A DNA stretch of 64,000 nucleotides from Mustelus asterias (Eukaryota): the NCBI RefSeq assembly GCF_964213995.1, contig NC_135811.1:44144001-44208000 (forward strand), in the 5' to 3' direction. Below the pieces are notes generated by a model. That model saw only the letters and a program-made list of their open reading frames with translations. It had not been told where the DNA came from and made no database searches. Shown piece by piece: positions 1 to 64,000 of this stretch. The position numbers and the translations under genes are program-made. Positions within the stretch are counted from its first letter, which is position 1; each line of letters opens with the position of its first letter.

Positions 1-227
1 AATCCAAAACAAACAGATTACTGCAGCCACAGTTCAAAATTAGAATATCAACACACCAGCAAGTATTAAAATTATTTGTCTTTGTTTTAACCTCAATTTT
101 TTTGGCTACATTTGTTCTCAGTGGGTGGACCAGGTTTCGTACCTTGGAGGCTTGTCCCTGATGCTGGGAGTGGGAGGGGCATTTCAGTGGGAACTGATGA
201 GGAATGAGGGGAACATTCCAAGACACT

Positions 228-360
228 GGCCGGAATTCTCCGGTCTCGCACACCCCGCTTGCACTGACGAGAATGGAGAGTTTGGTGCTCAGTCAAATCT
301 CCATTCAGTGCAGCGGGACTGGAGAATCCCAGCAGCAGACGAGTCTGAAGAATTCTGGCC
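228..360. mobile_element. MITE (~130 bp), TIR GGCCGGAATTCT/AGAATTCTGGCC, probably PIF/Harbinger-type
   Basis: Terminal inverted repeats; related copies at ~19076-19210, ~46910-47036 and ~56174-56309. Confidence 0.6.
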
Positions 361-519
361 ATTATTGTACATGATAACAAAAATCATATCCTCTTCAAAA
401 AGACGAGGGAACTCCTGGGATTGGGAAAGAAGATCTGATTTTGGACTGGGGGGGTGGAGGGAGGAGAAAGATGTGTAGGTGGTGGGGCAGAACCCAGTTA
501 TACCAGCTTTACAGGTATA

Positions 520-732
520 ACATTTATTTATTAGTCACAAGTAGGCTTACATTAACACTGCAATTAAGTTACTGTGAAATTCCCTTAGTCGCCACATTCT
601 GGCGCCTGTTCGTGTCAATGCATCTAACCAGCACGTCTTTCAGACTGTGGCAGGAAACCGGAGCACCCGGAGGAAACCCACGCAGACACGGGGAGAACAT
701 GCAAACTCCACACAGACAATGACCCAAGCCAA
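520..732 (-). mobile_element. HE1-related SINE fragment with alternative 3' tail (...AGCCTACTTGTGACTAATAAATAAA)
   Basis: HE1-like core (revcomp of GTTTCCTCCGGGTGCTCCGGTTTCCT); same tail at ~10555-10635, ~11955-12030 and 56375-56677. Confidence 0.65.
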
Positions 733-807
733 GTATACTACTAACAATTTTGTAGATCATCAGCTACCTTCCTCCGGGTGCTCTGGTTTTCCTCCCACAG
801 ACCAAAG

Positions 808-1500
808 ATTTGATTTATTATTGTCACATGTATTAGTATACAGTGAAAAGGATTATTTCTTACATGCTATACAATCAAAGCATACCGTTCACAGAGAAGG
901 AAAGGAGAGAGTGCAGAATCTAGTGTCACAGTGTAGAGAAAGGTCAACTTAATGCGAAGTAGGTCCATTCAAAAGTCTGATGACAGCAGGGAAGAAGCTG
1001 TTCTTGAGTCAGCTGGGACGTGACCTCAGACTTTTGTATCTTTTTCCTGACAAAAGAAGGTGGAAGAGAGAATGTCCGGGGTGCATGGGGTCTTTAATTA
1101 TGCTGGCTGCTTTCCAAGGCAGCGGGAAATGTAGGCAGAGTCAATGGATGGGAGGCTGGTTTGTTTGATGGATTGGGCTACTTTCATGACCTTTTGTAAT
1201 TTCTTGCGGTCTTGGGCAGAGCAGGAGCCATACCAAGCTGTGATACAACCAGAAAGAATGCTTTCTATGGTGCATCTGTAAAAGTTGGAGAGAGTAGTAG
1301 CTGACATGCCAAATTTCCTTAATCTTCTGAGAAAGTAGAGGCGTTGGTGGGCTTTCTTAACTATAGTGTTGGCATGGGGGGACCAGGACAGGTTGTTGGT
1401 GATCTGGACACCTAAAAACCTGAAGCTCTCGACCCTTTCTACTTCATCCCTATTGATGTAGACAAGGGCACATTCTCCACTATACTTCCTGAAGTCGATG
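808..1500 (-). mobile_element. 5'-truncated Rex1/Babar-like LINE (RT C-terminus + 3'UTR) inserted into an HE1 SINE
   Basis: ORF 1098-1541 reads VVIDFRK...FRFLGVQITNNLSW...KKAHQRLYFLRRLRKFG...YRCTIESIL; HE1 pieces flank it (~770-807 and ~1505-1692). Confidence 0.75.
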
Positions 1501-3239
1501 ACTACGTGCAGCTCAGGTGGATTGGCCATGCTAAATTGCACCTTATTGTCCTAAAATGGGATTAGCCATGGTAAGTGTGTGGGGTTACAGGAATAGGGCG
1601 GGGAAGAGGGCTTGGGCAAGATACTCTGTCGGAGAGTCGATGCAGACTCGATTGGCCGAATGGCCTCTTCTGCATTGTAGGGATCCTATGATTTCCCCAG
1701 AAACCTGTTCTCCCTTCTGGGAGCAGGCGACATGAAGAAGATTTTCTCCAGCTTCACCCAGCCCCTTCTCCATCATCAGATCAGCATGGTGCCATTTAGA
1801 CATTCCAGTGAAACATTGGAACTGGCACAACTGAACCGTTCTGCTGGCATGACACACCTACCCAAGCTGAGCACGAAAAGAATTTGGATACAAAGTAGCT
1901 CTCCTTTAACACAAGAAGAAAATGGATTGCGGACCAAACAATGGACCATGGAAACAGTCTTAAGTATTAAGAAGCACATTGCATCTTAATAAGATCGTTT
2001 ACAAAAGGCATGCGAGAAATCAGCATCAATATAGACCCCCAATGGAAATATGCATGCAGCAATTCTTCATGGTGGATTAGAAGCTCCTGGCTCCCCCTAA
2101 AAAATTCCCAATTGCCATTCACCTGAAACCAACCAGAGCAATGATATTCCTCAGGGTTACTTTCATGCTGCTGATTTAGGAGTGTTTCACCAATTGTTAA
2201 TCAAAGTGACGGGTGGAAGCAAGATGGATAAAGGAATTGCCCAGTAACCCACATCATTGAGTAATTGGTATCATCATCCTTGCAGTGTTGGATGAATATA
2301 ATCAAAGATGAAATGAAGAAAATAATGTCAATGTATATGAACAATCAAAACATTGGAAGGCAATGTTAGTGAGTGGAAAGATCCCAGGTTCAATTATAAA
2401 TCTCACTGCGGTAGAGTTTCTGCTCAGGACACAATCAGTAATCTGGACAGGTGCAAATTCCACTTCATGTTGTCAGTTTTCAGAAGCAAAGTTATGGCTC
2501 AGATTTTCTCCCAAACTTAACTGTATAATCTCAAACATAAAGGCCACTTCTTTGTAGTCGCTGGAAATTGGTGCAGAGCTGATCATATGGAAATTACAAT
2601 TTCCATATGATTAGCAGGCCTGGGACCTTATTCTCTGGGCCCACTAATGTCCACACCGCACCCCCTTCCCCCCCCAACCACCCCCGGGAGTGGTTCCCAC
2701 CAGCGGGGTTTACAACTGCTCCCCACTAACAGGAAACCGACGTCCTCACCCCGCTGGTGGGGATAGAGGTCATTGAGGCCCCTCCCCCAGGAGGTCAGGG
2801 GCAAGGGGGGTGCCCCTTGGGCACTGCACAAGAGGCAAACGGACAGTGCCAAGGGGGCAGGGTGATCAGTGGGAGGTACCCACTGCCACTCTGCAAGTGG
2901 GATCGGAGGGGGAAGGAGGGATGAGGACGATTGGGGCAGTAGGCCAAGGATGGGGGGTGGGGGGCTAGTACGCATGCGTCAATATCCATACTGACAGATC
3001 GGCGCATCGCAGTGACCTGCTCAGCACTATGCCGCCAGCCTCTCGGGCAGGAATAGGCCCCGACCCCTGCTTTTCAGAGTGAATTGCCCTGAGGCACTCT
3101 GCATTGCTAGAGCGTCAGAGATTTGTTCAGGTAAATACGCCCAAAGAATGGATGGGAAATACCCCGTTTCCCCACCCGTTGGGCACTTAGTTTTATTCTG
3201 GGAGAATCCCGGCCAAAATATTCCACCAACCAAAATCTA

Positions 3240-3845
3240 CCCCTGGGGGCGGGGCACTGAGACAAGAGTTCAAATCCCACCACAACAACTGGTGAATTTT
3301 GAATTGAATTAATAAAATCTGGAATTGAAAGCCGGTAATAGTGACCATGACACTATCATAGACTGCTGTACAAACCCATCTGGTTCCTTTAGGGAAGGAA
3401 ATCTGCCATCCTTACTGTGATAAACCCCAGGATTCGCATGGGAAAACCACTGATTGACCTCCCTGTAGGACGTGTCGAATACGAGCTCCCTGGCAATTGC
3501 CTTACCAGATGGAGCTCATATACTAAGCCCTTTATAATACAAGCCCCTGAGTGGGTCCTTTGATGCACTGTCCCAGTTAGGACCTGTTTGTGTTCACCAC
3601 AGGCTTGCGGCGTTTGCTTGACTTTATTTTGTGCAACAGAGCACTGTTCCTTTACAGTTGACTGCTGGAGTTATTATACTTACCCAGTCTGGTCTACATG
3701 TGAATCCAGACTCATACTAATGTGGTTGACTCTTAATTGCTCTCTGAAATGGCCTAGCAAGCCAATCAGCTCAAGGATAAATAGGATGGGTAACAAATGC
3801 TGACCTTGCTAGTGATGTCCACCATCTCATGAAAGACTGAAGAAA
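3240..3845 (+). mobile_element. tRNA-like shark SINE (tail ...GGGATGGG(C/T)AA(T/C)AAATGCTG...) interrupted by a solo LTR
   Basis: B-box-like GAGTTCAAATCC; further copies at ~4715-5056(-), ~8515-8850(+), ~23150-23490(+), ~29556-29890(-); tail shared with LINE end at ~12690-13095. Confidence 0.7.
3416..3678 (+). mobile_element. Solo LTR, family A (TGTGATAA...TTATTATA), 5-bp TSD CTTAC
   Basis: TSD at 3411-3415 and 3679-3683; TATA-like motif; homologous copy at 44672-44929. Confidence 0.75.
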
Positions 3846-6800
3846 TAATAACTAGTGTAATCATGCAGCGTAATCATTGTTTCCATTTACACTTGCACTC
3901 AAGGATATTCCTTGACTTATTTAAGAGCTGTAATTTGGTACAGTTTTACTAATACTGCTGGTAATGGGTTTAACCATAGAATAAGCATTTTTAGTCAGGA
4001 GATCTCGTCCACCACTTGTGATTAACTTGATTATAAATAAGATGACATTAAAATCCATTGAATCATTTACTTGTTCTATCGCACACCAAACTTTTAAAAT
4101 GTACTTTGTACCGAAATTAATTTGAAGAGTCTCCTTAATGGTTGCAAAAGAGGACAACCAACAGATCTCAGTGGTCATCATTTCAACTTGAAAAGGCGGG
4201 AGAGAGTAGCCGTGGTGAGACCAGTTTTGTAGTTGGGGCCATCTTCCACTGTGATGTTTTTTAAACCAGCGTTAAAGAACATAGAAATTCTATTTACACT
4301 CAACGTAATCCTTGCTTAGAATCCCTGAATCTTTTATGCTGGTAGACCAATCTCAGGGAGATATCAGAAACCTTAGGCCAATGTGTGTACTCTTGGTCCA
4401 TATCAGTCCTAAAGTTAATATTTGAAAACTGCTATGCATGTTGCTTTCATATTTAAATTGCTTTCCATTTTCATGAGGCAGCATGCCACTAGAAATTCCA
4501 GTCCCTATCGGATAATGAGGATGTGGGGAGTGATTTTCCAGTTGCACGCACCCCAATTCCAGAAATTCTCGCCTGAGCTCAATGGACCTTTAAATGGTCC
4601 GCCGAATTTTCTGTCTCGCCCGCTACAGCAGGCAAGGCGGGACATTTTCAGCTGTTGTCTATCCTGGCATCCAATTGGAATTTTAAGCCTATCAACATGC
4701 CACAAACTAGTCATTTTTTTAATTCCTGGGACATGGGCATCGCTGGTCACCATTTATTGCTTGTCCCTAGTTGCCTTTGAACTAAGTGCTTTGCTAGGCC
4801 AATTCAGAGAGCAGTTGAGAGTCAACCACATTGCTGTAGCTCTGGAGTCACATGTAGGCCAGACCAGGTAAGGACAGCAGATTTCCTTTCCGAAAGGACA
4901 TTAATGAACCAAATGGGCTTTTCCGACAATCGACAATGGTTTCATGGTCATCAGTCAATTCTTAATTCCAGATTTTTTCATTGAATTCAAATTCCACCAT
5001 CTGCCATGGTGGAATTCGAACCCGGGTTCCCAGAACTTTAGCTGAGTTTCTGGATTAAAAGAATCATAGAACGATACCGTGCAGAAGAGACCCTTCGGCC
5101 CATCAAGTCTGCACCGACACATTGGAAACATCTGAACTCCCACCTAATTCCATCTGCCAGCACTTGGCCCGTAGCCCTGAATGTTATGGTGTGCCATGTG
5201 TTCATCCAGATACTTTTTAAAGGATGTGAGGCAACCCACCTCTACCAACCTCCCAGGCTGCACATTCTGGACCATCACCACCCTCTGGGTAAAAAAGTTC
5301 TTCCTCACATCCTCCCTAAACCTCCTGCAATAACATCACTAAGCCATCACCTCCCCATTTCTTTTATCTTAACCACAAGCTTTAACCAGGCACCAGTTTT
5401 ATTTTAACTCTTCGGAGAAACCTGGAATAAATTGTGGCTGATTTATGTTCTGCTAATGTTCAAGATATTCAGTTTCATGACACTTTGTAAATCCAACATG
5501 TTCATTTCTTCTGTTTTTACTTCCTAAAATTTTGTGAACGCATCATGTCAGAGACAGCCATGTCCTCCAAATATAAGCTTCCAGAATATCATTATTTATA
5601 ATATAATTCACACTAATTAAAAAGTTTGTATGATAGCAGATGGATATGATAAGGATAATACACTAATGGAAGAGCTCCATCTGCTACAGTTGACACCTTT
5701 ACACAAGAAGTAAATATGTAGGCAATGGTGCATTGACAATTATCTTACATAATGTGAAAAGGTCATTTTTTGCCTGTTTGTACGGAAAGCATTTTTTTTG
5801 TAGCAATGGGAAATTTGTAATACATCACTTGTGCTGCCAAACAAATTTCTGATAACAAGCCTCATGAGAAGAAGAAAAAACAAACTAAAAATAGTAATCG
5901 CATTAAAATTGAAAAAACAACAGAAGGCAGAGAAACGGTGGCAAGAAAATTCAACAAAATTAAAAGGGACATAATAAGGGTAAAGAAGAAAGCTAAGTAA
6001 TGAGGAAATGAATGCAGCATATAGATTAACAAGAATAATCAGCAAATGTACACATAGATATAAAGATCTGTATAGTACAAAACACTGGTTGGAATTCTCC
6101 CATGGCCCCTCCAGCATGTGGGAAGGGGGCAGGGGAGAATTTGATGGGAGTGCAGAAAATCAGTTTCACGACAATTTCCCGTGGAATTTCCCAAGGGATC
6201 TTCTACTGGTGTCCGCAATGGTGGATCAGGAAACCCCCTGAAGGCAACTGATTTGCATCCCACTAATGGAATCCGACTCTGACACCAGCGGAAAACGCAT
6301 CTGGGTAAAACACGTCTGGCACAACGTGGTGTGCAGATGCCGGGACTCCCCGGAACAATGTCTGGGGTTGCTAGAATTCGGGATGGAGGCTGCCAGCAAC
6401 CCTGGGACACCACAAGAGTGGGGGGGGGGGGGCGGGGGCAGATTCAGTGTCCTGGAGGGGGTCCATTTCCAGCCCCTCAGAATGTTCCTGGAGAGCCACC
6501 TTCTTTCTTAAATATTAGTCAGTGATGTTGGGCACCTTTTCAATATGGCGCCCGGATACAACAGCAGACTACAATCCAGGAGACCTGCCCCACCACGGAA
6601 TGCAGCGCAAAACACCTGGTGGCATAATTAATGAGGTCAGGGTCGGATGATAGGCCTGTTTTCCTGCCAGATGGGAGAATTCCACCTACTGATTGTATTT
6701 TTAGTTATATTTATCGCATTTTGTATTCTTTTTTAATTATAAATTCCTATGCCCATATTATGATGGAAATGCCTATGGAAACTCAATATCCCTTTGGGTA

Positions 6801-7559
6801 ATCTAGCCCTGGGTTGCAAATTCTGGTTTCTAAATTTTCTCAATACTTTCTGAAAATTGATTTATTCACCACTTTTCCCTTAGCAACTAAAATTTCAAAT
6901 CTGCAAAATAACAATGTAGCAAAAGTCAAGAATTACATATTACAATGACATACAACTACATATACTGCCAATCATATGATTACACTTATGTGCAGCATTT
7001 TCCAGCACCCTCACAGCATGTTTTTCCTCAGCGGAGGCGGTTTACCATTGGCGAGATCTTCTGTTCCTGCTGATGTCTACAGCGTTTTGCGTGGCTTGCC
7101 CGTCCCACCACTGGGGAACCTGCAGAACCTTGGAGGGGGGTGGCGGGGGGGGGGGGATGGTCATCTTTGGCGAGTCCGGAAGATCCCGCCAACAGGTAGG
7201 GGCAGAAAATCCCGCCCTGTACATTAAATTATCTGCTGTTTAATGCTTTAATTTTTATCTGAAAGATTCTGCTGCCTGGGCTTTGCATTGATAGTCTTGA
7301 ATTTCTTCAGGGCTAGTGGTAGGAGATAGCAGAGTTCCTGGAAAAGCAACAAGAAGCTGAAGAAAAGCCAGCTTTGGTCTGTATTGCCATTCCTACCAAG
7401 TTTCCATCCATCTTCCAACATGATGGCAGAAGGTTGAAAAAATCCTGGCACAACTACAAAAGGTCAATATTATTGCTCAGAGCCGTGTATTGTATTGTGC
7501 AGTTTAAATATCTAGAATTTACCTAATTTTAGAGAACGCATCACTTTAGTTCAATTAAG

Positions 7560-7682
7560 ATGTGGAGATGCTGGCGTTGGACTGGGGTGGGCACAGTAAG
7601 AAGTCTCACAACACCAGGTTAAAGTCCAACAGGTTTATTTGGTATCACAAGCTTTCGGAGCACTGCCCCTTCATCAGGTGAG
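7560..7682 (-). mobile_element. Penelope-like element 3' end fragment
   Basis: Matches the 3' end of the GIY-YIG-bearing copy at 26960-27882. Confidence 0.8.
7645..7681 (-). ncRNA. Minimal type I hammerhead ribozyme motif
   Basis: Minus strand: TCAC-CTGATGA-a-GGGGC-agt-GCTCC-GAAA-G-CTT-GTGA. Confidence 0.65.
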
Positions 7683-7797
7683 AGAGACTGTGAGTGAGAG
7701 AGAGTGTAATAGTGAGCGAGTGTGAGAGAGAGAGTGTAACGGTGAGCGAGTGTGAGAGAGAGTGTAATAGTGAGCGAGTGTGAGAGAGAGAGTGTTA
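7682..7797. repeat. GA-rich tandem repeat, ~26-28-nt unit (GAGAGAGTGTAATAGTGAGCGAGTGT), ~4 copies
   Basis: Directly visible. Confidence 0.85.
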
Positions 7798-8869
7798 AGA
7801 ATGGAAAGAGAGGCTGATGACAAAGAAATAGAGAGGATGGGATTGGTTGGGGTCAACCAGGAGCATATGTATGAGGGAGAAGATTTTCTTTGTCCAACGT
7901 TACTTCAATTGTCAAAAAAGCAGCTAAAAGCTAGCTAATTACCTCACTTGCACATTATTGACAGTAATGATCCATGCTAATAAATTATACCTACGAGACA
8001 AAGATGCTAATTTCAAACAGCTCGACAACACAGTTCAAAAGACAAGTTTTTTTTCCCCTCGTCCTAACTCACAGTTTATTAATGTTGACTTTTGAAAGCA
8101 AATTCTCTCCAATTTTTACTTGAAGTCCCATGCTGCCTGCACTTGAAGTTGCTGGTGTTGTGACGTTAGTGTTTATTATTAAATCTGTTATGAAGGGGAG
8201 GGTGATCTTCTCTCAGAGAACTAATATTCAACCAAAGAGAAGCACCTCCCTTTCATAATCTATTAAAAAGAGTATGTGAGAAATGGTACAGTTTGCCTAT
8301 AGCAATGTTTTATCTATGCTTTATCGCAAGTTTAAAAGAAAAAAGAGCTATTTTTTCATGATGATGGTTCATTTTTTTTCTTAAGGGGGAGATGTTGTAA
8401 AGTTTATGTTTGTAAAATTATAAAAATTGTGAAAGTTGTAAAAATGCTAATAGTTGTAAAATTGTCTGTTTAAAAGTTTTTTTTTTATATACAAAAGAGC
8501 TGCAGATGCGCCCAATAGCCAGAATGGTATTGTCACTGAATTAGTAATACAGAGACACAGCTCTGGGGGCCAGAGTTCAAATCCCACTATGGCAGATGGT
8601 GAAATTTGAATTCAATAAATTTCTGGAATTAAAAGTCTAACGATGACCATGAAATCAGTGTCGATTGTCAGAAAAAAAACATCTGTTTCACTAACGTCCT
8701 TTAGGGAAAGAAATCTGTCATCCTTACCTGGTCTGGCCTACGTGACTCCAGATCCTCAGCAATGTGGTTGATTCATAAATATCCTTGGGGATGGGAAATA
8801 AATGCTGACCCAGCCAGCGATGCCCACAACCCATGAACGAATAAAAAATAGTCACGGTCATTGTCGTAC

Positions 8870-9450
8870 TTGCCAGCGGTTCTTTACAGACTGCACAGGT
8901 GATATCAGCAGTATATCACAGTTCAGATTACAATGATGTCTTAGGGAAGTCACCACGAGACTTTCTGCACCACAAGAAACACTTTCTTATTGATGGAGAG
9001 AAGCAGGAGGAGAAAGCATGAGGCTGAGCTGACAGATGTCCCTATAGTTCACTGGCTGCATGTTCATACCTTATTCCACACTGGAATATTTATCAATCAC
9101 AAGGGATTTCACTCCCTCAATGGAAATTTGGTTTCGGATAACAGGTAGAACATCCTGCAGGTCTATGGCCATTATCCTGACAGCACTTACAACTCTTTCA
9201 ATCTGCGCGAGTTCTCTTTACCACCTTTATTAGACTCAGATCTCCAAGCTGGCTATTGGGCAGCAAAGGATATCCCTTCATGTCTCAAGATTTCCATTTG
9301 GAACCCGTGCGATGCTACACAGAAGGCCTGCAATAAGTGCAAGCATGCCAAAATGAACAGCCTCCAGCAGACAAGTTGGATACTCTGGCAATGCTTCCAC
9401 TGCATGGACCATTCCAGAGGAATTTTGCAACAAACACTGGAGTCTGCTTA
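8870..9450 (+). pseudogene. Decayed PIF/Harbinger (HARBI1-like) transposase relic
   Basis: Broken reading resembling ASGSLQT..., FINHKGFHSLN..., ILQV...YP, WLLGSKGYP, FHCMDHS; many stops and frameshifts. Confidence 0.6.
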
Positions 9451-9462
9451 AAAATGGAGGAA

Positions 9463-9735
9463 AATCATAGAATCCCTACAATGCAGGAGGAGACCATTCA
9501 GCCCATCAAGTCTGTACCAACAACAATCCAACCCAGGCCCTATATATTTATCCGGCTAATCCCCCTGACACTTAGGGGAAATTTAACATGGCCAATCTAC
9601 CTAACCTGCACATCTTTAGAGTGTGGGAGGAAACTGGAGCACCCGGAGGAAACCCACATAGACATGGGGAGAACTTGCAGACTCCAGACAGACAGTCACC
9701 CAAGCCAGGAATCGAACCCGGGTCCCTGACGCTGA
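9463..9735 (-). mobile_element. HE1 SINE
   Basis: HE1 core, B box and CR1-derived tail (GGGATTCTATGA) on minus strand. Confidence 0.8.
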
Positions 9736-12689
9736 AATGATTACATCACTTGCCTATTGTTGGTGAGCAGCATCTTGGCAGTTAGATTCTTCTCTTTGAC
9801 ATGAGCATACCAATCATCCAGGAACGATTGGAAACAATAATGTGGGTTCGTTATTTTAAGAACCATAAACTGTTTTTTTTAAGAAACAACTATATACCGT
9901 TAGCGTTAACTGGAAAGCTAATGTTAGGAAATAGAGATAGTTAAGTAAATAATATTTATATTTATGGGTGTTAAAAATAAGGTATTGCTTTAAGTTTAAG
10001 TTTCTTTTAGATTTCTGCATTTGAGTGTTAAAGAAACTGGAGTTTTAGTTTCACTTTAAAAGATGCCTACATTTTAATGAGGTTTTACCACTCTGAATCA
10101 AAGACAGGGTATAAAATACTGGGCTGTTGCCTAGTAACGAGGGGCCACAGGAGAACAGAACGCAGTTTGGGGTTCGATCGGTGATTATGCTTTAAGGTGC
10201 ATGGAACAGTTTGGCATGGAAGGGATGGCTTGCATTTGGTAACGGGATCTTCTGGTCCCGCTGAAGTCAATGACAATTTGCACATCTTCCCCATCCCACC
10301 ATCGGGGAAACCGTCACAGAGGGTTGACTTTACTGGGAAGGGCTGGAAAATTCCACCCCAATTCTTTTTCTGACAGAATATGAAGGGAGACTGAAGAGAG
10401 CAGGGAAACCAAATGGTCATTTCAATTATCATCTGATCGAAAGTACTTTGTTTGAGGAGCTTAGCTGCATTCCTCCACCCTTACAGAAAGGTCCCAAAGC
10501 CAGGGAGAGGAACAGGAGTCGTCGAAAGGATAGTTGAAAATAGGACAGTGGCGCCTAGGAGATTTTCTCAGTAACTTCATTGCAATGTTAATGTCAGGCC
10601 GACTTGTGACACTCATAAATAAACTTCAAACTTTGATTAAGAAACCCACGCTGAAATTTCCCAACTGGGATTTGTAAGCAACGGTATGATTTTTATAAAC
10701 ATGTTAAAGAGATTACATTCAATAATATACTTCATGCAATAATAAATAATGCACTTGGATTCCAAGGATTCTCCTTCCATTTATTGCCAATTTGTGGCAC
10801 ATTTTGGGAGGACAAGAATGGGATAGAGAGGACAAATCCTGTTACAAGTCCAAAGCCCCACAGCAACATTGCACTTTCCTGATGGCAGCCACAAGCATTG
10901 TCACAATTGAACTTGCATTTTAATCAGAATGCTGTTGAAGTTGCCAACTTTACTGTACATGGACTACCTCAAAAAAAACTCTTGTTAAAGAGACACCACT
11001 GATTGATAGGTAACAGAAGGCAGGACAGAGTTTATTAGGATAAGGCGCTTGGTCAAATTTTATAGCTAAAGACTCATATTTGGGTGACATTCCTCATTGC
11101 TGTAAATTTCTTTTTGAACAACTACCCACGAAGGACACAGTTCCATTTCTGTTAGATAATTCCCTGTACTCTTGTTTTGAAGGGAAGGATGTGGATAATG
11201 AGGAAGAGGGTTAGCAGGCAGCCTAGAGCCCATTTCAGAGAGGTTGTTGACTAGCACCAGTTAATGAGGGAACTTTGGATGGGATTTTTCTCCCTCTCTG
11301 TGGCACGTTTGATGGCAACGCAGTGCTCGCTGGTGGCGGCATCTTATGGTTCTGCCGCTCTCAACTGGGTTTCTCGTTGAACGCGCCCTCACAGTCCGGA
11401 AACCCATGGTGGGGGTGCGCTGTCAGTGGGACCGTAAGATCCTGCCAGCGTGGACTGCAGCAAGATTTTGGCATTTAGTTCTAAGTCCGACTTCATTACG
11501 CAAGGTGTTATTAATGCACAAATCAACCAAATAAATTCAGAGGAGGAAGAGGTGCCCTGTGGGAACCAAATTTCCAGAAATTAATGATTAACTTATTGCC
11601 TTGTACAAGTGCCTCATCCTCAATGTCCCTGTATTTGTTAAAAACTAGCTTGAACATTAATTGACCACAGATTAAAATTGCCACAGATAATTAGGGCTCA
11701 TACTTAAAGTAAGCACACTTTTAACAATGTAATAATGAATGCAATGCTAATCAACCTCTCTGTCCCAGAAAGGGAACCACTGATAGTGTGCAATCTCATT
11801 CATGAATGTTATAAAACATTCTTAGCAATTTTTAAAATTTAAACTTAAATAACTTTTTTTTCCCCTTTCTGGCACTTTCTTCTCTCAGTCGAAATTCTTC
11901 CTTCCTAATTTCTGTTTCTGTCCTTGGTTTGACTCTTATTTCCCCCTCCCTTGTAGGAATTTTCACAATAACTTTCACAATTGCAGTGATAAATGCAAGC
12001 CTACTTGTGACACTAATAAATGAACTTTAAAACATCTATCATTCCTCTTTTTAAATTTTAATCACTAGATCTCATTAGTTAAAGAGACGGAATGCTAGTC
12101 CCATCATTCACTAAGGTCATAGATGTCGAAATGCACTAACTACACCATCAGCAACACCATTATACTTCCAGCAAGTTATAGCACAAATTATCTTTAGGCT
12201 GTAGGATAAACTAACGTAACACATCACTAAACCTCACTCCAGGAAGATTTGGCCCACTAGTTTTGGCCATCATGGTTCTGTTTTATCAATTACACCAATT
12301 CAAATGTTTTGCAAACAGGCCCAAACCTCGGTCCAAATCATTCCCGACATATCCCATCAATGCTAAATAACACTAAGGCAAATAAATCTATCGGCCTTCC
12401 TATTGTTCTTTTCATCACTCAGCTACATCTTGATGTCTATCGTTATTCAAACCTTTATTTTCTTGTTTGGCTTGGTGTTCTGTCCAAAGCTGGGATTTCT
12501 AAGGTCAATGCTTGTCAGCAGAACCCGAAGAGAATGAGATGTCATAGATTGTGGTCTGATTTTCCCCTTTCACAAGAAGGTAAAGGCTGGGAAGGCAGTC
12601 TGCTTATTGTCATAGGAAATCCAACTCACTTCAAACAATATTCCTTTATGGGGTGATGACAGGTGTAGGAAAGAGGGTATTATCAGCCT

Positions 12690-13095
12690 GCTTCATTGGT
12701 ACCCCCATCCAGCACATTCACCACCTGCTCACAGTGGCCATATGTACCATTTACTAGATGTACTTCAACTACTCGCCAATTCTCCAACTATTCTCCAACA
12801 GCACCTTCCAAACTTACAACCTTTACTACCTAGGACAAGACTGGATCTGTGGCAACACCATCGCCTGCAAGTTCCCCTCCAAACCACACAGCCAATTTGA
12901 AAATCGCTGCTCCTTCACTGCCACTGGGTGAAAGACCAGGAGTTCCCTACCTAACAGCACTGTGAATGCACCAATACAATATGGACTGTGGCAGTTCAAG
13001 GTGGCTCACCACCACGTTTTCAAGAGTAAATTAGGGATGGGCAATAAATTGTGGCCTTGTCAACAATGAGCACATCCCATAAGAGAATTTTTAAA
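12690..13095 (+). mobile_element. LINE 3' end (L2/CR1 group); likely partner of the SINE family at 3240
   Basis: Shares the ...TAGGGATGGGCAATAAAT... tail; antisense copy at ~60165-60660. Confidence 0.55.
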
Positions 13096-15624
13096 AATCA
13101 CAAGAAGCTTACACTGTGTGCCAACCTATACACATATGGCTGAAGAAACATTTGCAGGGAAAGGAAAAGGATATGAAAGGCGTTATAGTATCTCCCGTGC
13201 GTCAGTGGCAAATTGTATATAGTAATCAATGGATGGAGGGGAAGATGACATGTTTAACACAGTGCAGTATAACAAGGTATATCTCTATTCCAATTCTCTT
13301 CCTGCACCTAAACTTTTGTCTGTTTCCATAGTTAGTAATTCCCAAAAACATGTCAGTAGTCTGTCACCAAGGGTTTATAGATTGAGGGGCGCCACTCCAC
13401 ATCAAGCATGGGTGACCAAGTCTTTCCCGCTCTTACTGCCAGCCATTCGCATATTTGGAAGCATTTGCAAGTTGACACATTCAGCCTGTTTGCCTGCCTT
13501 ATGAACACACCTTCCTTGACCATCAAATCCTGGGGTGGGACTCGAACCCTGAGCTTCTGGCTCAGAGGCAGGGATGCTACTCAGTGCCAGAAGGTATATC
13601 TGCTTTCTACTAAACATCTGCCAACATTGAATAACCATGCAGGAATTTGTGGAGGTCACATTCACTGCCAAGGCCACAATGAGGCCTAAATCATTGTCTG
13701 TTTAGGCCTCTTTCTCTCAATTCCAAGCGGATGGGTTCTTTGCGAGATTTCAGGCAATATTTCAAATGAAGAGTTGTTAGGTTAGGATTCAGCGAGGAAC
13801 CAAGGGCCTCTGATATTGCAGGAAACCAAATTGTTTTAGGTACAAAAAAGCTGCCACTGTCCTTTCGGCTTCTCCCATCAGCCTCCACCCAACCTCTAGT
13901 AGCAATGGGAGCCCATCCTAAATATTTAATTACAGCCCATTGAGGAAAGTTCAACTGCTCAATGTGGGCCAATGAGTACAAGTGCGACTAATGTATTCCG
14001 ATGGGAGAGCTCACCAAGGGGGAAAACCCATCCCTAAATTTTTTGATGGTACAATTTATCATTGTCTTTGTTTTGCAGAGTTTTATAACGAGCCACCCTT
14101 TCCCTCATCAACCCTTTGAAGTCACTGAGGCACTCGCTTTTGCGCATAACTTCCCTCCAAAATAAAATCCACTTTCAGCGAACACATTCATCAGCCTTTC
14201 CCTGCTAATAAGTTCTTTCGCTACAATGTCAAGTTCGTGCTGCCAGTGGGGTTTATTCATGTCACTTGGTTTCAATCAGTGTAAGTTACTTTTAACTTAT
14301 TAAAGGTCAAATGGTTACGTTTTGGTGGCAAACCTTTTAATTTCCATGATTCCAACTAATGCCCAGCTGAATAGATTAATTTACTCCCGGCAGTAAATGA
14401 AAATGCAAAGAAGTCACTAAATCAATCAACACTTGAATGGAGTGTGCATAATTGCTCTGTAGTTACTTTCCAAATACATTCAATAGCCCGTGCATTAAAT
14501 ATCAGCTTCCTCGTTTGTTGTATTAAATATTTTATGTTCTAACAATACAGTAAATATTCATGTGGTAATAAAGAACAAAACCAAATCTTGGCAGACTCTG
14601 GCATTTTTCTAATTTAATTTTGCAAGGGCAAATATCATTTTTAAGGCATGTCTCTTCACTTCTCCTTTCAATGATGCGCTCCTCATTCTAGCTGAAGCAG
14701 CAGCCTCAGATTTCCATCAGTATCGCCCTCAAACTAGACTGACTTGCTCTCCCTTCTTCTGAAGTGAACGTCTGGCCTCTTGATTAACTGCTGTCCCGAG
14801 CAGCAATGCCGAGAGCTGGGCCCAGCGTGAGAGAGATTCATGGCTGCAAACGTGAATTCTACTGCCTTTCTGCCAACAGATATTTTTAGACTTCATTAAG
14901 CCATACACAATTCAGGATATCTTTTCACAGCAAACATAATTTCTTTTTTTTAAAAAAGAGAGAAAGGCTCTGCAGTTTACAGCAGCACTTACATAATTGC
15001 CAGCACAGCATAACATATTCTCTGCTGTTTTTATCATGAATTGCAAAAGATAACAATTACTTCAGATTTTATCTGATGCTGACGACTCTGATGCTGTGTT
15101 TGCAAATCAAGCATACGTGTTTATCATCACTCCATTTCAACATCGTGACAACGGGCTGCATACATTAGTTCTAATTTTTTTTTGCTTGTCATGCAACCAC
15201 CCAGGTAAAAATTGAATCGATTTTTAAAAGTTGCCTGGAAGAATAAAAATCTGGGCATGCTTTTCTCCAAGATTGATGCTCTTGTATATTATGCTGCTAA
15301 ATGATCAGTTTCAACGCACAACGCATTTTACCATCTATCTCCCAACACTGTGACAAAATGTCCAACAGACTCCACGATGCTGCCAAAGTTTCCCACTGGT
15401 GTAACTCACTTTGACAAAGGGAAGGGATTTTCATTAGTTATGTTGCAAAGTCCTGCACCAATTTACAAACAGAAATGTGCCTCATTAGCAATAAACTAGG
15501 AAGCCACATTTAAAATCCACCCACACTCCACAGATGCTGAGTAGCATCAATATGTAGAATTGTGGTGTTTGGTACACAGGCATCTTAAATTTCTGTCAAG
15601 TTGCTACTGACCATTCATACAAAC

Positions 15625-15960
15625 CAGAATCAGGAGTAGGCCATTCGGCCCTTCGAGCCTGCTCCACCATTCACTATAAGAAGTCTCACAACACCAGGTT
15701 AAAGTCCAACAGGTTTATTTGGCATCACGAGCTTTCGGAGCGCCGCTCCTGGCCATTCATTTTGATCATAGCTGATCATCAAATTCAATATCCTGATCCC
15801 TCCTTCCCTCCCCCATATCCCTTGATTCCTTTAGCCCCAAGAGCTATATCTAATTTCTTCTTGATATCACACAATGTTTTGACCTCAATTACTTTTTGTG
15901 CTAGTGAATTCCACACACTCACCACCCTTTGGGTGAAGAAATTTCTCCTCACCTCAGCTC
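15625..15960 (-). mobile_element. CR1 3' fragment with a ~75-bp Penelope fragment (~15676-15750) inserted
   Basis: CR1 tail motif GGCCATTCGGCCCTTCGAGCC; CCATTCA duplicated around the insert. Confidence 0.65.
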
Positions 15961-16862
15961 TCAAGCATAATGCATCATTTTCCCATTACAAAATCATGGC
16001 ATTCAAAATTTACAGTCAAACTTGTCATTACGAATATTATTAAAGTCTTGGGTATTCCAGAACTTTCAAACAAGAGGCAAAATAGTGCAGGTGCTGAAAA
16101 TCCGAAAGCAAGGTGAAAATTCTGGGGAAGACTCAGCTGGCAAGGCAGCGTCTGTGGACAGCAGAAGAGTTTATGGGTGGGATTTTCAAGCCACGCACGC
16201 CCCAAGACTGGAAATTCCCGCCCAAGTTTAACGGACCTTTAAATGTTCCGCCAATCTCTGTCCCGCCCGCTACAATTACTGCGGCGGGCAGGTCCGGAAA
16301 ATTTCAGCCAATGTTTCAGGGCCAATGACCTTTCACCAGGACTGCAAGCTATTCAGCGTACTTCTGGAGTCTGAGACATCAACCAGTTCCGACGAAATGT
16401 AATTGACCTGAAGGGTCAACTATTTCTCCCCCCACAGATGCTGTCTGAACTGTTGAGTCTTTTCCAGCTTTTTCTGTTTTTATTTCAGAACTTGGGTCTG
16501 AATTTTCACCATGTCGGAGGTGATCTGCGCCTTTCCCAAAATGACCTTGGAGCCACTTTCATAAGTCCCTCATCGAACACAGCACCCAGCCTTTTCACCA
16601 GGCCAGCAGTGAGTGGACGGGCAGACAGGGGGGTGGTGGGGAGCAAGGCAATAAATAGTTCACACGTCCACTGTTCACAGAGACAACAACACATTGAAAA
16701 CTGCAGCCGCAGAAACACAACTTGTGGGCTTTAAACATTTGAGAAAAAGGTTTAACCCTGCCAGCGTTCTTTGGAGGGGTCAGGTACCCTTTAAGAGAGC
16801 TCAGATAGCCTTTGGAGAGTACAAGGTATCGCTTTGAGGTTGCTAACAGCAGATGTTAATGT

Positions 16863-17900
16863 GACGGCATGGTGGCACAGTGGTTAGCTCTGCTGCCTCA
16901 CAGTGTCAGGAAGCCGGGTTCAATTCCACCACGGGTGACTGTGTGGAGTTTGCATGTTCTCCCCATAGAAATCATAGAAATCATAGAAACCCTACAGTGC
17001 AGAAGGAGGCCATTCGGCCCATCGAGTCTGCACCGACCACAATCCCACCCAGGCCCTATCCCCACATATTTACCCGCTAATCCCGCTAACCTACGCATCT
17101 CAGAACTCTAAGGGGCAATTTATTTTTTTTAACCTGGCCAATCAACCTAACCCGCACATCTTTGGACTGTAGGAGGAAACCGGAGCACCCGGAGGAAACC
17201 CACGCAGACACGAGGAGAATGTGCAAACTCCACACAGACAGTGACCCGAGCCGGGAATCGAACCCGGGACCCTGGAGCTGTGAAGCAGCAGTGCTAACCA
17301 CTGTGCTACCGTGCCGCCCATGTCTGTGTGGGTTTCCTCCAGGTGCTCTGGTTTCCTCCCACAGTCCAAAGATGTGCAGGTTAGGTGGATTGACCATGCT
17401 CAATTGCCTCTTAGCATCCCAAGGTGTGTAGGCTCATAGAATCCCTATAGTGGAGGAGGCCATTCAGCCCATCAAGTCTGCACTGGCTCTCCGACAGTGC
17501 ATCTTACCCAGGCCCTATCCCTATAACCCCACATATTTATCCAGCTAATTCCCCTAACCTACACATCTTGGGACACTAAGAGGCAATTTACCATGACCAT
17601 TCCATCTAACCTGCACATCTTTGGAGTGTGGGAGGAAACTGCAGCACCCAGAGGAAAGCCACGCAGACATGGGGAGAACATGTAAACCCCACACAGTCAG
17701 TCACCCAAGGGTGGAATCGAACCCAGGTCCTTGGCGCTGTGAGGCAGCAGTGCTAACCACTGTGCCACCGTGCCGAGGATAAGTCATGGTAAATGTGCAG
17801 AATTACGGACATAGGAGTGTGCCTGGGTAAGATGCTCTTTCAGAGAGATGGTGAAACTTGATGGGCCGAATGGCCTCCTCTGCATGTCGGGATTTTATGG
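16863..17900. mobile_element. Cluster of nested HE1 SINEs (about 3 copies in both orientations)
   Basis: A box TGGCACAGTGG, B box GGTTC(A/G)ATTCC, HE1 cores, (ATAGAAATC)n tail; minus copies at ~16965-17318 and ~17433-17775 interrupt a plus copy. Confidence 0.85.
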
Positions 17901-19779
17901 TTTATGGGTGAGTAAAAGGTGGATAACGTTTGTGGAGCTATTAAGACATTTTAATCCCACCAACTGCTTAAGGAGAAGTGTTTGTGTCGCATGGTGATCC
18001 ACAAGACTTTCTTACCAGCAGTTATTGGAACTCCTATTGCATTTATGAAGTCACAGATCTCTGACATGCCTGAGGGCCAGATTTTCATAGATGAGATGGG
18101 TGTCAGGAGGCAAGATTTTTCCCTGCAACTTCATCTCTGTCCTGGAGGACGCACTTTCCCTGCTTACCTGTTGAGGAGATAGACATGGGCTGGAGAGAGG
18201 TCCATCACCTAAGGTGGATGGTGACACTGGCAGGTTAGAAAGGCCTGTTCCATTTACTGGGATGTCAACCTAGTTCTGTTCATGGTTGTTAGGCCCTCTA
18301 ACTCTAAACAAAAACATTTTAAAATACTGCGAAAGACCACTGTGAAAGCAGATGTTTGGCAGTCTATTCATCCCACTTCTGTTGACACAGTTGCCAGAAG
18401 GCCTCATTAGGAATGTTTTGTTGAGCTCCAAGAATGACTAATGTATTCAGCTGCTGGTGAGTCATTTACATAATTACAACAGAGATATAAACTGCAGTTT
18501 GTTTGACTGACAGTTTTATTACCTTGTCAAAACTTGATATTTTTCTGAAGTGGTTTTTCAATGCCGATGTTTATTGGGACGCAGATTGAAGGTCCTTTGA
18601 TCGGCCTTTCACTGTCTGTGTTTGATTGACAGTGTTATGTGAGGATAAGGGGAATTTCTTTTCAAGGGGAATGTTGAATGCCTGATGTTTTTGGTTTCTG
18701 ATTCCACGGTTCAAGGTGAAACACATCTCAAAAACTCATCGCAAAAGCTGACTCAACTCCATCAAATTTCGAAGGGGTCTGAAATGTCAACCCGCTCAAT
18801 GGGGCCGGCCAGTCACCTGCAACCTTATCCCATGCTAGTCAAAATTGCCTCAACAGGAATCAGGTCCCATCCAACATTTTTTAAAGCCCTTTTGCCTCTG
18901 TTTGGATGTGGAGAGAGGCATGAAAATCTAACCCCTGGAAGTTCATTCCCACCAGAAAGTTAACGGCCCAAAGTTTGGAGTGTGAAATTGTCAGTGTTCA
19001 CCATCAGTAAGTACGGCTGTGAAACTGACAGCAACATCTGGCACCCACACATGTTCAGTCAAATATGAAGATCATGGCCAGAATCTTACAGCCATTCACG
19101 CTGGAGGCATTTTCCCATCCCGCTGCAGTGAACGGAGATTTGGCTGAGCGTCAAATTCTCCGACCTCGCTGCAGCAGGAGCGTAGCGTGAACGGGCAGTA
19201 AGATCGCACCAATAAATTTGTCAGTGATAACCGTGCTCAACCAGAATGCACTACTGAATTCAGCACATACGGCAATCTTTAGAAATTACTGCTCTGATCA
19301 GAACATCCCCCTGAAAGCCGCAATATCACTCTCAGAAAACAACAAGTTATGCCTTGATAATAAGGTTTAACTGTATTTTTAAACAGAATACTAAGCCCAT
19401 AATCACTGCTGCACTGTCTCACTGTCCCTGAAAAATTAATGTTATATTTGCATAATGCTAAATGTTTAATATGGTTCAAATTATTATTTTAAAGCCTGTT
19501 TTCAGTATTCCAGCCTCTAATGTGAATGTCCCAATCTGTATTTTGCACCCTGCAAAATATATTAAAGAGGTGGGTGATAATCATTTCATTTTAATTCCAC
19601 ATTTGCTGTGCCAGAATTCTTCGGTGTGATTGGTTATCTATCCTGTCTGATGACACAATGGCAGCTGGAGCACTAAAAATCTCCTTTGATTTGGAGCCCG
19701 ATTCAAATTAACATTGAGAAACGTGAAGCCCACACCACACAGAGAGAGAGAGATCTGCAATGGTAACTTACATACAGAA

Positions 19780-21370
19780 ACATATATGATTATGAAGGGA
19801 ATTAATAAGATAGAAGCAGGAAGGTTGTTTCTGCTAGCGGGTGAAACTAGAACTAGGGGCATAGCCTCAAAATAAGGGGGAGCAGATTTAGGACTGAATT
19901 GAGGAGGAACTTCTTCACCCAAAGGGTTGTGAATCTGTGGAATTCCCTGCCAAGTGGAGCAGTTGAGGCTACCTCATTGAATGTTTTTAAGGCAAAGAGT
20001 TACCTCCTCAAAGAGTTCTTTCAAAGGTAACAAGGGAAATAGATAAAGGAGAACCAGTGGACGTGATTTATTTAGATTTCCAGAAGGCCTTTGACAAGGT
20101 GCCGCATAGGAGACTATTAAATAAGTTAAGAGCCTATGGCGTTAAGGATAAGATCCTGGCATAGATGGAGGACTGGTAGAGAGTGGGGATAAAGGGGTCT
20201 TTTTCAGGATGGCCGACAGTGACTAGTGGTGCGCCTCAGGGGTCAGTGCTGGGACCGCAACTTTTCACAATATACATTAATGATTTGGAAGAAGGAACTA
20301 AAGGCACTGTTGCTAAGTTTGCAGATGATACAAAGATATGTGGAGGGACAGGTATAATTGAGGAAGCAGGGGGGGCTGCAGAAGGACTTGGACAGGCTAG
20401 GAGAGTGCGCAAAGAAGTGGCAGATGGAATACAATGTGGAAAGTGAGAGGTTATGGACTTTGGAAGGAGGAATGGAGGCATAGACTGTTTTTTAAATGGG
20501 GAAATGCTTAGGAAATCAGAAGCACAAAGGGACGTGGGAGTCCTTGTTCAAGATTCTCTTAACGTTAACGTGCAGGTTCAGTCGGCAGTTAGGAAGGCAA
20601 ATGCAATGTTAGCATTCATGTCGAGAGGGATAGAATACAAGAGCAGGAATGTACTTCTGAGGCTGTATAAGGCTCTGGTCAGACCTCATTTGGAGTATTG
20701 TGAGCAGTTTTGGGCCCCATATCTAAGGAAGGATGTGCTGGCCTTCGAAAGGGTCCAGAGGAGGTTCACAAATGATCCCTGGAATGAAGAGCTTGTCATA
20801 TGAGGAATGGTTGAGGACTCTGGGTCGGTACTTGTTGGAGTTTAAAAGGATGAGGGGGGATCTTATTAAAATTTACAGGATAATGAAAGGCCTAGAGAGA
20901 GTGGATGTGGAGATGGTGTTTCTACTAGTACGAAAAAGTAGAACCAGAGGGCACAACCTCAGGCTAAAGGGACAATCCTTTAAAACAGAGATGAGGAGGA
21001 ATTTCTTCAGCCAGAGAGTGGTGAATCTGTGGAACTCTTTGCCGCTGCAGGCTGTGGAGGCCAGGTCAAGTGTCTTTAAGACAGAGATAGATAGGTTCTT
21101 GATTAATAAGGGGATCAGGGGTTATGGGGAAAAGGCAGGAGAACGGGGATGAGAAAAATATCAGCCATGATTGAATGGCAGAGCAGACTCAATGGGCCAA
21201 GTGGCCTAATTCTGCTGTCTTATGGTCTAAGATAGATAGATTTTTGAACAGTAAAGGAATTAAGGGTTTATGGTGGGTAAGTGGAGCTGAGTCCACAAAA
21301 AGTGCAGCCATGATCTTATTGAATGGCAGAGCAGGCTCGAGGGGCCAAATGGCCTACTCCTAGTTCTTAT
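19780..21370 (+). mobile_element. CR1/HER1 LINE fragments; RT-bearing copy ~20000-21230 nested in another CR1 3' end
   Basis: [52 protein letters not shown] motifs, frameshifted. Confidence 0.9.
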
Positions 21371-21597
21371 AAATTTCAACAACCATCACATGGCTACAAA
21401 ATCTGGGCAAGTATTTTGAAAACTAGGTTCTTTGAAATCTACATATTTCTGGGCTGTTGAATGACAATGTACTTGTGCACATTGTTTTGTAGCGTTGACA
21501 AATGCACGTTGATGAAGTCATTTTAAACCAACCTGACTCACTTGCAAATATTAACAATTACAGAGAGACAGATATGTAAACCTTATTTCCTTGCATG

Positions 21598-21847
21598 TGT
21601 TACTTTTGCGCATTCACCAGTAAGGATACTCCAGTAGCAGGAATTAACTTCACAAAACAAAAGGTTTAACAAAGAAACTTCATTATTACACCACCACACC
21701 CTAGGCCACAGATGCTTTCCCATAATCCTCATCTGCTCTTTCCATTTATACCAAGTCAGCTGACCAGGACACCACTTTGCCATTGGTTACATTGTCTACT
21801 GGGTCAGCTGACCCTCACAGCATGTTATCATTGGTTACATTATAACA
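21598..21847 (-). mobile_element. Solo LTR, family B
   Basis: Homologous to 58866-59174 (GTCAGCTGAC repeats, CCAAT boxes, TATAAAT on minus strand). Confidence 0.6.
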
Positions 21848-22049
21848 ACATTTAACAAAATAGTCACTTGTGAGTTAAGATACATATAAAGATGTGATGG
21901 ATTCTCCTTCTGATTTTACAGCCTGTTTGAATTTTGCTCTTTTCCAGGTAATGGTTACAATCTGTTGGCACAAATGAATGCTCCTATGTGGATCAATCAA
22001 TCTTTTCCTACTTGGGAACATTTTACTGTCGGGCATGGTTCACTAATGT

Positions 22050-22865
22050 TATTTTCGCATGAGTCAGAAGGTTATAGGTTCAAGTTCCACTCCAGGGACC
22101 TAAGCACAATATTTAGGTTGTCAGTCCATGCAGTGTTGAGTGTTAATTATATTAACTGTGTTATATTATATGGAGGCGGCTAGTCCTTCTATAAAGAGGA
22201 ACAGACCGAATCTGTGTTAGTTAGGTGAAGAATTGCATGTACGTGATGTATATCTCTATAAATATAAGCTTGTAAAAATATGTAAAAACAAGCGCTGGTT
22301 CTATCCATCACCACCCGATTATGCATGCTGTAATTATTGTTGGCGATGTCTTTTTTGATAAAATGTTAAACCAGGCATCCATTTACCCTCCCCAGTGGAT
22401 ATTAAAAAATCGCACAATACGATTTCAAAGAAGAGCAATGACGTTCCATAGAAACATAGGAAATAAAAGCAGGAGGAGGCCCTTCGAGCCTGCTCCGCCA
22501 TTCATTTTGATCATGGCTGACCATCAAATTCAATATCCTGATCTGGCCTTTCCCCTAATATCCCTTGATCTCTTTAGCACCAAGGGCTACATCTAATTTA
22601 TTCTTGATATCACACAATATTTTTGTCTCAAAGCCTTTTGGTCTTATGACCAATCTTAATCCCTCAAGCAACATCACCAGAAAGTAATTATCTGGCCATT
22701 ACTACACTGCTGTTTGAGCGAGTTTGCTATCTGCAAACTTGTCTTCCATGTTTTCCTTCACGTCAGCAGTGACTATTCTTCAGTTAAGTATTTAATTGGC
22801 TAGAAGCTGTTTTGGGATGTCCTGAGTTTGTGAACGCAGCTTCATAAGTGAAAGTCTTTCTTTTT
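22050..22865 (+). mobile_element. Deu-domain SINE (SacSINE1/AmnSINE1-like), split by two insertions
   Basis: GAGTCAGAAGGTT..GGTTCAAGT head; TTATCTGGCCATT..CTGTTTG core; TTGGGATGTCCTGAG..GTGAA tail; inserts at ~22141-22315 and a CR1 piece at ~22447-22640. Confidence 0.65.
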
Positions 22866-24079
22866 TCTTTCTTTATGTTCTTGATTTCAAACATTTAATA
22901 TAGCTCTTCTAAGTGACAAAACATAGGGTCGGAGCTTGCAATTTCCTGATATGAATGATTCCTTGGTATACACTCCCAGCATGCAGTATGAAGCACTATC
23001 GTGGGCCTGATTTTAACTTGGGTGCCAGTTATGTGTGCAGGAGTGGAGACAGATGACAAATCATCCCGATGTCAGCAGCTGTTTCCAATTAGTGAGGTAA
23101 AAGAAATCACTAAGCCTCAAAATGGTGCATATATAATACTTACACCTGAGGTGGTGGCATAGTGGTATGTCATTGGACTAGTAATCCAGAGGTCCAGGAT
23201 AATGCTCTGCTGACAAGGTTCAAACCCAACTGCAGCTGTTGGAATTTAAATAAAATGTTGAATTGAAAGCTAGTCCCAGTAATGGTGACCATGAAACTAT
23301 CGTTGATTGCTGGAAAAACCCATCTGGTTTACTAATGTCCTTTGTGAAGGAAATCTGCTGCCCTTAATTCATCTGGCCTGCATGTGACTCTAATGTGAAT
23401 GGCTCTTAACTACCCTCTAAAATGTCCTAGTAAGCCACTTAATTCAAGGGCCTTGCCAGTGGCGTCCACATTCACTTAAATAGTAAGCAAAATGAAAGGG
23501 CCTGATTTTAACTCTGCATAAAAAGATGGATTTAGTATTATTTAAAATCTCGATACAATTTACAGTGACAAGTGATAAAGAAATTTAGCCTCTATTAACA
23601 ATGTTTTAATTTCCAAGCAACAGCAGAAGGCTATGAGTAGCTGTTGTTATCCAGTTATCTTTCTTACATATCAGGCGGGATTTTTCAGCCTCGCTCAAGC
23701 AAGACTGGAAGTTTCTGTCCAAGGTCAATGGACATTTCCATTATCCACCCCTCGCCTGCTCCGATTCCATGGTGGGCGGGCAGTAGAATTCCGGCGAACA
23801 ACTGTTCTGTATTTGTTGCATGTGTTTATAACAAAATAGCACAATTATAATATTTTTAAAATCAATTCACCACTTGCCTGAAATAAAACAGCTATGAGAA
23901 TTCAATCTCTGTTTCTTTCAAACTACCTTGGGAAAAGGCAATGAAATAGTCAACTCTCCACAGCTTTCGAGGGCACACCATTCTTCCATGGTGGGCGGGA
24001 CAGGAAAATTCCATCCCCTGTGTCATGTGGCAAGATGACAAGGGACTCCCAGTTCTTCTGGGGAAATTGTGTATGTGCA

Positions 24080-24405
24080 TATATAAGAGTTCACATAACT
24101 TTTTCGAGGTCTCTTTATGACAGAAATGAGGAGAAATGTTCACTCTCAGAGGGTCATCACTCAGTGGAATTCTCTTCTACAGAAAGCAGTGGAGGCTGGG
24201 TCGTTGAATGTCTTCAAGACTGAGTTTTTGAAAGACAGGGGAGTCAAGAGCTATGGGGGGGACGGTGGGGGTGGGGGGATGGTAGGGGTAGGGGGGTGGG
24301 CAGTGACAGACAGGAAATTAGAGCTGAGACCACAGTCCAATCAACCATGGTCTTATCAAATGCAGAGCAGGCTTGAAGGGCCAAATGGCCTACTCCTGTT
24401 CCTCA
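24080..24405 (+). mobile_element. CR1 3' fragment
   Basis: TEMRRNVHSQRVITQWNSL..KAVEAGSLNVFK; CR1 tail. Confidence 0.75.
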
Positions 24406-26959
24406 GTCCTCACATCCTACATTCCCATGTGTGTGAAAGTGGGGTGAATCAGGGGTTTTCAACATGTCCCTGTACATCACAATACTCAAAGTCTACTTTA
24501 ACTCCAGCTGCACATTTACAGATAACAACCGCCAGGAAGGAGTGGAAAATATTCTATGATTCTAAGAAAAAAAATCTTTTCTTATTTCTTTTGCATCGGA
24601 AGCCTTTATCCAAAATAGACAGTGTTCCTCGAGATGGGTTGTTTTCCATGTTTCACTGAGGTTTGTGCCTTGTTCAGCAGTGAATATTTATGAGGTGATT
24701 TGAGACTGACCGCACACAACCCAAATCAGCCAATGATTAATGGTACAGAGAGAACGTGGTAGATAAGGAGGTGCTTCCATCACTCTTGCTGGTTGTGAAT
24801 GGGGAATGGTGTCTCCATTTGATTTGGTCAGCACTGTGGGGCACTAAACCTGTTTGGTAGCCTCTGGCTTATTGATGTGTCCACTGATTGATTGCCTAGG
24901 CAACCCGCCTCCATAATGTCTGCACCACCTTCTCATGGCCCTCCTATTCACAGTCCCCAAGGAGTCCGTTCGCTGTATCCCTCTATTCCAGAGGTTAAAC
25001 ATTCATGGATGCCAAAGAATCCCTGGGAGCATTTCGGCTGCTGAATGCTCCCCCCCGCCCCCCCACGAGACTACTGCTACTTCACGCGCACTGGCTGATT
25101 TTGCTCTCTTCTGTACCGTCCCTGAATCCCCACAAGCACATGCTCCCTTATTCAGCTGCAGCATCCTTAATTAGATAATTTTCTTCACTCCCAGTGGTGA
25201 TAATGTAATGAGCAATAGTTTTACCCTTGTAAACCCTCCATGAATACTTAATAAGAGGCACACCAAGAAAAAAAAGCAGATCAGGAACTGGGGACCCAAA
25301 GGCACAAAGTGACGTGAATCACAACCTGCTCCCATTTTTAATAAGCTGTGAGATTGCTGATGAGACCAAAAGGGTTGATAGCCATAACAACTCTTCCTTT
25401 TTATTACATTCTATTTCCAGATTATAAAAATGTGGAAAGCGCATTGTAAATAATATTTTTTTAAATTGCACTGTTTCGCACTCTGCTTCTCTGAAGCAGG
25501 ATAAAGTGGATCTGTTTCCGCCTAACGGAACGAGTTGTCCTTCGAGTGCCTGAAGGCCAAATGGTGGTGCCTGGTGGTGCGCCACACCCTGTGGCAGATC
25601 AGGGGGGCCAGTGCTGCAGGCAAACCTAGAGTGCCTCCCGGCCTGCCTGGGTGCAGCAGCAGTCACAGCCCGCACTGTAAGGTGTCCTCACACCAGCCCC
25701 AACACCGGTGGCCTAAAGCCATTTTTTAATTAATCTTGAAAACACATTTGACAGAGGGGAAGTTTGAAGCACCCTCATCATCACTTACCCTCCATCTTGC
25801 CCCTTTCAAGCTGGAAGATCTCTGATTGGCTCCCTCGGTGCGGGAACATGCCCACCATCTATAATTGGACAGCAAGTCTAATTCTGGCCACAATTGGCCG
25901 CTCCATGGGAAATCACAATGAGTGACTCTTTCCCATACATTGCAGATCACTACTTGAGCCCGACAAGGGAGTTCAGGAAAACCACAGGAAAGGTTTAGCC
26001 TATCTTTTCCATTGTTAATAAACCAAAAGAAGCACACCGACCTGAGACTGGACACTATCTCCTTGACATCATGGGGAAACAATGGCCATGGATGAGCCTC
26101 TGGTGCCAAGCAGCATTTTCCATGGTACACCCAGATACCGTTCAGAAATGTTTTAAGAGGGGCTATAGGAACTTGTTATTTTAATGACATTGAAACCTTC
26201 TCTAGTGGAGCCCCGCTTGGGCTCCTGTGTTATATATTAAGTGGTTAGATGGTCGCTTTAAGAGGCGGGCACATGATTTGATGGTGATGTCACTGGGGTG
26301 TTTAGTTTCATTTTATACTCTGTGCAGGCAACCACTCCTACATTAAACCTGTTGGTGTGAGTGTGAATCTATATGTGCAAACCATGAATGGGATGTTTCT
26401 CCCTCTCCGCGGTAGAGGTGCACCAATCATTGGCGGGGGATCTTCTGGAACCGTTGTCGGTACCTTCCACTGCCAGGAAACCTATGGCGTGGGTGCACCT
26501 TTCCCCACCCCCCTGCCCCCCACCTTGCTGGCGACTCACCCCCTGCAATCCCCATTTCACCCGCGTTGATGGGGCTGTAATATCCTACTAGCGTAAAGGG
26601 CGTAATTTTACTGGCCTGTCCACCCAAGTTTCGTACGATCCCACCCAAGGCCAATGGAGAATGCCGTTCTCCGAGCCTCGCCTGCCCCCGGAATTGGGGC
26701 GGGCGTGCCGGTAAAATTCCAGCCTATATCCTGGAGTAGAATAATGTCGGAAAATAAAAAATTATACATATTAATGATGTTTAAGGAAATGTGGAGGGCA
26801 ATGTTGCAGAAGGTTTTTAAAGACACTCTCTGGGTTACACATGATCCTGTAAATGGGATCATGCTAATGTATCCTGTTCAAGTGCCTGGACTGCCTGTTA
26901 TATTTGCAGCTGCATTCTCTCAGTTAGTGTCTGTGTCATACTCTGGCCTTGCGTTCAGG

Positions 26960-27882
26960 ATGTGGAGATGCCGGCGTTGGACTGGGGTAAACACAGTAAG
27001 AAGTCTAACAACACCAGGTTAAAGTCCAACAGGTTTATTTGGTAGCAAACGCCACTAGCTTTTGGAGCGCTGCTCCTTCGTCAGGTGAGTGGGAGATCTG
27101 TTCACAAACGGCAAACAGGGCACAAAGACACAAACTCAATTTACAGAATAATGATTGGAATGCGAGTCTTTACAGCTAATCAAGTCTTAAAGGTACAGAC
27201 AATGTGAGTGGAGAGAGCATTAAGCACAGGTTAAAGAGCTGTGTATTGTCTCCAGACAGGACAGCTAGTGAGATTTTGCAAGTCCAGGCAAGTCGTGGGG
27301 GTTACAGATAGTGTGAGATGAACCCAAGATCCCAGTTGAGGCCGTCCTCATGTGTGCGGAACTTGGCTATCAGTCTCTGCTCAGCGACTCTGCGCTGTCG
27401 TGTGTCGTGAAGGCTGCCTTGGAGAACGCTTACCCGAAGATCAGAGGCCGAATGCCCGTGACCGCTGAAGTGTTCCCCAACAGGAAGAGAACAGTCTTGT
27501 CAAGCGGTGTTCATTCATCCGTTGTCGTAGCGTCTGCATGGTTTCCCCAATGTACCATGCCTCGGGACATCCTTTCCGACAGCGTATCAGGTAGACAACG
27601 TTGGCCGAGTTGCAAGAGTATGTACCGTGTACCTGGTGGATGGTGTTCTCACCTGTGCTTAATGCTCTCTCCACTCACATTGTCTGTACCTTTAAGACTT
27701 GATTAGCTGTAAAGACTCGCATTCCAATCATTATTCTGTAAATTGAGTGTGTGTCTTTATATGCCCTGTTTGCGAACAGATCTCCCACTCACCTGACGAA
27801 GGAGCAGCGCTCTGAAAGCTCGTGACGTTTGCTACCAAATAAACCTGTTGGACTTTAACCTGGTGTTGTGAGACTTCTTACT
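26960..27882 (-). mobile_element. Penelope-like retroelement, 5'-truncated, with inverted terminal duplication; GIY-YIG endonuclease fragment
   Basis: ORF 27441-27674: SCNSANVVYLIRCRKGCPEAWYIGETMQTLRQRMNEHR; ~26995-27230 is inverted at ~27655-27882. Confidence 0.85.
27789..27825 (+). ncRNA. Minimal type I hammerhead ribozyme motif
   Basis: TCAC-CTGACGA-a-GGAGC-agc-GCTCT-GAAA-G-CTC-GTGA. Confidence 0.7.
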
Positions 27883-28487
27883 TGGTTTCAGGAACAGAAT
27901 TTTGTCTATTCAATGGGAAACCGCCCCCCGCCCCCCCACCCCGCCATCCTTGCTGGGTTGGAGGACTGGTGGTAGCTCCATGTTGCTTCTCTCTGGGATG
28001 CTGGATGCTTTTTAAGTGGAGTCAGTCACTTACCTGGCCAGGGAATCAAATCTCCTGTACGATCATGAACACAGTCGAGCAAAAATTCCACCCCAAAAGC
28101 TGCCAGCCAATCAGAGGTTGGCACCTCTTCATTGCCAGAAGCAGTCGGTGTCGGTAACAGTCATGGCTGGATCCCTGGAGACAGGTAAGTGGGCGAAATG
28201 GGGGTTGCAGGGAGTGGGTCATCAGAAAGGTGGGGGGAAGGGGGGATGGGGAAAGGTGCTCAAATGCAAGGGCATGGGCACAGCTATCAGCAGCCCAACT
28301 CACACACCCCACCCCTCTCCAACCCTCATCTTCCAGATGCTGGCTCCCTTGATTGGACAATAAGTGCCTGTCAATGAGGGACCACCTCGCCATGAGGTAC
28401 GACAGGGGTTTGATGGATAGCTCTCAGGAGCGACAGGAAACCCATGCAAGTTCTATTTTCTTTCCTTTTCGTACCCTTGCAACTTCT

Positions 28488-28802
28488 CGGGCAGTACGGT
28501 GGCACAGTGGTTAGCACTGCTGCATCACAGGGCCAGGGACCCGGGTTCAATTCTGGCCCTCGGTCACTATGTGGAGTTTGCACATTCTCCCCATGTCTAC
28601 ATGGGTTTTCTCCCACACTCCAAAGATGTGCAGGTTAGGTGGATTGACCATGGTAAATTGCCTCTTAGTGTCAGGGGGATTAGCAGGGTAAATACACGGG
28701 GTTACGGGATAGGGCCTGGGTGAGATTGTTGTCAGTGCAGGCTCGATGGGCCAAATGACCCCCTTCTGCACATTTGGGATTCTATCATTCTATGATTCTA
28801 TT
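28488..28802 (+). mobile_element. HE1 SINE, near full length
   Basis: A/B boxes, core, (ATTCTATG)n tail. Confidence 0.85.
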
Positions 28803-31800
28803 AAGCCACTATTAAATCCCAATGGGCTCAAGTATAATTGGGTTTAAGTGGCTCATTAGTGAGTTTAATTGATATCCTGCTGCCAGCAGCTGGAATTCCC
28901 ACATAAAGTCCTTCCCACCACCCCCCAGACATCGTTAACTAGGATTGACCAGGTTACTTTGAGGCCCACCATTGATGCTGTGCTGCATAAAACTGTTTAC
29001 AGGAAAACTGCGTACACCGGCATTTTGAAATCAGCAACTGTAAATGATTATTGTGAAAAAGAGGAAAATCTAACCATAAATTTTTAAAGGGCATTGTTAT
29101 CCACTTGAGCAAGATTTTTACAATAGGTTCAATTCGTTGAACAGCTAGAGCCAAATGTTTTGCAGTGACAGGATATTATATCTGAGAAGAGTCATGCCTT
29201 TTTCAAACCAGTTCAAAATCTATGGGTTACAATTCTGTTGGACCAACCGGCCTACCAGTCAAGTAACATTCAGGCAATTAGGTGGCCACCATTGGGCCTT
29301 CCCCATGGTTGAGGTTCCCATTTGAATCCTGCCTGCCATGAATTGCCAGACAGAAGCCGGCAGTTGCCCATTGTCGCCAGTGCAACCAGCAGCTGTAGCA
29401 GCTGTCAGCAATGCGCCCACCAGAGGCCCAGGATAATCCCGGGATCGCAGGCCTAAGTGAATGAAGGCAATATGGGGATTGCAGGGTGGGGTCATGGGCG
29501 AGGGGCAGGGAGATGAGGGTCAAGGGTAGAGGCATGGCTTTCAATGAGTGTCCCCCTTTTTCTTTATTCATCCATGGGACATGGGCGTCGCTGGCTGGCC
29601 AGCATTTATTGCCCATCCCTAGTTGCCCGAGGGCAGATCAGAGTCAACCACGTTGTGGCTCTGAAGTCACATGTAGGCCTGACCAGGTAAGGAAATTAGT
29701 GAACCAGATAAGTTTTTCCAACAATCAACAATGGTTTCATGGTCATCAGTAGATTCTTAATTCCAAATAGTTTATATTGAATTCAAATTCCATCATCTGC
29801 CGTGGTGGGATTCGAAGCCGGGTCCCCAGAACATTAGCTGAGTTTCTGGATTAACAGTCTAGCGATAATACCACTAGGCCATCACTCCCCCTTCCCAAGG
29901 CCGGGTCCCTCAACCGGGCACAGAGCGCCCTGCCACAAGGGAGAGGACAGGAAACCAGAGGCAAACCTGACAGCATTTGCTGGAAGACTTTCTGGAAAAG
30001 CAGGAAAGCCATGCAGTGCCTATTTAATCCCTGAGGCATGATTGAATTGCAGAGCTGAGGGCTAATGGGCTCACACTGGCTCATTAACGAGCTTAATTAT
30101 CATCCTCCTGCCCGTTAGGAATTGCACTTCAGCCCCTTCAACCTTAATCAGGGTGAGGTTTTGCCCCTGCCAGGCGACTTACGCAGGACCTTTCCCACAA
30201 TGGAGTGGGCCTGGCCCCTATGTTTCCCATCGAGAATGGCTGCATATATCAGCCCATTTATTTGAATGTTAATTGCTGTGTTTTAAGAAACATATGTAAT
30301 CAGTGGCAGGAATAGTGACGTGAATGCATAGCAGTAAAGTCATTACATAGCGTTTTCAACATAGTAATGTATCCTGTAAGCTATTTTACCAAAATAGCAC
30401 AAATTGTGATATTACAATAAAATTATTATGTTGTGAACAAAGTTTATGAAGACATTACTCTCTGTTCCACTCTTCTTCAACTTTAAGTAAGTCCAACCCG
30501 CAATGGTAACACTCCAGGGGTGGCCTGAACAAGCAGAGAGTTTGTCTTCTGCCCCTCACTGAGAGGACGTGCTAGCCACAAGAGCTGTCAGCCAATCAGA
30601 TTGGCCAGCAGTTCTAGCAGTGCCAGCAGCGCCACAACTCAGTAGTGGATGTTGCTGGGACTGCAAAGAGGCCCACAGCGGTCGAAGGTGGACGCAGATC
30701 CAGGTTAATCCTGGTCTTTTAGAGCAGGGAGGAATCGGGCATCCTAGAGAGGGGGCAAAGGTGATGGGGACATGGGCATTGGTGGCCAGGCAGGGAGGTA
30801 CAAAATGGGGGTGGGGGAGGGGAGGTACGGTCTTCAAGGGGCTGCCCCTGATGCACACAGGGAACCTTCCAAAGTATGTACATCCCCTTCCTTGCTGCCT
30901 TTTCACTAACTTCAGTGACATAAACAACCTTTTCAGTTGTGCTTGCCTGCTGTTACCCAGTGGTATTATGGCAGTAGAAAAGTATTGAGGCCTTTAAGTG
31001 GGCAATAATTGGTGACTCAAAAGTTCACTAGGCCTAAGGGCCAGTGGGCACCTTACCCACCCTTGTATTATGGGGAATGGGTGGGAAGTTGGTAGGAAGG
31101 TGAGCTGGCCACCCAACACATTTTATGTGACCACCATCGCCCCTCTCCCCCTCCCTCCAATCCTGCCCTTGCTAGATGCCCAGCTGGGACTGTAAAGTCC
31201 AGTACATTGTCAGTTCGGAGAGTGAAGGAAGTGGAGGCCTGTAAGTCATGAAAGTAAAGATAAAGTTTGTATTTAAACCAAAGCCTTTCACTCTGCCATA
31301 TTGCTTTTGTAACCTTAAACGTGTTACCGACACAAAAGTGACATTCTCTGAATATTCTTGTGCACATATACATGACACAAGTCAGTTCTCCTCTCACAAG
31401 AGAATGGTGTAAAATAAGCTATTTAACTCCATGTTGCTAGTTAATAATTCCCTTCAGTCAGGCACCAGTCCTGACAAGGTGTCTGGTATATTTGTCCAAT
31501 ATTTCAGCCGCCTCAAAGGTCGGTCATTTCACTGTAAGCCTTATGAGTTTTACAAATATGGATGAAATCACTGTATTACGTATGATTAATAGTGAAACAT
31601 TCAATAAAATACATGAAATAATTATGTCTTTGTCAGTTTACATAATGCCACCGCTGAACGCCACATCAAAATGGTAGTGGTTGACATAAATCTTTTAAAT
31701 AATTTACAATGTTATAAACCAGCAATATAAGATTCAATATTGAGTCTCTCAGAGTCTTATGTGCTGCATTATTCACATGGCAGGATTCGGCTTATCTGAT

Positions 31801-33171
31801 TTTGCAGATCAACAACCCTGACAAACTTTACTCATTAAAAAATAGTTGAGTCCAAAAGACATATCAAAATATAAGCTAAGCTCCATGTAATGTGCTCATG
31901 ATTACATGGGTAAACAGAATTATTTATTGCATGAAATTTTAAAAACTTGAATATTGATATATTTTAATTGGTGTCAGGGGCACACTATGAAACTGCAAAT
32001 ACAATTTCCTCCTACACAGTGTCAACAATCCAGCTATATATTGTAAATTACACAAGAGCAATTGATTTCTGATGCATCCTTGTAAATAATCTAGTTTTGT
32101 TTTGTAGGGTTAGTAACTTTTGAAACAGAAATATTTACTATATATAAAAACTAGTGTAGCTACATAATTGAAGCTCTGTGGCCAGTGTGCCTTTGAAAAG
32201 CATCACGCCTCATAAATGTCACACTTCAAAGTGTGTTACCTCTGCAAGGTGAAATTTAAAGATTGGCTGAAAAAAATTGTATCTAGTCCTGAAGCTGACA
32301 ATCAGATATCCATCCAAAACAGCATGAACAGATCCAAAATTCAAAGAACCAAACGGCAACCTAGCAAAAACTGAGCAATCATAACCCTAACTTTTTTTCA
32401 AAGTGACTATTATACTGCAGTGTCTCACAGCAGCAGTGATGGGGAGTTTGAGACTTGTATGTTGACAAAGGGTCATCCTGACTCAAAGCTATTTACAGAC
32501 CCCAGGTTACTGCCTTGCATGCAGGCTTCCTGCTTATAGAGAGTTCTCTTAGAATCTATTGCCATGTGACTCTATACATCATACCATGTCCGATGTTAAC
32601 TGTGCTCTGCCAAGTACAAATGTACATTACATTACAATGGCATGAACACAGGATCATAGCATCCCCCTTTTCTTATCTATATAAAACATTCCTCCCCTCC
32701 ACTGGAGTATTACAATCTTTACTTGCGATCCCTTTTCCCATCATCTCAGGCTCCTGGCTTTATGAATTCAAATAGTCTTGAGTCCTGACAGTTCTTCCAC
32801 ACTTTGCTCTGTCACATGTGGAGGAACGGTAACTCTGTGTTTCTGGTTTATCTCCATTGGATTTGTTTTCTGCTCTCCTTCAAGTTGCGTTCTCTTTGTT
32901 AACAATCCGTCTGGTTTTTTTCAGGCACTGTGGGTTTCCCATGTTCCTTCTGAGGGGATTGTGCTCTCCGTTCCTTCCTAGGGTCGATTTGAATTTTCCT
33001 TTTCCAAAGATGTCCGCCATGTTCCTGCTGGACGTATATGTTTCCCAAGTAGAACTTTCATTTCCACCTGTTCATCTCAGCCAAACATTTGTTTGCTGTT
33101 TTCTTTTTCCAAGTCATTTTGCAAGCTTATCAATCTTTGCATTCAGCTCAATGGTTCTCAGGTCTCAGTAG

Positions 33172-33915
33172 GAAGTCCTCAGCACCGACCAATCTGGTTT
33201 CCACAAGGACCGCCGTATTGGGGAACAGGTACTGACCCTTACCATTAACATTGAAAACGGCTTTCAGGGAACGCTGAAGACAGGTGCTGTGTTCCCCGAC
33301 CTCACAGCCACCTACGACACCATTTGGCACATTGGCCTCCTCCTAAAACTGTCATGGACCCTCTCCCTCCGGCAACTAAAAACATTGGAACGCTTCTGAA
33401 GAGCCAACGGTTTTGAGTTCACCTTGAACAGGCAAAAAAAATATGGAAAGTACAAACCAATATACTCCCCAAAGATTCAGTACTGGTTATAACCCTGTTC
33501 TACTTGTACACAAATTATTTTCCAAAAACTACCTCCTGAAATTTCATATATACCAATGAAAACTGCCTCCCAACTCCAGCCCCTGACTTTGAGCCTTGGA
33601 GCACACCCTAAACAAGGACTTCTCAAAACTTGAACAATACTGCAACACATGCAACTTAGCCAAGCCCTGCAAAAGCAATATCCATCTTACTCCATCTTTA
33701 TTATGCAAAAGACAATAAAGATCCCAACATCCAGATGAATGGCTAGCAGTTAAAGCACCACCAGCTCCAACATATCTCGATCCTAGATAGGAAACATTTG
33801 TTCATTGTTTGAAATGGCGAAGTTCTGGGAACATTTAAAAACAACTGCAGCTAAGGTCAAATCTCGAAGCAACTTAATTGCCAAACTAGCCAGCTCAATA
33901 TGGGGTGCTGCAAGC
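33172..33915 (+). mobile_element. Decayed LINE RT fragment, probably I-group (Vingi/Ingi-like)
   Basis: IENGFQ..LKTGAVF.DLTATYDTIWHIGLLLKL; LPQ.SVL; SRSNLIAKLASSIWGAA. Confidence 0.55.
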
Positions 33916-33916
33916 A

Positions 33917-34232
33917 CATAAGAACTAGGAGCAGGAGTAGGCCATCTGGCCCCACGAATCTGCTCCACCATTCAATAAAATCATGACTTACCTTTGCGTG
34001 GACTCGGCTCCACTTACCCGCCCACTCACCATAACCCTTAATTCCTTTACTGTTCAAAAATCTATCTATCCTTGCCTTAAAAACATTCAATGAGGTAGCC
34101 TCAACTGCTTCACTGGACAGGGAATTCCACAGATTCACAACCCTTTGTGTGAAGAAGCTCCTCCTCAACTCAGTCCTAAATCTGCTCCCCCTTATTATGA
34201 GGCCATGCCCCCTAGTTCTAGTTTCACCCGCC
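33917..34232 (-). mobile_element. CR1 3' fragment
   Basis: ORF 33857-34234 TRGHGLIIRG..RRSFFTQRVVNLWNSL; CR1 tail. Confidence 0.85.
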
Positions 34233-34357
34233 AAACCTCAGCACTTGCACTCCATTATGGACCTACCATATATTAAGTTGATCTTTCTCTACACCCTAGC
34301 TATGACAGTATCACTATATTTTGCACTCTCTCCTTTCCTTCTCCCCTATATACTCTA

Positions 34358-34673
34358 TGTGGTGAACCATCGTTGGTTACCACTGTGGGGTTATTCCAAT
34401 GTTACTGTTGGGTTAGGGTGTTGCCACTGTGGGGGTTGTTATAATGTTGTTGGGTTAGGGTGTTTACACTTTGGGATTAATATACCTGTGGTGGATGTTG
34501 TTATGGCACATCCCGGTCGGGCCCCGCCTCCTGGGGAGAGGTATAAGACCCTCTGCTCAGGCGGGACCCCTCCAGTCTGGATTGGTGTACTCGTGTTAGA
34601 TAGTTCCATTGTTTGTCAATAAAAGCCTTCAATCGCTGAAGCCTTGTACCTCGTGCTTGATTGTCGCGCATCA
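34358..34673 (+). repeat. 5' LTR (316 bp); TATAAG at 34542, AATAAA at 34618-34623
   Basis: Differs from the 3' LTR at 3 positions by my manual comparison. Confidence 0.95.
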
Positions 34674-34674
34674 A

Positions 34675-34689
34675 TTTTATTGACAAACA
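34675..34689 (+). promoter_or_regulatory. PBS-position sequence complementary to the element's own LTR (candidate self-priming site)
   Basis: TTTTATTGACAAACA is the exact reverse complement of TGTTTGTCAATAAAA (34610-34624); no TGG-type tRNA PBS. Confidence 0.7.
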
Positions 34690-34714
34690 CAAAACTCTCG
34701 ACAGTAAAGAGAGT

Positions 34715-35227
34715 ATGGAGCAAATGCTGAAACCAGAGCACCTGACGCTGGACCCACGTGCGGTCGGTGCCTCTAACACCTTCGACCACTGGCTGAAGTG
34801 TTTCGAGGACTACCTGGCGGCCTCTGCAGCAGTTACTACGGACGACGACAAACTCCAGGTCCTCCACGCGAGGGTAAGCGACACGGTCTATCTTGCGATT
34901 CGTGCGGCCACCACTTACCCGAGGGCCATCGAGCTCTTGAAGAAACGATACACGAGACCACCCAACGAGATTCACGCTTGTTACCTCCTCGCTACACGAC
35001 GTCGGCAGTCGGGCGAAACCATGGAGGACTACGCCAATGAGCTCTTGCAGCTTGCCAGGGGCTGCGACTGCAAAGCTGTGTCGGCTGAGCAGTATATGTA
35101 CGACCTCGCCCGAGATGCGTTTGTAGCAGGGGTAGGGTCCTCGTACATCCGGCTTAAGCTATTGGAGAAAGGGAACCTCAACTTGACCCAAGCGATGGAG
35201 ATGGCTGAGATGCTGGAGGCAGCGTGA
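34715..35227 (+). CDS. gag: Gypsy Gag, N-terminal (capsid-like) part; ends at a frameshift
   Basis: ATG at 34715, MEQMLKPEHLTLDP...RRQSGETMEDY..L..LARGC..RDAFVAG; TGA at 35225-35227 overlaps the GTG of the next frame. Confidence 0.85.
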   Translation: MEQMLKPEHLTLDPRAVGASNTFDHWLKCFEDYLAASAAVTTDDDKLQVLHARVSDTVYLAIRAATTYPRAIELLKKRYTRPPNEIHACYLLATRRRQSGETMEDYANELLQLARGCDCKAVSAEQYMYDLARDAFVAGVGSSYIRLKLLEKGNLNLTQAMEMAEMLEAA

Positions 35228-38200
35228 AAAGCTTGGCTCTGTACCCCGAAGACCACGTGGAGACAACGTGGCAGGAGCTAGCACAAATCCCTCCTCGCCC
35301 CACGGGCTCGCGCTCCCATATCGACCCGACGACGGCGGCAGCTCCAGGCGGCCAGCGATGCTATTTTTGCGGAGGAGCCAAGCATCCACGGCAACAGTGT
35401 CCAGCAAAAACGGCGACCTGCAGTCAGTGCGGTAAAAAGCGGCACTATGCTAAAGTCTGCAGGTCGAAGCCCAAGAACGGCAGTGCAGCCTGTGACCCTC
35501 CAGAGCGGAGACAATCTCCTTCGGCGTCGCAGTACCCGCGAGGCCCGACCACGTGCGAATCCAGGACGGCGCCATCGTGGCTGACGGAGGAGGAGGATGA
35601 CCACCAGGATTCGCTACGCTTGGCGCCCTCACCCACGTGCGATTCATGGGGGCGGCCATCATGGTCGACGACGACCAGGAGCGACCAGCAGGGGTCCTCA
35701 GTATCAACCTCGGCTGCCTGCAGTGACATCCAAGGGCCAACGGTGGCGTCGATCTCTCTGGACCAGACAAAGCATCACAGGCTTGACTGTTCGATGATGA
35801 ACATCAAGGTAAATGGTCGTACTGTGTATTGTCTGTTTGACAGTGGGAGCACCGAGAGTTTTATTCACCCTGACACTGCAAAAAGGTGTGGACTCCGGGT
35901 TCTACCTGCCAAACAGACAATTTCTATGGCATCACGGTCCCGGTCTGTACCGATCCAAGGACGTTGTATGGTAACCCTAGAGGTGCAGGGCACAATTTAC
36001 GAGCGATACAGGCTCCTTGTGTTGCCGCACCTTTGCGCGCCAATTCTCCTCGGACTAAACTTTATGGTCCACATGAAGAGTGTGATCCTACAGTACGGTG
36101 GGCCACTCCCTTCGCTGGCAGTAGGGAATCAGCCGCAGCCTCCAAATTGCCCAAAGCGCCCCGCATGCAATCTTTCCACACTAAAGATCACCACACCTTC
36201 TTTATTTAAGAATCTGGTACCAGGTTGCAAGCCCATCGCTACTAAAAGTAGGCGTTACAGCGCTGAAGACCGGATCTTTATCAGATCTGAGGTTCAGCGG
36301 CTCCTCAAAGAAGGGATCATACAGCACAGTGCTAGTCCGTGGAGAGCGCAGGTCGTGGTGGTTAAAAGCGGGAACAAACCCCGGATGGTCATCGACTACA
36401 GTCAGACCATTAACCATTATACGCAGCTGGATGCGTATCCTCTCCCGCGCATATCTGATATGGTCAATCAGATTGCGCAGTACCGGGTGTTCTCCACCAT
36501 AGACCTTAAGTCCGCCTACCACCAACTCCCCATCCGCCCAGAGGACCGACAATACACGGCTTTTGAGGCAGATGGTCGTCTATATCAGTTTCTTAGGGTT
36601 CCATTTGGTGTCACCAATGGGGTCTCGGTCTTCCAGCGTGCTATGGACCGAATGGTGGACCAGAACGGGTTGCGGGCTACCTTCCCGTACCTGGATAACG
36701 TCACCATCTGCGGCCATGACCAGCAGGACCATGACACGAATCTCCAAAACTTTCTGCGCACTGCATCTCGCCTGAATCTGACCTATAACAGGGAGAAGTG
36801 TGTATTCCGTACGCGCAGGTTAGCTATCCTTGGATACGTGGTGGAAAACGGGGTCATCGGCCCTGATCCAGACCGTATGCGCCCCCTTACTGAACTTCCC
36901 TTGCCCGCTAGCGCAAAAGCACTGAGGAGATGCCTCGGCTTCTTTTCTTATTATGCGCAGTGGGTCCCCAACTACGCGGACAAAGCCCGTCCGCTCATCA
37001 AGTCCACGACCTTCCCACTCACGCCGGAGGCCCAATTGGCCTTCAAGGCTTTGAAAAGCGACATTGCGAAAGCCACGATGCACGCGGTGGATGAATCCAT
37101 CCCTTTTCAGGTGGAAAGTGATGCATCGGATTTCGCCCTGGCCGCCACACTAAACCAGGCAGGCAGGCCCGTCGCGTTTTTTTCCCGCACCCTTCAAGGT
37201 CCCGAAATTCGGCATTCAGCGGTGGAGAAGGAGGCTCAGGCCATTGTGGAGGCCATCAGACACTGGCGCCATTATCTGGCGGGGAAGCGGTTCACCCTGA
37301 TCACGGATCAACGATCCGTGGCGTTTATGTTCAGTAATACGCAGAGGGGCAAGATCAAGAATGATAAGATCTTGCGGTGGAGAATTGAGCTCTCCACCTA
37401 TAATTACGATATTATGTATCGTCCAGGGAAGCTCAATGAGCCCTCGGATGCCCTCTCGCGCGGAACATGCGCTATCATGCAGGAGGACCGCTTGAAGGCC
37501 CTCCACAATAACCTGTGCCATCCTGGAGTCACTCGACTCTACCACTTCATAAAAGCCCGCAACCTGCCCTACTCGGTGGAGGATGTCAGGTCAGTAACGA
37601 GAAGTTGTCGGATTTGCGCGGAATGCAAACCGCACTTTTATCGACCGGACCGGGCACAATTGGTCAAGGCCACTCGCCCCTTCGAGAGGCTGAGTGTGGA
37701 TTTTAAGGGCCCCCTTCCCTCAACAGACCGGAATGTCTATTTTCTCAATATCATAGATGAATACTCCCGGTTCCCGTTTGTTGTCCCCTGTGCGGACACG
37801 TCGACTGCCACAGTGATTAAGGCATTCAGTGATCTTTTTACCCTGTTCGGGTACCCCTGCTACATACATAGCGACAGGGGCTCGTCGTTCATGAGTAACG
37901 ACTTGAGGCAATTCCTGCTCTCATACGGGATTGCCTCTAGTAGAACCACGAGCTACAACCCTAGGGGTAACGGACAGGTGGAGAGGGAGAATGCTACAGT
38001 CTGGAAGGCTGTCCTATTGGCGCTGAAGTCCAGGGGCCTTCCAGTCTCCCGTTGGCAGGAGGTCCTTCCAAATGCGCTTCATTCCATTCGCTCCCTCCTG
38101 TGTACGGCAACCAATGCTACTCCCCACGAGAGGATGTTCTCATTCCCTCGGAAGTCGTCCTCGGGGATCTCCTTACCAGCCTGGTTGACGTACTCAGGAC

Positions 38201-38688
38201 CCGTCCTTCTGCGGCGACATGTGAGGGCCCGCAAGTCCGACCCCTTGGTCGAACCGGTCCAATTCCTCCACGCCAACCCTCAGTATGCCTATGTGGCATA
38301 TCCTGACGGGCGAGAGGACACGGTCTCGATTCGAGACCTGGCGCCCGCAGGGGACGTAGCAACTCCTGTCGCTCCTATACCCCCTGTCACGAACCCCCTT
38401 TCACTTCTTTCTTCCCCAGACGTGGCGCGGTCAGCACCGGGACCAGTGCATAACAGTTATACTCCCATGTACAGCTTGCCTGAGACTCGGAGATCGGCGC
38501 CACCACAGAAGGTACCAGGATCCCCTGCACCACCGCCTCACCAGGGTCAACCGGCCCGGGAGTCCTCGAGGGGACAGCCGGACGCTGTTTTGGAGAGAAC
38601 GCCACCGCAAGCACCTGCTCCGGTGTCGCAACCGGTGTTGAGGAGATCACAGCGACGGTGCGGTCCTCCAGACCGTCTGGACTTGTGA
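35224..38688 (+). CDS. pol: Gypsy Gag C-terminus + Pol: two CCHC zinc knuckles, aspartic protease, RT, RNase H, integrase
   Basis: CYFCGGAKHPRQQC and CSQCGKKRHYAKVC; LFDSGS; DLKSAYHQ, VPFG, YLDN; SDAS..EKE..TDQ..DALSR; H..H..CRIC; SVDF..SDRG..QVER; no chromodomain seen. Confidence 0.95.
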   Translation: MKSLALYPEDHVETTWQELAQIPPRPTGSRSHIDPTTAAAPGGQRCYFCGGAKHPRQQCPAKTATCSQCGKKRHYAKVCRSKPKNGSAACDPPERRQSPSASQYPRGPTTCESRTAPSWLTEEEDDHQDSLRLAPSPTCDSWGRPSWSTTTRSDQQGSSVSTSAACSDIQGPTVASISLDQTKHHRLDCSMMNIKVNGRTVYCLFDSGSTESFIHPDTAKRCGLRVLPAKQTISMASRSRSVPIQGRCMVTLEVQGTIYERYRLLVLPHLCAPILLGLNFMVHMKSVILQYGGPLPSLAVGNQPQPPNCPKRPACNLSTLKITTPSLFKNLVPGCKPIATKSRRYSAEDRIFIRSEVQRLLKEGIIQHSASPWRAQVVVVKSGNKPRMVIDYSQTINHYTQLDAYPLPRISDMVNQIAQYRVFSTIDLKSAYHQLPIRPEDRQYTAFEADGRLYQFLRVPFGVTNGVSVFQRAMDRMVDQNGLRATFPYLDNVTICGHDQQDHDTNLQNFLRTASRLNLTYNREKCVFRTRRLAILGYVVENGVIGPDPDRMRPLTELPLPASAKALRRCLGFFSYYAQWVPNYADKARPLIKSTTFPLTPEAQLAFKALKSDIAKATMHAVDESIPFQVESDASDFALAATLNQAGRPVAFFSRTLQGPEIRHSAVEKEAQAIVEAIRHWRHYLAGKRFTLITDQRSVAFMFSNTQRGKIKNDKILRWRIELSTYNYDIMYRPGKLNEPSDALSRGTCAIMQEDRLKALHNNLCHPGVTRLYHFIKARNLPYSVEDVRSVTRSCRICAECKPHFYRPDRAQLVKATRPFERLSVDFKGPLPSTDRNVYFLNIIDEYSRFPFVVPCADTSTATVIKAFSDLFTLFGYPCYIHSDRGSSFMSNDLRQFLLSYGIASSRTTSYNPRGNGQVERENATVWKAVLLALKSRGLPVSRWQEVLPNALHSIRSLLCTATNATPHERMFSFPRKSSSGISLPAWLTYSGPVLLRRHVRARKSDPLVEPVQFLHANPQYAYVAYPDGREDTVSIRDLAPAGDVATPVAPIPPVTNPLSLLSSPDVARSAPGPVHNSYTPMYSLPETRRSAPPQKVPGSPAPPPHQGQPARESSRGQPDAVLERTPPQAPAPVSQPVLRRSQRRCGPPDRLDL

Positions 38689-38737
38689 ATTTTGTATATA
38701 TGTGATCTGTTGTCGCACCCCGCCGGCCTTTGTTTTT

Positions 38738-38751
38738 AAAGGAGGGATGAA
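38738..38751 (+). promoter_or_regulatory. Polypurine tract
   Basis: AAAGGAGGGATGAA immediately before the 3' LTR. Confidence 0.85.
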
Positions 38752-39067
38752 TGTGGTGAACCATCGTTGGTTACCACTGTGGGGTTATTCCAATGTTACT
38801 GTTGGGTTAGGGTGTTGCCACTGTGGGGGTTGTTATAATGTTGTTGGGTTAGGGTGTTTACACTGTGGGATTAATATACCTGTGGTGGATGATGTTATGG
38901 CACATCCCGGTCGGGCCCCGCCTCCTGGGGAGAGGTATAAGACCCTCTGCTCAGGCGGGACCCCTCCAGTCTGGATTGGTGTACTCGTGTTAGATAGTTC
39001 CATTGTTTGTCAATAAAAGCCTTCAATCGCTGAAGCCTTGTACCTCGTGCTTGATTGTTGCGCATCA
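38752..39067 (+). repeat. 3' LTR (316 bp)
   Basis: TG...CA, about 99% identical to the 5' LTR. Confidence 0.95.
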
Positions 39068-40059
39068 CTCTATGAACGGTATGTTTTGCCTGTACAGCAC
39101 ACAAGAACAATACTTTTCACTATATACCAATACATGTGACAATAAATCAAATCAAATCTCTCGTTTCCCTTGGTGTTTTATTGGGAGTGTGCTAGATCAC
39201 TCTTGTGTCTGGTGTAGCCATTTTCTTAACCAAAATGCACCTGGCTCTTCTCATTTTCTGTCCTTGGTCACTTGTGTTTTCTTGTATTTACAGCTTTAAA
39301 TTGGGTTGCTCCTTTAAGACTGAGCGTGCTAATTTTTTTTTACTCAGGCTGTCTCTATAGCCACCAGTTCCTTTGTTGTGAGATTATTACGCTTTTCTGC
39401 TTTTGGCAGGCCCTCCAGCAATCATGGACCTTCTGTTTTAATCTTTCAGGACAGAAGCATTTATTTTCTGGGCAATTCTTTCCTTTTTTTACTTTCTCTG
39501 CAGGTTCTTTGAACTTTGGGAGACTTGGCGGACGTACTTTTATCCCAGTTGTTTTAAAACTTTTTCTTTAAAGTTTCAAAACAGCAACAATTCTTTTCCA
39601 GGAGATTATTTCTGGGTTTTTTTGCTGCTGTTGGTGTTTACACTCTTTGTGAATGTCCCTCCTTTGGGAGTTTGGTGGGCACATGGTCCAATCAAAGCCC
39701 TTCTTTCTAAACTTAAAGTGACAGCACTTTTCTCCTCTGTGCTGCCTGCCCTTTGTTTATTTTTCAGATATCTTCCTTTTTTTCTCAGTAGTTTCTTCTT
39801 TATTCTGCAGTGTTCCTTCTCGCTCTGTCTGCCGTTTTTTTTAACTCGCAGCTGTCTTCCAGTTTCACTATGGATATGATGAGCCGTGGACCTGCCACAT
39901 TTTCAATGCAAGCACAGCTTCAGTTTTCACAAGTTTTGCTCAACATCTCGGGAACTGTGCAGTGTTCTTCACACCGTGTCACTCAAGAGTCTTGCAACTT
40001 TTGTAACTTTGCTCACCGTCTTGTGATCTAAATAAGCGTCTTAACTCAGCCTCAATCAT

Positions 40060-40186
40060 GGGGGCGAATTTTCCCATTCCGCCCGCCACGGGAATTGGAG
40101 CGGGCGAGGGGCGGACCATGGAAAGGTCTGTTGACCTCGGGCGGGATTTTCCGGTTCGGGGCGAGCGTGACCGGAAAATCCCGCCC
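40060..40186. mobile_element. MITE (~127 bp), TIR GGGCG(A/G)(A/G)TTTTCC/GGAAAATCCCGCCC
   Basis: Related copies at ~4527-4650, ~16174-16310, ~23670-23795, ~62093-62221 and ~62475-62600. Confidence 0.7.
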
Positions 40187-40499
40187 ATTGTCTCGCAACG
40201 TTTGTAGTTGTGCTCACCCGTCTTGTGATCTGACCAGGTTTCTTCTTACTCTGCGTTACTCAGCGGTCTTGCAATGGCCTTCCACTCTGGTGAATTCCAC
40301 AACTTCTAAGTCTGTAGTGAAGCTTCTTCCACTGTGTCTTTAATTTTTCTCCTTAGGTGCACATCTCTCTCGTCCACTTCAGCTGCCTTGGGATCCTGCT
40401 CCATGTTCATTGTTTAAAATGCCACTGCTAATGACCTTGTTGTATGATGATCCAACCACTGCCACCCGCATTGTAATATGTGATAGTCTGCTGTCACCA

Positions 40500-41020
40500 T
40501 ATAGAAACTAGAAGCAGGAGGAGGCCATTCGGCCCTTCGAGCCTGCTTTGCCATTCATTTTGATCATGGCTGATCATCAAATTCAATATCCTGATCCCAC
40601 TCTTCCTCCCGTATCCCTTGATCCCTTTATCCCCAAGAGCTATATCTAATTTTGTCTTGAAATCACACAACGTTTTGGCCTCAACTACATTCTGTGGCAG
40701 TGAAATCCACACATTCACCATCCTTGGGTGAAGAAATTCCTCCTCACTTCAGTTCTAAAAGGTTTACCCCTTACCCTAAAACTAAGACCCCAAGTTCTGG
40801 ACTCCCCCTCCATTGGGAACATTCTTTCTCAATCTACCCTGTCTAACCCTGTTAGAATTTTATAAGTTTCTATGAGATCCCCTCTCACCCTTCTAAACGC
40901 CAGTGAATATAATCCTAACCGACTTAGTCTCTCCTCATATGGCAGATCTGCCATCCCAGGAAGCAGCCTGATAAACTTTCACAGTACTCCTTCTATAGCA
41001 AGGATACTTCCTCCGATAAG
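40500..41020 (-). mobile_element. CR1 3' fragment
   Basis: ORF 40494-40721 and CR1 tail. Confidence 0.8.
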
Positions 41021-41515
41021 GACATGTTGGATAAGGATAAGGACATAAGGGTATGTTGTGCTATGCTGACAGGGCTAATCTCCAACTGCTGCCAGCCATG
41101 TTATACCTACAGTGTTTCACTGTTGCAGCAGTGTCTCAGTAATGTTAGTCTTTAATGATTTACAGATTCCAGGTTACTGTCTTGCATGGTGCTGTTACCA
41201 TGCAGGTTAGCTGCTTAGAGAGTGTTCTCCCTGGGTCTATTACCACGTAACTCTATACATCATACCGTGGGTGGTGCTATTCTCCAGACCCACATTAATC
41301 CTTGCTCTGCCGAGCACCTTTACATTACAATGGCACGCGCAGAATATCACAACTGTTATCATTCATAAACTAACAAATAGTACAACACCATGCTCTCAAA
41401 TTGTTCAGGTAACTTCACACTGTTTCAGCTGCCATGTTCCTTTTTCACTCCGGTTAGTCTCTATAGCTAGAAATTTCTAAAAGAATCAGATACAAATGTA
41501 ATATGTTTTACTCAC

Positions 41516-41648
41516 CTTCTAAACCCCCCAGTTAAAGTCAGAGTCACATCAGGTGTACATTCATGGAGAATATTTTCTATAATTTGACCTACAGCATCTG
41601 CCTCTGGTCTTCTTACAGCATTATTGATGTCTTCATAATACAAAAAAC
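41516..41648 (-). CDS. DNTT: DNTT coding exon (133 nt; equivalent to human exon 7)
   Basis: (G)FLYYEDINNAVRRPEADAVGQIIENILHECTPDVTLTLTGGFR(R); acceptor tcctctccttag, donor gtgagt; Pol X GGFRR motif; phase 1 to 2. Confidence 0.95.
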
Positions 41649-43669
41649 CTAAGGAGAGGAAAGTTTCATGAACACTTTGATGTGAGGTTGCACCCTGAAA
41701 GTTAAACCAGCTTAGTTAAAGTTGACCTTACATTTTACACCCTGAAGCTAATCTTTATAAATCACAACAGCAGAAGATACCCTCAAATTAAATTACAAAT
41801 GAAAATGCCCTAAGGAACAGGTCCGCAGGTTAGGTTTGGAAGTAATGGGGCGGGATTTTCCGTTCGCCCTCGCCCCAAGACCGGAAAATCTGTGACGGGA
41901 AGATCACATTTTGAGATTATCAGCCAGCAATGGAATTTTGGTTCACACCCTCGCTGGGCACGAACCAGATTAGCATACATGAATATATTCATTTAAATAT
42001 TCAAAATCGGCTTTAAGTGGAATTCTCCGGACTCCTTAAATTCTCCCGACCGCTAGCGTGACTTGAAGCCAGAGGGAATCACTCCTGGTCTTCAGAAACG
42101 GAAACCAGACACAACCACCATGTTGGGGGAGGGGGGGGAGGCTAGGAGGCCATTGTAGGCCTTGGGTGGTCAGGGATATGGCTGGGCAGCTCACTGGTAC
42201 CCTGGCAATGCCAGGTTGGACTCGCCAGGTTGACACTGCCAAGGGGCGGGGCCCTGATGGGGGCAGAGCCTATAAGTGAGTCCATAGCAGATGCTCACAT
42301 ATGTCGTAGTGGGGGCTTTTGATGCCGGTGATGGGGCGATGGGGGTGGCCTTGAAGGTTAAACAGCGATTGGAACACCTTCTAAAAAGGACTCTCAGAAG
42401 CAGGCCTTGCTGGTGTCTTTAGGCCACACTTATTTCGCTCACAGCACAAGCCCCCTCCAAAAAAATGACAAAGTGGGGGGGGGGAGGGGTGGATTACAGT
42501 TGGGACCGTGCCGACTGATCCAATGGCAATCGCACCCAATTCCCATCGAAAATAACACTTTGTCTTTTTTTTGGAGAATTGTGCTCACAGTTTCGACCAA
42601 TTTCTCTCAGGCTGTGTTTGGTGACATCACAACTGCAGGGGGCGCACTTTGCGCACATGTATGAGTGTTGGTAACGTCAAAGCCAGGACTGCAGAACTCT
42701 GACTTTAAAAACGTAGCAGATCTGGAGAAAAATTGAAGCAGGTTTGTGGATTTTTCTCTGGATTAGAGTGTCACGTTAGTCCCAGTAAAAGCATCCAAAA
42801 TGGCAGCCAGTAAGCTCTGTTTACCGGGTTACACCTTGCTGTATATAATTTCCCAGACTGCTAACATGCGCTTACGCTACAATTCCCTGCATCGGAATTT
42901 TGCAAAAGCTGATTGTGTGGAACAGTTTGAGATTGCCAAGTGTTTAGTGAAATGCAGAGTTATTTTGGTAGCCTGAAATAATTGAGCATCACTATTGCAG
43001 CTCACAACAGGAGCGCCACACCGCGAGGATTCAGGAGAGGGCCAGTGAGGACACGGGCAATAAGGTAACAGGGCAGTGGAGAAAGGACGCATCAGAGAGC
43101 ATGTGCAGGATTTTTCCAAAACACGACTAAGTGCCATTCTGGGTGAGAAAGCTGGTGTGCCGGCATGAATCGGATCGTAGCTTTCCCACACATAGGCCCT
43201 GATTTTACCGGCATGTCCGCCCGAGGCTCGTAATATCACACCCGAAGCCAATGGGGAATGTTGTTCTGTGAGCCTCACCTGCCCCGATTTCGGGGCAGCC
43301 ATGCTGGTAAAATTAGAGCCTTAGTCATATTTTTGGGAGAGGGGCAAGTCTGGCAACAGTTCTGAGAGGGGCTTCACAGAGATCAGGCACCGTTTTTAAA
43401 GGATGCCCCAATCTCAAAGTGAAATTGAAGGCCCCCCCCCCACCCCCACCCCCACCCCCACCCCACCCCCCACACAGATATTGGGGACTGCTCCTCTCCC
43501 ATTATTGAAGGAATATTTCCCCAAAACCCTCCCCAACAAAAATCACCAGAATTGCGGCATTGGGGTTCTCCCAATAGGTCCCCCCTCATATCTTCCCCCC
43601 CCCCCACATATCCCTCCCTTCATGTCCCCCCCTTCATGACCCTTCTGCTTTGTGAACCCTCCCCCACTC

Positions 43670-43757
43670 ATGCCCCACCCCCACTCAGGCTCCACCCCCA
43701 CTCAGGCTCCACCCTCACTCAGGCTCCACCCCCACTCAGGCCCCACCCCCACTCAGG
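43670..43757. repeat. ~19-nt minisatellite (CCACCCCCACTCAGGC(T/C)), ~4.5 copies
   Basis: Directly visible. Confidence 0.8.
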
Positions 43758-43994
43758 ACAGGAACCAGATTATGTCCGGGAGCGGTGGGTGGGTGGATTC
43801 CAGTGGGGTTTCGCGCCTGTGCTGAATGCACTAAATCCCTCACCTGCGATTCTCCGGCCCCGCTGCGTTCTAACGCAATCAGCACTGGATGCGATGCAAC
43901 CAGAAAATCGCAGCCCATGACATTTTGGTGTTTATTTTGATGTCAGCAAATGCAGGGACACAAACTTGTACTGGAACTGGCTGATAGGGACTTC

Positions 43995-44199
43995 TGATAT
44001 GGAGGTGTCGGCGTTGGACTGGGGTAAACACAGTAAGAGTTTTAACAACACCAGGTTAAAGTCCAACAGGTTTATTTGGTAGCAAATGCCATTAGCTTTC
44101 CACTCCATCTGACGAAGGAGCAGCGCTCCGAAAGCTAATGGCATTTGCTACCAAATAAACCTGTTGGACTTTAACCTGGTGTTGGTAAAACTCTTACTG
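43995..44199. mobile_element. Palindromic Penelope-like element end, 13-bp TSD TGATAGGGACTTC
   Basis: Arms ~44030-44099 and ~44130-44200; TSD at 43982-43994 and 44200-44212. Confidence 0.85.
44105..44141 (+). ncRNA. Minimal type I hammerhead ribozyme motif with intact core
   Basis: CCAT-CTGACGA-a-GGAGC-agc-GCTCC-GAAA-G-CTA-ATGG; predicted cleavage after 44137. Confidence 0.75.
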
Positions 44200-44671
44200 T
44201 GATAGGGACTTCAACAGTGGGAGGAATCATCCATGCGCCAGTGGACAGGTGCAAGCTGAGCCTGCATGAGTAACTGCAGCCTGGCCAATTGTTTCTTCCA
44301 AAGTTCACTGCCTAATTGTGTGTAGCGAGTGTAATCCGGCCTGCATGTGTAAAGTAATGTTGTCTCATGTGCCATCCTTATACTTCCCAGATAACAAAAG
44401 GGCAAAAGACAAACAATACTTTATACACGATAGCAAAGTTTGACCTCAGGCTCTTGGGTTAAAGGGTTTTATTAGTCCATCTCCATAACACACATCTACG
44501 AGTAATAATCCTACTGGAACCCTAGGCCCTGAAAGTCCATAAGCCAGTGAGCCCGATAATTATGCTCTGATCACTCAGATGGAAACCTCCTCAGCTGATC
44601 CTCGCTAATGTTCTGAGGTCGGGTGGAGGTAAACCTACTTTAAAATCCATTAAATTTGTGCACAGGCCACT

Positions 44672-44929
44672 TGTGATAACCCCAATGACTTGCATGGGGA
44701 ATCATTGATTGACCTCCCTATAGGACTATTTGAATATGAACTCCCTGGGGATTGGTAATTAACTAACCAGGCGGAGCTCGTATACTGAGCCCTGTATAAA
44801 GCAAGCCCCTGAGTGGGTCTATTATTCCTTTTCCCATTTGAGACTTGTGTTCATCACAGGCTTGTGGTTTTTGCTTTACTTTATTTTTTGAAATAAAGCA
44901 CTGTTCCTTTACAGCCTGGAGTTATTATA
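44672..44929 (+). mobile_element. Solo LTR, family A, 5-bp TSD CCACT
   Basis: TATAAA and AATAAA present; TSD at 44667-44671 and 44930-44934. Confidence 0.78.
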
Positions 44930-45139
44930 CCACTGGGAACACGCTTCGGGTAATTGCAAAGTCAGGAAGGCCTGACAGAGAAGTGCAGGGTTCCTGTTTC
45001 TCCCCAAGAAAGCAAAGGAAGGTGCCACACACACACTGTACCATTTAAAAATAAACATAGGCTGAATTCAGAATGGAGTACAGTCCTTGATTCCTGTCCG
45101 GACCTCCTTACATTCCACCAGTCATCAGAGATACAACAA

Positions 45140-46870
45140 ATCTAACTACTCTGTATCGGTATTCACCAAGGCGAAGAACATGATGGATGCTGAGGTCAGT
45201 GATAGATGTGTGAACGCTCTGGAGAACGTCAATATATCGAAGGAGGAAGTGTTGAGTATCCTAAATTGCATTAAGGTAGACAAGTCCCTGGGGCTGGATG
45301 GGATCTGCGGTTGGCAAGGGAAGAAATAGCTGGGGCCTTAACAGATATCTTCACATCCTCTTTGACCACAGACAAGGTTCCAGAGGACTGGAGGATAGCC
45401 AATGTTGTTCCCATGTTTAAGAAAAGAAGCAGAGATAATCCAGGAAACTATAGGCCGGTGAGCTTGACATCAGTGGTGAAAAGCTTTTGGAGAAAATATT
45501 GAGGGACAGGATACATGCACATTTGGAGGAAAATGGACTAGTTAGTGACAGGCAGCATGGCTTTGTATGGGGAAGGTCATGCATGTATCACCAACTTGAT
45601 TAAGTTGTTTGAAGAGTTGACAAAGATAATTGATGAGGGAAGGGCTGTGGATGTAGCTTATGTAGACTTTAGTAAGAGGTTTGACAAGGTCCCACATGGC
45701 AGATTGGTACAAAAACTAAAATCACATGGGATTCAGGGTGGGCTGGCTATATGGATACAGAACTGGCTTGGGTATAGAACAGTCCACGCCGGCATCTCCA
45801 CATCTTGGGTATAGAAGACAGAGAGTAGTGGTGGAAGGGTGATTTTTCAGAATGGAGATCTGTAGCTAGTGGTGTTCTGCAGGGATCAGTGCTGGGACCT
45901 CTGTTGTTGTATATATAAATGATTTGGAGGAAAATGTGGGTGGTCTGAATAGTAAGTTTGGGGATGACATGAAGATTTGTGGAATTGCTGATAGTGCCGT
46001 GGATTGTCAGAGGATACAACAGGATAGATTGGAGACTTAGGCACAGAAATGGCAGATGGAGTTTAATCTGGACAAATGCGAGGTGTGTTTTGGAGGATTA
46101 AATTTAGGTGTGAATTACACTGTAAATGGCAGAACTCTTAGGAAAATTAACATACAGAGGGATCTGGGTGTGCAGGTCCACAATTCCCTAAACGTGGCAA
46201 CACAGGTAGCCAAGGTGATTAAGAAGGCATATGGCATGCTTACCTTCATCATCCAGGGCATTGAGTACAAGAGTTGGGAAATCATGTTGCAGCTATGTAA
46301 AACCTTGTTCAGGCCGCATTTGGAGTATTGTGTGCAGTTCTGGTCACCACACTACCAGAAGGACGTGGAAGCTTTGGAGAGAGCTCTGCAAAGAAGGTTC
46401 ACCAGGATGTTGCCTGGTCTCGAGGGTGTTGGCTATGAGGAGAGGTGGAATAAACTAGGATTGTTTTCACTGGAAAGACAGAGGCTGAGGGGAAACCTGA
46501 TAGAGGTTTACAAAATTATGGGAGGCATAGACAGGGTGGATAGTCAGAGGCTTTTTCCCAGGGTTGAAGAGTTGATTACAAGTGGGCACAGGTTCAAGGT
46601 GAGAGGAGGAAAGTTTAAGGGAGATGTGCGAGGGAAGATTTTCACACAGAGCGGAGTGGATGCCTGGAACGCACTGCCAGAGGAGGTGGTGGAAGCAGGC
46701 ACATTAGCAACATTTAAAGGCATCTAGATGGGTACATGAATAGGGAGAGAATAGAGAGATATGGACTGAGTAAGGGCAGGGTTTTTTTTTAGTTCAGTTC
46801 GGGCATCATGATCGGCACAGGCTTGGAGGGTCGTAGGGCCTGTTCCTGTGCTGTACTTTTCTTTGTTCTT
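45140..46870 (+). mobile_element. CR1/HER1 LINE, 5'-truncated, RT domain frameshifted
   Basis: PEDWRIANVVP.FKK..NPGNYRPVSLTSVV; DFSKRFDKVPH; RPHLEYCVQFWSP. Confidence 0.9.
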
Positions 46871-48446
46871 TAACTATAGACTGTCCCTCCTGAGGTTGTG
46901 AGTTGTGCTGGGCCGCATTCTCCAACCTCGCCTGCAGCTGGGATTCTCCAGCCCCGCTGCTGTGAATGGAGACGTGGCTAAGTAAGAAATTCTCCATTTT
47001 TGCTGGCAGGGCGTGAACGGCCGGAGAATTCCAGCCAGTAACTTGAACACAAAACCAGAATACCTGAGGACCTGTCGATAACAATGGTTTCCTTTTAATT
47101 CTGTCAGTAAGAGTTTCTGTTATGCTGAGAATTTTGCCATTACAATTACCATTGCTATTATAACTATTTATATAGAATCACAGAATCATACAGTGTACAA
47201 GGAGGCCATTCAGCCCATCGAGCCTGCACCGACTACAATCCCACCCGGGCCCTATCCCCATAACCCCATGCATTTACCCCCTGACACTAAGGGACAATTT
47301 AGCATGGCCAATGCACCTAACCCGCACATCTTTGGATATGTATATATGTGTAATATGTATGTATGTATTGTAATATACATTGCAGTTTTATGTTATTTAC
47401 ATCAGTTTATTTTCCTTTGGGGATGACATATGACAATATCAGAAAGCCCGCAATTTTATTCAAATATTGACTCACTTGGTCTGATTTTTAACTCTTTGCA
47501 AGTGGAAGGATTTTGAGGAAGTTAAAATTTTCCCCACTCAAGATGAAAAGCAGGCTGTCAAAGACTTTACAGTCCCCAGTAAATGGCATTCTCACCTTAA
47601 ATAATGGAGTGTGATTTAGTTTGGTGAGGATATTATTCTCGTTTAACACAACAGCTGTATCATCTAATCTATTGTCATCTACTGCAAAATGTGTAAAGCG
47701 CATTTGGAAGGCTACAAGTTTAGAGAGGGATTCAGCAATTTGAAGATTTTATCACCATATTAATTCAGAGAGAACATGCAGATTCCCCAAAGGGAGGACA
47801 GGGGGTGGAGGTGGGTGGGGGGGTGGAGGTGGGTGGGTGGGTGGGTGGGGTGGGGGGATGATGGATTCGCTCACATCACTGAGACCACCTCAACCCTGAC
47901 CCAGTTTCCCAGGTTGAGATCATTTTAAAAGCAGGATTTAAAGCATCGAGGGGGAGCCCACCAGTACAATGGAGGAAAATCACAGCAGTGCGTACACCAT
48001 TGAATTACCCAAATTCATAGCATCCCCACAGTGCAGAAGGAGGCCATTTGGCCCACCAAGGCTGCACAGACTGTCTGACAGAGTATCTTATCAAGCTGTC
48101 TCCCCCACCCTAACCTACACATTTTTGGACTTTGGGAAGAAACCGGAGCACCCGGAAGAAACCCACGCAAACATGAGGAGAATGTGCAAACGCCACAAAC
48201 CCAAGGCTGGAATTGAACCCAGATCCCTGGCACTGTGAGGCAGCAGTGCTAAGAGGCAACAAAGGACACTGAGGACAAAATAAAGAATTTAGTTGGAGGC
48301 CTTTAATGATTCCAAGGCTGCGCAGATGAAGCTTTGGGACAGAGGAGGAATGAGTAGAGACCTCTCTACTAGGCCCTCTTTTCTCATCAGAATACTTCTG
48401 GAGCCTCCTTGCTAATATCCCAGCCTAATCCCACCTTCTGCTAGGC

Positions 48447-48754
48447 CAGTGGTTCCCAAACTTTTTTCACCGGGCCGCACTTTCTGAATAAAAATTTGCT
48501 CGCGCCACACCGAATCTTTTATTGATAAGAAATACATTTAAAAACAAAAAAAAAACAACTCCGAGCAGTGCTTGATTCATAACATAGAAGACAACTACTT
48601 TATAATATGATCATGGGACATCCAGAAAGTATAAAACAATGCTTGTTTAAACCATGTTTAAATGTTTCTTTGATTGTCCTTGAATCTTCCCGCCACACTT
48701 GCCATCCTCTCTCGCCGTCCCAGTGTGGCGCGCCGCACCCTTTGGGAACCACTG
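48447..48754. mobile_element. hAT (Charlie-like) non-autonomous DNA transposon, 308 bp
   Basis: TIR CAGTGGTTCCCAAA/TTTGGGAACCACTG; 8-bp TSD TGCTAGGC/TGCTCGGC. Confidence 0.85.
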
Positions 48755-48904
48755 TGCTCGGCAGTCCTGTCGAGCTACAGTAACCAGGGTAGATAACAGG
48801 GAAATAGGTTTGGGACTGACCTCTACGTGTAATGGGCCAGAAGGAAAGGATTGGTCAGCAATAGGGGCTAGACAGGGTAGAGGCAGAGAGATTCTTTCCA
48901 CTTA

Positions 48905-49850
48905 GAAAGGAAACAAGAACTAGAGGACACAGCCTCAAAATAAGGGGGAGTCAGTTTAGAACATAGAACAGTATAGCACAGAACAGGCCCTTCAGCCCAC
49001 GGTGTTGTGCCGAGCTTTATCTGAAACCAAGATCAAGCTATCCCACTCTCTATCATCCTGGTGTGCTCCATGTGCCTATCCAATAACCGCTTAAATGTTC
49101 CTAAAGTGTCTGACTCCACTATCACTGCAGGCAGTCCATTCCACACCCCAACCACTCTCTGCGTAAAGAACCTACCTCTGATATCCTTCCTATATCTCCC
49201 ACCATGAACCCTATAGTTATGCCCCCTTGTAATAGCTCCATCCACCCGAGGAAATAGTCTTTGAACGTTCACTCTATCTATCCCCTTCATCATTTTATAA
49301 ACCTCTATTAAGTCTCCCCTCAGCCTCCTCCGCTCCAGAGAGAACAGCCCTAGCTCCCTCAACCTTTCCTCATAAGACCTACCCTCCAAACCAGGCAGCA
49401 TCCTGGTAAATCTCCTCTGCACTCTTTCCAGCGCTTCCCCACCCTTCTTATAGTGAGGTGACCAGAACTGCACACAATATTCCAAATGTGGTCTCACCAA
49501 GGTCCTGTACAGTTGCAGCATAACCCCACGGCTCTCAAACTCCAACCCCCTGTTAATAAAAGCTAAAGGACGGAGTTGACAGTTTAGGACAGAGTTGAGG
49601 AGGAACTTCTTCTCTCAGAGGGTAGTGAATCTCTGGAATTCTCTGCCCATTGAAGCAGTGGAGGCTACCTCGTTAAATATGTTTAAGTCACAGGTAGATA
49701 GATTTCTGATCAATAAGGGAATTAAGGGTTATGGTGAGCGGGCGGGTAAGTGGAACTAAACCACTATCAGATCAGCCATGATCTTATTGAATGGCGGGGC
49801 AGTCTCGAGGGGCTAGATGGCCTACTCCTGCTCCTATTTCTTATGTTCTT
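48905..49850. mobile_element. CR1 3' end (+) interrupted by a younger CR1 (~48961-49562, -)
   Basis: ORF 49033-49545 is an open CR1 ORF2 C-terminus; CAGTTTAG repeated on both sides of the insert. Confidence 0.85.
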
Positions 49851-50112
49851 ATGTTTAATAATCCTAGCCAAGGAAAGTGAAGTCAGGTGTTGGGAAGTCT
49901 CATTGCAATTCTGGGCAGGATCAGGAAGGAAAGCCCAACCCAACATATCCTCAATGCCCCACAAATTTCATTACATGAATGCATATCCCAAACTGTTTTG
50001 AACTACTTTACATTTGTTTTATAATGTAATGTATTCCCCCATGGAGCATGGAAGTAATGAGAAAATCAAGGTAAACAGGATAAGAGTGCGTATTTTGATT
50101 ATTATGTTATTA

Positions 50113-50292
<180 letters not shown>

Positions 50293-51436
50293 TTATATTA
50301 ACTGGATACAGTTACTCTGCCATGGGTTGTCGCTTTGGCGCATATTCATTGCTCTTGTTTTGACATTGCATCCGACAAGTAAATTCAAAATATTATGGGG
50401 GGACAAAGTGGTGTGAATAAAAGTGCAATATTTTTCTGATAGGATTTTACTAACTCGAAAAAAAAGCAGAGATCCTTTCTGTGTGTGGCTGAACTATTCA
50501 GTTCAGCAAGACAATATTACCTATTCAATACACCAGAAGTCTATATCACATGGTCCTCCCCACCTCTGTACCAAGTCTTCCACAAAAGAATGTGTATTCA
50601 TCATCTGGAATTCAGCTAGGGTTCAAAGACTGCTGAACCTCCCAGTCTTTATGAGTTGAAAGGAAGCTTGGAAGAGCCTTTATCTTAGCAGATGCTCGCT
50701 CTTCTGCTGGGTTATCCAATGCAAGTGGCCCCTTGTATAGCTCGCTTTGAAGTCAGGCTGTGCAGTCCCCAGGGGATTGTTATTGGCTCCTCAGAGATAA
50801 CGAGGTGTGAGTTTTCCCAAAGCAGCAAAAGGGCTTCCTTTGTTCTGGGATCACAGACATACATGGGTTCAACCATCTTAATGATTTTGTTCAACCAAAG
50901 TCTAGTTTGAACCTCACAAGTTGCAATGAGTATATATGTGTATGTGTTTTATAAAAATGTACAGTGTGAGGTCTTAGTCTATCCCAGTCCTCAAGTGTCC
51001 TCCTGGCTTTAGGGGGGGGCGGGCAGGGGGGAATGAGTTGTATTTCATTTTTTTCGTGTGGCTTTAAGAAAGAAAAATATGAAGTAAAGGAGTAAGCAAT
51101 CATTTGCTCCTTCACACTGACAAGTCAAACACACAGCTAAAAGGAGAAATAGCAGTTACTTGCTGCAGATTTAAATCTGGGTTAGTGCATCAGCAAGGAC
51201 ACTGTCCTTTCCTAAGACCTGGAATGTTTAGATGACCTGGGAAGATTCAAAATGTCTTTCAGGGAAGTCTATGCAGGGTTAGAGTCTTGAATCTTCTCTG
51301 TTAGGGATTGGGAGTTAGCAAAGCCATTGTTTTCCGAGGTTCGTACTTGTCCAAATCCTGATCATGTATCTTCTAACGGTCTGGGGGTTTTACAAGGTGG
51401 CTATCTGCATGAAGTTCTGGGTTTCTCTATGAGCAC

Positions 51437-51703
51437 AGTAAGAAGTCTCACAACACCAGGTTAAAGTCCAACAGGTTTATTTGGTAGCAAATACCATAAG
51501 CGTTCGGAGCACTGCTCCTTCGTCAGATGGAGTGGAAATCTGGAGTGAAAACCCAGATTTCCACTCCATCTGACGAAGGAGCAGTGCTCCGAAAGCTTAT
51601 GGTATTTGCTACCAAATAAACCTGTTGGACTTTAACCTGGTGTTGTGAGACTTCTTACTGTGTTCACCCCAGTCCAACGCCGGCATCTCCACATCATGAC
51701 TAC
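51437..51703. mobile_element. Palindromic Penelope-like element end, 15-bp TSD TTTCTCTATGAGCAC
   Basis: ~110-bp inverted arms; TSD at 51422-51436 and 51704-51718. Confidence 0.85.
51566..51602 (+). ncRNA. Minimal type I hammerhead ribozyme motif
   Basis: CCAT-CTGACGA-a-GGAGC-agt-GCTCC-GAAA-G-CTT-ATGG; the mirror copy on minus has GAAC instead of GAAA. Confidence 0.7.
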
Positions 51704-52189
51704 TTTCTCTATGAGCACCAGGTCTCTTGATCAAAGGGCGAAGCTGCTTTTGTTCAGCTCAGTCCCTTCCTGTCCAGTTCAGTAACCTGTGGATTCAGTT
51801 TCTCTGACCCAGGATCCTGACTGTGGCTGGGCTGGGTTTTAGGAGATTGGGGTTCTTTAGTGGGACTTTGGCCTCTTCACAGCTGTTGGGCACTAGGGGT
51901 TGGCACTGCAAGAGGCAGGTAATCTTCTGAATGTGGGCCAAGCTTTTGGGGCCCAGATGACAGGAAGACTCCCTTATGGAAGGTGTCTCTCATGTGTCCA
52001 TACCCAGTGGGGGTACACTGCTACTGGTGGGCTGGTCTGGGTCATTTTGAATGCAGTGCGCAGCTCTGCCAGATTGCCTTGTGTTTCTGCATCAAGGTAG
52101 GTGGGTATGGATCTCTAGTTGGATCTCTCTGCTGGTCAGTTGCATAGTAGATTGCATGTCTTTTGGAACACCTTTTGGAAAGGTCTTTT

Positions 52190-52500
52190 GGGATGGCATG
52201 GTGGCACAGTGGTTAGCACTGCTGCCTCACAGCGCCAGGGACCTAGGTTCGATTCCGGCCTCGGGCCACTTAACCTGTGGAGTTTGTACATTCTATCCAT
52301 GTCTGCATGTGTTTTCTCTGGGTGCTCCGGTTTCCTCCCACACTCCAAAGGTGTGTGGGTTAGATGGATTGGCCATGGTAAATTGTCAGGGGAACCAGGA
52401 GGGTAATTACATGGGGTTCGGATAGGGCTTGGGTGGAATTGTGGTTGGTGCAGTCTCGATGGGCCAAATGGCCTCCTTCTGCACTGTAGGCATCCTATGG
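52190..52500 (+). mobile_element. HE1 SINE
   Basis: A/B boxes, core, tail. Confidence 0.85.
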
Positions 52501-52945
52501 CTACTACCCTCCGGTGAAGAATCAGCTCTCGATGTATCTCCCCATGGCTTTTCATCTAAGAGCAGCATTGCCTCCATCTTTTCTGGGCCTATCTGGGAAA
52601 TTTCCTGGTTCACATTTAAATTTCCCATAAAGCTGTTGGCCAAACGAAGCCAAACTGAGGCCTTTGGCTTTGGTTCTCCCAACTTGTTCGGTGTTCCCTG
52701 GAACACTTCTGCCCTCAAGTGGAGGTCTAGCTCCGGCCATGGTCTGCACACCTAACCATTACACACCCTTTCCGTTCCACACTGTGTTGAATGCATACTC
52801 ATTATTCCATCATGCATTTCCATGGAAGTCAGCAGTAAGCTGGCAACAGACAACTTTTCAAAATTTAAAATTTCCCCACAAAATCTCTGCACAGACCTTA
52901 CACCGATTGGACATGAATGTAATGTCACCGAGTGTAGCTGCTTAC

Positions 52946-53017
52946 CTTTCTCGCTTTGTATTTCTCATCGCATAACAAACTCTCCACTTTAGAGCAAACC
53001 CCATCTTCGAGAATCTC
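52946..53017 (-). CDS. DNTT: DNTT coding exon (72 nt; equivalent to human exon 5)
   Basis: EILEDGVCSKVESLLCDEKYKARK; acceptor ttttcacacag, donor gtaagc; phase 0 to 0. Confidence 0.93.
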
Positions 53018-53214
53018 CTGTGTGAAAACATGAAATAGATTTCAACATGTAGCAAAGCTATAAAATCTTGTTGTTAATTATGCACGTTTCCATTTTTGCC
53101 CACATTTTAATAACTTGGCCCATTTGTAAATTTACCAGAGACAGTGTCTGTGAGAGAGGGATATAACGGAGGAATTAAAGGTTCAGAGAAAGAAGTGGGA
53201 AGTTATGCTTATAC

Positions 53215-54800
53215 ACTACCTCATGTCTCGCAAATTTGATTGAGTTTTTTGAAGGGGTAACCAAGAAACAGAAACAGAAACAGAAACCCTACAGTGCAGA
53301 AGGAGGCCATTCGTCCCATCGAGTCTGCACCGACCACAATCCCACCCAGGCCCTACCCCCACATATTTACCCACTAATCCCACTAACCTACGCATCACAG
53401 GACTCTAAGGGGCAATTTTTAACCTGGCCAATCAACCTAACCCGCACATCTTTGGACTGTGGGAGGAAACCGGAGCACCCGGAGGAAACCCATGCAGACA
53501 CGAGGAGAATGTGCAAACTCCACACAGACAGTGACCCGAGCCGGGAATCGAACCCGGGACCCTGGAGCTGTGAAGCAGCAGTGCTAACCACTGTGGGCAG
53601 TGCAGTTGATGTTGTCTACATGGACTTTAGCAAGGCCTTTGACAAGGTACCGCATGGTAGGTTGTTGCATAAAGTTAAATCTCACGGGATCCAGGGTGAG
53701 GTATCTAAATGGACACAAAATTGGCTTCTTGACAGAAGCCAGAGGGTGGTTGTAGAGAGTTGTTTCTCAAACTGGAGGCCTGTGACCAGCGGTGTGCCTC
53801 AGGGATCAGTGCTGGGCCCACTGTTATTTGTCATTTATATCAATGATTTGGATGAGAATATAGGGTTAGTAAGTTTGCAGATGACACCAAGATTGGTGAC
53901 ATAGTGGACAGTGAAGAAAGTTATCTCCAATTGCAATGGGATCTTGATCAATTGGGCCAGTGGGCAGACGAATGGCAGGTGGATTTTAATTTAGACAAAT
54001 GCGAGGTGATGCACTTTGGTAGATTGAACCAGGGCAGGACTTACTCAGTTAATGGTAGGGCAATGGGGAGAGTTACAGCACAAAGAGATCTAGGGGTACA
54101 TGTTCATAGCTCCTTGAAAGTGGAGTCACAGGTGGACAGAGTGGTGAAGAAGGCATTCAGCATGCTTGGTTTCATTGGTCAGAACATTGAATACAGGAGT
54201 TGGGACGTCTTGTTGAAGTTGTACAAGACATTGATAAGGCCACACTTGGAATACTGTGTGCAATTCTGGTCACCCTATTATAGAAAGGATATTATTAAAC
54301 TAGAAAGAGTGCAGAAAAGATTTACTAGAATGCTACTGGGACTTGAGGGATTGAGTTATAAGGAGAGGCTGGGTAGACTGGGACTTTGTTCTCTGGAGCA
54401 TAGGAGGCTGAGGGGTGACTTATAGAGGTCTATAAAATAATGAGGGGAATAGACAAGGTAAATAGTCAATATCTTTTCCCAAAGGTAGGGGAGTCTAAAA
54501 CTAGAGGGCATAGGTTTAAGGTGAGAGGGGAGAGATACAAAAGTGTCCAGAGGGACAATTTTTTCACAGAGGGTGGTGAGTGTCTGGAACAAGCTGCCAG
54601 AGGTAGTAGTAGAGGCGGGTATAATTTTATCTTTTAAAAAGCATTTAGATAGTTACATGGGTACGATGAGTATAGAGGGATATGGGCCAAATGCGGGCAA
54701 TTGGGATTAGCTTAGGGGGTTTCAAAAAAAAAGGGGCAGCATGGACAGGTTGGGCTGAGGGGCCTGTTTCCATGCTGTAAACCTCTATGACTCTATGTGA
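53215..54800 (+). mobile_element. CR1/HER1 LINE with a young HE1 SINE (~53266-53595, -) inserted
   Basis: [45 protein letters not shown]; the HE1 is nearly identical to the copy at ~16965-17318. Confidence 0.9.
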
Positions 54801-55056
54801 ATTCCAAAAGAACCATGCACCGTACTAAGGATTACAAAAGCAAGACAGGCAGATGGAGTTAAGCAAGATGTTGACCATCATCTAATTAAAGGGAGGAACA
54901 GGCTGGTGGGACCTATTCCTGTCTCCATATTCCACCATTGCAACTTCAGCGGAAATCCTGATTACCCTTTTATCCCACTGAACCTCTGCCAAAACTACAG
55001 CATTGAAGCCCTGAGGAAATTCCGGCATTGTTTTTTCCTGCATAGCATGTTTCCCA

Positions 55057-55290
55057 ATCATAGAATCCCTACTGTGCAGAAGGAGGTCATTGGGCCCATC
55101 GAGCTTGCACCAACAATCCTACCCAGGCCCTATCCCCATAACCCTACGTATTTACCCTGACAATCCCCCTGACACTAAGGGACAATTTAGCATGACCAAT
55201 CAACCTAACCCGCACATCTTTGGACTGTGGGAGGAAACCAGAGCAGATGAAGGAAACCCATGCAGACACGGGAAGAACATGCAAGCTCCA
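55057..55290 (-). mobile_element. HE1 SINE, 5'-truncated
   Basis: Core and tail. Confidence 0.75.
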
Positions 55291-55458
55291 TCTAGGCATG
55301 GAAGGAGAAATGCATGTTAACAAGGGAAATATAAGATTAGTCAAAAATCCAGTCATCACCGTTGATGCATTTAACTTTAAGAAATGCATATTAACCAATA
55401 GTTATTCCTGCAGAAATGACTGCCATCAATTTGGAATATCTTTCTCCCAGTATTGTAC

Positions 55459-55629
55459 CTCAATTATGGCTCTTGTCTCGTCTCCGAAACAGGGTAGTCC
55501 ATCCAGATTTCCCATTCTGCTTATTGTGTAAGGAAGGGATTTTAACACTGCTATCGCTCTTGAAAATGTCACAAAGGCGCCTTCATTCTCATTGAACTCA
55601 AAGTTTTCCGCCAAAATGTCCAATGCATC
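55459..55629 (-). CDS. DNTT: DNTT coding exon (171 nt; equivalent to human exon 4, 8-kDa domain)
   Basis: DALDILAENFEFNENEGAFVTFSRAIAVLKSLPYTISRMGNLDGLPCFGDETRAIIE; acceptor ttttctccgcag, donor gtacaa; AEN.EF.ENE is TdT-like rather than Pol mu-like. Confidence 0.95.
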
Positions 55630-55774
55630 CTGCGGAGAAAATAGCAAGACTTAGAACATTAGCAATGCTACTATGCAAAGTATGAAATCAAAGAGATTAT
55701 ACGCAGTGTATTATCAACCAGTACCAGTATGTTGAAGTCTGCGGACATCGATTTCTGTTGGAATCTATCATTTT

Positions 55775-56072
55775 GGGTGGCATGGTGGCACAGCTGTTAG
55801 CATTGCTGCCTCACAGCATCAGGGACTCAGGCCTCAGGTGACTGTCTGTGTGGAGTCTCCATGTTCTCCCCGTGTCTGTGGGGGTTTCCTCAGGGTGAAC
55901 CTCCCACAATCCAAAGATGTACAGGTGAGGTGGATTAGCCATGGCAAATGCACGGGGTTATGGGGATAGGGCAGGGGAGTGGGCCTGGGTAAGATGCTCT
56001 TTCGGAGAGTCAAAGCAGATTTGATGGGCTGAATGGCCTCCCTCTGCACTATAGGGATTCGACAGTTCTATG
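55775..56072 (+). mobile_element. HE1 SINE
   Basis: A box, core, tail. Confidence 0.75.
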
Positions 56073-56374
56073 ATTTTCTTCAAAACAATTTGTGCTTTTG
56101 AGTTAAGGAATTGGGCTCATTGGCCCTCATTTTCTGTTTGGGTGCTACAACTTTCCTTAGGGCTGCAAAATGGTGGCTGGGATTCTCCAATCTCGCACGC
56201 TCACCATCCCTGCCAGCGAGAACGGAGAATTTGGCATTCAGCCAAAACTCTAATCTCTGTAGCAGGACTGGAGAATCCCAGCCGCGGGTGAGGTCAGAGA
56301 ATTCCGGCCGGTGTCTGTGGCGTGTGCACACACTTCTCAGGCAAACTATACTGGATGCCACATTGGTGATGGTG

Positions 56375-56677
56375 TTATTTTACTTATTTTATTTATTAGT
56401 GTCACAAGTAGGCTTACATTAACACTGCAATGAAGTTACTGTGAAAATCCCCTACACTCCGGCACCTGTTCGGGTACACTGAGGGAGAATTTACCATGGC
56501 CAATGCACCCAACCAGCACATCTTTTGGACTGTGGGAGGAAACCGGGGCATCCGGGAGAAACCCACTCAGACACGGGGAGAACGTGCAAATTCCACACAG
56601 ACAGTGACCCAAGCCGGAAATCGAACCCGAGTCCTGGCACTGTGAGGCAGCAATGCTAACCACTCTGCCACCATGCC
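56375..56677 (-). mobile_element. HE1-related SINE with alternative tail
   Basis: tRNA head and core, plus the tail seen at 520-732. Confidence 0.75.
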
Positions 56678-57290
56678 ACTCTCACACTGTGAACACTCAT
56701 TGGAAATATACAGAGTAGGCAGATCATGACATTAAACAACATGCAATGCTGACTTTTAATGGTCATATTGGAACTCACTGCTTCAGCTAACACCCTCTCT
56801 TACCATCACACAGCTGGACATGCATTCACAGCAGAAATGACACCCCCTCCCCCCTTCACAATATCATTATTTAAAGGAATCATCAACTACTTACAGATTC
56901 CTTGCTGGTTGATTTTCCCTGGCTGTTGCTTTGATTCTATAAATGTTTGGTGCTTTATCTAGTTAAAGTTGAAACAGCTTAGAGGGAATGGTGTGGCAGG
57001 TATTGAAAGAATTTTGGCTGCCTTCAAGGCTCCTGCTCAAATCAGTTGCCCCCGGACATGGGTGAACCCTTGGAATACATCGTGACACGGAGAACAAAGA
57101 GAGGAGAAATTCTGCTGGAAAAGGAATGAGAAAGAGAGGGAAGAAGCACGCTCAACAGGAGACCATATCCACCCTGGGTTTTTCGGGAGCTGTTTTCCTA
57201 TCTGAGTCTCAGTAAGGAACAACGGTTGATAGAGATTGTGGGTGTGTGGTAAGGGAATGTGGTCATTTGAACAGCCCGGGATTAGTGGTC

Positions 57291-57398
57291 TCGTTGGTAG
57301 GATATGGCATATGTGGTATCGTTGGTAGGATATGGCATACATGATGTCATTGGTAGGATATGGCATACGTGATGTCATTGGTAGGATATGGCATACGT
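57291..57398. repeat. 28-nt minisatellite TC(G/A)TTGGTAGGATATGGCATA(C/T)..., ~3.9 copies
   Basis: Directly visible. Confidence 0.9.
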
Positions 57399-57609
57399 AT
57401 TCTGGGCTATACGATTCTTTGTAATAATTTTTTGTGAAACTATTATGTGCATTAAAAGTTGTTGCAAATATTTAATTTGTTTAATGGCTAAAAGAAACTG
57501 TCAAAAAACATAGTGTTCACACAGGACTTAATAGATATCATTTTCTGATTCCACACTTGCCAAAGTCAAACCTGCTCACTGACAGGACACAGTGACAACA
57601 GTAACAGCA

Positions 57610-58860
57610 GGCTGCATTTATACAGCATCTTTTAATGTTGTAAAACCTCCCAAGGCAAATCAGAAGCATTATCAAACATAATTTGCCACCAAGTCACATA
57701 AGGCAATATTAGGACAGGCAACTAAAAGTTTCATCAAAGATGCAGATTTGAAGGCGGACAGACAGGAGAAAATTAGGGAAGTAATTCTGGAGTCCCATGC
57801 ACAGGCAGCTGGAGGAACCTCACAGCGTCAGGGACCTGGGTTCAATTCCGACCTTGGGTCACTGTCTGTGTGGACTTTGCGCGTTCTCCCCGTGTCTACA
57901 TGAGTTTCCTCTGGGTGCTCCGGTTTCCTCCCACAGTCCAAAAATGTGCAAGTTAGGTGGATTGGTTATGCTAAACTGCCCCTTAGTATTAGAGGGATTG
58001 GCAGGGTAAATACGTGGGGTTACAAGGATAGGGTATGGTTGGGATTGTTGTCAATGCAGACTCAATGGGTCGAATGGCCTTCTTCTGCACCATAGGGATT
58101 CTATGATTCTATGAACATCTGCCTATGGTGCAACAATCAACATCAGGAATGAGGGCAGAATTAGAGGAGCTCAGAGGCCTGCGTGAATTATAGAGGAGGA
58201 TGTGTTTAAATAGATAGGAAGCTGTGAGACCCTGGAGGGATTTGAAATGAGGATGAGAAATTTAAATTTGACGTGTTGCTATTTTGGGCAGCACTGGAGA
58301 CTAGGAAGCATGGTGGTTATCGGTGAAGTGATATGAGTTAGGATATGTGCAGCAGAGTTTTGGATGAATTCCAATCTATGGAGAGGAATTGTCCAGAAGA
58401 GCATTGGAGTAGTAAAATCTCTGAGGGATTTTGCAAAGGGTGAATTGAGGCAGAGGAAGAAATGGGTACAGTCACAGAGGTGACTAGAGGTGCTCTTGAT
58501 GACAAAACCGATAAATCGTCAGAAGCTCATTTCAGGGTCATTTGGGACAATAAGGTTATAATGCCTAGTTTGCGAATGACCTCCAGCAGAAGGAAATGGA
58601 TGGGTTAGTGGCTGGATAGCAGAGTTTGTGGCAACACCAAAGGCAATGGTTTTGATCTTCACAATATTTCATTGGAGGAAGTTTCTCCTAATCCAAGAGT
58701 GCATGTTGGACAAACAGCAAAACAAATCAGTGATGGTGCAGGATTGAGAGAGGTCGGGGTGAGGGAGAGCTGAGGGTAATAAGTCTACGGGTGAAAATTG
58801 CTATGTTTTCAGATGATGGTACTGAGGAGAGGCATCTGCATTAGAAATAGGAGATAAGAA
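57610..58860 (-). mobile_element. Ancient L2-like LINE remnant with an HE1 (~57817-58113, +) inserted
   Basis: L2-type tail near 57610-57660; degenerate FH.YADD.QL-like segment near 58760-58800. Confidence 0.45.
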
Positions 58861-58865
58861 ATCCA

Positions 58866-59174
58866 TGTTTCTTCAGAAGGAGCTCTCCAAATGCAGATAA
58901 TGAAAATATAACAAAACTTACTCCAACTTATAAATCAAAGAAAGGGTTTAATAAAGAAACTTCATTACTCCACACTTGAGGCCTCACCCTGGGCCCACTC
59001 CAAAATCAACACAATGCCATACAGGTCTTTATTTATAGTGAGTCCGCTGGTCAGCTGACTATCACATCATTCTGTAATTGGTTCCATGGTTTACTGGGTC
59101 AGCTGACCCTTACAGCTTGTTACCATTGGTCACATTACATCCAAGACAAAGTTATCACCGGTTACATTCTAACA
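58866..59174 (-). mobile_element. Solo LTR, family B (TG..CA, 309 bp), 5-bp TSD ATCCA
   Basis: ATCCA at 58861-58865 and 59175-59179. Confidence 0.75.
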
Positions 59175-59499
59175 ATCCAGACAGCCGAGATAACTAAACT
59201 TTGTGTATGAGATTAGTATGATTTTCCAGTCATTTATATTAATGACGCAGTGTACTCCCAAATCTCCACTATCTGCTGTCAATGAGTGAGGTGTTCTCAT
59301 TTCTATACTGGGTTCTCACGTAAGGATTTAAAGGAATAATTGTGGTGACTGAAGGACGAGCTAAAGATAGGAGAGAGACCTGTCATTGACAAAGTGAGGT
59401 CAGCGGTGTTACGAGCTGCCAAAGACATGTGATTCCAAGCATCTTTTATCATAAACACAAGGTGCAAAGTAGGGTTCCCTGCATAGTGTTCTAACCGCT

Positions 59500-59790
59500 C
59501 TCTTAGAACATATCACTTACTGCAATGTGCACAAATTAAAATAAACGTGTTTGAAGCACAAATTCAGCTGAAAGGCTATAATGTCGTCACCTCTGCAGGA
59601 AGTTGGCTACAAGTTGGGCATAGTTGGCAGCTGAATACTCCGGGATATCGGATCTTCAGAAAGGATGGAGAAAATGGGGAAAGAGGAGGAGGAGCAATAT
59701 TGATAAAATACCCAATTACCACAGCAGGAAGAAGGGATTTCAGTGAAGGTAAATCAGGCTGTGGAAGCACCTTGGTTGAACGACAGAACA
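59500..59790 (+). mobile_element. CR1-type AP-endonuclease N-terminal remnant
   Basis: SWLQ..HSWQLNTPGYRIFRKD..GERGGGAILIK. Confidence 0.65.
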
Positions 59791-60697
59791 GCTGAGAATG
59801 CAAGAGTCTGTCGAGAGTTAGCTATAATTCTCTTGGATCTTACAGCCATCAGGCACAGTAAAGTTTTATCTCTTCAACTTATCCATTTCGAGGCTGGGTT
59901 ACACAACGCTAAAGTATTCCTCTTTAAATTTGAAATGCAAAGCCATTTACAATATGAATCTGAAATTATGGTATATTGATTTTTAAATTTTGATTTCAAC
60001 CATTCATGTGAAGCCATATCAAAGTCCAATTTGTTCCTAATTTAATCAGTACACTATGTCCCAGCAATATGCAGCGATATGTGCATGTCTGGTTAGATAC
60101 AATGATTTCTTTATCCCAGTCTAATCAGGCAATGTATGTTTAAATAGCAGTGTTTTAAAAAATATTCTTTCATAAGATGTGGGCACCGCTGGCTAGGCCA
60201 GTATTTATCTCCATTCCTCATTGCCCTTGTCACCCACATCCTTGAAAAGCTGCATTCCCCGTAGTGTAGGAACACCCACTATGCTGTCATGGAGGACGTT
60301 CCATGACTGGCTCAGGGACAATGAAGGAATGACGAAATAGTCAGGACGCTGTGTGGCTTGGAGGGAAACTTGCAAGTGGCTCTGTTCCTTTTTAGCTGCC
60401 CTTCTCTTTCTAGTGTAGTGCTCATGGGTTTGGAAGGTGGCGTTGAAGGAGCCTTAGTGAGTTGCTGCAGTGCATCTTGTGGATTATAGACACTACTGAA
60501 ACGGTGCATTGGTGGTGAAGGAACAAATGTTTAAGACGGTGGACACGGTGCCAAATTCCAAGGACAAGGGGGTGTCTGGGCTCAGTATCGTAAATAGAGT
60601 TTCTTGACATCCAGACTGTGAAGCCAGAGCCACAGATCTGAAAGACCAGCATTGAAAAGAATTCAGAGCTGTCAACCTATCCGTTCCAATTTTTTTT

Positions 60698-60821
60698 AAG
60701 ATGTGGAGTTCCCGGCGTTGGACTGGGATGGGCACAGTAAGTAGTCTCACAACACCAGGTTAAAGTCCAACAGGTTTATTTGGTAGCACGAGCTTTTGGA
60801 GCGCAACTCCTTCATCAGGTG
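60698..60821 (-). mobile_element. Penelope-like 3' end with mutated hammerhead (GAAA to AAAA)
   Basis: Same family as 7560-7682. Confidence 0.75.
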
Positions 60822-61839
60822 GGCACTGCTGGCTGGGCCAATATTTATCTCCATTCCTAATTGCCCTTGTCACTCACATCTTGAAAGGCTGCATTCCCCG
60901 TAGTGTAGGAATACCTTTTTTAATACCTATCTTTCAGGTCAGTTGCTGCTTCCAAACTTCGGGCAGCTCCGTGATTCCAATTTTTGTTTTGAACAGCCGC
61001 CAGGAAACTACAAAGTTGCCTAAAGTTTAGCAGCAGCAGTTCCTAATCGCAGCAAGTGTCACGAGAGTGCTTTTGGTTGGAATTCTAGTCTGAAAATAGT
61101 GAGTGAAATCCCCCAAAACATTTTAGAATTAATTGGATGCTTTGGGGGTGGGGCGTAGGGAGGGGTCACTTCTTTTAAGGTTTGGTACCACAAAATTAAA
61201 TGCTCTTACACTTCTCAAATGTCTTTTCTGAATTCAAACCAATATATAACTCCAAATTTCCATTATCATTCCCCTTCCCGCAGAAGCCATCACAGAAATG
61301 ATGTTGTACACTGTGAATTTACAGTTTATCCTCATAAGTTCCATAAAACTTGCATTGTACTTGTACTAAATAAATGTGCAAACAGTATTTCAAACTGACA
61401 AGACTCCAGTCAATGGAAAAGACTCTTGAGAATGATGTGCAGTGTGAAACAGGTTACTGATTCACCACAAGCCCATTAAACACTCATGTCCTGGCAATTT
61501 CTCCCCCAAAGCCTCCTCACGGCAAACTTCCACTAGCCACAAAATGAACAGAACACCAGCCATGACCTCTTCTTCGAAAGGTAATTTTGGATGTTAAAGG
61601 CCATCTCGCCTGGCTCATCTCATCCATCCAGAATAACGTACAAACACAGGAACATACATGTTGGGAGCAGGATTGGACATACGACCCCTCACACCTGCTC
61701 TGCCATTTAGGAACATTATCTGCATTATAACAGTGACTACAACTCAAAAGTATTTAATTAGCTGTAAATCAATTTGGGACATCGTGAAAGGTGTTCTATA
61801 AATGTAGGCTTTGTCTTTCTTTCATGGAATCTACAAGCA

Positions 61840-62350
61840 CACAACCTCCCATACACTGACTCCATCAACACTTCCCACAGCCTCGGAAAAGCAGCCAGCA
61901 TAATCAAGGACTCCATGCATCCTGGACATACTCTCTTCCACCTTCTTCCGTCGGGAAAGAGATACAAAAGTTTGAGGTCACATACCAACCGACTCAAGAA
62001 CAGCTTCTTCCCTGCTGCCATCAGACTTTTGAATGGACCTACTATATATTAAGCTGATCTTTTTCTACACTCTAGCTATGACTGTAACACTCTGGGTGGA
62101 ATTTTCCCGTCCCGCCCCGCCACAGGAATCGTAGTGGGTGAGACACGAACCATGCAAAGGTCCGTTTACTTCAGGCAGGATTTTCAGCCCTTGGGGCGAG
62201 TGTGGCTGGAAAATCCCGCCCTTATTCCACATCCTCTCCCTTCCTTCTCCCCTATGTACTCTATGAATGGTATGTTTTGTCTGTATTGTGTGCAAGGAAA
62301 AATACTTCTCACTATATCCCAATACATGACAATAATAAATCAAATCAAAT
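61840..62350 (+). mobile_element. Rex1/Babar-like LINE 3' end with a MITE inserted
   Basis: KAASIIKDSMHPGHTLFHLLPSGKRYKSLRSHTNRLKNSFFPAAIRLLN; (AAATC)n tail. Confidence 0.8.
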
Positions 62351-64000
62351 TAAATCATTGGATAAAGTGACTGTAGCAATGATGAATTTGGAAGCTCGAT
62401 GCTGATGCTCTGCAGATGATTAATCACAGAGCAATCAAGTGATGCTAGGAAAGTGAGTACAAAAAAAACATTACGGGTGGGACTTTATGGCCTCACTCAT
62501 CCCAAAACTGTAAAATCCTGCCCGAGGTCAATGGACATTTCCAAGGTCCGCCCCTCGCCCGCTCCAATTCCCGTGGTGGGCAGGACGGTAAAATTCCAGC
62601 TTAAATTTACACAACAATTCAACTCTGTAGCTAATACAACTTTACCATTCTGACTTCTCTGATGCCAACCCACAATATACCATAAATGTATTTGCCCCTT
62701 TTAAACAAATGACCCTCTCCCCAGGATTTATCAATTGGACATGTACCAGCAGCTCAGTAAAAAATGTAAATTGAATTGTTGAGTTTTTCAGAGAAGAATG
62801 GTGCATAGTTTAAAAATTCAGTACGGCCTTAACTCAAGAATTAGGTTGTTGCCCCTCCCTCCCAGAAGCTGTCGTTCAAATTGTGCTGTCCAGCCTATCC
62901 TCACATATCATTTTTCATTACATTTGTATTGAATAAATACGCAAATGATACTTTTTAAAAATCTAAAAACAGGCAAATTAAGTGGAAAAATTGAATGATT
63001 AAATAAGGAACTCCCAACAGCAGGAAAAACGAGTGAGACAGCAAACTGCCAAGAGAAATCATTTCTAGAAGCAGTTCAGTCGAAAGATTGGGTTTCTATA
63101 AAGGTGACATTTGGCTAAAGTCCTTTCTGCTGTTTCTCTGAGATTTTAATGGATTGTTTTTGTGAAAGTTACAATGGATGATCGGGAGAATCCTCACCCT
63201 GTCCCGCTCACAAACTTTTAGCCCCACAGTGTAATCATCTCCTGCTAGATTTTAAATAGCGTGGTGCTGTGGCATGAACCTAGGATGTCTCCGGGAGACA
63301 AATGGGGATATAATTCTTAGATTTTACAAGAGAAATAAAATGGGCACCTTCCCTTGTATGAAATCCTTATATTGAATGATCTCATACACCGAGGCAGGAG
63401 GAAGTCTTACACTTCACCTACAGATTGGAAAAGAACTTGTGCAGTTTATCGAAGTTGTAAGCATTGAATCCCACATCACCAACCCTCATAGGAAAGTATT
63501 GCCAGTGTCCATGTGGTGCAATGTGCAAAACATTTGAATGGAACGTGAGTATGAACTATGCCTATTAGTAGCACCTATCCCTGCCTCAGAGGGTCATTGT
63601 GTCCTCTAACATTCCTGAGAGTCATGCTCGTCAAACTGATTCGCCATCATGAGTTAACAATGTCAGTGGTCACATTGTCAAAGTCAAGGGGAGGGGTGAA
63701 AACTCATGTACCAAGGATTAAAGGTGGGTCCAGGAAATCAAGAGAGAGAATGTGTAAGCATAATAAGTGGAACCCAGCACCTGCCACAGCAGATCTAATA
63801 GCCCTCAGTATTCACATAGGTGTCCAGTTGACCCTGCGTATGAAGAATGGGCGGCCATTGAAACAGCCTGTCAGAATCCCCTGTGATGCAGAGATCAAGG
63901 GAGGGAACAGCCAGATGAGAGGCTACAGGCAATTCTGATGGGGCGAGGGCAGTGTCCGGGGTCAGTCATGTGATGAAGTTGAAAGAGCAACAGACATGTG

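What the first reader, a model, noticed from the sequence alone, without database searches (positions are those of the whole stretch)
34610..34714. Young shark Gypsy element with a self-complementary PBS covering its own poly(A) signal (candidate tRNA-independent self-priming / poly(A) switch)
Seen: one base after the 5' LTR end (CA, 34673) there is no TGG tRNA PBS. Instead TTTTATTGACAAACA (34675-34689) is the perfect 15-nt reverse complement of LTR bases 34610-34624, which include AATAAA. In this duplex the 3' end of the LTR strand (34624) pairs with 34675, the geometry needed to extend into U5. Small stems lie nearby: CTTCA/TGAAG (34627-34641), TTGAT/ATCAA at the U5 end (34657-34674), and ACTCTC/GAGAGT just before the gag ATG. 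The leader is only 41 nt. Established: S. pombe Tf1 self-primes by annealing the 5' end of its RNA to the PBS followed by cleavage, and HIV-1 occludes its 5' poly(A) signal in a hairpin. Inference: one duplex could do both jobs here, because it can form in cis only at the 5' LTR. Unlike Tf1, the pairing segment seems ~40 nt downstream of the TATA-predicted start, and the element lacks a chromodomain. Self-primed animal Gypsy groups may already be catalogued; I cannot check.
Basis: partly seen in the sequence, partly recalled or inferred. Interest (0 to 1): 0.8.

Follow-up and report, generated by a model that had tools for sequence, protein, structure and literature searches.

The report
Self-priming Gypsy retrotransposon of sharks
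A young, abundant shark jumping gene and its relatives across animals have no tRNA docking site; that spot pairs perfectly with a stretch of the element's own terminal repeat while the letters change from family to family, so the group likely starts copying itself with a piece of its own RNA, and the same pairing may also hide its upstream poly(A) signal.

Summary
Observation confirmed. The window holds a young Ty3/Gypsy element (34358-39067; 316-bp LTRs differing at 3 sites; 5-bp target duplication). One base after the 5' LTR there is no TGG; 34675-34689 is the exact reverse complement of LTR 34610-34624, which contains the LTR's only AATAAA (0 of 20,000 shuffles exceed 10 bp). The pairing is conserved in register, with compensatory changes, across three shark families and invertebrate-type relatives (13 of 13 pairs in 21 of 27 metagenome loci; no G-U among the core pairs of 33 aligned types). 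A site that tracks the element's own LTR cannot be read by a fixed host tRNA. Best reading: Tf1-like self-priming in a non-chromovirus animal lineage (about 70%); cleavage and priming are inferred, with no RNA data. In sharks a conserved TATA/initiator predicts a start 36 nt upstream of the arm, unlike Tf1. The poly(A)-switch role is plausible by folding but not obligatory: 7 of 18 distant relatives lack AATAAA/ATTAAA in the arm. Ten literature searches found no description outside Tf1/sushi, but Repbase Reports were not searchable. This scan had already reported the same signature in other genomes (four earlier findings).

The parts
34353..34357 (+). Target-site duplication, left copy (CTCTA; right copy 39068-39072)
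34358..34673 (+). 5' LTR, 316 bp, TG...CA
34542..34547 (+). TATA box (predicted promoter)
   Evidence: kept 76-79 nt upstream of AATAAA in 11 of 11 shark subfamily copies examined
34572..34578 (+). Initiator-like motif; predicted transcription start at 34574, 36 nt upstream of the pairing arm
   Evidence: pyrimidine-A-G-pyrimidine motif 32-33 nt after TATA in 10 of 11 shark copies; not mapped on RNA
34610..34624 (+). Pairing arm in the R region (candidate self-primer); its 3' end would lie at 34623 or 34624
34618..34623 (+). Only AATAAA of the LTR, inside the arm (predicted poly(A) signal)
34625..34641 (+). Short helix starting directly after the arm; a helix in this position recurs in most distant relatives (weak individually)
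34675..34689 (+). Primer-site position: exact complement of the arm, no TGG
34715..35227 (+). gag, 5' part; in this copy the frame is broken near 35225
35209..38688 (+). Open frame with two CCHC knuckles, protease, RT, RNase H, integrase; no chromodomain
35809..38474 (+). Predicted GT...AG intron whose removal would give a gag-only mRNA
   Evidence: 6 of 6 non-chimeric annotated Gag models of the shark families end in Leu-Ala-stop just after this donor; sites located
38740..38751 (+). Polypurine tract
38752..39067 (+). 3' LTR, with the second copy of the arm at 39004-39018 and no local partner

Best explanation
This is a young Ty3/Gypsy retrotransposon whose primer site is the exact complement of a 13-15 nt stretch of its own LTR, and it likely starts minus-strand DNA synthesis with that stretch of its own RNA instead of a tRNA. 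Shown: the element's anatomy, the duplex, its register 1-2 nt after the LTR end, and its compensatory conservation across shark families and distant animal relatives. Inferred: the nascent 5' end folds back so that the R-region arm pairs with the primer site; a cut just 3' of the arm (by the element's RNase H, by analogy with Tf1) frees a 3'-OH on an A at 34623/34624; RT extends it through U5 and the remaining ~20 nt of R, then jumps to the 3' R. Inferred and weaker: in sharks the primer would keep an unpaired 5' leader of about 36 nt, and the duplex would also hide the 5' AAUAAA until it is cut or while Pol II reads through.
For: No TGG; 15 of 15 pairs; 0 of 20,000 shuffles above 10 bp. Shark loci from four searches: 13 of 13 pairs in 85 of 109, 12 of 13 in 20. 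Metagenome relatives (RT/RNase H 45-65% identical): 13 of 13 in 21 of 27, against 0 of 270 shuffles. In 33 aligned arm types: 137 cells with both sides changed against 45 +/- 5 in shuffles, 90.7% paired against 32-47% when slid; in the 13 core pairs no G-U cell and 8 unpaired of 429 (the shark rows were chosen for distinct intact arms). Own arm versus own site 12 of 12 in 30 of 35, cross-family in 6 of 1190. In the young family every multi-copy variant shared by both LTRs is matched at the primer site, apart from one of 9 scorable copies of one variant (6 of 6, 8 of 9, 23 of 23). The register after CA is that of a primer site (1 nt in 121 of 136 and 2 nt in 5 of 136 unselected loci). Precedent: Tf1 (passages of PMC7175516; bioRxiv 10.1101/2022.12.06.519325).
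Against: No RNA evidence of start, cut or primer. In Tf1 the primer is the first 11 nt of the RNA; here TATA and initiator motifs predict a start 36 nt upstream, so the Tf1 model does not transfer unchanged. The three-duplex 'pretzel' is not evident: several relatives have only 13-22 nt from primer-site start to gag ATG. One of 27 metagenome loci (L176) shows no duplex, and two more have short or imperfect ones (L142, L153). Three single-copy variants shared by both LTRs are not matched at the primer site (L177, L183, L190), so the data do not show direct copying of primer into the site; PMC7472051 (passage) states that Ty1 and Ty3 inherit their primer site rather than copy the primer. Covariation shows that the pair matters, not what for.
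Confidence: 0.7

Rival explanations
1. The primer is the element's own arm sequence but is supplied in trans or from the other end: a short RNA from a solo or 3' LTR (or one ended at the 5' poly(A) site), or the 3' R copy of the genome, anneals to the primer site and is trimmed at the arm's end.
For: The arm lies inside R, so it is present at both RNA ends and in LTR-only transcripts; the family has many LTR copies (2126 exact 15-mers); it would explain why the arm overlaps the poly(A) signal and need not be at the 5' end.
Against: The local 5' arm is only 50 nt away and folds essentially completely once 34685 is transcribed, so it should out-compete other copies; loops of 21-68 nt and a helix stacked next to the arm recur in relatives.
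Confidence: 0.1
2. The duplex is a regulatory structure only: it hides the 5' poly(A) signal (and perhaps tunes gag translation or splicing), and DNA synthesis is primed some other, unseen way.
For: AAUAAA unpaired probability 0.00-0.07 in the 5' context against 0.3-0.9 in the 3' context; AATAAA in the arm in all shark families and AATAAA/ATTAAA in 11 of 18 distant relatives.
Against: 7 of 18 distant relatives keep the duplex without the hexamer in it; 3 of 18 carry a hexamer in the loop. A purely structural stem would not need to start 1-2 nt after the LTR end, and would be expected to accept G-U pairs, as the adjacent small helix does. The leader has no room for another primer site (15-46 nt to ATG in most).
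Confidence: 0.12
3. A host RNA (tRNA half, edited tRNA or other small RNA) primes, and the match to the LTR is secondary.
For: Half-tRNA priming is known in copia lineages (passages of PMC6317226). Only 82 tRNA gene calls of 10 anticodon types were checked.
Against: The site changes at many positions between subfamilies within one genome, always with the LTR, which a fixed host RNA cannot follow; longest exact share with a sampled tRNA was 7 nt in an intron-spanning call and otherwise 5 nt; the complement ends in AAAA, not CCA.
Confidence: 0.04
4. The inverted repeat is a neutral by-product (template switch or DNA hairpin repair) inherited by the family.
For: Copies of the young family are 99% identical, so their agreement is not independent.
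Against: Kept in register with different letters across lineages whose RT differs by 35-55%.
Confidence: 0.02

Closest known systems
Tf1/Tf2 (S. pombe), Tj1 (S. japonicus) and the Tf1/sushi group of self-primed chromoviruses
   Same: Ty3/Gypsy domain order; primer site complementary to the element's own R region instead of a tRNA; arm and site within a short loop across U5 (passages).
   Different: No chromodomain or Tf2-type SH3 domain; arm 13-16 nt in most relatives rather than 11; in sharks predicted to lie 36 nt inside the RNA rather than at its 5' end; arm usually includes the poly(A) hexamer; no evident three-duplex pretzel; very short leader.
Plant TAR copia elements (Houba, Osr-1) and moss Tcn1 clade, predicted self-primers
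   Same: Self-priming predicted from LTR/primer-site complementarity alone (passages of PMC6317226).
   Different: Other superfamily or chromovirus clade, plants; that paper lists tRNA primers for the plant non-chromovirus Gypsy lineages.
HIV-1 5' poly(A) hairpin
   Same: AAUAAA sequestered in a stem near the 5' end of the genome.
   Different: In HIV-1 the hairpin is formed within R/U5 and priming is by tRNA-Lys3 (recalled); here the partner strand is the primer site itself, outside the LTR.
Cigr-1 clade / Mag-related animal Gypsy lineages (lead only)
   Same: Compact element, single gag-pol frame of about 1,200 residues in relatives, two CCHC knuckles, short LTRs; Cigr-1 is listed as a clade present in molluscs and tunicates (passages and supplement rows of PMC6238403). 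The size resemblance to Cigr-1 is recalled, not from a call.
   Different: No reference sequence was available, so clade identity is untested; no priming mode for Cigr-1 was found in the papers seen.

Membership tests
Ty3/Gypsy LTR retrotransposon (Metaviridae) | Direct LTRs TG...CA with target-site duplication and polypurine tract | tested here: met
Ty3/Gypsy LTR retrotransposon (Metaviridae) | Domain order protease-RT-RNase H-integrase, RT closest to Ty3 among solved structures | tested here: met
   (Ty3 E 5e-51, next family 1e-32)
Tf1/sushi group (self-primed chromoviruses) | Primer site complementary to the element's own R region, no tRNA site | tested here: met
Tf1/sushi group (self-primed chromoviruses) | Chromodomain at the integrase C-terminus | tested here: not met
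   none in the window frame, in 12 of 12 relatives scanned, or in the precomputed domains of the 120 listed relatives
Tf1/sushi group (self-primed chromoviruses) | Primer formed by the first nucleotides of the RNA | tested here: inconclusive
   TATA/initiator motifs predict a start 36 nt upstream in sharks; start not mapped on RNA
Tf1/sushi group (self-primed chromoviruses) | Three-duplex 'pretzel' around the primer site | tested here: inconclusive
   consensus fold of 33 types gives only the central helix, but the alignment reached only 16 nt past the site start; a helix next to the arm recurs; leaders are often very short
Tf1/sushi group (self-primed chromoviruses) | RNase H cut at the end of the primer | not testable with these tools
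   needs RNA end mapping or biochemistry
Tf1/sushi group (self-primed chromoviruses) | RT groups with Tf1/sushi in a tree | not tested
   no Tf1 or sushi sequence was available; SH3_Tf2-1-bearing loci of the genome were too decayed to serve
tRNA-primed LTR elements | TGG and complementarity to a tRNA 3' end or half | tested here: not met
   (82 gene calls, 34 distinct, 10 anticodon types only)
tRNA-primed LTR elements | Primer site stable across related families of one host | tested here: not met
Occluded 5' poly(A) signal (HIV-1-type hairpin, recalled) | AAUAAA paired at the 5' LTR and open at the 3' LTR | tested here: met
   prediction only: unpaired 0.00-0.07 versus 0.3-0.9
Occluded 5' poly(A) signal (HIV-1-type hairpin, recalled) | Hexamer inside the stem throughout the lineage | tested here: not met
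   11 of 18 distant relatives with a duplex
Occluded 5' poly(A) signal (HIV-1-type hairpin, recalled) | Stem suppresses 5' polyadenylation in cells | not testable with these tools
   needs 3' end mapping or a reporter
CsRN1 clade | LTR terminal motifs TGTGGYG ... MSYYAMA (PMC3601003 Table 3) | tested here: inconclusive
   5' motif matches, 3' motif does not; relatives start otherwise
Cigr-1 clade / Mag lineage | RT/RNase H grouping with Cigr-1, SURL or Mag | not tested
   no reference sequences; motif look-ups in supplements found nothing

The most novel reading that the evidence does not exclude
A pan-animal, non-chromovirus Gypsy lineage evolved self-priming independently of Tf1, using an internal R-region primer built around the poly(A) hexamer, so that one helix both blocks premature polyadenylation at the 5' LTR and, once cut, starts reverse transcription: a dual-use RNA switch that frees the element from host tRNA supply and tRNA-fragment silencing.
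Probability: 0.3. Interest if true: 0.75.

Novelty: new variant of a known kind. Interest (0 to 1): 0.52.

Why it matters
Self-priming is proven only for Tf1 and is usually treated as a trait of the Tf1/sushi chromoviruses. A large, recently active animal lineage without a chromodomain that keeps the same signature would mean tRNA-free priming arose or survived more widely, bears on the proposal that hairpin priming preceded tRNA priming (passages of PMC3601003), and marks elements that tRNA-fragment silencing of the primer site could not reach (inference). The exact coordinates and many natural variants make the cut site, the RNA start and the poly(A) effect directly testable by RNA end mapping. 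It also explains why primer-site-based annotation would miss such elements. Interest is tempered because the mechanism class is known, function is unshown, and the lineage may already be noted in Repbase.

Tried and rejected
Rfam: nothing near a family threshold. Splicing inside the LTR to build the primer (lead from e1-7811049): not needed, the arm is contiguous in the DNA. Test for direct copying of primer into the site with private variants: inconclusive (0 of 3 single-copy variants matched; expected under either model if both LTR arms derive from the 3' R). Outgroups for the tree: SH3_Tf2-1-bearing loci were decayed, with very long branches; the tree is the quick version and names no clade. 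Clade naming through peptide look-ups in supplements failed. A name I half-recalled for a self-primed Gypsy group returned no paper. Primary Tf1 papers were not held. In one search one shark row (L093) was mis-anchored because its LTR end is mutated; searches give its 15-bp duplex. The ESM Atlas only returned generic Gag clusters.

Full report
What is there. The finding lies at the 5' end of a complete LTR retrotransposon, 34358-39067. The LTRs are 316 bp, TG...CA, differ at 3 sites, and are flanked by a 5-bp target duplication; a purine tract precedes the 3' LTR. The long frame 35209-38688 has protease, RT, RNase H and integrase in Ty3/Gypsy order and no chromodomain; its RT/RNase H is closest to Ty3 among solved structures. 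gag starts at 34715 and in this copy is broken near 35225. Annotated proteins of the shark Mustelus asterias match at 59-95%, and two of them match this genome at 100%. The family is young and large: the 40 best copies are 99-100% identical over 301 nt, and the 15-mer occurs 2126 times against 21 for the reversed control; 25 arm/primer-site pairs among the first 100 listed suggest roughly 500 such 5' ends (extrapolation).

The observation. One A follows the LTR end; 34675-34689 is the exact reverse complement of 34610-34624, which includes the LTR's only AATAAA. In 20,000 shuffled LTRs the best duplex with this site was 10 bp, once. The small stems and the 41-nt leader are as described, but the leader stem is not conserved.

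Covariation in the shark. Two older families (gag about 59% and 70% identical) keep the duplex with different letters, and their subfamilies differ at several paired positions, each time on both sides. Over the 109 loci that had enough upstream sequence (1 of 110 dropped; a few may be the same copy found twice), 85 have 13 of 13 Watson-Crick pairs, 20 have 12 (one of them, L055, a chance match in a copy lacking the arm), and 4 have fewer, three of them lacking the junction. In the young family I searched three arm positions for variants and fetched 60 places of the 151 found. Variants present in both LTRs and shared by several copies are matched at the primer site (6 of 6, 8 of 9, 23 of 23 scorable copies); single-copy variants in both LTRs are not (L177, L183, and L190, the exception above); variants in the 5' LTR only are not matched (6 of 6), as expected for changes after insertion.

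Distant relatives. Full-length relatives of about 1,200 residues occur in crustaceans, cnidarians, echinoderms and insects (227 hits, 120 listed), without chromodomain. A metagenome scan confirmed 606 stretches and returned 66 loci; 27 had the gag start and at least 150 nt upstream. Of these, 21 have 13 of 13 pairs, 3 have 12, 1 has 11, 2 have 10, against none of 270 shuffles at 13; L153 has a 10-bp exact duplex in the right register and L176 none. RT/RNase H identity to the window is 45-65% and the loci spread over many branches of a quick tree together with the named invertebrate proteins; some loci are close kin, so the number of independent lineages is about a dozen. An alignment of 33 arm types (15 shark, chosen for distinct intact arms; 18 metagenome, duplicates and L176 left out) gives 137 cells changed on both sides against 45 +/- 5 in shuffles, 90.7% paired against 32-47% for slid partners, and no G-U cell in the 13 core pairs. 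The shuffle control ignores kinship, but the slide and cross-family controls (6 of 1190) point the same way. The duplex starts 1 nt after the LTR-end CA in most loci and 2 nt in a few; the arm almost always ends in a run of A followed by purine-C-C, and a 3-6 bp helix begins right there in most distant relatives, individually weak and tolerant of G-U.

tRNA. The site lacks TGG and its complement ends in AAAA. Among 82 tRNA gene calls (34 distinct, 10 anticodon types; a small sample) the longest exact share was 7 nt in an intron-spanning call and otherwise 5 nt. The stronger argument is that the site changes with the element's LTR inside one host.

How it most likely works. Tf1 pairs its first 11 nt with the primer site and RNase H cuts between nt 11 and 12 (passages of PMC7175516); the group has a chromodomain and a three-duplex structure (passages of bioRxiv 10.1101/2022.12.06.519325; Tj1 in PMC4600332; Tf2 in PMC5341516). 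By analogy the arm here would be cut at its 3' end and extended into U5. This is inferred. Two differences stand out. First, TATA and an initiator-like motif 32-33 nt later are kept in 10 of 11 shark subfamily copies and predict a start at 34574, 36 nt before the arm; either the primer has an unpaired leader, or a second start near 34608 is used. Second, the arm overlaps the poly(A) hexamer. Folding predicts AAUAAA fully paired once 34685 is transcribed and mostly open at the 3' LTR, so occlusion is plausible, but it must win a race against cleavage at a site transcribed some 30-50 nt earlier (inference), and 7 of 18 distant relatives have no AATAAA/ATTAAA in the arm while 3 of 18 have one in the loop. 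I put self-priming in cis at about 0.7 and a real poly(A)-blocking role in sharks at about 0.4. The absence of G-U pairs fits either strict enzyme needs or copying of the primer into the site; PMC7472051 (passage) says retroviruses copy the primer but Ty1 and Ty3 do not, and my private-variant test was inconclusive.

Known or new. Papers seen (passages only) confine self-priming to Tf1/sushi, Tcn1 and plant TAR copia (PMC6317226; PMC3601003; PMC5006619; PMC6934838). Surveys of animal Gypsy clades do not mention primer sites or self-priming in the terms searched (PMC6238403; PMC11117352; PMC12801592; PMC12440569; PMC2836005; PMC2774666). Ten searches listed nothing on a self-primed non-chromovirus animal lineage; subscription journals and Repbase Reports are outside the library, one supplement file was unreadable and one paper's supplements were unavailable, so prior cataloguing is not excluded. 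The clade could not be named; Cigr-1 or another Mag-related group is a recalled lead. It works like Tf1 but is not a member of the Tf1/sushi group by the chromodomain test. Earlier notes of this scan describe the same signature in other genomes; they agree but are not independent support.

Verdict. Real, lineage-wide, probably self-priming; new variant of a known kind; interest 0.52.

Noticed in passing
window 35809-38474: All six non-chimeric annotated Gag models of the shark families (P0002-P0007) end in Leu-Ala-stop just after the protease start, which fits a GT...AG intron removing pol: a likely spliced gag-only mRNA, a way for a single-frame element to make excess Gag. Both sites are present in 52 of 53 scorable fetched copies.
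   Followed up: partly
window ~34704 and protein P0001: An annotated host PRKRIP1 model runs into gag just upstream of its ATG, suggesting a splice acceptor in the short leader that can capture host transcripts.
   Followed up: no
L221 and L235: Copies whose two LTRs carry different arm types; the primer site matches the 5' LTR in L221 and the 3' LTR in L235, consistent with recombination between copies.
   Followed up: partly
L145, L168: Two distant relatives have a 2-nt spacer after the LTR-end CA and an arm that does not end in the usual A run, hinting that the primer's 3' end in the whole lineage may lie at the CA+2 register (34623 in the window).
   Followed up: partly
L176: A relative with gag but no arm/primer-site duplex found upstream; may be a rearranged copy or a sub-lineage with another priming mode.
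   Followed up: no
window 43624-43774: Tandem 17-bp C-rich repeat array.
   Followed up: no
window 1098-1550, 46041-46727, 49033-49614, 53179-54425: Open frames that read like fragments of non-LTR (LINE-type) reverse transcriptases; label from recall, not scanned.
   Followed up: no
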